Source: Zancudomyces culisetae HAW-14-8
Taxonomy: Eukaryota; Fungi; Kickxellomycota
Assembly (NCBI GenBank): GCA_052426225.1
Contig: JBNJNM010000023.1
Location: 1-64,000, forward strand
Direction of reading: 5' to 3'
DNA: 64,000 nt
In this document: positions 1-64,000 of the stretch, in pieces
Layout of the letters: every line of letters starts with the position of its first letter
How positions within the stretch are numbered: the stretch's first letter is position 1
Made by a program: the position numbers and the translations under genes
Notes under the pieces: model-generated
What the model was told of the DNA's origin: nothing
Seen by the model: the letters and a program-made list of their open reading frames with translations, nothing else
The model's database searches: none

Positions 1-1260
1 TCCTAACCCTAACCCTAACCCTAACCCTAACCCTAACCCTAACCCTAACCCTAACCCTAACCCTAACCCTAACCCTAACCCTAACCCTAACCCTAACCCT
101 AACCCTAACCCTAACCCTAACCCTAACCCTAACCCTAACCCTAACCCTAACCCTAACCCTAACCCTAACCCTAACCCTAACCCTAACCCTAACCCTAACC
201 CTAACCCTAACCCTAACCCTAACCCTAACCCTAACCCTAACCCTAACCCTAACCCTAACCCTAACCCTAACCCTAACCCTAACCCTAACCCTAACCCTAA
301 CCCTAACCCTAACCCTAACCCTAACCCTAACCCTAACCCTAACCCTAACCCTAACCCTAACCCTAACCCTAACCCTAACCCTAACCCTAACCCTAACCCT
401 AACCCTAACCCTAACCCTAACCCTAACCCTAACCCTAACCCTAACCCTAACCCTAACCCTAACCCTAACCCTAACCCTAACCCTAACCCTAACCCTAACC
501 CTAACCCTAACCCTAACCCTAACCCTAACCCTAACCCTAACCCTAACCCTAACCCTAACCCTAACCCTAACCCTAACCCTAACCCTAACCCTAACCCTAA
601 CCCTAACCCTAACCCTAACCCTAACCCTAACCCTAACCCTAACCCTAACCCTAACCCTAACCCTAACCCTAACCCTAACCCTAACCCTAACCCTAACCCT
701 AACCCTAACCCTAACCCTAACCCTAACCCTAACCCTAACCCTAACCCTAACCCTAACCCTAACCCTAACCCTAACCCTAACCCTAACCCTAACCCTAACC
801 CTAACCCTAACCCTAACCCTAACCCTAACCCTAACCCTAACCCTAACCCTAACCCTAACCCTAACCCTAACCCTAACCCTAACCCTAACCCTAACCCTAA
901 CCCTAACCCTAACCCTAACCCTAACCCTAACCCTAACCCTAACCCTAACCCTAACCCTAACCCTAACCCTAACCCTAACCCTAACCCTAACCCTAACCCT
1001 AACCCTAACCCTAACCCTAACCCTAACCCTAACCCTAACCCTAACCCTAACCCTAACCCTAACCCTAACCCTAACCCTAACCCTAACCCTAACCCTAACC
1101 CTAACCCTAACCCTAACCCTAACCCTAACCCTAACCCTAACCCTAACCCTAACCCTAACCCTAACCCTAACCCTAACCCTAACCCTAACCCTAACCCTAA
1201 CCCTAACCCTAACCCTAACCCTAACCCTAACCCTAACCCTAACCCTATCCCTAACCCTAA
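1..1260 (+). repeat. Telomeric tract (CCCTAA)n, about 210 hexamers (TTAGGG-type telomere, left chromosome end)
   Basis: Continuous CCCTAA array from base 1; first CCCTAT variant at 1243-1248. Confidence 0.99.
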
Positions 1261-1398
1261 CCCTATCCCTATCCCTATCCCTATCCCTATCCCTATCCCT
1301 ATCCCTAACCCTATCCCTATCCCTGTCCCTATCCCTATCCTGTTCCATATTCATATCCCATTCCCTTTTCCTATCTCTATCGCTAACCCTATCCCGAA
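1261..1398 (+). repeat. Degenerate telomere-variant repeats (CCCTAT, CCCTGT, then decaying hexamers)
   Basis: 7x CCCTAT at 1261-1302, then in-register hexamers cctgtt/ccatat/tcatat/cccatt/cccttt/tcctat/ctctat/cgctaa/ccctat/cccgaa. Confidence 0.9.
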
Positions 1399-1638
1399 AT
1401 CAATCGTATCTGCATGAAAACTAACATAATCGCTTCTAATGTCTGCAAAGTTATCAACCTGAATGAGATAATTTCTCAAAGAATCTGAACTTGATAATAT
1501 TAAGATAAGTCCTAACACGCTTAAATTCATTGCAGTTAAAAACAGTAACGCTCTTGGAACTCAAAAGCTAGCTAAAATCATTGAAGCTCACTGTTTTACG
1601 ATAATATATAAAGCCACCAATGAAAAAATCCAACTGAT

Positions 1639-1969
1639 TGTCATAAACTAATATTAAACAGTTTCAATTTAAATCAACAAACATTATCAAACATGATTTG
1701 GATGAATCAGAAATATGATTTTAAACATATTTAATATTGAAACTAGCACAAACACAACTTTACTTTAAATAGTTCATTAATTTTAACTACTTTCTATTTA
1801 TGCAACATAACAGTATAAAATATTAAATTTATATAATACAAACAAAAAGTTTTAATAGCATTCTTTATTCCTTCAGAAAAACTTATACACAACAAGTGTC
1901 AACAATAAATATATTTTATGAAGTACTTAATAATCACTAAATTACACCAAAATATATAAGTTCATGACA
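1639..1969 (+). repeat. 5' LTR of Ty3/gypsy element 1
   Basis: Direct repeat of 7255-7586; TG..CA ends. Confidence 0.95.
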
Positions 1970-2004
1970 GTTTGTCAGATCAATATATATTAACTACTAC
2001 TATC

Positions 2005-3356
2005 ATGTCAGAAAATAATTACGAAGATCTTAATGCACTAGTAACAATGACTGTAAGTCTTTTTAATGAATTACATAGGATATCTACTGTCACGACTTGA
2101 CAATGAGTACTATATGTATCATTATGACAATGATTTATTAAATAAAATCACAAGAGATGAATAGTATTTTATTGCTAAAGATTCCTAAAGCAATATATTT
2201 TTGTAATTATATAGTTTTACAATATACAAAAATAATTGTAAAACATAATAAAATCTACACTTAAGCTATAACTTAAAACTAAATAATATTATTTGTCAAC
2301 TCCACAGTTACATTTAATAGTATGGGGTAAAACCAAATTATAAAAAATTATTTATTCAAACTTATAAAATATAATATTGGAGTAAGAATTAAAGCGATGA
2401 TAAATTAAATAAATTTAACATTTGCTATTTTAAATAACATATTAAAAATAGCAATAATGTCATGAATGGATCATGACAGCAACCCAACTAGACGATCTTC
2501 AGCTCCGCACAAATATGTTAAGAAATAATCAAGCAAACGTGTTACCAGTGGCTAGTGAACCAAATGTAGCAGATCCTGAATACTTTAGTGGCAATAGAGA
2601 CCAACTAAGAAACTTTATAGCACAATTCCAACTAGTCATACAAGCTCAACCCTCAAGATTTTCAACAGAAACTCAGAAAGTCATTTTTGCTTCTACTTTC
2701 CTTCGTGGTCCTGCTATCTCGTGGTTACAACCGTGTCTAGTATCTAATGATCATGAACCAATTCTGGAAAATTTTGACATTTTCATAAACAAACTTCATC
2801 GTGTTTTCGGAAATCCACACCAATCTTCAACAGCTGAACGTCAACTCAGAAAACTTCGCCAGTTGGGATCCGCAGCCACCTATGCTACTGTATTTTGTCG
2901 TATTTCGACACTTATGTCCTGGCATGACGCAGCACTCATTAGCCAATTTTTTGAAGGTTTAAAGAAATAATTAAGAATTTATTAGCATGTTTTGATAGAC
3001 CAGACATATGTTCAGAAATTTTTGACCTCGCTATAATAATTGACTACAGACTATTTGAAAGATATCGTGAAATAATGTTACGCCCTCGCCCAATGGATAT
3101 TCTAAATTTGGATTACTCTACACCATCAAGATACAATTTAATAAACATAACACAGCCTCGGGTGCAACAAATGGAAATTGACGGAAATTCATCTCGTCGC
3201 CCACCACTCACTCAGACTGAAACACAACTCTACCGCGACCTTAATCTTTGTCTATACTGTGGTAATCCTGATCATGTCATTTCATCTTGTCCTCGTCGCC
3301 CGCAAATAAAGTTACCTAATACTATATCTGCAAGCATTATTAAGGAAAACAATTAA
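2005..3356 (+). pseudogene. gag pseudogene (Ty3/gypsy), interrupted by a solo LTR
   Basis: ATG 2005 MSENNYEDL..HRIST continues in frame as QLDDLQLR after removing 2088-2478. PEYFSG capsid-like motif; CX2CX4HX4C knuckle (CLYCGNPDHVISSC); premature stop at 2970. Confidence 0.85.
2088..2478. mobile_element. Probable solo LTR inserted in gag of element 1
   Basis: TGTCACGA...TCATGACA termini; degenerate 5-bp TSD TCTAC/GCAAC; its excision restores the gag frame. Confidence 0.7.
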
Positions 3357-3388
3357 GCTCAAGACAATTTTCGGACGTAGTCTTGAGC
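3343..3388 (+). promoter_or_regulatory. Putative -1 ribosomal frameshift signal (gag-pol) of element 1
   Basis: AGGAAAAC just before the gag stop, followed by hairpin GCTCAAGAC(3357-3365)..GTCTTGAGC(3380-3388). Confidence 0.5.
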
Positions 3389-3599
3389 GTATCTAATTAT
3401 ATTAAACCGTCCACTTCAATCAATAATCTTTACCCTTTAAATATTGCCGCTAATGTAACTATCGGAAGTTTATATCAAGCTGAATTAAATCTACTTTTAC
3501 AATATACAATAAAATAAACACTACGGAAATAACCAAACTAACACCAGTAATTAATGTAAAAGATACATTCTACTAATCCAACTATAACTCTGAAAATAA

Positions 3600-3760
3600 A
3601 CATGAAACCAAAACTGAAATCAATCCTGAACTTAATACTGAAATCAATCCTGAACTTAAACCTGAACTTAAACCTGAACTTAAACCTGAACTTAAACCTG
3701 AACTTTACTCATATCCTGAACTTAAGCCTGAACTCAAGCCTGAATCTATACCTGACTGAA
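3600..3760 (+). repeat. 12-bp minisatellite (AAACCTGAACTT; KPEL-like repeats) upstream of the protease
   Basis: Tandem aaacctgaactt units at 3658-3705 with degenerate flanking copies. Confidence 0.85.
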
Positions 3761-3786
3761 ACTTAAAAATTAATCCCACAATCAAT

Positions 3787-6700
3787 ATGAATCTTGACCT
3801 GGAACATTTAACTATGTCAACAAATAAAGTTAACTCTCACCTTATAGTTTCAGTAACCCTTAAGGTAAACAATAACCCGTTAAAAACCGTTGCCATAATT
3901 GATTCGGGCGCAACAAATCGCTTCATTGATTCTACTTTTGCCAATACTAATAACATTCCATTAGTATTAAAAAAATTATTTATTCCGCTACTAGTAATTC
4001 ACGCAAGATTAATTTCTTCAGGCTCCATAACACACAATACAATACCTCTTCAACTTAACACCTATATTCATCACGAAACTATATCCTTTGATGTAACCAA
4101 ACGTGGAAAATACCCTGTAATTATTGGAATAAACTGGCTGAGAACCCATAATCCACACATAGAGTGGAATTTAGATAAGTTGTATTTCATGTCTGAATAT
4201 TGCCAAAATAATTGTAGTATTCAACAAAACCAATGTTATACACTCACAATAACTTGCACATGAATTCCAGAATAATCAGAAATAACTCCTATACCATCGG
4301 AATATTCAGAATTAAAGATGTATTCGACGAAAAAGCAGCTAATAATATACCACCTCATCGTACATATGATCATAAAATTCCGTTAACACCAGGCTCACAA
4401 CCACCATTGGGACCAATATATTCACTATCTGATACAGAACTCGCAGCACTTCGTGAATATTTGAAAGAAAATTTAGAAAAGGTTTTATTCATATTTCATC
4501 ATCTCCAGCTGGCTCTCCTATACTTTTAGTATAAAGAAAGTTGGATATTTAAGATTATGCGTTGATTATGAGGATAAAATAACTTGACAATTAAAACAGG
4601 TATCCCTTACCTTTAATCGGAGAGTTACTCGACAGATACTGACAAGCGAAAATATTTTTTAAAATCGATTTAAGAGGCGCTAATAATTTAATATGAATAG
4701 CTAAGAGAGAAGAATGGAATACTGCATTTTGTACGAGTTACGGTCACTATAAATATAGAGTTATGCCATATGGACTCTGCAATGCTCCAGCATCGTTTCA
4801 ATATTTCATGAATGATGTATTATCTGACCGCTTATATAGATTTGCAGTAGTATATATATATTATATACTGGTTTATAGTACAATATACGAAGACCATATT
4901 AAGCATGTAAAAGATATATTAAGAAGACTCCAGAATAATTCACTTTATGCTAAACTGGAAAAAGGTCGATTTCACAAAACAAAAGTCGAATTCTTGGGAT
5001 ATATTGTTTCCGATAAAGGGGTAAGTATGGATATTCAAAGACAATAGCTGTAAGTACATGGCCTGCACCAACCTCAATTAATGAAATTCAAACGTTCCTT
5101 GGTTTTGCAAATTTCTATAGAAAATTTATAATGAATTTTTCAAAGATTGTGACACCTATAACAAAATTGTTACGAAAAAATGAAAAATGGAACTGGAGCA
5201 CTGAAGCACAAAACTCTTTCGATCAATTGAAAAAAGCATTTACAACTGCACCTATTTTAAAATATTTTGATCCGAATAAATCAATTACTATCGAAACTGA
5301 TGCATCAGACATCGCAATTCAAGGAGTTATATCACAACGCGACGATAATAACAATTTACATCCTATAGCATATTATTCCAGAAAGTTACAACCTGCTGAA
5401 ATCAACTACAAAATTTACAATAAAGAAAAGTTAGCCATAATTGAGGCTTTTAAAGAATGGAGATCATACCTTGAAGGAGCATTACATCAAATTACGGTTT
5501 TAACAGACCATATAAATCTAGAATATTTTACTACCACTAAAACTTTGAATAGGCGTCAAGCACGATGGGCAGAATTATTAGGAAATTAAAATTTCATTAT
5601 TAATACGCAACTGGTTCATCTAACGGGAAACCCAATGCTTTGTCCTGACGCCCGGATCATTTTCATAAGGAGGGTTATGACGCTCTACGTAATAAGTAAG
5701 GTTTGCTATAGCCAGAACAGTTGATAATTGCAGCAGTAGAGCCAATGGTTGCTAATAATTTTGATAAAACTATATTAAATAGTAGCTACAAAAAAGATAT
5801 TAAGTTAATTCCATTAATTCTAAATTGAAACATATTAACAATTCATCTAACTCTGAATATCCAAACCTAAAGGATTATAAATACGACAATGAAATACTTA
5901 CTTTTAAAGGTAAAACATACATTCCAGATAACATTGAAATCAAACTACTACTACTCAACCAATTTCACGATTCGCTTATTGCTGGACACTTCGGACATTC
6001 TAAAACCTTTGAACTGATTTCAAGATACTATTATTGGCCATAAATGAGAAAAATGATTAAAAATTATATTAACTCATGCGATCAATGTTGCAGATGTAAA
6101 CCGATAAGACTCAAACCATATGGTCAACTACAACCTTTACAGATTCCAGATAAACCGTGGGAATCAATTTCTATGGATTTTATTGTTGGGTTACCATTGT
6201 CACAAACTTACGATTCAGTATTGGTTATTGTAGATAGACTAACAAAAATGGCGCATTTTATTCCAACAAATAACAATATCAACGCACAACAAACAGCAAA
6301 ACTATTTATCAATAACATATTTAAACTTCACGGACTGCCAAAAGATATCGTCTCTGATAGAGGTTCTATCTTCACTTATAAATTTTGGAATACTATTACC
6401 AAAGTATTAAATATGCAATTAAATATGTCAACAGCATACCATCCACAAACGGATGGTCAAACGGAACGAGTAAACCAAGTTTTAGAACAGTATATCAGAA
6501 TTTATTGTAACAACAACCAAACAAACTGGCATGATTTATTAGCACTCGCAGAATTTGCATATAATAACTCAAAACACTCAACTACAAAATTTTCACCATT
6601 CTACGCTAATACTGGATATCATCCTTCAATATTTCGATCAAATATTTTGACTTCATCCAGTAACTCGCCCATAATCACAGATTCAACTCAGAAAAAGTCA

Positions 6701-7242
6701 CAAGTTACAAGGAACTTATAAAAAATATTAAAAATGCAAATGAAAGATATGCTAAAGCATATAATAAAAACAGACAAACAGAACCCGAGTTTAATATAGA
6801 TTCAAAAGTGTGGTTAAATAGAAAATATATTAAAACTAACAGACCAAATAACAAACTAGATTATACTAAATTAGGTCCATTCACAATAGTTATAAAATTA
6901 AGCAAAGTAGCATACGAACTTCAACTTCCTACGACTATGAAAGTACATCCTGTCTTTCACGTTTCCCTTCTATAACCAGTAACTAACAACACTATTGAAG
7001 GCCGAATTCAGGAAGCTCCATTACCGGTACTAGTTGATAGAATATCAGAATACGAAGTCGAGCAAATATTAGACAGTTGTATTAAATATAATAAACTACA
7101 ATATCTAGTGGACTGGAAAGGGTACGACGCAAGCGAAAGAACTTGGGAACCAGCCGAACATCTAACAAATATAAAAGAACTTATGGAAAAGTACCATAAT
7201 GAAAACCCGAATAAACCAATCTCGCTCAGAGATCGACACTAA
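3787..7242 (+). pseudogene. pol pseudogene (PR-RT-RNaseH-integrase-chromodomain)
   Basis: Fragmented ORFs contain IDSGAT, MPYGLCNAPASFQ, a lost YxDD (YIYY), ETDASD, SMDFI..SDRGS..PQTDGQTERVN, and chromodomain YEVEQILD..YLVDWKGY..TWEP (~7050-7155). Confidence 0.92.
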
Positions 7243-7254
7243 GAGCGTGAATAC

Positions 7255-7586
7255 TGTCATAAACTAATATTAAACAGTTTCAATTTAAATCAACAAAAAA
7301 TATCAAAAATGATTTGGATGAATCAGAAATATGATTTTAAACATGTTTAATATTGAAACTAGCACAAAACACAATTTTACTTTTATAGTTCATTAATTTT
7401 AACTACTATCTATTTATGCAACATTTTAGTATTTAATATTAAATTTATAGATTACAAACAAAAAGTTCAAATAGCATTCTATATTCCTTCAAAAATACTT
7501 TTCTGACAACAAGTGTCAACAATAAATAAAATTATAGTAGTACTTAATAATCACCAAATTACACCAAAATATACAAGTTCATGACA
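7255..7586 (+). repeat. 3' LTR of Ty3/gypsy element 1
   Basis: Direct repeat of 1639-1969; preceded by a decayed purine tract and followed by TSD CTGAT. Confidence 0.95.
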
Positions 7587-9195
7587 CTGATAAACAAAAA
7601 AAGTAGAGAACTCTATACAAACTTCAATTTAGATTTAAAATCATTGCTTCTATTACTTCACTTGCTGATACAATTACAAAATTTGAAGCTGACCTCCTCA
7701 ATATCTTTTATATTTAACTTCAAATTTTTAAGATTAATTTTAACTCAAGAAAACTAAAAAAATCATATAATTGCTGAAGCTAAGAAGGCTATTAAGCGAC
7801 AAGAACTAGAACAAAACTCGAAGACCGTAGATACACAAGCTAGTTTAAATGGACAAAGATATGTAAATTATGGCAACAAATTGCGTCGAAACCATCAACC
7901 AATATAACCAAAATATCTAAAATATACCTCAGCAAGAAAAAACACCAAAGGATAGCTAATAAACTACAAATCCAACAAAAGACAATTATTAAACAACAAT
8001 ATAAGTATAATCAACAACATAAATCTTTCAAAAGCAAACAAGGTCCAAAGAAGTAACCACAACATAATATTCAAAAAAAAATATAACCCTGTTTTCACTT
8101 CAGACATCAATAACATCAACAATTTCTATGTAACTTTATCAAAATACAACAAAGTCAACTAAAAAACATCTAGATACAGTTACTTTTTTTCATAGCATGA
8201 CTTCCAAATCAGAAAGTAAACTACTTATAATAAACAATTGCTTTAAACACATACCTTAATTACTCAACAATGAAATACATAACATTGACCTTACTTTTTT
8301 AATACCACACATCTTTTATCACATGATTATATACTCCAACAACGTTGATGACAAATTATTAATAAATTATACAGAAATTCTTGAGAAAAAATTATTTTAT
8401 ACAACCACTCCTAAACTCAATGAGAAATCTAAATCTTTATACCTAACGTTATCAATGATATCAACCTTGACGGAATTATTAACATAATAAATTTAATAAT
8501 CACATAGGCCCTATAATCTTGGATACACAAGATTATCACAAACAAGGATTCAAAATATTATACAACATTAACAATATTGTACAATTCGTAATAACTCAGA
8601 TGACATCAATGATCAAGTATTTAATCATACATATAATAATCTAATTAACTACTCACTCCAAATTATTATTCAAAATCAAATAAGCCTACTTCATAAAGAC
8701 AATAATATCCAATTACCGAATTTCGACATAAAATTAATAATCCATAAAACGCCAATTGAGTTTCGACCAATTACATCGCTACAAATTGGCTAACAACGAA
8801 GTTATCTAAAATAATAGCAATATATTAATTGAATAAAATTACCCAGTAATCTAAGAAATTCTTAGAATTGATCAAACAACTTGAAAACAAAGTTATTCCC
8901 AATAACTACTTCATAGGATAACTCGATTTGTAACTTTAATTCAATAGTTCGAATCAAAACTTTGACAGTACTATTCTTAAATTGACCAAATCTCAATAAA
9001 TAACTGATGCCACAAATACCATTTGTGAATCCAACTATCTTATGTATCATAAAAATGTATTTAAATATATTATTGTTATCACAATGGGCACCAATGCAGA
9101 ATAAATGAACTATACTATACCTTCAAATATTGATAATATTTTAAAATATTTTGCCTTCATTAATACTGATATATTAACGATAAATTCTAGAAAAC

Positions 9196-9908
9196 TGTTG
9201 TAAACAATGAGCTGCTTATAACTTTGGACCGTGGATTAGTTATGCTTGATTAATATTTATTAGAAGAAGTATGTATTTAGAGTAATATATTAATAGATGA
9301 GTTAATAAATTAATTTTTATTCCGATGTATACCAACGGAATTTCGAAGGGTTTAATAATTTTTATTAGAGAATTTTACTATGAAGAAAAACTTAATGACA
9401 ATATATTTTAGCTATAAAAATATGATAATGTATAATCTAATTAGATTAGGTATCTACTTATCGTAAACTTATAATTTCATTTTTTGATTTTAACATGTAT
9501 TTAGATTATCGATTATAACATTATATTTGTATATCAATTTACATTGATTTTGTATTAAACTTTAACATTGATTTTGTATATCAATTTTAGCATAGATTTT
9601 ACTTAATGATTTTGGCATAGATTTTATTTATCAATTTAATCATTGATTTTAGATATCCAATTCTCTATGGATTATGTCTATCCAGTTTTACCATGGATTA
9701 TTATAAATTTGATAATTGTAAAATTTCTTGAATTTATTTAGTAAATTTTCTATAAATTAATTCTGATATTTGATGGTGTATTTTGCTAACATGATTTCAA
9801 TGTCGGATAACATTTTTGAAAGCCGGATATGAAATAAAATAATAGGATAAATTTATCATAAGCCAAAATGTTACTATAATTATTACCGGGAATTGACCAT
9901 TCCTAACT
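9196..9908. mobile_element. Solo LTR, family A copy 1 (inserted just after the PLE RT catalytic motif)
   Basis: Homologous along its length to 11406-12233; termini TGTTG..TAACT (decayed); TSD degenerate (AAAAC/GTAAC). Confidence 0.75.
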
Positions 9909-9914
9909 GTAACC

Positions 9915-10054
9915 TGTCACAGAACGAGATTTATTGAATAAACAAGTTGTAATTCTTAGAGAATTACAACGAAGCATAAACGAAATGATTAAATAGAAGA
10001 TAAAATATTAAGATTAATTATGGGTAATAAGAAGTAATATTATTGGCTATAACA
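9915..10054. mobile_element. Short (140 bp) solo-LTR-like insertion
   Basis: TGTCAC..ATAACA termini flanked by a perfect 5-bp TSD TAACC (9910-9914, 10055-10059); the PLE RT frame resumes after it. Confidence 0.7.
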
Positions 10055-11405
10055 TAACCCACAAAGACAATTTATCCAAACTTATACACACCGTCAACAA
10101 CAGCATCCCTGGAATAAATATGACCCTCGCTATGATTTCATCCAATACTGTAGACTTTCTTGATAAAACTGTTTACGTAAATACTGAAATAAATATCAGT
10201 TTCAAAACGTATCAAAAACCTCTTAATCTTTACGGATAAATACCATTTTTTTCGTAACACAGCATTTTTACCAAAAAAGCAGTTATATCTGGTGAATTAA
10301 ACTGATTCTAAGAGAATTCACAGATTATAATGACTTTGTTGGATTTGATAATTATTCAAAGAACGACTACTAGCACGATGATAAACAAAAATTCATAAAT
10401 GACATACTTATTAAAAACACATACGATGTTAGAAAATTATTGCTAAAAACGACCAATAAACCTTTAAAAACATTGTTCCATTAGTAATATTCTACAACAA
10501 ACATTCATACTACCAAATATTACAAATTTCATACTTGAACTCAACATATCTAAAACTGCTCTAAGTTAAAATTTAAGATATATTATTGCTTGAAAAAATC
10601 ACCGAATCTTGGTGATTACCTACTAAAATTTGGGCTAAAAAAAGCTCAAGCCGAATATTTCAAGGATAATTATAGGGCTGATTCAAACCCAGCCCCAATC
10701 CTATCACTATAGATGCTCCAACACAGAAAGTCGGTATTCAAGGTAATTTTCCGATGAATCGGAAGATCTTTAAATCAATCTCACAAACTCTGTATAATAA
10801 TTTTGGAAATTCAAATTACCAACCTAATCACAAATTTACTTTGTATTAAGTTTGATCAACCAAATTTTTATTTTGTTTTTAAAAAATTATATCATTATAT
10901 ACCAACTATGAAAAATTATGCTGATTATACCAAATACCTTAATTAGTGAAAAGAATCATTATCGTTTAGAGAATTAATATCTATTAATATACTTTTCATT
11001 CAATACACAACGATATCAAACTGTTGACTAATTATCTTTATTATGTAACAATTATCTAATAATTGTTTAATACATATAACGCTTTAACATATACTATAAA
11101 TTAAATAAAAATTAACTTTAATAGCATATACGAATTATTATTATATAATTACAAAGAAGTACATTATATGATTATTTAACATTTTTATAACAATAAAAAT
11201 AAAACCATTATAAATAGATACAATACATAACATTTCTATACCAAAAAAGTCGCAAAAATCATGAACATAATATAAATATGCACATATTTAAATATTATAT
11301 TCAATTATATTTACAGGTATCCGTTATGATAAAAAAAAATAATCTACAATCATAATATATTTTACTAAAAAATGTTACACTCAACAAATTAATTAACTCT
11401 ACTTT

Positions 11406-12233
11406 TGTTATAAACAATGAGCTGCTTATAACTTGGCGTAGAGATTTCTTATGCTTGATTAATATTTATTTAGGAAGAAGTAAGTATTTAGAAAAATATA
11501 ATATTTGATGTGTTGATCAATATATATTTTTCTCTCATGTATCCCAACGGAATTTCGAAGGGTTTATATAATTTTTCATCAGAGAATTTTACTGTGAAGA
11601 AAAACTTAAAGTCAATAAATATTAGCTATAAAATTTGTCTATGTAAAAGTGAACTAGTTTAAGGTATCTACTTATCGTGAAATTTGTAATTTTCATTTGT
11701 TGATTTTAACATAGATATGGTTTATCAATTTTAACATTGATTTAGTATATCAATTTTAACAATGATTTTGTATATTGATTTTATCATAGTTTTTGTTTAT
11801 CGATTTTAGCATTGATTTTGTTTATCGATTTTATCATGGTTTTTGTTTATCGATTTTATCATGGTTTTTGTTTATCGATTTTAGCGTTGATTTTGTTTAT
11901 CGATTTTATCATGGTATTTGTTTATCTATTTTATCATGGATTTTGTATATTCCATTATATTATGGTTTTGGATTATCCAATTTTTTCATGGATTTGGTTT
12001 ATCCAATTTTATCAAGGATTATTGTTAAATTAAATTATTGAAAATTTCTTGATTTTGCTTAGTAAATTTTCCCAATAATAATATCAGAAAATTCATGGTG
12101 AATTTTGCAAACATGATTCCAATGTCGGAATGGCATATTAGAAAACCGGAAATGAAATAATAAAATAGGTTAGATTTTTAGTAGGCCAAAATGTAACTAA
12201 AAATTATGTTCCAGGAATTGGCCATTCCTAACA
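11406..12233. mobile_element. Solo LTR, family A copy 2
   Basis: TGTTA..TAACA termini; perfect TSD ACTTT (11401-11405, 12234-12238); internal ~22-bp tandem repeats. Confidence 0.88.
11720..12020. repeat. ~22-bp tandem repeats (TTTGTTTATCGATTTTATCATGG-like) inside solo LTR A2
   Basis: Visible tandem units; fewer copies in A1 (~9510-9700). Confidence 0.85.
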
Positions 12234-12412
12234 ACTTTAGTAAACTTGATTGATTATAATATATTTTTCAAATCATATAATCAGTAATAATAATGCATAA
12301 CACAACTGAGGAGGAACAATAAATTGTTTCAGAAACGATAATGTCAAACCTTATTTCAATTATGCCTTCATAGTTTTATCTTTCTACAACATAGGACTTT
12401 ACAGTCAATATA

Positions 12413-14018
12413 CAGTGACTCAAAAAATTGTTCAAATGTTTTTGATGTTCATTAAAAATTTATTATATCTCGCGAATACTATATCGTATCACTATAAATT
12501 TTACAATCATTATACATCCATATACCGTGTATTACCTATCAAAATTTTAGTATACTTGAACCAGCCAATCAACTGTAGTTAACTTTTTGTAAAAATATTT
12601 TATTTGAACAAATTTTTTGCTAATACTAAAAAAATATATAAACGTAATTAAACTAGTATTTAGTATATCCACCCCTAGCTTTCAATACAGCATTAATTCT
12701 TGATGGCTGCTACTGATTAGCGACATACACTCGTCACGTGATATCTTATTCCACTCGTCTTGTACGCGGTCCCAATGTTCGTTCATCCATTTTGGTGCAT
12801 TTTCGTGATTTGACAGCCGTCTTTTCAAATTGACCCATAGATGTTCAATTGGATTTAGGTCAGGTGACTGCGCTGGCCATTCAAGCATCTGAATTGAGTT
12901 AGTTTGCAACCATTCTTTAGTAATTTTCGCGGTGTGTTTTGGATCGTTATGATGCTGAAAAATCGTACTTTCCCTGTCTAAGTCGTACCACTCCATTGAT
13001 TTTACCTGTTCGTCTTCAGAATATCACAGTACATTTCTGCATTAAGTCCGCAATCAATTTTAGTAAGATATCCTGGGCCTTCTGAAGTCATGCATCCCCA
13101 TATCATGATTGAACCTCCATCATGTTTTATATTTTTTTTAACATGGTTCGGTTTTAACTGGCTCCCTTGTTTTATCCAGCACCACATGCGCCCATCTGAC
13201 CCAAATCTGTTAATTTTAGTCTTGTCAGACCATATCACACGTTACCAGTCTACTACAGTCCAATGCTGATATTTTTAGCAAATGCAAGTCGTTGTTTAAT
13301 ATGGCCAAATTTTAGCATAGGTTATTTGACCTTAGGTTTTGCACTTAAACCATTTTTATTCAAGCTATTCCGCACTGTTTGATGAACCACAGATACGAGA
13401 CCATTATCCTTGAGAAATTTTGTTGTTTCAGTCGCTGTATCAAATTGTCCAGACGTAATTTTCCGAATTATTAATCGCTCATTTGCTTTTGTCAATTTAT
13501 TTGGGCTGCCAGGTGATAAATTTTTTATTGATGGACGATACTTTTTTTTATGTTAGATATTGTCCCTTTACTAATAGATAATTTAGATGCAATTTGGATA
13601 TATGAGTATCCATTATCCAGCAGATTTATAACACTCCAAAATTTTTCATTATTGAGTTTTTTGATTGAATTTAAATTGATCAAAAATTTATATTTTTATA
13701 GTATGATGATTGTGTAATAATTGTAAGTTATATCTAGTAACTTATAAAATTTTTAAATGATATCTTACATAATGAAAAAGATATCATCAAAATTTTTAAA
13801 TTTTATTTAAAACCAAATAATTGTTCAAATAAAATATTATTACAAAAAGTATAACTACAGTTGATTGGCTGGTTCAAGTATTCTAAAATTTTGATAGGTA
13901 ATTCATGGTATATTAATGTAGAATATTTGAAAATTCATAGTGATACGAATAGTATTCGTGAAATATAATAATTTAATAATGCACATCAAAATCATTTGAA
14001 CAATTTTTTGAGTCACTG
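12413..14018 (-). mobile_element. Tc1/mariner DNA transposon (DD34E), defective
   Basis: ~205-bp TIRs starting CAGTGACTCAAAAAATTGTTCAAAT; TA TSD at 12411-12412 and 14019-14020. Confidence 0.95.
12653..13670 (-). pseudogene. Tc1-type transposase pseudogene
   Basis: WSDKT, GGSIMIWGCM, FQHHNDPKH (second catalytic D changed to H), SPDLNPIEHLW with D34E spacing, C-terminal GGYTKY; frameshifts. Confidence 0.9.
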
Positions 14019-14380
14019 TATTTTTAATATGTTTAGTTGAATGAAATGATAACTTATTAAAATTATGCGAACTTCCAGATACAATTATGTGTGTGTACCA
14101 ATCTTTATTATAAATCGTAAATTCTTTCCTAGATACTATTTTATCGATTAATCCATTACCTTAAAATTTGGTAAAAAATTAAATCGATAAAACGAGTGTT
14201 TAAATTTAGAAACTTTATACGTAATGATGTGTGTAATGACAGACATCACTGTATAATTTTTATAAAATATGTATAATAACTAAATATAATAAATTTAAAC
14301 CATACATAAACTGATGTCCCCTGTTTCCTGATGAATCTTTACCATCGTTGAGCTAGGTAAGGGTGGGAATTGGGTGGGAC

Positions 14381-14473
14381 ATAATTGTATCTGGATGTTC
14401 GCATAATAATAATAAGTTTTCATTTCATTCAACTAAACATGTTATTATGCTTCACTTATCTAGATACAATTAT
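14381..14473. other. DIRS internal complementary region (ICR)
   Basis: 14381-14440 is the reverse complement of 14029-14088; 14441-14473 is the reverse complement of ~23754-23786. Confidence 0.88.
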
Positions 14474-14858
14474 GTAGCTTCAGAGTTCAAGATAAATTGA
14501 GTTAAATTTTCACGAGGTCTACGATAAAATTGATAATAAGTATTAAATATACCTTTACTTGCCCAAAATTCTTGTGCAATAACATCGTCGTATGTCGCAC
14601 CTAGCTTTGTAGCTCTAGTAGATCCTAATGCTCGAGCTTTTGGTAACTTTGCGCTTTCTGGCAACTGCAAGAGTGACATCAATGAATTAATATGTTTACT
14701 GATTCGTTGTGCCCCAATGTGTTTGTCGTTATACTTTAAGTTGCGGATAAGGTAGTGCAATTGTACTCCATCGAGGATCGGATGGTTTGCAACACTCGGA
14801 AAAGTTGCAATGCGTTTTTTAATTGCTCTGTATGTTACTACAGGACATAATTTATAGT
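14470..14858 (-). pseudogene. DIRS tyrosine recombinase, C-terminal half
   Basis: In frame with the N-half after removing 14859-20082: ..HAHSDY|KLCPVVTY..PKARALGST..FW..FNTYY. Confidence 0.9.
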
Positions 14859-15160
14859 TGTCAAGGTCTGGACTTGGATAAAATATATTTATTAGTAAAC
14901 TAGACTATAAGTGAATAAACTAAACGAAACTAAACTCGTTGTAAAACTTATCGTTCCATCATGATAATCGTATAGCTTATATACTTTTCATGATGGGACG
15001 ATAATTTTAAAATTATACTAATTTAAAACATAACTAAAACATAACTAAAACATTTAAATTAATAATGTGGAGGTCGGTAAATGTTATGGTTATAATTGAT
15101 AAATTATATGAAACATTGTCCTGTGGAGACAAAGGTTTCATATAATTTAAAACCATAACA
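14859..15160 (-). repeat. 3' LTR of Ty3/gypsy element 2
   Basis: TG..CA ends; matches 19781-20082. Confidence 0.97.
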
Positions 15161-15205
15161 CTACCCCCCCCTTTAGACTTGAGTATTTATAACTGTATAG
15201 GCCTC

Positions 15206-15359
15206 GGGCCTCAATGGCATAGTCGGTATGTCTCATGATTGTGGTCTGGTGAATGCGAGTTCGAGTCATTGCTGAATCCTTTAGGTGGTAATGATGCAGG
15301 ATATTGATTCAATTTTGCCAATCATAATGATGGCCGAGGTTCGATTCCTCGGGGGTCCA
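15206..15359 (+). ncRNA. tRNA-like Pol III cassette (possibly His-GTG derived, with extended anticodon arm or intron), antisense inside the retrotransposon
   Basis: A box TGGCATAGTCGG (15215). B box GGTTCGATTCC in a perfect T arm CGAGG-TTCGATT-CCTCG. Acceptor stem GGGCCTC/GGGGTCC plus discriminator A. D stem GCAT/ATGT. ATGATTG/CAATCAT pairing encloses ~75 structured nt. T24 run at 15365-15388. Confidence 0.65.
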
Positions 15360-15364
15360 TCTTA

Positions 15365-15388
15365 TTTTTTTTTTTTTTTTTTTTTTTT
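15365..15388 (+). terminator. Oligo-T tract (putative Pol III terminator), overlapping the pol stop codon on the other strand
   Basis: 24 T residues starting 6 nt after the tRNA-like 3' end. Confidence 0.55.
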
Positions 15389-18300
15389 ATGGTTTGTAAG
15401 GATGATTCTTGTGGTATAAATTAAGTAGGCGGTCACAGTTTAAATTCTCACTAGGTTCCCAAGATCGTTCAGCTGCGCTATGTCCTTTCCAATCAACCAA
15501 GTACTCGATTTTGTTGTATCGTTTTCTTGAATCGAGTATTTTTGCTACTTCGTATTCATTTTGTCCTTCGACTGTGATTGCTGGAGGTGGTTCCTTGACT
15601 CGTCCTGGAATTTCATTAGGTTTGTATGGTTCCAATAGCGAAATATGAAATGTAGGATGAATCTTCATCGACTCTGGTAATTCTAGTTTATAAGCTACTT
15701 TTCCTATCCTTTTTAATACTTTGAATGGTCCAAGAAATTGGTGGTCTAACTTCTTTGATGGTCTGTCAGTTTTTATATTCTTTGCATTTAACCACACTAG
15801 ATCGTTTGGCTTGATTTCAGGTCCACTTGTTCTTTTCCTATCCGCGTATAACTTAGATTTTTTGTTAGAATTATATAAATTAGTTTTTAATAATGTATTT
15901 ATTTTTCTTAAGTTATTTATGTGTTCATCTGCTTCGGGTACTTGTGTAGTTGATAATTTGATTGTAGTGAAGTTCGGGTGATATCCCATGAGACTGTAAA
16001 ACGGCGATGACTTTGTAGATGAGTGTTTAGAATTATTATACGAAAACTCTGCCATAGGTAATAGCGTGTCCCAATTATCTTGTTGATAAGAGATAAAAGC
16101 TCTAAGGTATTGTTCGAGAGTTTGGTTTGTTCTTTCTGACTGACCGTCAGTTTCTGGATGGAATGCTGAAGAGAGTTTAGATTTTATTTTCAGTAGTTTT
16201 AGTAATCTTTGCCAAAACTTTGAAGTAAATTGGCTACCTCGGTCAGTGATTATTTCTTCTGGTAATCCATAGTTAGAGAAAATATGTTTCAGGAAGATGT
16301 CAGCAGTTTGTTGCGCAGTGGGAAGTTTCTTGATAGGCACGAATTTAGCCATCTTTGTAAACCGGTCTACCATTACTAGTATAGTTGTATACCCGTTGGA
16401 TGGTGGTAACTCTACAATAAAATCCATTGTAACTGATTTCCACGGACCTGATGGAACTGGTAAAGGTGTTAGTAATCCAAACTTTCTGTGTCGAGGTATT
16501 TTTGTTCTTTTACAGATATCGCATGTTTCTATATATTTCCTTACATAGTTATTCATATCAGGGAACCAAAATGTGCGACGTAACAGGTCTAAAGTTTTCT
16601 TAATTCCATAGTGTCCAGCAGTTGTTGAATCATGGTGCATCTTGATAACATCCAGCCTAGTGCTTTCTGGTAAATATATTCTTTCTTTGTACTTTATTAT
16701 TCCATTGTCAATTCGATATATCGGTTGTTTATCATTATTTGATTTGGTCGGTAAATTTATTTTTTTCAGTAACTTAATTGCATATTTGTCTTTCTTAGAC
16801 TCGTTTAGGATTTTAGATAATATAGGGTTATGTGGCTGGATAATTGCGTAAAGGAAGTTGGTATTGCGAAAGATGTTTTTAGGTAGTGGAGGACCTTGTT
16901 GGTATTCAGATCTTCTAGACAGTGCGTCAGGTTTGCCACCCTCAGTTCCCGGTCTGTATGTAATAAGGAAGTTATATCGTGATAGCGTAAGTGACCATCT
17001 TGCGTGCCGTCGGTTTAAGGTTTGAGCATTCTTAAAGTGTTCTAGATTTTTGTGATCCGTATATACAATTGTAGTTTGCTGTGTACCTTCGAGGTAATGT
17101 CTCCATTCTTTCATTGCTGTAACAATGGCAAGCATTTCCTTATCGTAGATGTCGTAATTGATTTCCGCTGGGGTGAACTTTCTAGAGTAGTATGCAACAG
17201 GTCTTAATTCATTATCTTCATCATACTGCGATAATATTGCTCCCATAGCGTAATCCGAAGCGTCAGTCTCCACGATATATTGTTTGTCATGGTTAGGATA
17301 AGAGAGTAAAGGTAATCCAGCTAGATGTCTAATGAGTGTAGTAAACGAATTCTGTTCTTCGTTGTTCCATTTAAATGCTATATCCTTTTTTAGTAAATTT
17401 GTTAAGGGTAACGCGATGTTTGCCATATTTGGGATAAATTTTCTGTAATAGTTTACAAAACCTAAGAATACTTGTATATCTTTAATTGTTTTTGGTATTT
17501 CCCAGTCGATCAACTTGGCTACTTTTTGGGGATCAGATGTTATACCTTTTTGGCTTATTACGTGGCCTAAGAAATCGATCGATGTTTGGTGGAATTTACA
17601 TTTTTCTAGTTTTGCATACAGTTTGTTTTCCTTGAGTATTTTTAGTATTGTTCTTACATGGCTGTAGTGTTCCTCTAGACTAGATGAAAATATAAGTATG
17701 TCGTCAAGGTATGCAATAGCATATATATCCAGTGCTTCTCTGAGTATATCATTCATAAACGTCTGGAATGTGGCTGGGGCATTAGTGAGCCCGAATGGCA
17801 TCACCCTGTATTCATATAAACCGTATCTGCATCTGAAAGCAGTCTTCCATTCATCACCAGGTCTGATTCGTACTAGGTTATATGCTCCTCTTAAGTCTAA
17901 TTTGGTGAAGTATTTTGCCTTACTTAGATGATCGAACGATTCATCTATTCTCGGTAAAGGGTATATATTTTTTGCTGTTATTTCGTTTATCTTTCGATAA
18001 TCAACACAAGGGCGTAGGCCACCGTCCTTTTTATCTACAAACATTATTGGTGCTCCTATTTGTGACTTTGATTTAACTATAAAACCCTTTTTTAAATTTT
18101 CTTGGATGTAATCGTACAGTGCTTGTGACTCGACAACCGACAATGGGTATATGGGTCCCATTTTCGGTAATATGTTTGACGTTAATTCTATTGGGCAATC
18201 ATAACTTCTGTTTGGTGGTAATCTGTCTGCTTCGACTGGATCAAATACCGATTGTAAATCATGATATTGTGGTGGAATATGTATAGGATCTGCGGAGTTG

Positions 18301-19034
18301 GATGTGTTGACGTTATCCGTATTGATGGAAAATGGTACTGGGTGATTGCTTTCGGTTTGGGTTTTATTTATGGGCTCAGACGGGGCATCATAGAATTCTT
18401 CATCTGAAGAAATATCTGGGCTACTAGGTCTATCTGCCTCGATATCAGAATGTTCATGAATTGGGGCTCTGAATACAGCATCTATTCTCTTTGGATTGCT
18501 AATACAGTTGTGTACACAGTAATTGGAGTTGAAAGATAATGAATGATTAATCCAGTGTATTTGTGGATTATGTTTACGTAACCAAGGTAATCCCAAGACT
18601 ATGGCTATATCAATTGAGTTTATAGGTAGTAATGATATTTCTTCACAGTGGTTATTAGATAATGTTAGTGTAAACCCAATACAAGTTTCAGTTATGGGTG
18701 ATCCAGTTATTTTATTACCGTCGATGGTTTCTAACTCGATGTGTTGTGATATTGGTTTTCTGGGAAGGTTTAATCTTTTAGCTAACTTCTCCTGAATAAA
18801 GTTTCCTGTGGCACCGGAGTCAATTAGTGCCATTATTGGGACCGTAATGTTGTTATAAGATAACTTTATTGGAAAAGTGAATTTCCTTAAACTGTCAGTA
18901 AGATTATTAACGCTAAATAGGTAACGAGAACCCAGTAATAACTTCCCAGGTATTACTGAGTGTGGACTTTTCCCGACTGAGTTTTGTTTGGACAGCGAAT
19001 AGCTATATGTCCTTGATTTCCACAATACATGCAT
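15387..19034 (-). CDS. Pol polyprotein (PR-RT-RNaseH-IN-chromodomain), probably expressed by -1 frameshift from gag
   Basis: 1215-aa open frame with LIDSGAT, YLDD, ETDASD, HHCC/DDE integrase, GPF, and C-terminal chromodomain YEVAKILD..YLVDWKG..SWEP. Confidence 0.97.
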   Translation of the reverse strand: MHVLWKSRTYSYSLSKQNSVGKSPHSVIPGKLLLGSRYLFSVNNLTDSLRKFTFPIKLSYNNITVPIMALIDSGATGNFIQEKLAKRLNLPRKPISQHIELETIDGNKITGSPITETCIGFTLTLSNNHCEEISLLPINSIDIAIVLGLPWLRKHNPQIHWINHSLSFNSNYCVHNCISNPKRIDAVFRAPIHEHSDIEADRPSSPDISSDEEFYDAPSEPINKTQTESNHPVPFSINTDNVNTSNSADPIHIPPQYHDLQSVFDPVEADRLPPNRSYDCPIELTSNILPKMGPIYPLSVVESQALYDYIQENLKKGFIVKSKSQIGAPIMFVDKKDGGLRPCVDYRKINEITAKNIYPLPRIDESFDHLSKAKYFTKLDLRGAYNLVRIRPGDEWKTAFRCRYGLYEYRVMPFGLTNAPATFQTFMNDILREALDIYAIAYLDDILIFSSSLEEHYSHVRTILKILKENKLYAKLEKCKFHQTSIDFLGHVISQKGITSDPQKVAKLIDWEIPKTIKDIQVFLGFVNYYRKFIPNMANIALPLTNLLKKDIAFKWNNEEQNSFTTLIRHLAGLPLLSYPNHDKQYIVETDASDYAMGAILSQYDEDNELRPVAYYSRKFTPAEINYDIYDKEMLAIVTAMKEWRHYLEGTQQTTIVYTDHKNLEHFKNAQTLNRRHARWSLTLSRYNFLITYRPGTEGGKPDALSRRSEYQQGPPLPKNIFRNTNFLYAIIQPHNPILSKILNESKKDKYAIKLLKKINLPTKSNNDKQPIYRIDNGIIKYKERIYLPESTRLDVIKMHHDSTTAGHYGIKKTLDLLRRTFWFPDMNNYVRKYIETCDICKRTKIPRHRKFGLLTPLPVPSGPWKSVTMDFIVELPPSNGYTTILVMVDRFTKMAKFVPIKKLPTAQQTADIFLKHIFSNYGLPEEIITDRGSQFTSKFWQRLLKLLKIKSKLSSAFHPETDGQSERTNQTLEQYLRAFISYQQDNWDTLLPMAEFSYNNSKHSSTKSSPFYSLMGYHPNFTTIKLSTTQVPEADEHINNLRKINTLLKTNLYNSNKKSKLYADRKRTSGPEIKPNDLVWLNAKNIKTDRPSKKLDHQFLGPFKVLKRIGKVAYKLELPESMKIHPTFHISLLEPYKPNEIPGRVKEPPPAITVEGQNEYEVAKILDSRKRYNKIEYLVDWKGHSAAERSWEPSENLNCDRLLNLYHKNHPYKP
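18931..18974 (-). promoter_or_regulatory. -1 frameshift signal: slippery GGGAAAA plus downstream stem-loop
   Basis: G GGA AAA in the gag frame (plus-strand 18968-18974). Hairpin CTCAGTAATA..TATTACTGGG begins 7 nt downstream (18931-18960). pol lies in the -1 frame. Confidence 0.7.
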
Positions 19035-19753
19035 AACCCAAGAGCTCTGCGTCTGTCCTTTTCTTCTTGAGAGAGATGTGGTCGCTGTTTGGTAACTAGT
19101 GCGTCTATTTCCATAGGTTCACCAGGTGGAAGGTCATCATGCATAGTACTTTGAACAGGTTCTGCTTTAGTTGTTGGTCTCTGAAATGATGAATTATAAT
19201 AACCCGGAGCGCTTCTTAACATTCGTCGATTGGAAAGGCGGTTATCAACTTTTACAGCTAGAGCTATAGTGTCCTCCAGTTTTATAGGCATATCATTCAT
19301 CATAAGAAAGTTCATGACATTGTCATTTAGTCCTCTTAAGAACTGGTCAATTAGTGCAGCTTGGTCAAATCCGCTGATTCTGGCTGAAGTCCTGAATTCG
19401 GCAGCATAGTTAGCCACGCTTCTTGGCCCTTGTTTACATCTACGTAATTCTCCTCTAGCTCTTATTTCTTGGCTGGGGTCTGAAAAATTCTTCTTAAATA
19501 ATTCCAAAAACTGAGCATAGTTTGCGAGGTCTGTTGATTTTTCCTCGATGAGCGAGTTAAACCATATGGCTGTGGGTCCTGTTAAGTGTGCGCCAATAAA
19601 TACTATTTTGTTTTTTTCAGTCTTGAATAGATCTCCACGTGCCCAAAAATAAAGCTCAATGCTTGACATGAAGGCTTGGAATTCTGAAGGTTTCCCACTA
19701 AAACGTGGAGCGTCTGGAAGTTTAATGCTTGACTCGGTGAATATACTTGACAT
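18953..19753 (-). CDS. Gag (Ty3/gypsy)
   Basis: ATG at 19753 (MSSIF..); PRFSG capsid motif, QGPRSVANY, PMEID, CMYCGNQGHIAIRC knuckle. Confidence 0.95.
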   Translation of the reverse strand: MSSIFTESSIKLPDAPRFSGKPSEFQAFMSSIELYFWARGDLFKTEKNKIVFIGAHLTGPTAIWFNSLIEEKSTDLANYAQFLELFKKNFSDPSQEIRARGELRRCKQGPRSVANYAAEFRTSARISGFDQAALIDQFLRGLNDNVMNFLMMNDMPIKLEDTIALAVKVDNRLSNRRMLRSAPGYYNSSFQRPTTKAEPVQSTMHDDLPPGEPMEIDALVTKQRPHLSQEEKDRRRALGLCMYCGNQGHIAIRCPNKTQSGKVHTQ

Positions 19754-19780
19754 GGTATCTTGAAGAGAAGTTTTACAAAC

Positions 19781-20082
19781 TGTCAAGGTCTGGACTTGGA
19801 TAAAATATATTTATTAGTAAACTAGACTATAAGTGAATAAACTAAACGAAACTAAACTCGTTGTAAAACTTATCGTTCCATCATGATAATCGTATAGCTT
19901 ATATACTTTTCATGATGGGACGATAATTTTAAAATTATACTAATTTAAAACATAACTAAAACATAACTAAAACATTTAAATTAATAATGTGGAGGTCGGT
20001 AAATGTTATGGTTATAATTGATAAATTATATGAAACATTGTCCTGTGGAGACAAAGGTTTCATATAATTTAAAACCATAACA
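19781..20082 (-). repeat. 5' LTR of Ty3/gypsy element 2
   Basis: TG..CA ends; TATATAAG box on the minus strand at ~19898-19905. Confidence 0.97.
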
Positions 20083-20997
20083 ATAGTCGCTATGTGCGTG
20101 GATTATACTGACCTTTTCAATCGGATTTCCACTTCGCTTTTCTTTTGGTCCAACAATAACAAATTTAACATAATCTTTATTGATTTCCGTCTTTGAATCA
20201 TCGATTCGTTCAATGTCAGAAGGTCTCAAAAATCCACAAATTGCTAGCAACCAACAAAATTTAATTGTTAAATTTTGCTTGCTCATTTTAAAATTTGAAC
20301 CAAAATTTTTAATATGTTCGATAATCGGATTAATATCGTAGTTAGGGTTGTTAAAAGATCGAACTGAAGTTGAATCGAGCTGTTTTAAATAATCAATCAT
20401 CAAAATATCGCTGCTAAATGTTCGCCATTCTGCATTAATATCGATGATAGCAGACTTGTAGTTTTTTATAGTACCAACTTTTAAATTGTTACTAATACGA
20501 TGTTCATCAAGGAAATTGATAACATCAACAACTGATACGTTATTAATGTCAAGTTTTGCAGACTCTAACCACTTAATAAACTTTACCTTGATGTTGTAAT
20601 ATTGTTTTTGTTTTGCCATATTTCGTTTACCAGTTGTCATTAACGTGATAACTGAATCTTTTAAACTCGTTTTTTCAAGGCGTGCGCGCTTAATTTCCAA
20701 GCCGTAAGCGACCATGTTTTGTTTATCTGTGTCACTTGCTTTCCGCTTTTTGGATCCGGAATTATCTGTGGAGCTAATATCTTGATCGGTGGAGCTATTA
20801 GCATGCTCTTGAGGTCTGGATACCATGGTGCTGACCTCCAAAACGGTGTTATCAATGTCGCTGATACTTTGTCCTGTCTGATCTTCTGTAGTGTTTTCTG
20901 TATCAGATTCCATGGTGGACAAAGGTATGGATTCGTCCAAATGCTCCAATGATGATTGAATGCATTCGTTTTCGCTGCTCCTGGTGTCCATTTCCAA
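20083..20997 (-). pseudogene. DIRS tyrosine recombinase, N-terminal half (disrupted by the Ty3 insertion)
   Basis: Integrase N-domain-like segment (TIKNYKSAI), GFLRPSD catalytic Arg, GPKEKR. The ORF-track tail beyond 20083 is LTR sequence. Confidence 0.88.
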
Positions 20998-22526
20998 CTC
21001 ACAAATGTTGGTAGTTTGTGGTTGTTGTTGTTGGCAAACATGTCCACATCGTGTGGACCAAACTGTTTCTGTATCTTCTTAAACATCTTGTCTGATAGTG
21101 ACCACTCTGTTTGTGCTGTTAAACGTGATGGTGCATCCGCTGGATTCAGTATTGATGGCACATACTGAATCTGAACCCGAGTGCCATTGCTGATGCAATG
21201 TTTCCAAATTGCTTCCGAAATATCCATCAGATTCACTGATTTGGTTCCCCCATGCTTCTTGATGTAGCTGATTGATGTATTGTTGTCGCAATATACAACA
21301 ACACTCTTTCCCTGAACCTGCGGCAGCTTCACTGCATACTGGATTGCTAATAATTCCTTCGCATTGATAGGGAGCTTCATCTGTTGTCGTGTCCATGTCC
21401 CCGTATACTGATTGCTGTCTATCACTATCCCCCAGTGATTGTCGCTCGCATCCGTATATACTTCTATCTCTGGGATCTCCGGAAGGAAGCATAGACCATT
21501 CCATTGCTTCAGATGGTCCCTCCACCACGTCAGATTGTCCAGTGCGGGCTGATTCAGTGTTACTTGTGAACTCCAATCCGTGGTGCGTTTCAGAGTGTTG
21601 TTTTTGAGCTCTAACAACCTCCTGCTCATCAGTCGTCCCGGTCTGAGTGCTATATTCACTGCCTGCGTTTTGCCAATGAATGATGCCAGATCCTTCAGTG
21701 TTGTACACCCTTTGTGTATCAACCTGGATGCCTCTCTCGCTAAATCTTTGAGTTTCTGTTTGGGTATCTTGAAACTCATCTGACGGCTGTTGATGTCCAT
21801 CCCAAGATGTGTAATACATTGTTTGGGATGTATTGATGATTTTTCCTGGTTGATCAGGAATCCCAGTTTCACCAGTTTCTTGGATACCATGTTTGTGAAC
21901 TTTAGACACTCTGTTTTTGTTGATCCTAAGATTAACAAATCGTCTAAGTAGCTCGACATTCGTGTCCCGCGTGCTCTAGCCCATTTCAGTACTGGTTTTA
22001 GTATTTTTGTGAATACTAGTGGGCTTAAAGATAGACCAAATGGGAGCACCCTGTACTGGTAGGTGCGACCGCCCCATGTAAACCTGAGATACTTTCTGGA
22101 CGTTTTGTTGATCAATACGTGTAGAAATGCATCGCTGAGGTCTATGCTGGTCATATAATTCCCTTTGCGGATCATTCTGGAAATAGTTGTGAGCGACTCC
22201 ATCTTGAAATGTCGCTGTGGGATGTACTGATTTAAAGGTCTTAAATTCAGTACCATCCGCGTGCCTCCGTTCTTCTTTGGGATTGTAAACGGATTTGAGT
22301 AGAACCCTGGCTGCGCGGATGAAGCTTCCTCTATTGCTTTCTTTGACAGGAGGTTTGCTATCTCCTGTTCGACCACTTTTTCTGGAAGCTTTTTCAAGTT
22401 GTAACCTAACGGTTTTTTCTGCTTGACCGTCGGTGGATGTGTTTTGAAGGGAATTCTGAACCCTTCTGAAGTCACTTGGAGTATCCATTTGTGATCTGTG
22501 AGGCGCATCCAAGCCTCCTGGAACAT
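20661..22526 (-). CDS. DIRS ORF2: reverse transcriptase-RNase H-adenine methyltransferase-like domain
   Basis: SIDLSDAF, LPFGLSLSP, YLDD, YTDAS, INAKEL, NPADAPSR, DVDMFA..YLCPPW. Confidence 0.93.
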   Translation of the reverse strand: MFQEAWMRLTDHKWILQVTSEGFRIPFKTHPPTVKQKKPLGYNLKKLPEKVVEQEIANLLSKKAIEEASSAQPGFYSNPFTIPKKNGGTRMVLNLRPLNQYIPQRHFKMESLTTISRMIRKGNYMTSIDLSDAFLHVLINKTSRKYLRFTWGGRTYQYRVLPFGLSLSPLVFTKILKPVLKWARARGTRMSSYLDDLLILGSTKTECLKFTNMVSKKLVKLGFLINQEKSSIHPKQCITHLGMDINSRQMSFKIPKQKLKDLAREASRLIHKGCTTLKDLASFIGKTQAVNIALRPGRLMSRRLLELKNNTLKRTTDWSSQVTLNQPALDNLTWWRDHLKQWNGLCFLPEIPEIEVYTDASDNHWGIVIDSNQYTGTWTRQQMKLPINAKELLAIQYAVKLPQVQGKSVVVYCDNNTSISYIKKHGGTKSVNLMDISEAIWKHCISNGTRVQIQYVPSILNPADAPSRLTAQTEWSLSDKMFKKIQKQFGPHDVDMFANNNNHKLPTFVSWKWTPGAAKTNAFNHHWSIWTNPYLCPPWNLIQKTLQKIRQDKVSATLITPFWRSAPWYPDLKSMLIAPPIKILAPQIIPDPKSGKQVTQINKTWSLTAWKLSAHALKKRV

Positions 22527-22540
22527 CCTCAGTCTCCCTC

Positions 22541-23422
22541 CTACTTTCGGTGTTTGCTGCTGTTTGCAAACCGAAAATTACCGCCAGTAGCAGCGGATTT
22601 GTGTTGTCGTTGTTGCTGGATCTGTTGCGGCTCTGCTTGAACATTCTGGTTAACTGATGGCTGAAACGGAATGCTTGGGAAGGTCCTGGTTGCGTTGAAT
22701 CTTGGTCTTCTCTGCTGCACATTTTTTGTTGCACGCTGCAATGTATTTGCTGCTGCTTTAACTTCGAGCATCTGCTGTATGTCCACGAGAGGCTTCTTTG
22801 ATGATGAAGTCATTTTTGGAGGATCTGATGGTACTCCTGAGGCTTTGTATGACAGTTTGATTCTTTGTTGCGTGATATTGGATGCAACATCCGCAAGTAA
22901 AACTCTGATTGAGTTGATAAAAACTGCAAGTTTTTCGGCACTGACTGCACCTCCGTCACGGATTGCTTCGTGCATAAAGTAATCCAAAGGTCTTGTAACG
23001 GCTGATAAACGGTACTGGATGTCATATAACATCGCATCAGTACGTTTATTGTCACCTGATAACTTGATGTTTTCCTCTGGCGGTTCATAATCCATGCCAG
23101 AGTTTCTTGGGATGGCTGCGTAAAACTTCTTGCGTTCGATATCTGCCAGTGGTGTCCAAAAGAAATCCTGTTCAACTGTTGGTAGCGCCTTTTGCAGTTT
23201 TGGATACATGACCAGGTCTGATGGTGTTGGTCTGGCAACCACGAAGTTTTCAACTGAATCATCGTCGACTGCATCAACGATTGATGGAGCAGTGATGTTT
23301 GCTGAATCACTGATTTCTGATACTGAAATGTGATCATTTGGTGCGGTTTGTTTTTCACGAGCTGATAATCTCTCCAAAATCTGTTGCAAAACTTCAACTG
23401 TAACGTCTGCATTTTGACTCAT
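22541..23422 (-). CDS. DIRS ORF1 (gag-like)
   Basis: 293-aa ORF between the ITR and RT; DIQYRLSAVTRPLD segment resembles fungal DIRS ORF1. Confidence 0.8.
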   Translation of the reverse strand: MSQNADVTVEVLQQILERLSAREKQTAPNDHISVSEISDSANITAPSIVDAVDDDSVENFVVARPTPSDLVMYPKLQKALPTVEQDFFWTPLADIERKKFYAAIPRNSGMDYEPPEENIKLSGDNKRTDAMLYDIQYRLSAVTRPLDYFMHEAIRDGGAVSAEKLAVFINSIRVLLADVASNITQQRIKLSYKASGVPSDPPKMTSSSKKPLVDIQQMLEVKAAANTLQRATKNVQQRRPRFNATRTFPSIPFQPSVNQNVQAEPQQIQQQRQHKSAATGGNFRFANSSKHRK

Positions 23423-25232
23423 TATTGAAAATTTAACTAATGACTTTTATAAATACTATGTATTTTTTATAAGCTGGTTGAGTACCTAGCGAAAGAAAAG
23501 ATGGTAAAGATTCATCAGGAAACAGGGGACATCAGTTTATATATGGTTTAAATTTATTTTATTTAGTTATTATACATATTTTATAAAAATTATACAGTGA
23601 TGTCTGTCATTACACACATCATTACGTATAAAGTTTCTAAATTTAAACACTCTTTTTATCGATTTAATTTTTTACCAAATTTTAAGGTAATGGATTAATC
23701 GATAAAATAGTATCTAGGAAAGAATTTACGATTTATAATAAAGATTGTACACAATAATTGTATCTGGATAAGTGAAGCAAAATAAAAACTAATAGTACTT
23801 AGTTATACCACTCATGACAGTGTATACGACAAAAAATTAGTACTTACTATAATCACATAAGTATCATTAATATTAGTTAACATTTAATTGTATTTATGTA
23901 CAATAATGTTATGATAAAGGGATTCATCAATGTATCTGCTGATAATTTTACTAAGTTTAGCAATTTAAAAGCTACTCAGCACTCTAGTGTCTATAAAATT
24001 AATTGGTGATAAATTCCATACCTGGTATTTATATTGAAATATTTGTTCAATGTAGTTTACTCTGTACGAGTAATTATTTCATCTATTAACGAGATGTTTG
24101 GAAAGGGTGTTGTGAGGATTAGAAAGCATAAAAAGTTATGAATATTACAAAGTGATTCGTTTTAATTTCTAGGTTTGATGTAATTCTTTGGTTTCACATC
24201 GGATTGTATATTATGTATGAGTACCTGACTAGTCTCTATAATGATATATTATTTTTAACTTGTTAATACTTTTTGGAACAATAATAATTAGCCAACTTAC
24301 TTTTAGTAATTTTTTTTTGCTTAGCTTATCAGGTTGCCCTATTTAATTTTGAGCACTGATACATTTCTGGCTCTGGTGAAAGTTGAGTTTTGGTTTACAT
24401 ATTAAAAATAAATGGAGCAGTAATAATTGTTCTGTTAATGCTTTCTATAACCTCAAAAAATTTACAATGTGTGATGGGATTGTAATTTAATACTGTTTTA
24501 TTTGTTTCTGTGATACTTTCAATCGGAATATGGTGGGTACAAAGTTTATAGAGTGATATAAGGGTGATTTTTCAGGTAGATATTTTGTAGGGTTGTTTTT
24601 TTTAGTGTTTATTTGATAGCTCGATTGTGAATTATACCAGTAGTGCTATTGTTTTTAAACCTTTGAAAAATCGTTTTACTTCAATTTTTCCGAGCTAAAA
24701 TCTGTAAATATTATTCAAAATATACTTTAATGGCGAATTTAAAACAACAATTGCCTACTGCTCATCGATCAGTAGTACTCAGCATCGTATGAAGATGTTT
24801 GGGATCTAAGTTTCAAATATGTAATTAATCCATAATATTAATACCGTATAATAAAATTTATCTCAACCAAAAGTACTACCTTCCTATGCTATAAAATTAA
24901 ATAATTAATATCAGCTACTTGTATAAAAAAGTATGACAACATTCACTAAATACACTGAGCATGAGTTATAATTGTTTGATAGTAAACATTTTTGGGTTCA
25001 TTGATACAAAGTATAGCCCATTTCACATCCGGATACCTCATACCCAAGAATTAACAGTATATATAACGATTTGATTGACGCTCTAGTACTCCTCTTTGAC
25101 CATGAATAATATTCTAGTGGCTTACGAATATTTAGTGTATGAAAGTTATTTGTGCGAATATTTTCATATCGCTCTAATAGCATGTTGATGTTGTTTGATG
25201 GTTTGCGTTTGTCCTGATCTTTCTTTCTCAAG

Positions 25233-27095
25233 TCAAGATTGGGTTTTTGATAAATAAAAATTCAAAGAAATTTTGACTGACTGCATTAGATTCACATAGT
25301 TCCTGTGTTCGTCATAATCTACAGGTGTACTAAGATAATCCATATAGTACGTTAGCGATAATACACGTAAGACGGCAGTGTTGTTTGACGAAAGACAACA
25401 CCTGCTTCCCATAGTTGAATGATGACCTAAAATAATCCAAGGATTCATATCTTCCTCAGTGATTGCACTGTTTACAATAATACTGGGCACAGGACTAACC
25501 ATCCTATTGGTGTTGTAAAAATACTGCTTTATCCTATCGATCTGTGTAATAAATTCTTGGAATATTCCCCTATTTGGAAATTGTGGTTCGAATTTTTGTA
25601 ATAGCATGAGAATAATATTTCTGCCATCAACAATTTTTGTGTAATATGGATGGTCTGTAATGAAAGCTGCATTGGTGAGTGTCAGTGATATCCAAAAAAT
25701 TAATAAAGGAAGATTCAAATCCATATACAGTGTTGGAATATTAGCATAACCCCACTTCAAAACCCTTATACCTTCAAGAGAATAGTCGATACACAGCATC
25801 TTTGCCACTTGTACGCGCCAGGGTTCATCATAAAAACGTTCTAGAAATGATATCTCAGTAATACACAAATGGACGGCTGAATTTATCAAAGCAAGGTGCA
25901 AGCTCCACAGCTGGAATATCAGATTTTTGACAGTGGCTTCATCAATTATAAGAAAGTTTGCGTTCTCACATAACTGAAGTTTTTGAAGTGTGTCAAATGT
26001 ATATCTTCCGAGCATTTTTAAAACATCATTCAGTTGCTTTGAAAGATCCGTGTACCTTTTAAAGTCAAGTTGATAGTCCCGTTTAATCATATAGCTTCTT
26101 CGGTTTCGAAAAGCACAAATTTTGTTATGCATATCAAATACTATACATCTCATTTTTGTAACATCCGGGTTCACCCTTCTGCTTTCGCTGGTCCTGATTA
26201 GTTGTCGATTTTCCACTAGTATAAGTGTTTGCGTTTTGTATTCAACCTCATTTCTCCATTCATAATCGTTTTTTGGGAGTTTATTTGCGCTTTTAAAAAA
26301 TCCATCATAAATAGTATGTTTGACGAGCCCTGCTTGAACGCTGTTGTTAAGATATACCATCCAAAACATTCTCCGCTTAAACTCCGTTACATCCTGTTTC
26401 TGCTTGGACTGCTGTAATCCGAAATACGCACTTGAATCAACTTTGTGCAATCCAAGCATGATACATGCGCTGTAACATTTCATTTGATCTATATGTGCAG
26501 CATGACTAAACCTAATACAGGTTGTATGTTCAAGCAAAGCTTGGAGACACCACAAGTGGTTCATTTTGAATTTATTTTGTCTATCTTCAAGCACTTTGCG
26601 CACATAATTCACCATTTTTATCACTTTTTTGGCACCCAGGAATCTTGTTACTCTGGATTCTGGCAATAGTTGTGTTCCAAGAATCAATATTGTGTAAATC
26701 ATGTATCTAGGAAGTCTCAAATTTTTGATATTTTCTATCAGCATGGGTACTCTAACGGGTATCATCAGATTTGGTGTTGCAAACATACAGAGTTTTGTGG
26801 TTTCTATCATGAAGTTCACCAGCTTTATCATGTGTGTTTTGATGTTTTCATCGTAGTAGGCTTCATAACTAAAATCTTTGTTATTTATCTTTTTTATCAG
26901 CACATATTCATAATTTTCCTCATAAATCTTATCAAAATTAACTCTTGAACTACTGCTGTCCAGTTTAAATCGTTTACTGTTGCGTAAAATTGTATGTATC
27001 TCTATGGTCTTGGTCTCTACACTAGCAACAAGGCTTGTGACCTTGTTGATGGTCATCATCCTACTCCTTCGGGTCATTGATTTTTCTGGGGCCAT
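25233..27095 (-). CDS. Fungal-specific transcription factor domain (MHR-like) protein with no visible Zn2Cys6 domain
   Basis: ~620-aa ORF, first ATG at 27095; LGLHKVD..EFKRRMFWMVY motif. Confidence 0.7.
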   Translation of the reverse strand: MAPEKSMTRRSRMMTINKVTSLVASVETKTIEIHTILRNSKRFKLDSSSSRVNFDKIYEENYEYVLIKKINNKDFSYEAYYDENIKTHMIKLVNFMIETTKLCMFATPNLMIPVRVPMLIENIKNLRLPRYMIYTILILGTQLLPESRVTRFLGAKKVIKMVNYVRKVLEDRQNKFKMNHLWCLQALLEHTTCIRFSHAAHIDQMKCYSACIMLGLHKVDSSAYFGLQQSKQKQDVTEFKRRMFWMVYLNNSVQAGLVKHTIYDGFFKSANKLPKNDYEWRNEVEYKTQTLILVENRQLIRTSESRRVNPDVTKMRCIVFDMHNKICAFRNRRSYMIKRDYQLDFKRYTDLSKQLNDVLKMLGRYTFDTLQKLQLCENANFLIIDEATVKNLIFQLWSLHLALINSAVHLCITEISFLERFYDEPWRVQVAKMLCIDYSLEGIRVLKWGYANIPTLYMDLNLPLLIFWISLTLTNAAFITDHPYYTKIVDGRNIILMLLQKFEPQFPNRGIFQEFITQIDRIKQYFYNTNRMVSPVPSIIVNSAITEEDMNPWIILGHHSTMGSRCCLSSNNTAVLRVLSLTYYMDYLSTPVDYDEHRNYVNLMQSVKISLNFYLSKTQS

Positions 27096-29377
27096 CGGAC
27101 TTAATATAGTATAACTGTAACTCTGGTTTTGCAACGTGTTATTATAGACTGCTAGAATACTCAAGTATTGCCAAGTTTAAAAAGTAATTTATCAAAATAT
27201 TAGATAGAAAGTAACTGCTTCAGGATTCTCATTTCTTTAAAAAAAAATCCTTCGGTGTTATTTTGTATTAAAGCTTATATAGCGGCAAATTTACAGAAAA
27301 CAAATCAAATTGGTATAATTATAATAGATTATAATTTGTTCTGGATCTGTGTATTTGACTCAATCGATCTACTAGTAAAAAAAAACTTCGCTCCAAAATG
27401 TGTATCATTGACAAACACACTACCATTCATAAAAGTTATGGAGGTTTTGATAGGTCTTTATTCCTTAATTTGCTTATGACTTGACACACCGATATCAAAG
27501 AAAATCCACACTCATGGTTTCATGAATAAAAAGGTGGGCATGTCACTCGGCATTACAAGCTTTTATTTATTAACTTTAATCAATCAAAAAAAGTCGCAAC
27601 TGTTAGCATTGAGGTTAATCAAAAGTTGGTAGTGGCTTATTCATTTGCTAGCCATGACTTGTGATGATAATCTTTTTTATGTAGTTATTATATATTACCA
27701 AAAACAGAATAAATTAAATTGAAAGAAACACTAATCAAGAAAGTGTAACTAAATGAAAAATCTGTTTATTGGGTTTTTATATTAGGAAAATTGTGAGATT
27801 TTTCTAAAAAGGTAAGAATCCGTTTTTTCGGATGTTGATATTATATTTTTTTACCTAGTAGGTATTTGATAGAGAATTGATGGATTGGAAAATTACTGAA
27901 GATTTGTAAAATACGGTGTTACAGTTATAGTTTGGTAGAATATTATAAAAAGCAAATATATTTTATTAGAAAAATAAACTTAGCCCATCTACCACTCAAG
28001 TTTAACTAAATTAAACTTGAAATCCATTGAAACTAACGTGTATTACAGCAGTGGACTCAGTGAACATGGTAAACATTCCAAAGTGTGTATTATTAGTGGC
28101 ATATATGAAAAAAAAATTTTACTATCAAAAGCCAAAAGTTGAAATCTTTTGGTCATTTGATTGGATATTTTTGAAAGATGATAAAGTGTAAACACATCAA
28201 GCAAACTTTTCTATTCCTATATTTATTAATAATTTTCATACATTCAATCAATCTATGATTGTCTTGATATGTGGAACAACTGTAGAATGAAGGGAAATCG
28301 GTTAGAGGAATATTAAATAGAATTCGTTTCTAAATGATTATAATATTTTTATAAGTACTACAGTCGCATAAAAGAGCATAAAAATACAACGAAATAAGTT
28401 AAGGATTAATGGCTTTGGCAACCCACTACTACTAGGATATGAAGTTCCTTACATTAAAATGCTATTTTTCTATCTAGATAGCCTTTCACTAATTCAGGTG
28501 ATAAACCCTAACTCAAATCCACTAAAAAAATGCAATACAAAAAAGTGAACTTTTACTTCGAATCCATAAATAATTATGTGTACCACTAATTTAATAGAGA
28601 AGATTTACGGTAAAGCTATTGGAAGTCAAGTGGTTAGAGTTTTCCCAAAAATAACCAATTAATATAATTATTTTTGCATTAACACTGGTTTTTCTGTGCT
28701 GATAACAAAATTAACACCAGAAATAGCCAAGTTTAATACTGAAATAATACTATGGAAAAGGACATGTAACAAACTCGGTTTTTTGAGTATCAACTCTTGA
28801 TATCCTATAACCATTGATTATTGAAACTGTATTACTATTGAGCTAGAAAATTGTGGATAGGGTGGAACGCACCTATAGTTGAGTTTGCATAGATGTCTCG
28901 AGTTTTTGTTAAATTAACAAAAAATTTCAAACTGACCTAGATCAATGTATTAGAGCTTGAATAAAAGGTTGAGCGGTTTGTCAGTGCTAATAATTTTTTC
29001 CCAAACTTCGTCTAGATTAATGATCAGTAAATAAATATGAATTTTATGTTGTCAATCACTGCGCATATTTAAAGAAAAAAGTATTGTTATAGCATACTTT
29101 TAAAAAAAAATGGGTCAGGACAGCATGTAATACGATTATAGAGACACAGCAGGTAGTTCTGCCCAAAGTATAATAGAAAATAACTATATTGCCAAGTTCA
29201 TAAACTTTATGCTTCTGGTGAATTTATTTTCATAGTACAATGCTTTTGGATACATCACGTAGCTCGTGAAAATGTATATAAACTGCTGCTTTTTTCTTAC
29301 AAAAAAATCTATATCTGCTTTCCGTTAAAGCCTAACAATTCAAAATAGAATAGAATAAAGAAAATAAAAACTAAAAA

Positions 29378-29824
29378 ATGATCAAATCAGTAATCCTTAG
29401 CGCCTTGGTAGTTAGCTCAACCTTTGCTTACAGCGTACAGAATGCACAGAACCAAGATGTACAAGCATCAGGTGAAAACAATATCTTGGAATCCAACTTC
29501 AATGAAATGGACGACGAAGACAGGCCCAGACGCAGAAGAGTCAGAAAGTTGACACTTGAATTGTTTTACAACGATAAGTATAACGTTCCCCAAGGTACTT
29601 TCAAAGCCAAACCAAATAGGTGCTATGCGGCACCACAGTTTTCATCAGTAAGAATGAGTGGTGTGAGTGGAACTAGAGGTGCCATGTTGTTCTGTAACCA
29701 GGCTAATTGTACAGGCAGATGCTTTGTTGCACTTAGAAGCGCAGGAAGCCAAATTAGTGGTATTTATGGTCAACTTGGTTATAACCGTACAACATCTTAT
29801 TCTTGTATTGCTCCATGCTTTTAA
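29378..29824 (+). CDS. Small secreted Cys-containing protein, family S copy 1 (betagamma-crystallin-like, tentative)
   Basis: Signal peptide, acidic propeptide, RRRR/RK site, LELF..PNRCY..S..MLFCNQANCTGRC; TATATAAA at ~29275. Confidence 0.85.
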   Translation: MIKSVILSALVVSSTFAYSVQNAQNQDVQASGENNILESNFNEMDDEDRPRRRRVRKLTLELFYNDKYNVPQGTFKAKPNRCYAAPQFSSVRMSGVSGTRGAMLFCNQANCTGRCFVALRSAGSQISGIYGQLGYNRTTSYSCIAPCF

Positions 29825-30183
29825 ATGTTTATATTGATTATGAATGGTCAGTAATTGAATAAAAACTTTTGATACATCAATAAATACATGATAATACTTT
29901 ATCGAATTTTAAATAAAGGTAAAAATATATCTCTAGTAAAAACATTAGAAACTCTAAATAACCTATTCACTTTGTTTTAACCTTGGAATCATTCACATTA
30001 TAGAATTCGTACCATCAATTGATATTTTGCAACACTTCAATCTCGGTACTAATTATGCGGTATTTTGGTATAATTTTTACTATTTCCGACATCTTTAATA
30101 TTTCTTAAATTAAAATGATTACCAAGTCCTTATTTAACAAAATAATGTCAAAATGTGAAAAATGATTTAAATGTTAAACACCT

Positions 30184-30621
30184 TTAGACACATTCGGGAA
30201 CTGGATCAAGCCAAAGTACTGAGTATTCATGCTCACTGAGGTCATTATCCATTCATCCGGATTACAACCATTGGCTTCTCGGGTTGCCTTTTCCTAGTTT
30301 CATACAATTATTTTGGGTGAAAAACATGATTTTAGCTTCACCAGGATTACCACCATCCAGGATACATGAATTAATACTTGGCAAAATATAGCTGATATTT
30401 GGTTAAATCACTATTGTACCTATCGTGTCTTTATAGAAATATGTTTTAACATTTGGGTGTTCAGGGTTGGTCCCCTTCCGCTTCTATATGTACCGTTCCG
30501 TTTATAGCTGTTGACAAGATTTTCAGCAGTTCAGATTGTTCGGCGCTAAAACGCTTGAAATTTTGAACCAGCTGTAAACCCTGAAATCAGTAAAAATGAC
30601 TTTTTGCCTAAAGTCAATCAT
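30184..30621 (-). pseudogene. Family S pseudogene (closest to 45134-45550)
   Basis: Minus-strand translation IGTIVI*PNISYILPSINSCILDGGNPGEAKIMFFTQNNC..SQWL*SG*MDND..SVLWLDP aligns to INTVAILPNGCYNIPNINSAILDGGKKGAGSIMFCTQRNC..KHWLYPGNM..SVIWFNP. Confidence 0.85.
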
Positions 30622-32454
30622 GTTGTTATTATTGAATTTGTTTAAACTTTACGATGGCTATAAAACAAATCCCAAAAAATGCTTGAATATTGATTCATAT
30701 CTATATAGTAACCCTATCATTTATATACATTTTGATTGAAATATTAATGCTATAAATAGCTGACAATCAAATAAATATCAAGTATAGGTACACTTTATTG
30801 TTAATCTCTTTTGAAAACGGTTTTAAATAACTAAAAATCACTATTAAACACAACTATCAATAGCATAGTATTACCATGTAAACCATAAGTTGGTTATAAA
30901 ATAAATTCTTTAATGGTTTTACAGCAAAATAATATTGTGGGATATATTTATTCGGTCTTTGATACCTATTACAAATAACTAGTAACCAAAAGGTAATTTA
31001 TAGGAAATGTGATATTAGCATAAGAATATTCATCATTTTGGTAATGAATTATTTTAGAATATCTTTAATTATTTAGAATACGGATAATTGATTTAGGATA
31101 AGGCTATCTCATTGAAATATGTATGTAGGCTATCCAAGATTGGATATTTTCACAAACATATTGTTAACTTATAATAATGATTTTATCAAGTTATTAATCC
31201 TACAAGTTTAATTAAGGTTTTCAATATCGTTCAAGATAATATTAACAATATAAAACTCTGTAGTGTATTTTTACGTGTTTAAGTTAAAAAACAGAAAGTA
31301 GAATTATTAAATCCCAATTACGTATACCTTCTGGAGGGCAAAGTGGTTAAGCGAGCCCAAGTAGTCGAAATGGTCTAGAAGTAGAAAGTATACACATTGT
31401 GCAAATATGTAAAGGTAGCTCATTGATACGACATTTACTGCAACCACAAATTTGTGGGGGTAACTACCATTTTCAAGGATGTGTTCCGATATTTTTTTTA
31501 TGAACTTGGCATTTTAACCAAGTAACCAATTATCTGGTATAAAACCAACAAATTAAACGCTGCTAAAAAATCCAGACTATTCAATGAAAATAGACAAGGA
31601 TTATATTCATTGGTTTACAGTAGCAACATTACCTAATAGGATTCTAATATATACAACATTATAATGCTAGAAAGTGTACATTCAATTCTGTTTGTTATGA
31701 AAATCCAAATAGAATGGATTAAACGGATCTACTACAAAGAGGGGTAAATAGAAACTTTAGTCACTCAAATTTATATAACCTTAAGTCCAACTTGGATCTT
31801 TTAACATATATTTTAACTTTACTGGTAATGTACTTCAAAAATAAAAGCTAATCGACTTTAATACAAAATGTATCAATTTACAGAAATTTGTCACTTAGCT
31901 AATTGAGTTATGCATATTAAATTAGTAGTACCCTTCTGGTGGTCTCTATGTTTCACAAAAATTTTTTTGTAATAGCTATTTTTAGTAGTCTAGATCGAAA
32001 ATCAATATTTCAAATATAATATCAGAACAATAAAGTTTGGGGTTATAATCGAATATTTTATGGTATCAAACATAAATTGGTCCCGGACCTGATACTTTAT
32101 TAGTACAGTACTATTTCTATGTGTAATAAATTACTATACCATAATATAAACAGATTCTGGAATTATGTATAAAGGATATACACGAAATTTGATAATCCTA
32201 CAGAATTAGAGTAAATGTATGGTCATAACCATACAACCTTTTGAAAAATACAGAAATGTATTTACAATTACACTAGATTTAATGCTTGAGAATTAAATTA
32301 GACTAGTGCAGATTTGCCTCTACAGAAAAGGTATAAATAATTACGTAAAATGACGTAACCGTAGTTCAATACCAATGCAGTTCATCCTCTACTAGATAAT
32401 TCTAATAGGAAGTATACAAAAGATCAGGAATAGATAGCAAACTAAGATCAAATT

Positions 32455-33114
32455 ATGGTTAAAATAAAAATCTTGTACCTTGTCGCACTATTTTCAGTAT
32501 CCGCTTCTACACAAGATAGTAGAGCTAAGAAGATGGAAATTGTTAAAGAACTTTCTTCGCAAAATTATAAAATCGTTGGAAAGAATTTAATAAAAAATAA
32601 GAACATAGGGTTGAATGTGTCTCCGAATGGCCAACTTAACCATTTACAAGGTATACAAAACAAAGTTGGAGTGGCTACAAACAACATTCGTCTTTCAAGC
32701 AACAATAAAGGGTCCGTAGACCTCAAGTGTTGTCATAGAGTATGCAGACCTTGCTGCAACCATCACCATCATCATCACTGTGATTTTCACGACCGCTGTC
32801 TTCATCTTCGCATTGATTGCCTTCGTCGTACACTTCATAATGTTCGTCGAGCTCTTGATGTTCGTTACAACCCCTGTCTTGATCGTCAAGCTCACATTCT
32901 TCATCGTCAGATTGAAATCCTTCGTAGTAAACTTCATTGTTCGGGCCATCATCACCATCACCACCACCGGCAACCCAGACCAATACGTCGACCACCACCC
33001 CCACCAGCTCTACCAAAATGCCATCATCATCATCAACACCATCACCACCACCGTTCCTGTCATAAACACCGCAGACATCATCACCACCATTACCCTTGTC
33101 ATAAGAAAAACTAA
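32455..33114 (+). CDS. Secreted His/Cys/Arg/Pro-rich protein, family H copy 1
   Basis: Signal peptide MVKIKILYLVALFSVSA; ~90-aa region shared with 39388-40167; poly-His, Cys and poly-Pro tail; TATAAATA at ~32332. Confidence 0.85.
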   Translation: MVKIKILYLVALFSVSASTQDSRAKKMEIVKELSSQNYKIVGKNLIKNKNIGLNVSPNGQLNHLQGIQNKVGVATNNIRLSSNNKGSVDLKCCHRVCRPCCNHHHHHHCDFHDRCLHLRIDCLRRTLHNVRRALDVRYNPCLDRQAHILHRQIEILRSKLHCSGHHHHHHHRQPRPIRRPPPPPALPKCHHHHQHHHHHRSCHKHRRHHHHHYPCHKKN

Positions 33115-33649
33115 ATTAACACATGCGAGTCTTAAACCCTCATTTCAATCGAACAAGTGCACCCACTGGTGAAGAAACCACTCTTAGATTGCCCAATTTG
33201 GGCTTCATACCAATTGCTTAGGTGCATATTAGTAAAAGCGTTGGTTAATTTCTATCAATATTTTATCACAAAAAGTTTTTTTTTGCTTAGATGAATTTTA
33301 ACTTAATGGATTTTAAATAAAACTACAAAAATATAACCCTACATAGAATCCGTACAACCAATTCTATTCGGTATTTATTGGACTCCATATCCACCAAGGT
33401 TTGATTAAAGAGGTTTGTTCAGCTCTAAGTCGATCTAAAATTTTCACCCTCGTTTGACAGAGTTTTCCAAAAATTTTGCTATTCCATGCAAACTAAAGAT
33501 AACACTGTCTCTTTCTTTCTAACTAAAAGTGAAAACGGTATTTTTAAATTCCCTCCAAGAAAATTTATTGCAAAATATATTCTCTTACTTCATTCCTGCT
33601 ACTCTCCATCTTCCTTAATATTTTTATGAAGAAGTTTATTAAAATGCTT

Positions 33650-34044
33650 AGCTATGGAACGAAAACTTATTAAAATACACAAACATCCTGATACAATTGT
33701 AACTCACCCAATTCTCACCCATACCTAGCTCAACCAATTGTAAAGTAACAACAAGAAACAGGAGAAATATGTTTATATGTGGTTTAAATTTACTTTGTTG
33801 ATTTTATATATTTTATAAAACTTATACTGTGATATATGTTACATAAATCATAACGTATCAGCTTATAAATTTATATTCGCATTTTATAGATTTAATTCTT
33901 TACTTAAATTTAAGGTGATGGATTAATTTGTATAAACAAGTATCTAAGAAAGGATTTTTGACTCATGTGAAAGGTTGAAACTCACAAATAATTGGATCTG
34001 ATCATTTGGATAATAATAAGTTTTCATTTCGTTCAATTAAACAC
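33650..34044 (+). mobile_element. Old DIRS 3'-terminal remnant (partial ICR plus ITR) related to the 14029-23786 element
   Basis: Aligns to the reverse complement of 14029-14430 (cacccaatt.cacc..tacctagctcaac..gaaacagg..tggtttaaattt..taataagttttcatttc.ttcaa.taaaca). Confidence 0.75.
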
Positions 34045-36398
34045 ATTATTTTAAATCCATGATAGAAATATATAACATTACGTTTATAATTTTATAATTT
34101 ACTGTTGGTTTACTTTATTTATTCAGCACCGTTTCAATGAGTTGGTGACTTGTCCATTTATATGTTGCGCTGTTGGTTTTCCTTTTGGATGAAATATTGT
34201 GTAGCGTTTCGGCTAATTACCAAAGATAGAGTTTGTTTACGTCTCTTAAAGGTAGATTGTGTGTTTAGAAGTATTTTTTTATTTACCAGAACAGTTTATC
34301 CTAAACTGATTTAAACTTATAAAAACTATATATAGGTTACTGTTTTAATGACTATAAATTACGATAAGTCTCGCTAAGAATCCTCTTTTAATAAGTAGTA
34401 GAGTGTTATGGTTCTGAGTATATTTTCAGTTACTATAATATTTTTTCAAGTACAATTTATTTACTTTTAATGAAATTTTATCATTTCTTTTTTTTTTGGT
34501 CTTCTCACATATAAAAAAACTGTCAATCTAGAAAAGTTATATGAAAAAAACAACTTGAGAATTGTTAGAAAGAAGAAATCATTACACTCCATTTGATAGT
34601 TCTTTTTATCCTACATTTAAGTTGAAGTCTTTAAGACATTTTTATTTAACAGTGAAATTAAAGTTACTTTTTCACATTAATACTAATTAAATATCATTGA
34701 TATTTTCTTATAGATGAAAAAATTTTAAAGATATTAGTATTTAAACAAAGGTATTTAAATGTTTCTTTAGACGTAAGGAATAAATAAAAATGGTTTAAGA
34801 AATACTTACTAAATATACAATTAAAGATCTTCGGAATAAAACTCACTCATGACAACTAGAATATGAAAAGTCTGAATTGTTTACACCTTTTGATTGCAGC
34901 GACTTAAACTAACCCGTTTTCCTATGTTTTTAACAGTTATAAGATACCGATTTTATTTATACTCTCAACATGATTATAATCGTTTTTAGTAAATGCATAA
35001 TATATTCACACTACATTGATGTAATAATACAAATTGTATTTAGCCACATCTATTTCCAAAAAAAATTATTTATGAATTGTTTTAGCGCTGTCATGCCTAA
35101 AAGCGGTTAGACATATACTGTGGTATTTTAGTCTTTTATAAATTTACCCACTAACAAAGTGTTGTGGCTATGTTTTAATAGTCTTTATTTTAATAAATAT
35201 ACTTTACTCTTTTTGCTATTGCTGTTTTTTTGGCTCGATTTTTTAATGCAAGATAGTTGAAATATAGATTCTGATTAACATCACATGTTTCCAACAAAGC
35301 TAAACTACCTAACAATAAAACCATACACAAACTTGGATACATTATATTTAGCTGCATAATAATGTTTATTTGTGCCATTAATATACACCAAGATTCACTA
35401 GTTCAATCTAAAAAGATGTTTATGCTTACCTAGTATGGTAAATTTTGAGATGCTGATTTATTCTCACTATTTTACTTATTTTAGACAATTTGTAATCATT
35501 GGGAAGGGGCGATCTTATGGTCATTTACATTATGTTAATAATAGTATTTTTATTAATTTCCGTCTACAACAATTATTTCTCACTATAAAAATGAAGGGTG
35601 AAAGTAAAGACATATTAAAATTATCGATATAATAGGATCGGGTCTACTCTATTTGGTTTAGATAATTTTAAACAATTTCTAAGAATAGATTGACTATAAA
35701 TACTATTTTTAGTTCAATTTATTTTTTTCACTAAATCACCATTAAATCGATAATTATTTGCTCTGGATAAATTTCATTAGGATGAATTAAATTACCAATA
35801 ATCCATAACTGGTTGTAGCACGGGTATGATTATACTTTGGTATTTGTTATTCAAAAGTCAAAATCGAATAAAATATAGACTTTGTTTTGTGTTATGTAAG
35901 AATTACATAATACCTTTAGCGTATTTGTTAAGCTCGCGTTTTACTTTAGCATAAATCAAGTAAACACAATTATCGAACACAAATTAATATTGTTTGCTCT
36001 TTGTGCTCTGACACTTACTATAAAATAACATTTTTTTAAAATATTAGAGTTAAGGTTAAGATATATTACAAAACCTGATTCTCTAAAATTACACATGCTT
36101 TCTAAATTTAGCCCTATATTCATTACCAATATTTTTTACGGTTCTAAAATTAGGATTATTACTAGCACTTTATAATTGATATAGGATACCCGTGAATTGT
36201 GTTTAAAGAGTAAAGTAGATTAAAAATGAGAATAGAAAAAGTATAAAATGGGTCAAGATATCACTGTCAAAATAAAAAATCATCAACAGTTGAAGATTCT
36301 TCAAGTATCAATTTTAAGCATAATCATAATCATTTGTATTAAAATATTGCATTAGCAATCAGCTACACATAACGCTCATTTTAAACTAAATATCAAAA

Positions 36399-36815
36399 AT
36401 GGTAAAGTCAACACTCGCACTCCTCACAGCCGCAGTTGCCACAGTATCAGTAAATGCTGCATCCGCTCCAAGACCAAGAGCAAATGTTGGTCCTATGCAA
36501 CCACCAATGGAACAGGTTCAGGACTTTGGAAGATATGCTCCACCATCTCGCCCTGCCTTTAATAACCGCTTTGCCGCTCCAGCCTACCGCAAGCGTGCTG
36601 ACGAGGAGGAGGAAGTTGCACCAGCTGACGACGATTCTGCCCAAACTGTTGATCCTTCAGCAGAAGGTGGTGATGCAGGAAATGGAACCGATGACCGTTG
36701 GTGGTACGGATACTACGGCTACCCATACTATGGCGGATACTACGGATATCCATCGTATGGTTACGGTTACGGTTACGGTTACAGCTACCCATACTACGGT
36801 GGATACTACTACTAA
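36399..36815 (+). CDS. Secreted protein with Tyr/Gly-rich C-terminal peptide
   Basis: Signal peptide, Pro-rich segment, RKR site, acidic linker, then RWWYGYYGYPYYGGYYGYPSYGYGYGYGYSYPYYGGYYY; GC-rich codon usage against AT-rich flanks. Confidence 0.88.
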   Translation: MVKSTLALLTAAVATVSVNAASAPRPRANVGPMQPPMEQVQDFGRYAPPSRPAFNNRFAAPAYRKRADEEEEVAPADDDSAQTVDPSAEGGDAGNGTDDRWWYGYYGYPYYGGYYGYPSYGYGYGYGYSYPYYGGYYY

Positions 36816-37417
36816 CTTGCCATTCTTTAAAACTTTATTGGTTTTAGTCGTTACTTTAACTAATTCTAACGGTCTTCATATATTATTTAAATAAATAATA
36901 TCGAACAACATACGATACATATATTGCTGCATGAATCGAATACAAATTCTGAATTAGAACTTAAATAGCAATTAAATTACCAGTATCTAATTTATTCTGT
37001 TTACTAAATTAGTAATATTACCATTGGTAAAGTACACATAGCTTATTAAGATAATTGGCTTTGATCTACATAAGGCAGAATAGATAACACCTGACCAATT
37101 AATTGTGAGTATGCTGTTTCTAGACTTGTGGAAACAGACTTTTCATATTATGTTTAAAGAAATTTTTTACCCACTATCTTTTTAATATTTGTATACTTGT
37201 TGTGACATTAAAATATACTATCAACTAAAATATACGTAAATATTAAAGCTTGTGGATCATTTTGGTTTCGCTTTAAAGTAGGATGTTGTAACTTATTTTA
37301 GCTAAATATTGGATACTTTAATTAATCTCAGCTTTTTAAGGCTAGAAAAATAATATTTTCATTCACTAAACTTGACTCTAAAGTGACTTATTATTAGTTA
37401 TAAAGGTGTATTAAAGA

Positions 37418-37620
37418 TTACTCGTTGGGGGCAGTACCCATTGACACCCATTTAATTGAAAGTGGACCAGATTTGAGATCTTCAGGGAAATTCCACATAC
37501 CAGTTTGTAAAAACCTGGTGTTTACTGTACACACACCTCTACAGTCGTTTTCTCTGCATACCAACATTCCTCCTGTCGTGTGTATTCCGATGTCGATCGG
37601 GATTCACATTTTCAAACAAT
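37418..37620 (-). pseudogene. Family S 3' fragment / pseudogene
   Basis: Minus frame IDIGIHTTGGMLVCRENDCRGVCTVNTRF..SIKWVSMGTAPNE* matches the family C-half; the N-half is disrupted or missing. Confidence 0.8.
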
Positions 37621-38109
37621 TATTTAATTTACTACATAAACAATCAACTAACATTCTATTAAAAGTTGATCACCGAAAATACTATGATAATTATTTTTTG
37701 AAAATATATATAATAACACAAAAAAAAATTATAAAAAGAAAAAATACAATTAAAAAGAATAAAGCAAATCAACATTAAATATATAATGACACCAAGAATA
37801 ACAAAACGAATGTCTGAACGAAAACACACGATACAACTCAGTATATACCGTAGAAACATAGGTTATTTGAATTAGTTTTAGTGGGTTTAATTAAATAAGA
37901 TATATATAAGCGAAGGAAGACTCAAAGAGAATTCCTTAGCTCTTTTGATAGTTTTAATAAGTAAAAGGAAAGTAAGATAAATAAATATCAATTCAGAATT
38001 AAAATCCAGGTTTAGGATAATTAAGAAGTTTATTAGGAATAGTGCTACGGCTAGTTAATGAATATTAAGTTTTGACATATTAGAAACTATTAAAATCTCA
38101 CAATAAAGA

Positions 38110-38334
38110 ATGTCAGGCTTCATGAGTAAATTTAAACCCAGATGGATCCAGACAGAAAAAGATGAGGGCAGATACTCATCTGATAGTGACCGTTCGGGAT
38201 CCACTTCCATAGAAGTGGATCCCAAAGAATCACGTGACCCATTTGCTGATATTATGGATCATGTTTTTTTACAATTGAAAAACCCGACAAAGGATGAGGC
38301 TGCACCCAACCTCACCCGACACTCCGAATTATGA
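38110..38334 (+). CDS. Short hypothetical ORF (74 aa), possibly a truncated gene
   Basis: AAGAATG start context; GC-richer than flanks; hydrophilic, protein-like composition. Confidence 0.35.
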   Translation: MSGFMSKFKPRWIQTEKDEGRYSSDSDRSGSTSIEVDPKESRDPFADIMDHVFLQLKNPTKDEAAPNLTRHSEL

Positions 38335-39387
38335 AAAAATTAGTTTAAATAAATGAAATAGAATCGTGTTATTAAAGTGAATGACCAGATATTTTTATGC
38401 GTGTGATTCAATATTAGATAAATAAATCAAATCACCTAGATGCTCGTTTTTCTAAGTTAATCTCTTACAATAATATTAGGCTAAGAATCAAATATATAAA
38501 ACGCGGATATAAATTTAGAAACTTTATAATGCCTTATTATGTACGGCTATTTTCCACTTATTAAAGGTAAAAGCATTTGCAAACTTGTTAACTCTTTACT
38601 TAACAATCGAGATTGGTTAATAGTCACCACTAATACACATTGTGTCTAATGAAGTCTGAATTGAAAAATTCCACAAAGTTTTTTGAATATTAATACGTTC
38701 AAAAATACAAAAAAAGCCATAAAACGAAATAAAGAAAAATATTTGCTTTATATTCACAAAAGTACTAACAGAGAGTAGGTCACAGGGACAGTTTTTTAGT
38801 TATGATTTTAACCACATACTTAGTTTTACTTTTACTATTAAAACCCAGTCTATCAGGGACTTGAAATTAATTACTGATAACACATTGTAAACAAATCGAA
38901 TTAACAACTCATACATAATGATTTATGTAATGATAGGTATTTATTTTTAAACTTTATTAGGATGTTTGTAAAAACATAATTTATGTACTTTGAGCTAATA
39001 TTTACTTTATATAAATGATTTGTACTTTATTTTTTTTATGTAGCTGACTAAGATTAATTAAGAATATATATTTTACCTGAAACCTAAGTGCTCAACATAT
39101 TTAAAAATAATATTTACGGATTTTTAAAACATATTGAGTTATTTTAATATATCACAAGATATAATTCCTAAACTTTGATTTAACGATTTATAAAAATAAC
39201 TTTAAAGAATGGTTTGTTAATAAATCTTATAGATAAATTAAACAAAAATTTTTATTCAATGTTGTTAAATGTAGTTTTGAATGCATTAAACCAATTATAA
39301 CTGAAAACTTGTGAAATACCATCAGGATATGATATAAGCTTAATTTCTTGATTTCTACTGGGTTTAAACCTAATTAAGGATATAGTT

Positions 39388-40167
39388 CTATTGATAGATT
39401 ACCGCTGCAATTGGACTAACACCTAAGTCGGGTGATGTGGTAGTAGGAGTTTCAGTTGGTCCAGGAGTTTCAGTTGGTGCAGGTGTTTCGGTTGGTACAG
39501 GAGTCTCAGATTTTTCATGACAAGGGCGGTAATGATGATGATGGTGTCGACGGTGTCTGCGACGTCTGTGATGATGATGATCATCATCATCATGACATGG
39601 TGGAGGTGGAGGTGGCGGTGGCGGTGGGGGTGGTGGTGGGGGTGGTGGTGGTGGGCATGGACGAGGTGGTGGTGGTGGTGGCCTACATTTTCGGTGGCGC
39701 CTACATTTGTGCCTACATTTTCGATGGCGCCAGCATTTTCGCCAGCATTTGTGCCTACATTTGTGTCTACATTTGTGTCTACATTTTCGGTGACGCCTAC
39801 ATAGCCGCCTACATTTGTGTCTACATTTATGCCTACACTTTCGATGGCGGTGACGGTGGCAGCAAGGTCTGCATACTTTACGACGATGACATTTGAGGTC
39901 TACAGATCCTGCATTATTGTTTGGAAGGTAGACGTTTTTGGGGGCTAGTTCACCTTTGTTTTTTTCCATACCTTGTATTTGGCTAAGTTGGCCATGTGGG
40001 GATACATTCAACCCTACATGCTCATTTTTTTCTAAACTTTTTCCTAAAACACTATCATTCTGTGAAGAAAGCTTTTTAAAGATTTCTATTTGGCTGGCTC
40101 CGCTATCTTGGGATTGAGCGGAAACTGAAAAGAGTGCAACAAGGCACAAAATTTTGATTTTAACCAT
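39388..40167 (-). CDS. Secreted protein with (KCRH)n repeats, poly-Pro, poly-His and PTET repeats; family H copy 2
   Basis: N-terminal ~93 aa paralogous to 32455-33114; 12-nt tandem repeats encode KCRH; TATATAAG just upstream. Confidence 0.87.
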   Translation of the reverse strand: MVKIKILCLVALFSVSAQSQDSGASQIEIFKKLSSQNDSVLGKSLEKNEHVGLNVSPHGQLSQIQGMEKNKGELAPKNVYLPNNNAGSVDLKCHRRKVCRPCCHRHRHRKCRHKCRHKCRRLCRRHRKCRHKCRHKCRHKCWRKCWRHRKCRHKCRRHRKCRPPPPPPRPCPPPPPPPPPPPPPPPPPPPCHDDDDHHHHRRRRHRRHHHHHYRPCHEKSETPVPTETPAPTETPGPTETPTTTSPDLGVSPIAAVIYQ

Positions 40168-42393
40168 CCTGTGCTGTTGTCTGGTTCTTTATTCCGTATG
40201 ATTTTTGCCTTATATAACCGGGATCCTACAACTGCGTGACTAGCTAACTAGCAAAAACACAACAAATTCCAGCAAGATCTTGGCTGCCTGTACCAATTAG
40301 TTTTTTAATCTGTATTCTAGTGCCTGAAGTGTTATTATGCTCAAATACCACTACTATACTTTAATACTTGCTTTTTGCTTTTTAACTATCCGAGAGTGCA
40401 ACAAAATGATACTAAACTAATTCCACGGCATTTTTGACACTATTTATACTTTTTCTAAATGGTGGTTTAATTTAATTATTTATACTATATACATCTCACT
40501 TGTAAATAGTTCAGCTTAGTTTACCTACTCTCTGATATTTACTTATATCATGAGCATTCCAGTTTTATTTTACTAATAAAAAATTATTAAACTATGTACA
40601 CTTTCTTTTATTTAACATTCTAGATCTTTTTTAAACGTCATTTATGTTTATTAAAAGTTACAATCAAATATACTTATTAAGAACTAGATCAAAAAAAAGT
40701 TAATTTATCACACTGACAGGGATTTTATTTTAGTTCTAGCTAAAGTCATTAATTTATTAAAATTGAGGCCGATCAATTTAGCAAAACTGAACTTGATAGT
40801 TTTACTAGTGCTTAAGGAATATATTTGAATGTTAAACTTTATTTAGGAATAATGTGGGGTAATAATCATCTAGATCAAACACAATATTTACGATACTACA
40901 GCTATTGGTTTGGTGGTTATTTATTGAAATGTATGATCTCACACTCTCGCACTATTTGTTCATAAACAGGTCACCTTTAATTTTGTTCGATAGAAATGTA
41001 TAGTAAAAGCGTATAGGTGTTGAGATTTTAGAGTTTCGGAGATCATGAAGTTGGGCTGAAAAGATTTGTAAATATAACATGTCCGAGACTTGCCCTAAAA
41101 ATTCTCACATTTTTTATGGCTTCATGAACGGAAGTTGACATATTTTTCCCTATTTTTAAACGAGATTCTCGCTATCTTTATTGGGTAATATTCTTTTTGT
41201 TTTATTTAATGCTTTACGAGTTAAGAACAACTATCATTTGATATTTTATTTAGCTTTTTAAATTCATAATAATATACTTTGATAAGTTGATAATAGTCCA
41301 GATTGTGCTAATAACTTTTTTTAACAAGTAAAGAATAACATTAATAAATAGTTGAAAATATATTTTTATTCTCATACACCCAAGCTACAAAGTTGATGTA
41401 ATAAGCCTTTAGCGTTTTTCAAAACTTTCAAGCATACAACACTTTTTCTAAACATTTTTTTATAAACAGTTATTTATTTTTGTCCTTGTAACATTTTGAA
41501 TTAAAGCTAATATGTTACATCCATAATTTAAAACCATATTTTAGAATAACAACACTTTAAACATTACCAATTATACAAAAAAACTGTATCATTTATGAAT
41601 GTAGCGAAGGATATGACTATTTTTAAAATCAATAAAAAGAGAATAAAGTAAGTAACTATACATTTGGTAAACAAAAAACACTTTATAAGTAGATAATTAA
41701 AATATGCCAAATAAAATAGTAGTTTAAAAAGTCATGAATAGATGCCATCAATCTGTATCCTTCTTATCATTGTAAAACTAAGTATCGCAGCAATATGATA
41801 CTATAATTGTTTCTGATTATTTACGCAATGATAATTGTTTAAACTTCATCCAACTAAACATATTAAACTTGATATATTAAATAGCCTAACACAAAATTGC
41901 ACGGAATAAATCACATGTTAGGTGAAAGAGATACATGTATTCTCGCACCGTTAGACGATGATTTTAAATCTCAAATTATTCACATTACGGGTATTTACTT
42001 ATATGAGATAATTATGCGTTACATCTTTACCTCTTTAATTAGCACTGAAAACTATTATAGAAGTTTGAAAAGATAAATGCTGAACATATTTATCAATCCA
42101 TATTAAAAAATTCAGTGTGATAATAGATGTCAGACGGAATCCTTACACCTTTTGTAAATATACATTCTTTCAAACTGTAAAATCTACTGGTTGTTAAATA
42201 ATGCCTGGTCATACCCGATTTGAAATTTATTCCCAGCAAAACCACTTTTCAACTCTGCTCCAAACATTACTATTTAATGTTGACGAACTTCACTACAATT
42301 TTTATTTGATGGATTCCGGTTCTAATATTTAAAAAAAATTTCTATCTCTACATCAAATATGCAAAAATTAAAGTAGTCGAACCAAGTGTCTAA

Positions 42394-42801
42394 TTATGCT
42401 AGGAACCAAATTATAGAGTTGGCGGGTCCTCCAACCTTGTCAGCTTCCACATCATATGGATAAAGCCAGGTTTTTCTACGTTCAGTTACACACTTTCCAC
42501 TGCAGTCATTACTGTGGCACAGTGCAACCCATCCGCGTCCTGGTTGTCCGCTATCAAACCGGAGTGATTGGGCACTTGGTAATGAGACACATCTATTTGG
42601 TCTTATATTTATGGTATCACCTGGACTTTGAAGACTCTTCTCTTGAAACACTTCAACCTTCATTCTAGCACTGCGATTTCGACAAGAACAAAGTCTGTTT
42701 GGTCCAATTGGGTATCTATTGTGTTGGCGTAAAGACAAGTCACCCATGCTGTTTGCAATGGTTAGTCCCAAAGCTGCTGTTCCGATTATAATAGTTTTCA
42801 T
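42394..42801 (-). CDS. Small secreted protein, family S copy 2
   Basis: Signal peptide; VEVF..IRPNRCVSL..ALCHSNDCSGKC..WLYP..SIIW; TATATAAA upstream. Confidence 0.85.
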   Translation of the reverse strand: MKTIIIGTAALGLTIANSMGDLSLRQHNRYPIGPNRLCSCRNRSARMKVEVFQEKSLQSPGDTINIRPNRCVSLPSAQSLRFDSGQPGRGWVALCHSNDCSGKCVTERRKTWLYPYDVEADKVGGPANSIIWFLA

Positions 42802-45133
42802 TTTGTTAGTTAATAATTCAATTTTTACTCTTCTTAATTTTTAAAATACTCTCCAAACCAGCTGGATTTATATACTTTTTTGTTTTGAACAAGTTTAGAG
42901 TAAAATCAAAGTATAATGTGTAGAGACGAGTGTTGTAAAAGTAAAGTTAAAAGCTATTTTGTTAATTTTTTCAAAACAATAAATTATGATCTACTGCGTT
43001 TTAAAACATCCATGCAACTTTTGGCTAATGTTGAGAAATTACTAGTTTAAAAAGGTAGTAGTGTACATGGTGCATAACTCTAAGTGTGTAAGTCGCTATA
43101 CGAATATCATATGACTAGATTATCAACTCTAATATATTTATTGTACTTTATGATATACTAACCTGTTAGGTTTTAAGAGCTATCATATTGAAAAAATAGT
43201 AACAAATCGTTTATGACATGATGTTAGCACTTAATGGAGATCAAACTCTGAGAATTGATTAACAGATTGCTGTGCAGCTCAATTTATGAAAAAAACATTG
43301 CTGTACATATTTGAACTATTTGAGGGGGTTTCGAAAAAAAAGTAATAAACCTCTTTAGCTAAAGTAGCACACACTCCAGAATAAAAAATTCAATACAAAA
43401 AACACTAGAACAATAGTTGAGTAAAGTTGCATTATAAGCTACCATTCATTCATTTTTAGTTTTTTTGATCAATCAAATTTATAGGCTTATTGTAGCTAAG
43501 TAAAGTAGGCTAGACGTAAATTATACATATTCATGATATCCATTCAAAATAAATGTAGTCAGGCCATAGTTGTAGCATAAAATAGAACAGTTGTATATAT
43601 AATGGTAGGATGAGAAAAATTAGAGTAATGCTATGAAAAATAGTGAAAATAATGTCATGGAACTAATGTACATTCAATCATCAATCATCAATTCTCTTTT
43701 TTCGGTTTGAGTATTTGAATATTTGATTTGCGCTCAATAACACACTTGAAACTTTAATACAAATATGCGAATGTTTTTATGCCAAGTCAATAATTCTCAG
43801 TTATGCTTATTGTAGTATATAGCAACAAAGCTTTTTGTAAATATTTGAATTAGACCATACTAGAATTGTAAACCGCTATACTTCTTTTTCAAGTAAATCG
43901 AAATTAAAAACCTTAACTAAATATACTAAAGTACACGCATATCAGTAATATTCAATAAACCTGTTAAGAAAAGTACACTCTAAATTGATGAATATATTAA
44001 GCAGGAATTTGGCATTTCACAAAGCCTGAATCAAATATGCTCCAATTATAATTCAAATGCATGTACAGCATATTCCAGAATTGAATGACGGTTGACGAAT
44101 AACACAACATTAAAAACACCAACAGAATATGGTATAGATATTCCACGCATTAATTGGGGGAAGGGATAGGTATCGACCAAAACAGTTTCAGTTCACAAAA
44201 TTTCAAAAATTATAGCCTTTAGGGTTATATTCCTTTCTAGCAGCTAAATTAGAGTGAAATAAATTTTATACGGAGCATTAAATAAAAGATGATGTCTATT
44301 TTATAATAGAGTTATTTATTTCATTTTTTAGCCTGTTACATGAACCTGAGTTTATATTAAATGAGAATAGTAATATCTATATACAAGTTAATATCTATAA
44401 ATTTATACTCCAAAAAAAGAAAATCGCTTAGATTAGTATTATTATACTATACGCAACGAGATCGATACGTTAGTTAATGACATTTCGAATGCTCTTTCTA
44501 TTTGTTGCTAAAATAAAAATCATGACTCTTTGTTCTTAGTTGGTCACATTTTGAATACATACATTTGTACTGTTACGATATTTGATATATACTAATATTG
44601 AAAGTTCTTTTTATGGTTTATTCCATTTAATAACTTTTTCTTGAATCTTTGATCTGAATAATTCCCTCATTATTCGCGATCGGAAATTAATTACATCTTT
44701 TTGATGTTAACATACTAATTAAAATGAATTTGATTATTTGATATAATTTAAATTCCTCAATAATTTTTGATTTCCAAGTATTAGATTCTGTAGATCTTGT
44801 AACCTTTAGCACACGACAAGTTCTGTTGTCCTACAAGGTCCTTTCTGTAGATAAGTGTAAAGGATTAAAATATAGAGCTTTTTTAATGTTTTTTTTACGT
44901 CCATTTATTGCTGATTAGCACCAGTACCGTTAAAATATATAGTTAATTTACCTAAAAACTACACATATTCGGTTCAAACCTGTTGCTGTATACTGATTAA
45001 CTTTCAAACTTTAATTTAAAGATCTTTTATTATGTATTAGTAGGGTGACTATCATTCTAACATAATATTAAATAAATAGTATGTGCAAATATCTATGCAA
45101 TTAATAAATGGTAATGGTTTGATGTTATGATTA

Positions 45134-45550
45134 TCAAACTTCTGGGTTAAACCATATTACGGATTTTGCTCGACCTCCAATGTCATAAACCATATTTCCA
45201 GGATACAACCAGTGTTTCCTCAAAGAGTTGACGCACTTCCCTATACAGTTTCTTTGGGTGCAAAACATAATTGAACCAGCACCTTTCTTACCGCCATCAA
45301 GTATAGCAGAATTAATATTTGGTATGTTGTAGCACCCATTTGGTAGTATTGCCACAGTATTAATTTTGTGTTTATAGTATGTCGTTCTAAACATTTGCAT
45401 CTCCAATGTTCTTTTCTGTCTACTCAGAAGATTGTTGGGTTTATACTCGACGTTCTTGTTTGCATCTGCCAACTGAGAGTTTTCGGTGTTAGCACTGGCT
45501 ACAAATCTTGAGGCTATCAAAAGTACAATTGTCAACAAAATGTTTGCCAT
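45134..45550 (-). CDS. Small secreted protein, family S copy 3
   Basis: Signal peptide; KR site; MQMF..LPNGCYNI..MFCTQRNCIGKC..WLYP..SVIW. Confidence 0.87.
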   Translation of the reverse strand: MANILLTIVLLIASRFVASANTENSQLADANKNVEYKPNNLLSRQKRTLEMQMFRTTYYKHKINTVAILPNGCYNIPNINSAILDGGKKGAGSIMFCTQRNCIGKCVNSLRKHWLYPGNMVYDIGGRAKSVIWFNPEV

Positions 45551-47234
45551 TTTTGTTTTTAAAGTTTTCTGCTGTATTTTTTATATTCAAGATAATGTTT
45601 TAAATACTTTTGGAGTGATAAAAATGAATTATTCAAGGGGTTTTAATCCTTTTATACTTTTCTCTTATGATAAATCCTTCATATACATTAAAACGATATA
45701 TAAACTACAGTTATCAATACTCCAACTATCCAGAGAATTGTTGTTTTAAGACCATTCTGTTTTTTTTTCGAGGATTTAAATTTATATTTGTTTTTGACTA
45801 TAGTTGATTCTAGATTTAGCATTCCGTTTTATGGTTTGTGTAACAGCCATTCTTTTCCAATTTTGTCAAAATTACACTTTAATATTATATTTATGAACGA
45901 TTTGTGAGTAGAGTAATATGTTTTTATTCTAGTTTAATTAGTCTCATTTCAAGGCTAGATTACACATGTAATGAGTACTTCAATTTGGACTATTTTTTAT
46001 ATATGAAAAACTCTTGTTACTCATCATTTCTATTATAACCTGAATAACAGATTTCTAAAATCTATAAGCAAAATCATTAAGAATGTCATATTTCAATAAC
46101 TAACGAGCATTATAAAAAAAAACAATTTGCTTATATTACCATCCTTTCACACTTTCCTCATACTCCTCTTTCTAAGTTTCTGTTTTCATTTTGAACAAAT
46201 GTTGGGAGTGACTCAGTAGAAATTCAGCTATTAGGAATATAAAAAGCGATTGCTACAGAATAGAATCTATAGAAATAAATGCTAGTTATTCTAGATAATT
46301 CTCTGGTGCTTTTGGAATTATTGCTTTTTGAGTTTGCGTCTAGTCAAATGAACATTTACATGTCCAAACAAAACCTAAAAAAATATATATAACTCAAAAT
46401 ATAAAAAAGGAATACCATAGATCCAATAATTTAATAGTCTCGGGGTTTGATTCTAGTAAAGAGCAAGTGTTAAGGTGGTCGTCAAAAATAAAAACACAAC
46501 AGGCTTTTAAATAAAGTTAGTAGCAGAACATAGAATTATTCAGCTTCCCTTTTGCACTCTAGGCAGATTCAGGTATATGAACAAATTAACAAAAACCTGG
46601 AGGAAAGACATTGACATATTTTGGGTAATTGGAATTTTTCATTTGGTAGGTGCTAATATTGGGTTTAATCTAGTCTCAAAAAACAAAAACCAATTAATTT
46701 ACAGAACGTTTACATCACTTAGCATCCTATAAAGGTGCTAATACCCTTCAGTAAACAAAGTTCAGCAAAATAAATTTCATATTAATTCAAGGCGAGGTTC
46801 GTATTATTAGTTTATTGAGTACAAAACTCTGCTAATAAAAATAAACTAGCTTTTTAAAATTTGGGACTCACAAGATGATTAGAAATAAGCACAAGTGGTC
46901 ATATTTTTGAAAAAAACGTGTTAAGCATAATTATTTTCTTTTAAATACTGCAATGGTGTTGGTTGGACTATCTGCAATCAATTAAGTGATATTGTAACTG
47001 TATATAAAGCAATTCTGCTGGAGTAACTTCATGTTGAAATGTTAATTCTCTCAAAAATTCTCTACAATGAGTCCTATTTTACGCAAAAAGTCTTATTATT
47101 ACAGTATAACTGCATTTTGGGTTTATTAAAAATAAAACTCAATAAATCTAGATTATTTGTCTCGTTTGATACTTTTCATAAATCGAAAAAAAAAGAAAAC
47201 AGTGTAAGCTATAAAGAGACATTGGGTACAAATT

Positions 47235-47675
47235 CTAGTAATATGGTGAAATCCAAGTTACTGAAACTGCGGTTTTGTTTCCGAGATCTGCAAAAATATC
47301 TGGCAATTCATCTGATATTCTTCTGGGCATTACTCTGCATAGACCATTGCAGTCTTCCGCTGCACATGCCACCAAGGCCCCCTTATACTTCATGTATTTT
47401 TCTGCCCTAAGTGAATAGACATTTTCCACATTGTAGCACTCATTTGGCCTGAGAGCAATTTTTTTCTGCGATGAATCGAAATTGGTGTTACCGAAAAGTT
47501 CAACAGACAATCCTCTGGCTCTTTTTGATCTCTTGGTATACTTTTTTCCCAAATCCATATTTAGTTTGTAATTATCCATACCGTCAAAATTGAGCTTTTG
47601 AATATCAGAAGCGTTGTCAGCACTGACTACGACTGCGCCCAACAAAACTGAACCGAAAACGAATTGTCTAAGCAT
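47235..47675 (-). CDS. Small secreted protein, family S copy 4
   Basis: Signal peptide; KR sites; VELFGNTNF..RPNECYNV..VACAAEDCNGLC..SVTW; TATATAAA upstream. Confidence 0.87.
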   Translation of the reverse strand: MLRQFVFGSVLLGAVVVSADNASDIQKLNFDGMDNYKLNMDLGKKYTKRSKRARGLSVELFGNTNFDSSQKKIALRPNECYNVENVYSLRAEKYMKYKGALVACAAEDCNGLCRVMPRRISDELPDIFADLGNKTAVSVTWISPYY

Positions 47676-49830
47676 TTTTCTCTTTATCTATAGTGGTTGT
47701 AGTTACTTTACTAGAAAATGTTGTGGGATAGTTTGAAAAGCACATTAGGGTCATTTATATACTGTTTAAAACTCACTGAACACAACTAGTAACTTAACTC
47801 ATAGAATGAACAATAACATAGTAATATGAGTTTGAAGAGATTAGGAAATCCCTCTCTCAAGGGTTTATGCAAAACGCTTTTTGTATTTTAGGCTATCTAG
47901 CTTTTTTTTAGTGTTGCATTGTGTTTGTGCAGGTCGTATCTCCAAATACACTAAAATGCAAAGTAAAGACTGATCTTCATTAAAATAAAGCAACAGCATA
48001 AACTCTTATAAACGTCCATATTTTCAGCAATACAACCTTCAAGCATCTTCGCCTGTAATAGTAACGAGTTGGGACAATGTAGAAACACTTTAACAAACTT
48101 TTATGAAAAGAGTAATTACAGAGCTCAATCTCTTTGTTTATAAATTGAGTAACTACTAATGAGGTGCTTACTCTAAATTCTAAACATACACATCTGTATC
48201 TAGACTCGTAAATGCAGATCGCAATTTAGACTCGACAGAAACTCTAAGTTCGTATTCAAATCTTATTCGTGGGTTTTTCTGCTTAGAACAGGAATGTAAT
48301 GTTTAGTAGTGAATGCACCACTATTTATAGCGAACAAAGATAACAATGCGAATTCGGCACATTATTACAGTTAATGCTAGCAAAAAAAAAGGAATTATGT
48401 TATATATTTATTGATCTACTACCACATTATTTTATGCATATATCTCGTATTTAATTATGAGCCTCAAGTTTTATTGCATCATTAACGTTTTGCATTGCTG
48501 AGGTACTTTTAAGAATAAGAGTTTTTGGATTTCGACTTGCGAATAACTAGAGTTTTTTATTATGAAGCTACTAACCTCATAAGCCAAGTCGTAAAACCAT
48601 TGTTTTGAAGTTAATTCGTATTTAGAGCTTTACACTATTTAGTGGTTATTGGAAAACCAGAAAAACTAATTTTACTTGGCTAAAACTACAACTACTCATA
48701 ATCCTCTTACTAATTAAAACAAGCGTATATCTGGGTAAACAAAGTATCTAATTACCTAGAAATATTGTAGCACTTGAGTTTATTGAAGACAATTCCAAAG
48801 CCATTACAAAAAAAAAATAAAGACCTCAAGTTGATACTTTTTTTTTTCAATGTGATTCTTTCAGTATAAGACTACTTTTACATTGTTTGTAAACCACACC
48901 AACTTTCCCCTTCTTTGCTATTGTTTTGAAGGGGATCTGCTATAACAAAAAAACGCATATGATAAAAGTATAACACTTTCCACTTTCAACGCAGATAAAT
49001 AGTCAGTGCCCCTCCTCTTCCGAGTTTGAGCATTGTCAAATAAGCATGTTAAATCTGTTGAGTTAATCGACCTATTTTACCTTTTACCTCATTTTAGAAA
49101 AGCACATTCTTGTCACTCAATTCCCCTCCTCCTTCTCCGACTATTTCTCCCTGGGTCCCATTTTTATCCAATTTTCATAAGCATTTATCAATTGAATAAA
49201 CTGAACCTATTGATTGGTTAATTATTCTGTTTCAAGTTTATCTAAAAGCAAATAAATATGTATGGTGGAAGGTGGGTGGGCGAGTTGAAGAAAGGGGGGG
49301 AGGGGGGCGGGGAAAGAAGAGGTTTGTGCGTAAAAGAAAATAAATAAAAGAACATGAAAAAATATAAAATACAATCTCGTCTTTACAAATATTGGCTAGA
49401 CCCAAAAAAAAAAAACTAAAACATTGGCTAAACCCCGAATTGGTGATAAAACCAAAACTACAAAAACTTGAAGATAAAATAGTTTAAATGTATTTATATA
49501 TTCACATGTTCGTGTGTTGTGTATGATATATAACCTGGAAAAATCAAATCGAAACAACACCAGTTATTAATAGGCATACTATACTAACGTTGACAGGGAA
49601 TAACAAAGTACAAAACAAAACAAAACAAAACAAAAAGTATTGTAAGTAAACCAGCTATATTCACGAAATTACTGTATTCCCCTCCAACAGATATACGTAT
49701 ATTTGCGTATATATACATATATACGGTTGTTGGTATGGTAATTGTAGAGAGGTTAGGGGTGTGGTGATGAACTCGATTTTGAGTATGAATGATAATATAA
49801 ATACAATCGCTGATAAAATGTAGAAATAAA

Positions 49831-51906
49831 ATGGCCATAATTCGACGGGTATTTGACAATGACAAAAAACTGCCACGGTTACCACTTCCGCCAGTAAGAC
49901 AAACCATGGAGAGATACTATGAATCTCTGCAGCCCCTTTTTACCGAGAGCGAGTTGTTGGAAATTAAAAAGAAAATTGACGAATTTCTGGCACCTAAACA
50001 TCAAGTAATTGGGGAAAATGGCGAAAAGCAGATGGTAAGCACGGCGGACGTGCTTCAGAAACGACTAGTTGAGTATGAGAAGACGCAGCAGTATAGTTGG
50101 TTGGAGCTTTGGTGGGAGGAAATGGCGTATTTGGGTTGGCGCGAGCCCTTGTTCATAAACTCTAACTATTGGGTTTCAATTTTCCCTCATCCAAAACCAT
50201 ATGGGCAGATAGGATACAAGGAACTTGGGATAAAAACACGCATGGAGCCTGGAAGAGCCGTTTTCAAGAATGTAGGGTATAGTGAGTTTCAAATCCGGGT
50301 AGCGGCAAGCATGATAAATAAAGCAGTCGAATTCAAAGATATGCTAGATAACGAACAGCTACCTTCGCATCTTGTCGGATCAAAACCTATGTGTATGAAC
50401 CAATTTAAAAACCTATTTGGGGTCACGAGATTGCCACGACCTGAGAGAGACGAGATATACAAGTATACGGGATATATAAAGTATATAATTGTTATGGTTC
50501 GAAATCAGATATACAGAGTACCCATTTACACTGAAAAAGGAAAGAGACTACTTGATGGTGATATGGAAGATCTTTTAAACAGAGTAGTTGAGGATGCACA
50601 AAGCTTAAAAGACAGCGAGCTTGAACCACCAATAGGTATAATAAGTGCGGGGCACCGTGATAGGTGGGCAGCGGCATATGCAGAACTGGCACAACACAAC
50701 AATCCAACTGCACAGGCAACATTGCAGGAAATCCAGCATTCGGCATTTGCAGTATCATTAGAGGATTTCTGTGTTCCTAAAGAGCGAGATGAGGCATCAT
50801 TTCAGAGGCTTTTGAAATCTGGAGCCAATTCAGGACACAACAGATGGTATGATAAACACATATCGATGATATTTGATAGAAATGGAAATTATGGAGCGAT
50901 GGGAGAACACTCGCCAGCAGATGCGGTAGTTCCAGCATACCTACACGAGTATGTGGCCACACAAACATACAATTCCAAAGTTAAGCTGGAAAAGGATAGA
51001 GGTAGTCCATCGGTGTTTAGATCGGTTGGGAGCGACGGTACTAGATTAGAATACCCAGAATATAGAGGCGATAGTGTTGAATCACCAAAAAGATTAAAAT
51101 TTGGAAAAGTATCAGAAAACGTTTTGAATATGATCAAAGAAACAGAGCAGGAACTTCAGGTTCTTGAACAAGAGAGTGTGGGACAGATGGTATATTTCCA
51201 AAAATACGGATCAAAGTACATAAAAAAACTGAAAGTATCACCAGATTCATATGTCCAGATGGCACTTCAGCTTAGCTATTACAAAATACATGGAAAGTTT
51301 GCGCCGACTTATGAGTCAGCAAGCACTCGGATGTACCAGCATGGACGTACGGAAACGATTCGATCGTTGACTAACGAAATGGCAGCGTTTGTAAAAACAA
51401 TGATGAATCGGGAAGCCAGCACAGAGGAAAAGTATGCAGCGTTGCAGGCAACATCTAAAAAACACAGCCAGGTTGTGAGGATGGCATCTAGTGGACAAGG
51501 GATAGACAGACACATGCTTGGGCTGAGACTCGCGTGTTCACGGTTGAGGCCAATAGAGAACGAGCCACGATGTGATTTTGCAGATGCAGAGGCAGTGTTT
51601 TCAGATGCAGCGTTTGCAAAATCAAGTACTTGGAGTCTATCAACATCCGGACTATTTCCCAATACGGTGATATCACATGCAGGGTTTGGATGTCCAGTGA
51701 TGCAGGAAGGGTATGGAATGAACTATATTATTAACCCAGAAGCTATTAAATTGGGGCTTGAAGGGAAAACAGGACCAAGGGCGGGGAAATCAGATGTGAC
51801 GCTGTATGCGCAGACGCTGTGCAAAGTGCTTGAAGAAATGCAATTCACATTTGCAAGAGTTATTGAAGGTGAAAAGAAACATAATGTTGGTAGTTCTAAG
51901 CTTTAA
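49831..51906 (+). CDS. Carnitine O-acyltransferase (choline/carnitine acyltransferase family), peroxisomal PTS1
   Basis: LPRLPLPP, NRWYDK, catalytic EHSPAD, YESASTRMYQHGRTETIRS, GQGIDRHMLGL, LSTS; ends in -SKL. Confidence 0.95.
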   Translation: MAIIRRVFDNDKKLPRLPLPPVRQTMERYYESLQPLFTESELLEIKKKIDEFLAPKHQVIGENGEKQMVSTADVLQKRLVEYEKTQQYSWLELWWEEMAYLGWREPLFINSNYWVSIFPHPKPYGQIGYKELGIKTRMEPGRAVFKNVGYSEFQIRVAASMINKAVEFKDMLDNEQLPSHLVGSKPMCMNQFKNLFGVTRLPRPERDEIYKYTGYIKYIIVMVRNQIYRVPIYTEKGKRLLDGDMEDLLNRVVEDAQSLKDSELEPPIGIISAGHRDRWAAAYAELAQHNNPTAQATLQEIQHSAFAVSLEDFCVPKERDEASFQRLLKSGANSGHNRWYDKHISMIFDRNGNYGAMGEHSPADAVVPAYLHEYVATQTYNSKVKLEKDRGSPSVFRSVGSDGTRLEYPEYRGDSVESPKRLKFGKVSENVLNMIKETEQELQVLEQESVGQMVYFQKYGSKYIKKLKVSPDSYVQMALQLSYYKIHGKFAPTYESASTRMYQHGRTETIRSLTNEMAAFVKTMMNREASTEEKYAALQATSKKHSQVVRMASSGQGIDRHMLGLRLACSRLRPIENEPRCDFADAEAVFSDAAFAKSSTWSLSTSGLFPNTVISHAGFGCPVMQEGYGMNYIINPEAIKLGLEGKTGPRAGKSDVTLYAQTLCKVLEEMQFTFARVIEGEKKHNVGSSKL

Positions 51907-51947
51907 GGTGGAGAAAAAGAGAAAGAGAAAGAAAAAAAAATTACAAG

Positions 51948-54900
51948 TTAAAATGAAAGACTATCTAAAATAAGCTGAGAAATGAAAAGCCTTTTTTTTG
52001 TTTTAGAATCAATTTTGGTTTGATTATTGAGATTGTTTTTGGTAGAAAACCGTTTGATTTTCCGAATAAAGTTTTTAGAACACTTTAAATCTGAATTTTG
52101 GAGACTGTGATTACTATCGTGATTATTATTATGATTGTGGTGAAGAGATAGCAAGAACTGAACCAAATCAAGACAGTTGAGTTTAAAAGCAAGTTTCAAA
52201 GGCAGACCATTATGGCTATTTATATTGACACCATGACGTAACAGTAGCTTGAGCATATCGACATTTCTATGGAGAAAGGCTTCATAGACACCAAAGTTGG
52301 TATTTACAATCAAGTTTGGCGAGACGGAAAGCAGAAACGATACAAGTGGAATATTGTTGTTTTTGCAAGCCTGGATTACACCACAATTTGAACCTCTTTG
52401 TATGACAGCACCATGATCATGTAGTAGAATAGCCATTTCCAAATTGTTGTTTTTGCAGGCTTCAGAAATAAGAGAATTGATATTGATATTGGTGTTGGTG
52501 TTGGTGTTGGTGTTGGTATTGGAATTGGAATTAAAATAATGTTGTTGACCAAGTGTAACACTATACAATAGTAGCAATTTTACAATTTCAAGATTGTTTG
52601 CTTTGACAGCTTGGAACAACACATCACAATTTCTATAAATCTGGGGCTGGTACTGCAAAAGCAAGTTGACTAGGTCGACATTGTTTATGCGGATTGCAGC
52701 ATTTATAGCAGCAAGCAGGTCGGAATTGTTAATGACACCAGCATGATCAAGCAAAAGACAAGCCAGCTGTGGATTGTTATAGGTAATGGCTAGAGTAATA
52801 CAGTAGCCAGAATCGTATTCCAGCTTTGCGCCGGCTTGGAGCAAAAGCGAGACGATTTGCAGGCTGTTGGCCATACAAGCGTGTTTGATTCCGTTGAATT
52901 CAGGTGACTTTAAATCAATGTTATTGTCAAGAAGTAGTTTTACCAACTCAACATTACCCGTCAAACACGCATTATTTAATCCGCTGAGTTGTAACTTGCC
53001 CAGAGTTGCACCGTTATCTATCAAGTATTTTACAATAAGTATATCGCCAAACATACAAGACTCCAACACTCCATTACAGTTTGGATCGCTTAAATCACAT
53101 CCAAGTTGTACAAGCAGTTTGACCATTTCAAGATTTCCCACAAGACAAGCTGATTTTATTCCATTATACTCTTCTTTATCTTGCTTATTATCTTGTTTTT
53201 TACCTCGAGTTTGGTTCATCCAGTGTTTTAAAACCTCAACTCTTCCTGATTCACATGCTTCTTTTAGTCCATTGTACTTTGCCACTCCCAATTCTGCACC
53301 TTTTTTGCAAATAAAATAATCTATCCAGTAGATATCCCCCGACTTGTATGCTGTTCTCAACACCAACGAGTTTTGCGTATTAACTTGTACCCCGTTTTCT
53401 ATCAAAACCCGCAAGATCTCAAGATCTCTCCTTCTTAGCTCACTATTCATTTCTACTAGTTTTATATCATCAAATATTTCCCCAACTTGGAAACATGCCA
53501 ATTTCCCTTTCAACTTTTGTTGTGAATATTTACTCGAGCGTTGAATATCATCCACTCCAACTCTAAACTCGTTATCCTTTTTCTTTCTCCTCTTCGTCTT
53601 CCTCTTCTTGTTTACACCTACTTCATCCTGTTCAACAATCTCGTTTCTAATCACAAACTCTACTATCTCCATAATCTTTTTTCTACATTTACGCATAACT
53701 CTATTGATAAAATCGTCATACCCCCAGTGAACATTCTCCAATAACAGTTTTATACTCTCTACATCCTTCGCTGCCAAATAATGCGTGAGTCTTACATACA
53801 CATCCCTATCAAGCCCTAACCCATAAACTACTAGATGTTCAAGTACCTTATCAACACATGCCTTTTGTCCCTTGTCCTTCTTGTCTTGGATATATCCATT
53901 CTGGTTCTTGTCAATTCGGTATGAAACAGACAGTATATGCTGCATTATCTCATAAATGTTGTTTGTACATACTCCTGTGAGCAAATACTTTTCTTGTCCA
54001 CAAACAGATGCTCCGTTCTCCATTAACAACATTATCATCTCAATATTCTTATGATCACAGGCCATCCTCAACCCTTTAAACCCAGAATCAGCTACCTTCA
54101 ACCCTCCCACATCAATAATTTGCTGTACCAACTCAACACTCCCTGCCCTGATTGCCCCCAATAAACTTGTCATTGTCGCTGTTTTCGGGTAATCTTGTAA
54201 TACCCTCTTGGCCAGTTCATACTCTTTGTTTTTAATTACTGCCTGCAACACATTTTCATCCAGTTCTCCCCTCAACAGCTCTTTATTATCCATGACATAC
54301 CTAATCAGTCCAACATTATTCGTTTTATACGCCATCCGCATAACCTTCTCAATATTCACCGAATTTAACTCCACATCCACTAGTACCTCTTTTGCAAAAT
54401 TTCCTTTGTTAAGGTATACTGACGTGTCAAATATCTTCTGTCCACTTATACCACACACGCTACCATTCCTGAAATATTCTAAAAATTTCCTTTTCTTGTA
54501 CATTATCGAATAAAAAAGACTCGCTTGCTTTAGTAATTGATCCATGTTGCTATAATACCCTTGCTTCTCAACATATTCGACAAAATCCCATACCCCCGAA
54601 TACCCCAGTCGCTTAAATAATATGAGCTCTTCAAGTCTTATTTCAAAATCAATGTCTATTTCACTAATTTCCTTCAGCTTCTCGAAATCTCCTGTAAAAC
54701 ATATCATTCTCGAACTTAAAAGTAAATAAAACAACATTGTTTTGTTCCCAACATGTGAAAAGCTCCCCTTAACATCAATCGGTATCCCACTCTGTACCTC
54801 AAACGTCCATCTACAAAGACTTATTAACCCTTCGATCCCTGCCTTGTTGTTCAACCCTAACAGATTCTCCACCATTATCTCCGAAGCTCTTCTCGTATTT

Positions 54901-55442
54901 ATAAGCGGTCTCAAGCAAAGCTCTTCAGAAATTACAGTATCAGTAAAATCTCTACTCATAGTATTCTCTATGTCACTGATACCTTCAATATCAATACTTA
55001 GGCTTTCATGTTTGTTCATGAACGTGGTATTCGCGTGTACAACCTTGGAGGTCTCCCTATCCACTACAATGTACATTGCGAATAACCTTAGTACCACATT
55101 CTTCCAGTTACTCTCAAGTGCCAGCTCTAGCAAATCCTCATACTTGATTCCTTTCATTTTTCTTATCAATAAAATCCCAACCGGTTCAATCGCTTTTATC
55201 CTAGGGTATTTGCCAAAGATTCTGTACAATCCCGTATAAACCTCGTTCTGTTTGGTACTACCAATATGTCTATATATGTACTCGCTGATTGTGTATGGCT
55301 CCTGGGATACATAATACGCTTTTTTGTTCACCAAAGCCACTTTGGGGTTTTGTGCAAGCACAAACACCCTTGACAGCAGGCTATCGGGAATTATATTGAA
55401 TCCACTTGAAATCTCAATCGCTCCGTTTAATTGCAGTGGCAT
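51948..55442 (-). CDS. Large ankyrin-repeat protein with an F-box-like N-terminus
   Basis: Many AC..G.LE.VKLLL..GA ankyrin repeats; N-terminal IPDSLLSRVF..LVNKK motif; basic NLS-like KKRKTKRRKKK. Confidence 0.88.
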   Translation of the reverse strand: MPLQLNGAIEISSGFNIIPDSLLSRVFVLAQNPKVALVNKKAYYVSQEPYTISEYIYRHIGSTKQNEVYTGLYRIFGKYPRIKAIEPVGILLIRKMKGIKYEDLLELALESNWKNVVLRLFAMYIVVDRETSKVVHANTTFMNKHESLSIDIEGISDIENTMSRDFTDTVISEELCLRPLINTRRASEIMVENLLGLNNKAGIEGLISLCRWTFEVQSGIPIDVKGSFSHVGNKTMLFYLLLSSRMICFTGDFEKLKEISEIDIDFEIRLEELILFKRLGYSGVWDFVEYVEKQGYYSNMDQLLKQASLFYSIMYKKRKFLEYFRNGSVCGISGQKIFDTSVYLNKGNFAKEVLVDVELNSVNIEKVMRMAYKTNNVGLIRYVMDNKELLRGELDENVLQAVIKNKEYELAKRVLQDYPKTATMTSLLGAIRAGSVELVQQIIDVGGLKVADSGFKGLRMACDHKNIEMIMLLMENGASVCGQEKYLLTGVCTNNIYEIMQHILSVSYRIDKNQNGYIQDKKDKGQKACVDKVLEHLVVYGLGLDRDVYVRLTHYLAAKDVESIKLLLENVHWGYDDFINRVMRKCRKKIMEIVEFVIRNEIVEQDEVGVNKKRKTKRRKKKDNEFRVGVDDIQRSSKYSQQKLKGKLACFQVGEIFDDIKLVEMNSELRRRDLEILRVLIENGVQVNTQNSLVLRTAYKSGDIYWIDYFICKKGAELGVAKYNGLKEACESGRVEVLKHWMNQTRGKKQDNKQDKEEYNGIKSACLVGNLEMVKLLVQLGCDLSDPNCNGVLESCMFGDILIVKYLIDNGATLGKLQLSGLNNACLTGNVELVKLLLDNNIDLKSPEFNGIKHACMANSLQIVSLLLQAGAKLEYDSGYCITLAITYNNPQLACLLLDHAGVINNSDLLAAINAAIRINNVDLVNLLLQYQPQIYRNCDVLFQAVKANNLEIVKLLLLYSVTLGQQHYFNSNSNTNTNTNTNTNININSLISEACKNNNLEMAILLHDHGAVIQRGSNCGVIQACKNNNIPLVSFLLSVSPNLIVNTNFGVYEAFLHRNVDMLKLLLRHGVNINSHNGLPLKLAFKLNCLDLVQFLLSLHHNHNNNHDSNHSLQNSDLKCSKNFIRKIKRFSTKNNLNNQTKIDSKTKKRLFISQLILDSLSF

Positions 55443-56804
55443 TTTTTATTATTATTCCTCTCTACTCTCTATGATTGCAAGGGATTACCATCCTCCCTCC
55501 TGTATATTCAATGTAAAAGTAAAATCGACGATTATTTTTTTCTTCTTGTTGTTCTTGCCTTGTACCCAGTTTTTGTGCATTTGTTTTTAGCAAATATCCT
55601 CTTTGTGCAGCTATGACTGCAAGTTGTGTACTCTAATTAATTGGCATTGTTCAAAAAACTAGACATTTTAAACACTTTTCAAGAATACAAATCTATTAAT
55701 GAAACACAGTGAATGTTGGTTTGTATTTCCAGAGTAACGATTATTAAGCTTTTGGAGAAAAAAGGCAGCAAATTTCAGTCAATTAACCACCAATCTTATT
55801 TGATCCGTTTTTTTAATTTGGAACAAACATTTGGTAAAACCAATTACGAACCCTGCTGTCATTACATAACCCTTAAAATTGCTAAATCCTATATTGGGAA
55901 TAATCCACCTCTCTTCCTTCCTTATTCCCTTGCTTACGCGAACAACAAGTATCCACTCAAAATATTTCTAAGAAGAGTTGGTGTTAGTATTTGCAAAACT
56001 ATCAACACTAGCTTTAGATAGAAAATATCAAAACGTAGAACGCTTTATTTCACTCAATCATCACTCTTTGACTGTTCCAACTATCTAATACGCTAAATGG
56101 AGACCAAAGTAATGTAATCTGGCTTGAGTTTATACTCCTCTCCCGACACACCACCATCATCATCATCATTGCCGTTTATTTCCTCAGTCGGTGCTAATTT
56201 ATAAAATTGAATTATCCTAAACATCAGTTATCTCCTCCTTTCCCTCACTCCTTCCTCATTCTAGCTATTTAAATAAGCTACGGTACACATATTGTTGTCA
56301 CCATTAAACATAATACAGCAAAGCCCATCCGTTGGTAGGTAACAACTCCGTAAATTTTCTGTTTCTATTTTGGGGACATTTTTTTTAGGCTTTTGGTTTG
56401 TTTTGTTTTTGGATTAAACTTAGGGTCGTTTTATGAATAAACTCATTGTTAATTACATTAAATTAAAATATCACTTTATTAACTCAACATTACCAATCAA
56501 ATTTGCCATATCAAAGCGTAAAACATTAGAAAAAAATTTTTTCTTTTCTTTCTCAGACCAACATTAATTTGTTTACTTTATTCTGGAGTTGCTAAAAAGT
56601 TAAACAAAGGCGCAAATCTGAATTATATTGGATGGCAATCAAAAAAAAAATGACATGAAAAAAATTTTTCAATCCAATTCAGTCCATTTCGGAAATGAGT
56701 TCATGTTTATATGTAGTCAGGGATATGAAGAACGCTTTTTCAACCAAACTCTTTCACTTTAACTTTGTCACAGTAAACAAGAAAGATTAAACTATCAAGA
56801 AAAA

Positions 56805-57571
56805 ATGGCTTCTGAACGCACATACATTATGGTCAAACCAGACGGTGTTGAACGTGGTCTGTAAGTGTTATCCCTTCCATTTACTCATTTGATGTTTTCC
56901 GATTTACTATTACGTCCTTTATACTCGATATTGTTCTGTACCTTTCTATTATCTGCTTGCAGGTATCCACATTATAAGCTTATTGGCCATACTATATCAT
57001 AAAATTGATTATCAATATTTAGGGTTGGAGAGATCGTCAAGCGCTTTGAAGTAAAGGGCTTCAAGATGTTGGCCATCCAAATGTTCAAGGTATGTTTTAT
57101 TTCAAGTATTATGCCCTATTTATTTAGATTTGTACATCTCTCCTGAAAAATGGGGGGCACTTGAAAGGTATATGTAAATTTTTCAATCACACGTATAAGT
57201 TATAACTGATTCTCATTAATTTATATCATTTATAAACACAGCCATCTGAGGAACATTTGAAGGAGCACTACAAAGATCTCGCACAGAAGCCATTTTTCCC
57301 CAAGCTTGTTTCATACATGTTGTCAGCACCAGTAGTCGGAATGGTCTGGGAAGGAAAAGGCGTTGTAGCAACTGGACGCAAGATGTTGGGAGAGACCAAC
57401 CCAGCAGCCTCCGCAGCCGGAACCATCCGTGGTGACTACTGCATTGACGTAGGAAAGAACTTGTGCCACGGTTCCGATTCAGTTGAATCTGCCGAGCGCG
57501 AAATCAGCCTTTGGTTCCCTAATGGAGTTACAAACTGGGCCCGTGGATTTGACTCACTCATCTACGAATAA
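56805..57571 (+). CDS. NDK1: Nucleoside diphosphate kinase; exons 56805-56860, 57023-57089, 57242-57571
   Basis: Spliced translation [19 protein letters not shown]|[13 protein letters not shown]..|[24 protein letters not shown]; GT-AG introns (GTAAGT, GTATGT). Confidence 0.96.
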
Positions 57572-58196
57572 ATCCAATCTCACTTTTTTCCCGTGCCATG
57601 CTAAGAACACCCATTTATTGTTACTATTTTTTCTTTATTTGAGTTTCTTTTTTGGCCAAACTCCTTTTTTTTTTGTTTTATTAGTTTTTAACAAATACAA
57701 ATAAAACAAAAAGTGCACAAAAAGAACCAGACCTTCTACTTTAGCGCTTGTAGATACCAGTGTCGAAGCCTTGCTGTAAACATTGTTCTGCATTCTTGTG
57801 AGGTTGTAGCGAGGCATACGCATGTATAAAGTATCCTTTTCTCGCCATCACTTTTCTTTAATGTGCGTGTATGTGTATATATGTACAAGTATAAAGGAAA
57901 TAGCGAGTCTAAATAACCTGATTTTGCCGAAAATTAGTTATGCTCTCTCCCCTCTCTCCTATCTAACCCTTTTTTCAACACATATCAGCTACTAGCCATC
58001 ACACCATACCCTCTTTATTTATTTATTCGGGACGGTAATATAGGAAAATACTACTAATCCCAACAACTCGCGTTTTTTATACACAACAATACTTTATTAT
58101 AATGGCACAATAAAAAAGCATAATCCGTAACAAAAATAAAATACTAGTAAAAAATCCAATACACTTTATATACTTGAGCCGGAAAAAAGCATGGTT

Positions 58197-58718
58197 TTAC
58201 AGCTTTTGGGTTCCATTGAGATAAAGCGTCATTTGATTATCCTTCAAACTAAACCCACACTTCTCATAAAACCTAATGTTGTCATTATTACAATTCAATG
58301 TTATCTTGTAGCATTGGATCTTTATTGCGATGTTCTTCAGGTTATTTATTATTATTGCACCCAGTTTCTTTCCCTGATAGTCCTTGTGGACTGCAATATC
58401 CTCAATATGCCCCACTGTGCCGCACGACCTGACAAATTTAAACTCGTTGAACAATGTTCCTGTTGCAACTATCTTATCTTTAACCTCATCGACCACTACT
58501 GTGACATAATACGACCCCTTGCTCTTCATTTTCAAAAACCTTTCTACAAACATCTGTTCAGTGACATTTCCTATCACTGTAAGCGATTCCAAGCATTCCA
58601 TAAGTCCCTTTTTATAGTCATGAATACTCAATGGTCGGATTTTGTATCCTGGTGGTACAATACTGAGCAATTCGCTTCTCAGTAGCTCTTCATCGTACAA
58701 TAATTCACCTGACCTCAT
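58197..58718 (-). CDS. GNA1: Glucosamine-6-phosphate N-acetyltransferase
   Basis: IRPL..DY.KG, EFKF...G.VGHIEDIAV...QGKKLG, CYKITLNC..N..FYEKCGF GNAT motifs. Confidence 0.95.
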   Translation of the reverse strand: MRSGELLYDEELLRSELLSIVPPGYKIRPLSIHDYKKGLMECLESLTVIGNVTEQMFVERFLKMKSKGSYYVTVVVDEVKDKIVATGTLFNEFKFVRSCGTVGHIEDIAVHKDYQGKKLGAIIINNLKNIAIKIQCYKITLNCNNDNIRFYEKCGFSLKDNQMTLYLNGTQKL

Positions 58719-61700
58719 TTTACCTTTCCAAAATTAATCTTTTCTTGTTTGAAATGCTTTCTGTACGTGTATACACAAAAGTAATAGTTAAATCTAAACT
58801 ATAGTAAAAATCGTTGCTGCTTGGTACCTTTCTGTTTTTTTTATAGATTTTGCTGTTTTAACAATGCTGTGAATCTCTTCATTTTACAAAAAAAAAAGAC
58901 TATTTTCCAATATCCCTCTTATTATACATATTTGTTTTTTTGTTGTAATACAAAGACATCACCCGGGTTTTAGCACCATTGTTGAGTATCATTGATTAGA
59001 AGCTATCTTTTTGAACTCTCCATATCATGAGTATACATGGCTGCATTTTAATTCTCAGACCTTTTACAAATAAATTGTGATACTACTGCCTTACCAAACC
59101 CAACAGTTTTTTTTTGTCATTGTTCAACTATTGAGTAGTTGAAATTCAACGATTTACACGTGAATTTCGATTTGTTGGCCTGTTCATTTTCGTTTCCATA
59201 ATTTTTTTTTCAATTGTTTATTGCTGTTACGCTAATCAGGTATTTGCATTACTTTTCATTGAACACCCAATTTAGCCAGAATTTTTCCGTTTTTGTACTG
59301 GAAATGCCTTATGTAAATATAAATAGGCAATTTGTTTTTGGTTTAAACTTATTGAGCACTAAAAACGTTCCACTTATCATTTTCATGTCTTTGTTTTACT
59401 GAACTTAGCCAATATCCCAACGGTTCCCATAAAGGCTGAGCCAACAACAGCGCTCTTATGAGCTTATCTCATTATGATAATGTTGCATATACATTCTCTC
59501 CACTTCTGCTCATCTTTCTCCCTCCCGTTCTCCCCCTATTTTTTCTTGTAGTACTCCATTTCTTGTCATCATTTTTCCATATACAAAAACATTACTCATC
59601 GAATCCTGTTTTCTCAGCTAAACGAACATACTCGTGATTAATTTAACTCTTTCCGCCTTAAAATAACCACTTTTCGCTTTATACAATTTCCCATTTCATT
59701 TACCCAACGCCAACTCTCCTCTCCTCTCCTCCCCTCCCCACTAAAAATGCTGAAGTGACCCAAAGAATTTTGGCTTTGGCTTATCGATTGGATATGCCTT
59801 TTTAGGTAAAATTTTCAAATTCGATATTTTTTTCCAATATACAAAGAAAAAGTTGCAGGGGGTTTATAAAAGTAGGTCAGTTCTCAATTATAGTAAATGG
59901 CTCGTGGTTCCGAAACTCTCATCTCCCCAACGCTTGTAATTTAGCAAAACACATAAATGTGAAAACAGGATTGTATCCAGTTCAGGGGAGAGAAAAAGGG
60001 AAAGGGTAAAGGGGACAGTATTGTTTTATGCATCCACTCAGGCTTCGCCATTACATCACAGTGTATTATCTCGTTTTAAAACACAAAACACACTGTACTA
60101 CATTTAGCATTCCTCAGCTTACAGTTGTGTGAGACTATAGGCTTATTTCATACGCGGCTATTAGAACAATAGAATGGTTTCCTCAAACCCAGCTAATAAA
60201 AATCACTCTTATCCATGTCACGAATGATTTAAAGTGGCGCTAATTAAATGGAGCATCCAAAATCGGTGAATCAGACAGCTTTATACCAGAATTAAATGCC
60301 CATTTAGGCTAAATATATTCTTTTTTGGATTTCCTGTTATCATTTTTCTCTTGCCATATTTCAGTATATTTTAATCCTATTTTAGCTTTTTTTAACCATC
60401 CCTCAGCCAATAAGAGGCGAACGAACAAAAGCAAAAACGATAATGTATTTTACCGATTTTCCAAAACTCACACATTGTAACATTCCTCATATTTTCCAAC
60501 TTTTCAGCTCAGACGGATTTAGTAGTACACCCTTTTTTTTCCTTCCGTGGTCTATCACATGTGTCATGTAAAGGAGTTCCAACAATCCCTCGCGTGCAAA
60601 TGTATTCCAGGTAGGTCCTCACTAGGGTGCAAACATCACCCACTCGTCTTTTTTTTTTGACTCACCTGCCAGTCTTCAACTCTCCAAATGATTTTTTGTT
60701 AATTGTAACAACCACAAATGTTATATTTTTATTTCTTTCAGTTTTGGAACTCCTGACCAAAGTAAGTGTACCTCTCCCCAACCATCGAAAACTACAATTA
60801 ATAAACAAAAGTAGTTTGAATGGTGGCAAACACGGTTGATTCAGGTACATCCAGGTGTATTTGTATTGAGCTAACACTTCACTTTCTCTACCTATTTAAT
60901 AAAAGATGCTTTGCAAACTCGTTTAGATGAATAGACAAGAAATAGATGGGTATTAAGTTTTAATATGAGTTTTATACAGCAAAACATTTTAAAAGTGGGG
61001 TCACATTTTCGACTATCTTGTTTTATGAACTCAAAGTGAATTTTGGAAATAAAACTTTTTTTGCCACGAAATATAATATACAAAAGAAACCAAGAGTTGC
61101 CTTTTCTCTTCGCAAAGGTTACAATCTGACCAATCTCATATTTTTAACTCCAGTTTGAACAATTGAAAGTATCAGTGAATAGCAACGAGTTGGCGTAACT
61201 CGATACGATGTATCAGTTATCTTGTTTTTTTCAATAAAAAAAAGATTTTTTGTGCTTTTATCTTCAAATGATAGTATTATCACGAGTTATACATATTTAC
61301 AGCTCCATTGTTGATTTAGTGAGTAAAAAAATAGTGTTCTTAGTTATTACTACAATTTTATAAACAGATTTTATAAATAAATATTTGAAATGGACATAAA
61401 TGAGTAAACATATCTAGATAATAATGACCAAACTTCTATCTACCCAAAACGTCACTATTCACAAATAAATGTCCTGGTAATTTGTTATTCTTTATCAACA
61501 ATACGTTGTTTTCAAGGACTACAACTATTATAAAACCATTCAGCTCAACCAAATAAATATCGCTTACCAATTTCATCCAGATGATTTATTATTCTAGATA
61601 GGCATTCTCCTACTATGAGAAACAAAATGTTTTTGCATGAATAACCCCATCATGCTACAGGTATTATTGCTGATACAAACTGTGATCAACACTGCATGTC

Positions 61701-63624
61701 TTGCTTTAGCAACCTTAATTAAAAAACGGATTAGCCACTCACTGTTAGCTGCACAGGTTTTATTTTTTAGCTAAAAAAGACTCAGTATCCGCTCTATAGC
61801 TTTTTATTATGAATATCGGTCGCACTTATTCAAGTCTGCAGGTCCGATTATTTGTCATCATTTCCATGAGAACTGCAATCAAATTCTAGAACAGCTGAGC
61901 ATTCGGCAAAAAGTGGATGTAAGCAATATTCATCATTCTCTTTTTTTCCTTCTATTTATTCCGCACACAAACGCTATACTCCTACTATCTAACTATAGTG
62001 CTGCCATCCTCATTTTACTCTTTAAGAGCGAATGGTTTATGTCTGAAAATATGGGGGTAAAGTGAACTAAAATTAGCACATTGCAGTAGAGCAATTTTTT
62101 TTTAAAAAAATTGGGCTTGATGGTATCTTTGCTTGAATGGGGCGGTCTAAAAGTAATTCGTCGAATTCTATAGTTTCATTGAAGTGTAAAACTAAATCCC
62201 AGTAAAATGAATTCTCACATCATCCCGATTTGCCAATCGCTTGTACGCATTGATTCCTTTCTTCATACAACTTAATGACCTGTAATTATGACATAAACAA
62301 TTACAATATAACTTAAACAATCATACAAACTTCAAGTTTTGCCGAGCATTCAGGCCGATTTGTAAACAGGTTCTCATTACCTTGTCCAAAAAAAAGTATC
62401 ATGTGGGCTAATGTTGCATATTTGGTATCATAGGTCTAAAAATTATGCGCCTTTTCATTTATTATTATAGATTTCCCCAATGCTTCAAGGAAAGCAAAAC
62501 ATATAGCAATATGACTCAACAAGGTGATGTGATCAAATGACATCCCAAAATAGAGTTTATACATATCCTTAAATAATAAAAAAGGAAACACACAGTATTT
62601 TTCATTCAAAAACTAGCATTAACACTGAATTTACCATTTCACATCAAGTTGCTTGTTCAGTTAAGACATGTAGCTTTCCCCAATTCTTTCCTGTATACAT
62701 TGGTTGCAACAACGCTCTATGGTTGGAAACCTTTCCTTTTTTAATATTCTTTTTCGGTGTCTACATTTGTCTACCAAGCCCTGTGTAATGATTTTTATTG
62801 TCTGTCTCTTCCTTGCTGAAGAGAATAAAACCCCCTCCACTGTCCGCACTTACCTCTAATACAACCACAACCACTCCCTTCTCCCCTCTTTCCTCAGAAA
62901 ATAGAAAAAAAGTCCCAGACACAGACCTGGAATAGTGACGATACTATCCTGATTTGATTTTTTTGTATTGTCCTTTTATCTATTCTATGCACTTTATGAC
63001 CAATTTGGAACAATTTTGGTAACAAGTAGTTATGTTACTAGCAACATGGTAATAAAAAAGTATGCAATGAGAAACAGCTTCTAGTTACACTGGGATTTTA
63101 TAAGGAAATCACCAAAACCCCCCCCTCCCCTCTCGCCTCAATCTTTTCCAAAGGTTGGCATGAGAATACATTAGCTGATTGTTCATTTGGTACAAGTCTT
63201 GCTTTGTGGTAAATTATCGCAGTTTTTATTTCAATTACAAAAGAAATGTTTCATAGTAGTAACAGTAAAATGGATAAAAAAATCCAAGCAAAAATAAAGC
63301 CTACAACTTTCCTGCTTGTTCCCATGACCTTCAGATGCAATAATATGCAGATATGATAAATACAAAAAATGAAAACCTGTAATTTTGTTGGCTGAAACTG
63401 GTTTTTTCTAAAACATCCCGGCTAAACAAAGAGCAATAACAGAGCTTTATTATTACCTCGTTGTCCCATTTTTCTTTCCAAAATAAAAAAAACACTATAA
63501 ATACTTGGAATACTCTCGCATCTTTTTATGTTTTGATGTTAACTATCTAGCACAAAGAATAATAAACTTTATAAAAAATATCACTAGAACACAGGTATTA
63601 AATGTTGAGCGAGAAATAGGGAGG

Positions 63625-63723
63625 ATGGGGTATAGATTCAAAACATTTTTAAAAAACACATGCGTTTATGGATGTAGCAACTGCGGCGCACACTTAACCT
63701 CCAGAAATCTTTTAATTTCAAAG
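63625..63723 (+). CDS. Yippee-like zinc-binding protein (YPEL/MOH1 family), first coding exon; gene continues past the window
   Basis: MGYRFKTFL..VYGCSNCGAHLT....LISK followed by a GTGAGT donor at 63724. Confidence 0.85.
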
Positions 63724-64000
63724 GTGAGTTTGTAAAGGCATGATTCTACAAAAGCAAAATATAGTAGGGGGATACGGCTTAAGAGTGAAGAGAGAGCTAG
63801 ATAGTGGGAGAAAGAAGAATTAAGGGAGGGGAAAGGGGAATATATATACAGCCCGAACAGTGTGTAGAAAATTCGAGAAAGCAGTGGCAAAGACTCCATC
63901 TTCATACTGTTGTGGTCTTAAAAAATAAAATCGTGCTTCGAATTGCACTCGACTCTCTTAAATCTACAAAAGGAGACACTTGTGCGAAAGATACAAAATA

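Follow-up and report, generated by a model that had tools for sequence, protein, structure and literature searches.

At one end of a contig of the fungus Zancudomyces culisetae HAW-14-8, a reverse transcriptase (RT) riddled with stops lies directly below the telomere. The stretch of DNA analysed, here called the window, comprises 64,000 nucleotides (contig JBNJNM010000023.1, positions 1 to 64,000). The question raised by this locus is whether a Penelope-like element (PLE) without an endonuclease (EN) once extended this chromosome end, as stated in the original prediction, or whether the relic came to lie there in another way. The relic is very probably the dead remnant of a single EN-less PLE of a Harpellales lineage, which spread together with its telomere junction as subtelomeric DNA and the original arrival of which would have been a single terminal addition.

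The relic has its 5' end distal and is capped by C-strand telomere repeats, as predicted, with the array and the junction occupying positions 1 to 1398. Below the junction, the coding region is interrupted by insertions.

1 to 1337 (run from 2), forward strand: telomere array (CCCTAA)n that forms the end of the contig and chromosome (TRF: period 6, 222 copies, 99% matches)
1244 to 1398, forward strand: telomere-variant zone, CCCTAT and then decayed hexamers, ending at the junction ...TATCCCG followed by AAATCAATCG
1399 to 1638, forward strand: 5' stub of the PLE open reading frame (ORF), N-terminal region, separated from the rest by a Ty3 element
1639 to 7586, forward strand: decayed Ty3-type long terminal repeat (LTR) retrotransposon within the PLE ORF (its LTRs occupy 1639-1969 and 7255-7586)
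7587 to 8480, forward strand: PLE N-terminal region continued, Lys/Gln/Asn-rich, with up to 132-149 open codons in other copies
8483 to 9195, forward strand: DKN-type motif NNHIGPIILDTQDY (~8495-8536) and RT motifs 1-5, read across stops and frameshifts
9196 to 9913, strand not given: MITE-like insertion with 25-bp tandem repeats, common to all copies examined
9914 to 10054, strand not given: 141-bp insert, window-specific, with a 97% identical copy elsewhere in the subtelomere at the start of contig C15
10055 to 10712, forward strand: RT motifs 6-7, thumb and C-terminal tail, ending at the stop codon TAG 10710-10712 with no GIY-YIG

The RT was pieced together from positions 1399-1638, 7592-9195 and 10055-10712, across 12 stops and 8 frameshifts. 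The coding span, of ~830 codons, reaches from near the N terminus to the C-terminal tail and is nearly full length. All the motifs named in the original prediction are found in sense frames. RT motifs 1-5 are represented by IHKTPIEFRPI, a SLDL-type motif, ITMGTNA and YINDKF, and positions 10055-10712 contain DFLD, YQKPLNLY..IPFFS.HS..K..ISGEL and LLAR, followed in the tail by PLV..YN and KKSPNL (10593-10610).

A Pfam search of ten stop-free pieces and a word-based protein search with the relic returned no match, as would be expected if the motifs were chance matches in AT-rich junk, or debris of a different class of RT, for instance Ty3 or LINE. The probability of such an origin is negligible. 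A two-piece profile of 101 positions covering RT1-RT2 retrieved, from 1.84 billion proteins, 25 with E <= 1e-3 (best, 7e-9), the best matches being PVU85307, PVU89948 and PVU87003 of Smittium simulii. In tblastn, those 25 proteins align to positions 8778-10300, beyond the query region, and in a single frame over the excision joint between 9195 and 10055. Moreover, a frameshift-aware alignment to the EN-less protein P0012 scored 349, versus 59 ± 9 for shuffled protein (z ~34 over ~460 residues), and the relic is collinear with residues 149-609 of P0012. A PLE RT profile made from foreign sequences only matches positions 10063-10320 at an E value of 6e-16; over the whole genome, it matched only the subtelomeric relic copies and the host telomerase RT (TERT), and not the Ty3 and DIRS RTs of the genome. 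The TERT match (C8:1866330-1866623) adjoins a Telomerase_RBD match, showing that the host has its own TERT gene. Profile, tblastn, frameshift-aware alignment and reciprocal PLE profile together refute the reading as chance or another RT class. The PLE-type motif set (DKN/DKG, RT1-7 and thumb), homologous to that of PLE RTs, places the relic in this group, and the indirect profile test suggests that its RT is nearer to that of telomerase than to those of LTR or LINE elements.

The 5' stub shows homology to the S. simulii PLE protein P0002 in its N-terminal part, where no Pfam domain was found. The alignment (score of 72 versus a null of 37 ± 3.6) spans the point of Ty3 excision, and therefore the PLE coding region continues across the Ty3 site up to the telomere-variant repeats, as had been proposed. 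Counted on the S. simulii homologue, the stub begins at about codon 58, with ~57 codons missing.

At the 3' side, the ORF stops 33 codons past KKSPNL, near the ~30 codons originally estimated, and Pfam found no GIY-YIG downstream; elsewhere in the genome, GIY-YIG matches are confined to C18 and to an interior part of C14. The pattern KKxPxL...K.GL...Q.E[FY][IL] of the tail matches the end of P0012, and neither end of the relic ORF bears a GIY-YIG endonuclease. The family of P0012 takes in RTs with a C-terminal GIY-YIG (P0112 and P0117) as well as PLE-like RTs from tick and frog; by name, the searches gave only proteins of S. simulii, one tick and one frog. In the RT tree, which sets proteins with GIY-YIG against proteins without it, the relic and Smittium form a clade (SH-aLRT 99) nested within a clade of 63 RTs (98) that holds no GIY-YIG-bearing protein. 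The nearest relatives, all EN-less, are decayed PLEs of the gut fungus S. simulii (Harpellales). No report of this fungal lineage was found in the literature, nor any open paper linking PLEs to Zoopagomycota. The relic thus appears to belong to a Harpellales-specific PLE lineage, previously unreported as far as found, in keeping with the suggestion of an unreported lineage in an early-diverging fungus.

The relic is present at 19 contig ends, with 22 DNA matches that all lie at most 26 kb from a contig end. Their orientation is uniform, plus at contig starts and minus at contig ends, and neither genome searches nor the PLE profile found an interstitial copy, so that homologues in the host genome are not scattered but subtelomeric with one polarity (22/22). 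This distribution, the lack of an endonuclease in the family, and the numerous ends at which Coprina elements are found in Agaricus, Tuber and Ascochyta (PMC13159263) are what would be expected if each end had been lengthened on its own by an active EN-minus PLE that targets telomeres, resembling Athena or Coprina, in separate retrotranspositions followed by decay. That scenario is nevertheless very improbable in view of what the copies have in common. Intact copies were looked for and none was found, every copy containing 8-17 stops and 8-15 frameshifts. Two in-frame stop sites are common to 11/11 copies and six more to 8-10 of the 11. The junction ...TATCCCG followed by AAATCAATCG is also present at the C21 and C15 ends, identical at all three, and the decayed hexamers immediately distal of it are near-identical between C21 and the window. 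No telomere tracts were found between the copies at two-copy ends. Signs of independent terminal insertion, such as different truncation points or telomere-separated arrays, were not encountered; the examined copies share junction, insertions and stops.

The insertions give the same picture. The LTRs of the Ty3 element are ~90% identical to each other, and its target duplication, CTGAT, is found at 1634-1638 and 7587-7591. This insertion, as predicted, is real, and other ends have it at the same site, flanked by the same duplicated target. Direct observation of the 3' Ty3 junction extends to at least 10 copies; the distal 7.5 kb was compared for three ends, and elsewhere sharing of the 5' Ty3 junction is deduced from the distance to the contig end. 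The second proposed insertion, 9196-10054, proved to be a composite of the MITE-like element and the 141-bp insert, of which only the latter is specific to the window; a relative of the MITE-like element lies at 11406-12233, where it is window-specific. Copy alignments continue without a break over the MITE and over the Ty3 junctions on either side. The tree of the LTRs, which is star-shaped, gives no order of events. Furthermore, homology among the other ends extends at least 3.9 kb proximal of the element, and in the window it includes two stretches below the ORF.

10713 to 11405, forward strand: part of the subtelomeric block shared among ends, on the proximal side of the ORF; either the 3' untranslated region of the element or older subtelomere
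12234 to 12412, forward strand: shared block continued after the window-specific MITE (11406-12233), containing a hammerhead-like string at 12306-12345

The common Ty3 site, MITE, telomere junction and stops, together with homology that runs kilobases past the element, show that the relic reached the window end by DNA-level copying of the subtelomere. At least 16 kb of subtelomeric block was copied as DNA, and the element was already broken, carrying the Ty3 and MITE insertions, before it spread. The copies are 83-98.5% identical to one another, with a mosaic of identities when one half of the element is set against the other, indicating that ectopic recombination, gene conversion or break-induced replication has taken place repeatedly among ends. 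Since one dead element spread as DNA, its uniform polarity at ~19 ends is one inherited event and not repeated evidence of telomere targeting. The claim that a terminal retroelement once extended this end consequently fails as written: at least two stops, the Ty3, the MITE and the junction are common to other ends. The relic is today without retrotransposition activity and serves only as subtelomeric repeat DNA.

Yeast Y' elements are an example of subtelomeric repeat families spread by recombination. Like them, the relic block is a multi-kilobase, telomere-adjoining unit in one orientation at most ends, with mosaic copies of varying age that imply exchange among ends. In contrast to Y'-type families, its core is a wrecked PLE with nested transposons, and the element part studied has no intact gene.

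The telomere-capped, 5'-truncated distal position of the relic likewise records one ancestral event only, as the ends have the junction in common. The original copy may have arrived once by the known route of EN-minus PLEs (PMC8557442 and PMC13159263): an exposed G-rich telomere overhang would prime reverse transcription of the element RNA, the cDNA would become the new chromosome end, and telomerase would then cap its 5'-truncated end. The broken element, with Ty3, MITE, junction and at least 4-5 kb of proximal sequence, subsequently spread as a DNA block, which now occupies at least 19 contig ends. That one terminal addition took place long ago is plausible on indirect grounds; this concerns at most one ancestral event, and the orientation therefore counts as n = 1. 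A possible trace of such an event lies at the end of the ORF.

10685 to 10709, forward strand: short C-strand telomere-like tract, matching at 17/24 positions in the window and 18/24 in other copies

The probability of such a tract by chance in 4.8 kb is ~0.02 for 17/24 and 0.0025 for 18/24, and it could be a relic of terminal-addition biology. However, the 24-nt tract lies within the reading frame, where it translates as SNPAPILSL, and one S. simulii copy has a matching tract in the same place, with shared 3' sequence continuing for at least 600 bp beyond; the tract may therefore be coding or internal rather than an old telomere. In the PLE contigs of S. simulii, telomere-like tracts number six on the C strand, where 0.35 would be expected, and zero on the G strand. 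Units there have a conserved 3' terminus, ...TTCTTAAATACC, that passes straight into TAACCCTA..., so that unit ends abut C-strand telomere tracts in one polarity.

Because a single ancestral event is recorded, polarity has little weight against an ordinary interstitial insertion, either of an EN-bearing PLE that later lost its endonuclease or of an EN-less element that inserted by another route. The distal arm would then have been lost, the telomere would have healed inside the element, and the polarity would be a 50:50 accident. Break healing would give a 5' truncation exactly at the telomere, as found. Some more distant EN-less relatives (the P0089 cluster) occur in the interior of contigs up to 1.2 Mb, and the lack of GIY-YIG in itself is therefore no proof of telomere dependence in the wider group. 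The absence of a detected hammerhead also fits an interstitial ancestor. Apart from Naiads and most Chlamys, every PLE clade has the hammerhead motif in flanking or pLTR sequence (PMC8557442). Rfam models detected none at E <= 10 in positions 7000-14500 of the window and, at E <= 1, none in six further copies of the relic or in four S. simulii loci, in searches that minimal PLE hammerheads may escape and with a decayed relic; of the hammerhead-like string at 12306-12345, only the versions in the window and at the C12 end combine a good helix II with a GUC. Against this origin, the C-terminal tail coincides with the natural end of EN-less relatives, leaving no 3' endonuclease deletion to invoke, and the 5' truncation costs only ~57 codons. 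The telomere-like tract at the ORF end and the S. simulii sister lineage, with its tract excess and unit ends abutting telomere tracts in the same polarity, also speak against it. An interstitial ancestor is thus unlikely, and the single terminal addition is preferred. Whether the relic and the S. simulii copies together represent an undescribed Harpellales EN-minus PLE lineage that practised true terminal addition is a more tentative matter; this may be so, with the balance somewhat on the other side.

Among known elements, the relic can be set beside Coprina, the EN-minus PLEs of fungi that occur as well in a clubmoss, a diatom and a shrimp (PMC13159263 and PMC8557442). Both have a PLE RT with DKN motif, RT1-7 and thumb, no GIY-YIG and a fungal host, and both lie at the chromosome end with the 5' side distal under telomere repeats, at many ends per genome (Agaricus, Tuber and Ascochyta lentis for Coprina). 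In A. lentis, 12/13 Coprina elements are near-identical, transcribed and bounded by telomere repeats on both sides (PMC13159263), whereas the relic copies are all dead and derive from one broken copy spread as DNA. The relic host is moreover a zoopagomycete (a Harpellales relative) and not a dikaryon, and the likeness to Coprina is by description, not by named sequences. Athena and the Terminons of bdelloid rotifers are likewise telomere-associated, EN-less, 5' distal and capped, and Athena has reverse-complement telomere stretches near its 3' end (PMC8557442, which refers to Gladyshev and Arkhipova 2007 and to Arkhipova et al. 2017). Unlike the relic, in which no hammerhead is detectable, Athena is rotifer-specific and has additional ORFs and hammerhead motifs beside the telomere stretches. 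The EN-bearing PLEs (Penelope/Poseidon, Neptune and Nematis) have a homologous RT, with P0112 and P0117 (RT followed by GIY-YIG) coming from the same family search, but they carry a C-terminal GIY-YIG and insert genome-wide, whereas the relic has no GIY-YIG and its genome no interstitial copy.

The relic adds a zoopagomycete lineage to the EN-minus PLEs. No other retroelements are related so closely to telomerase, and chromosome ends that bear them are on record from rotifers, dikaryan fungi, a diatom and a clubmoss. It also reveals a fate of a dead EN-minus PLE, namely, to become the core of a subtelomeric repeat carried by recombination to nearly all ends. The same element in the same orientation at every telomere does not amount to telomere-targeted retrotransposition unless the insertions are proven independent. 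If terminal addition in Harpellales is true, the association of PLEs with telomeres would extend to early-diverging terrestrial fungi, and a natural series would lead from the terminal arrays of Smittium to a fossil absorbed into the recombining subtelomere of the Z. culisetae genome.

The chromosome end opens on a telomere array, followed by the relic, which is interrupted by two insertions. Its outer part is arranged as follows:

2-1337, terminal telomere array (CCCTAA)n, followed by CCCTAT variants that give way to decayed hexamers as far as ∼1398
1639-7586, Ty3-type LTR element, with LTRs at 1639-1969 and 7255-7586 that are about 90% identical

The Ty3-type element is flanked on either side by a CTGAT target duplication. 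When it is excised together with the insertion at 9196-10054, a single sense-strand reading runs from 1399 to the TAG at 10710-10712, and all of the Penelope-like element (PLE) reverse transcriptase (RT) motifs quoted in the original prediction are present in it. Read-throughs of the relic carry an X at each stop or frameshift and represent single natural copies, not consensus or ancestral sequences. The stub of 240 bp that separates the telomere from the Ty3-type element aligns to residues ∼58 to 145 of P0002, a PLE protein of Smittium simulii (score of 72 versus 37 ± 3.6). This alignment carries on over the Ty3 excision point, in agreement with the predicted continuation of the coding region toward the telomere repeats, and indicates that the relic is close to full length, with ∼830 codons. 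A tree of the LTRs, built to date the Ty3 insertion relative to copying, was an unresolved star.

Pfam searches with ten stop-free pieces of the relic retrieved nothing relevant, a word-based protein search with an alignment of its C terminus gave no match, and the same type of search with P0002 retrieved only one further S. simulii protein. A 101-position profile of the RT1-RT2 region, made from two overlapping natural pieces (a two-row tile), retrieved 25 proteins at an E value of ≤1e-3 (best, 7e-9) from 1.84 billion representative proteins. The top two and a third further down are from S. simulii, and the others are metagenomic RVT_1 proteins of 500 to 970 amino acids. In tblastn, these proteins match the window from 8778 to about 10300, far beyond the region of the query, and keep one frame over the 9195|10055 joint. 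Frameshift-aware alignment to the window covers residues 149 to 609 of P0012, a relative without a GIY-YIG endonuclease (EN-less), with a score of 349 versus 59 ± 9 for the shuffled protein; in this alignment, the window copy is broken by 12 in-frame stops and 8 frameshifts. The P0012 family includes tick and frog RTs as well as P0112 and P0117, in which the RT is followed by a C-terminal GIY-YIG domain, the canonical PLE architecture. Together, these profile, tblastn, alignment, and family comparisons allow the PLE assignment of the relic to be regarded as secure. A profile of 14 foreign members of this family, searched across the host genome, matched only the relic copies and the telomerase RT. 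The gene for the latter lies on the minus strand at G000:C8:1866330-1867975 (Telomerase_RBD match, E value of 1.4e-19), and its adjoining RT segment was found by the PLE-family profile at an E value of 1.2e-7.

No GIY-YIG domain is detectable after the KKSPNL motif of the relic, as had been predicted, and the only GIY-YIG matches in the host genome are on contigs C18 and C14 (interior). The final residues of the relic follow the pattern KKxPxL...K.GL...Q.E[FY][IL], and the EN-less P0012 closes with the identical pattern about 20 residues ahead of its stop. There is no N-terminal endonuclease either, and P0002 is without any Pfam domain. In a 101-row tree, which contrasts proteins with and without a GIY-YIG domain and includes three relic copies with an X at each break, these copies and three S. 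simulii sequences form one group (SH-aLRT of 99). This group sits inside a clade of 63 RTs (support of 98), and the GIY-YIG-bearing proteins all fall outside, which places the relic RT among EN-less RTs, as judged against a small sample of elements with the endonuclease.

In the host genome (27.1 Mb, 25 contigs), DNA searches revealed 22 matches to the relic, with 84 to 92% identity to the window. Each lies at most 26 kb from a contig end; those at contig starts are on the plus strand and those at contig ends on the minus strand. Together they occupy 19 ends of 11 contigs. The subtelomeric position and single polarity anticipated for homologues are present, but the copies are not independent insertions. 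In each copy examined, alignments continue unbroken over the MITE-like insertion (9196-9913) and the 3′ junction of the Ty3-type element; at the two other ends compared at their tips, they do so over its 5′ junction and the telomere junction as well. Two in-frame stops are common to all 11 copies analyzed, and six others are found in 8 to 10 of them. Homology among the other ends continues proximally for at least 3.9 kb past the point where that of the window stops. The copies are 83 to 98.5% identical, and a copy has different nearest partners in the first and second halves of the element, a sign of repeated exchange among chromosome ends. The common junctions, insertions, stops, proximal homology, and mosaic identities show that one already broken element, with its Ty3 and MITE insertions, spread with the telomere junction in a subtelomeric block that is at least 16 kb long.

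Three ends (C7 end, C9 start, and C21 end) each carry two partial relic copies, 0.4 to 14 kb apart. No telomere tract separates the pair at C21, the sole paired end examined. The pairs reflect local duplication or rearrangement and not a stacking of terminal additions.

The MITE-like element, which has an internal 25-bp tandem array, occurs twice in the window, at 9196-9913 and 11406-12233. The latter copy is specific to this end, with a joint of about 4 bp of overlap, which dates activity of the family to after the spread of the block. An inverted copy of the proximal segment that follows the block (42781-44740, minus strand relative to the block, 89% identity) lies about 30 kb further in; at other ends, this segment immediately follows the block, on the proximal side of the equivalent of 12412. 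The subtelomere of this chromosome end has undergone rearrangement as well as invasion by Tc1, DIRS, and Ty3 elements.

Comparison of 7587-9195 and 10055-11405 of the window with 13 other copies showed that A↔T transversions dominate the differences. The ratio of transversions to transitions among these subtelomeric copies is about 2:1, and the per-site frequencies of A>T and T>A match that of C>T. RIP was rejected as the cause of decay because the differences are mainly A↔T transversions and not C>T transitions; such a spectrum is not RIP-like and is unusual for neutral decay.

The original prediction held that a terminal retroelement once extended this end. The copies instead share a broken element by the spread of DNA, and it is for the ancestral copy that we infer a terminal addition. 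In favor of this, the lineage of the relic is EN-less, and its 5′ end is distal and capped. A telomere-like tract lies exactly at the end of the open reading frame (ORF), at 10685-10709, matching at 17 of 24 positions in the window and 18 of 24 in other copies (simulation P values of ∼0.02 and ∼0.0025, respectively). With the terminal arrays and a TTACGG-type microsatellite (36752-36789) set aside, it is the only such tract in the ∼168 kb examined. The PLE contigs of S. simulii contain six C-strand telomere-like tracts in element polarity (0.35 expected), of which one is a coding coincidence; the G strand has none. Three S. simulii units end in ...TTCTTAAATACC; TAACCCTA-type repeats adjoin two of these ends directly and come about 40 bp after the third. 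Against a terminal addition, there is just one event, and the ORF-end tract lies inside the reading frame; in S. simulii, shared 3′ sequence extends for at least 600 bp beyond it. Moreover, no locus searched with Rfam yielded a hammerhead, and more distant EN-less relatives sit inside large contigs. A hammerhead-like core at 12306-12345 was rejected because the copies do not conserve it. When the S. simulii UTR modules were compared with the block by sensitive blastn, only noise emerged, apart from a 23-bp tract at the ORF end.

In S. simulii, the PLE units of ∼3.5 kb are arranged head to tail (contigs MBFR01000287 and MBFR01000573) and share a conserved terminus, ...TGATACTGTAAATAAAGTTCTTAAATACC, followed by short C-strand telomere repeats. 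The stretches concerned on these two S. simulii contigs are as follows:

L036 1380-1610, 4170-4400, and 7010-7240
L042 680-900 and 6470-6710

After one joint, at L036 7080-7230, there is a GC-rich, hairpin-forming duplicated segment. A large environmental clade consists of two-ORF, EN-less PLE-like elements of ∼3.0 to 3.6 kb (L038, a 3,352-bp contig of JGI metagenome 3300044700, and L039 to L041, ENA long-read contigs), in which ORF1 has no Pfam match. Terminal redundancy in one of these contigs indicates that it is circular or tandem. Close relatives, the cluster of the RT protein P0089, lie internally on contigs as long as 1.2 Mb.

A general model of PLEs without the endonuclease at telomeres has been described (PMC8557442). 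Coprina is found at almost every chromosome end in Agaricus and Tuber and, with telomere repeats on both sides, at 13 ends in an isolate of Ascochyta lentis (PMC13159263). The relic thus belongs to a kind already known at fungal ends, and the element is dead. In the open literature, no paper was found that links PLEs with Zoopagomycota, Kickxellomycotina, or Harpellales, so that, in agreement with the predicted unreported lineage in an early-diverging fungus, both the host lineage and the clade formed by the relic and Smittium appear to be new.
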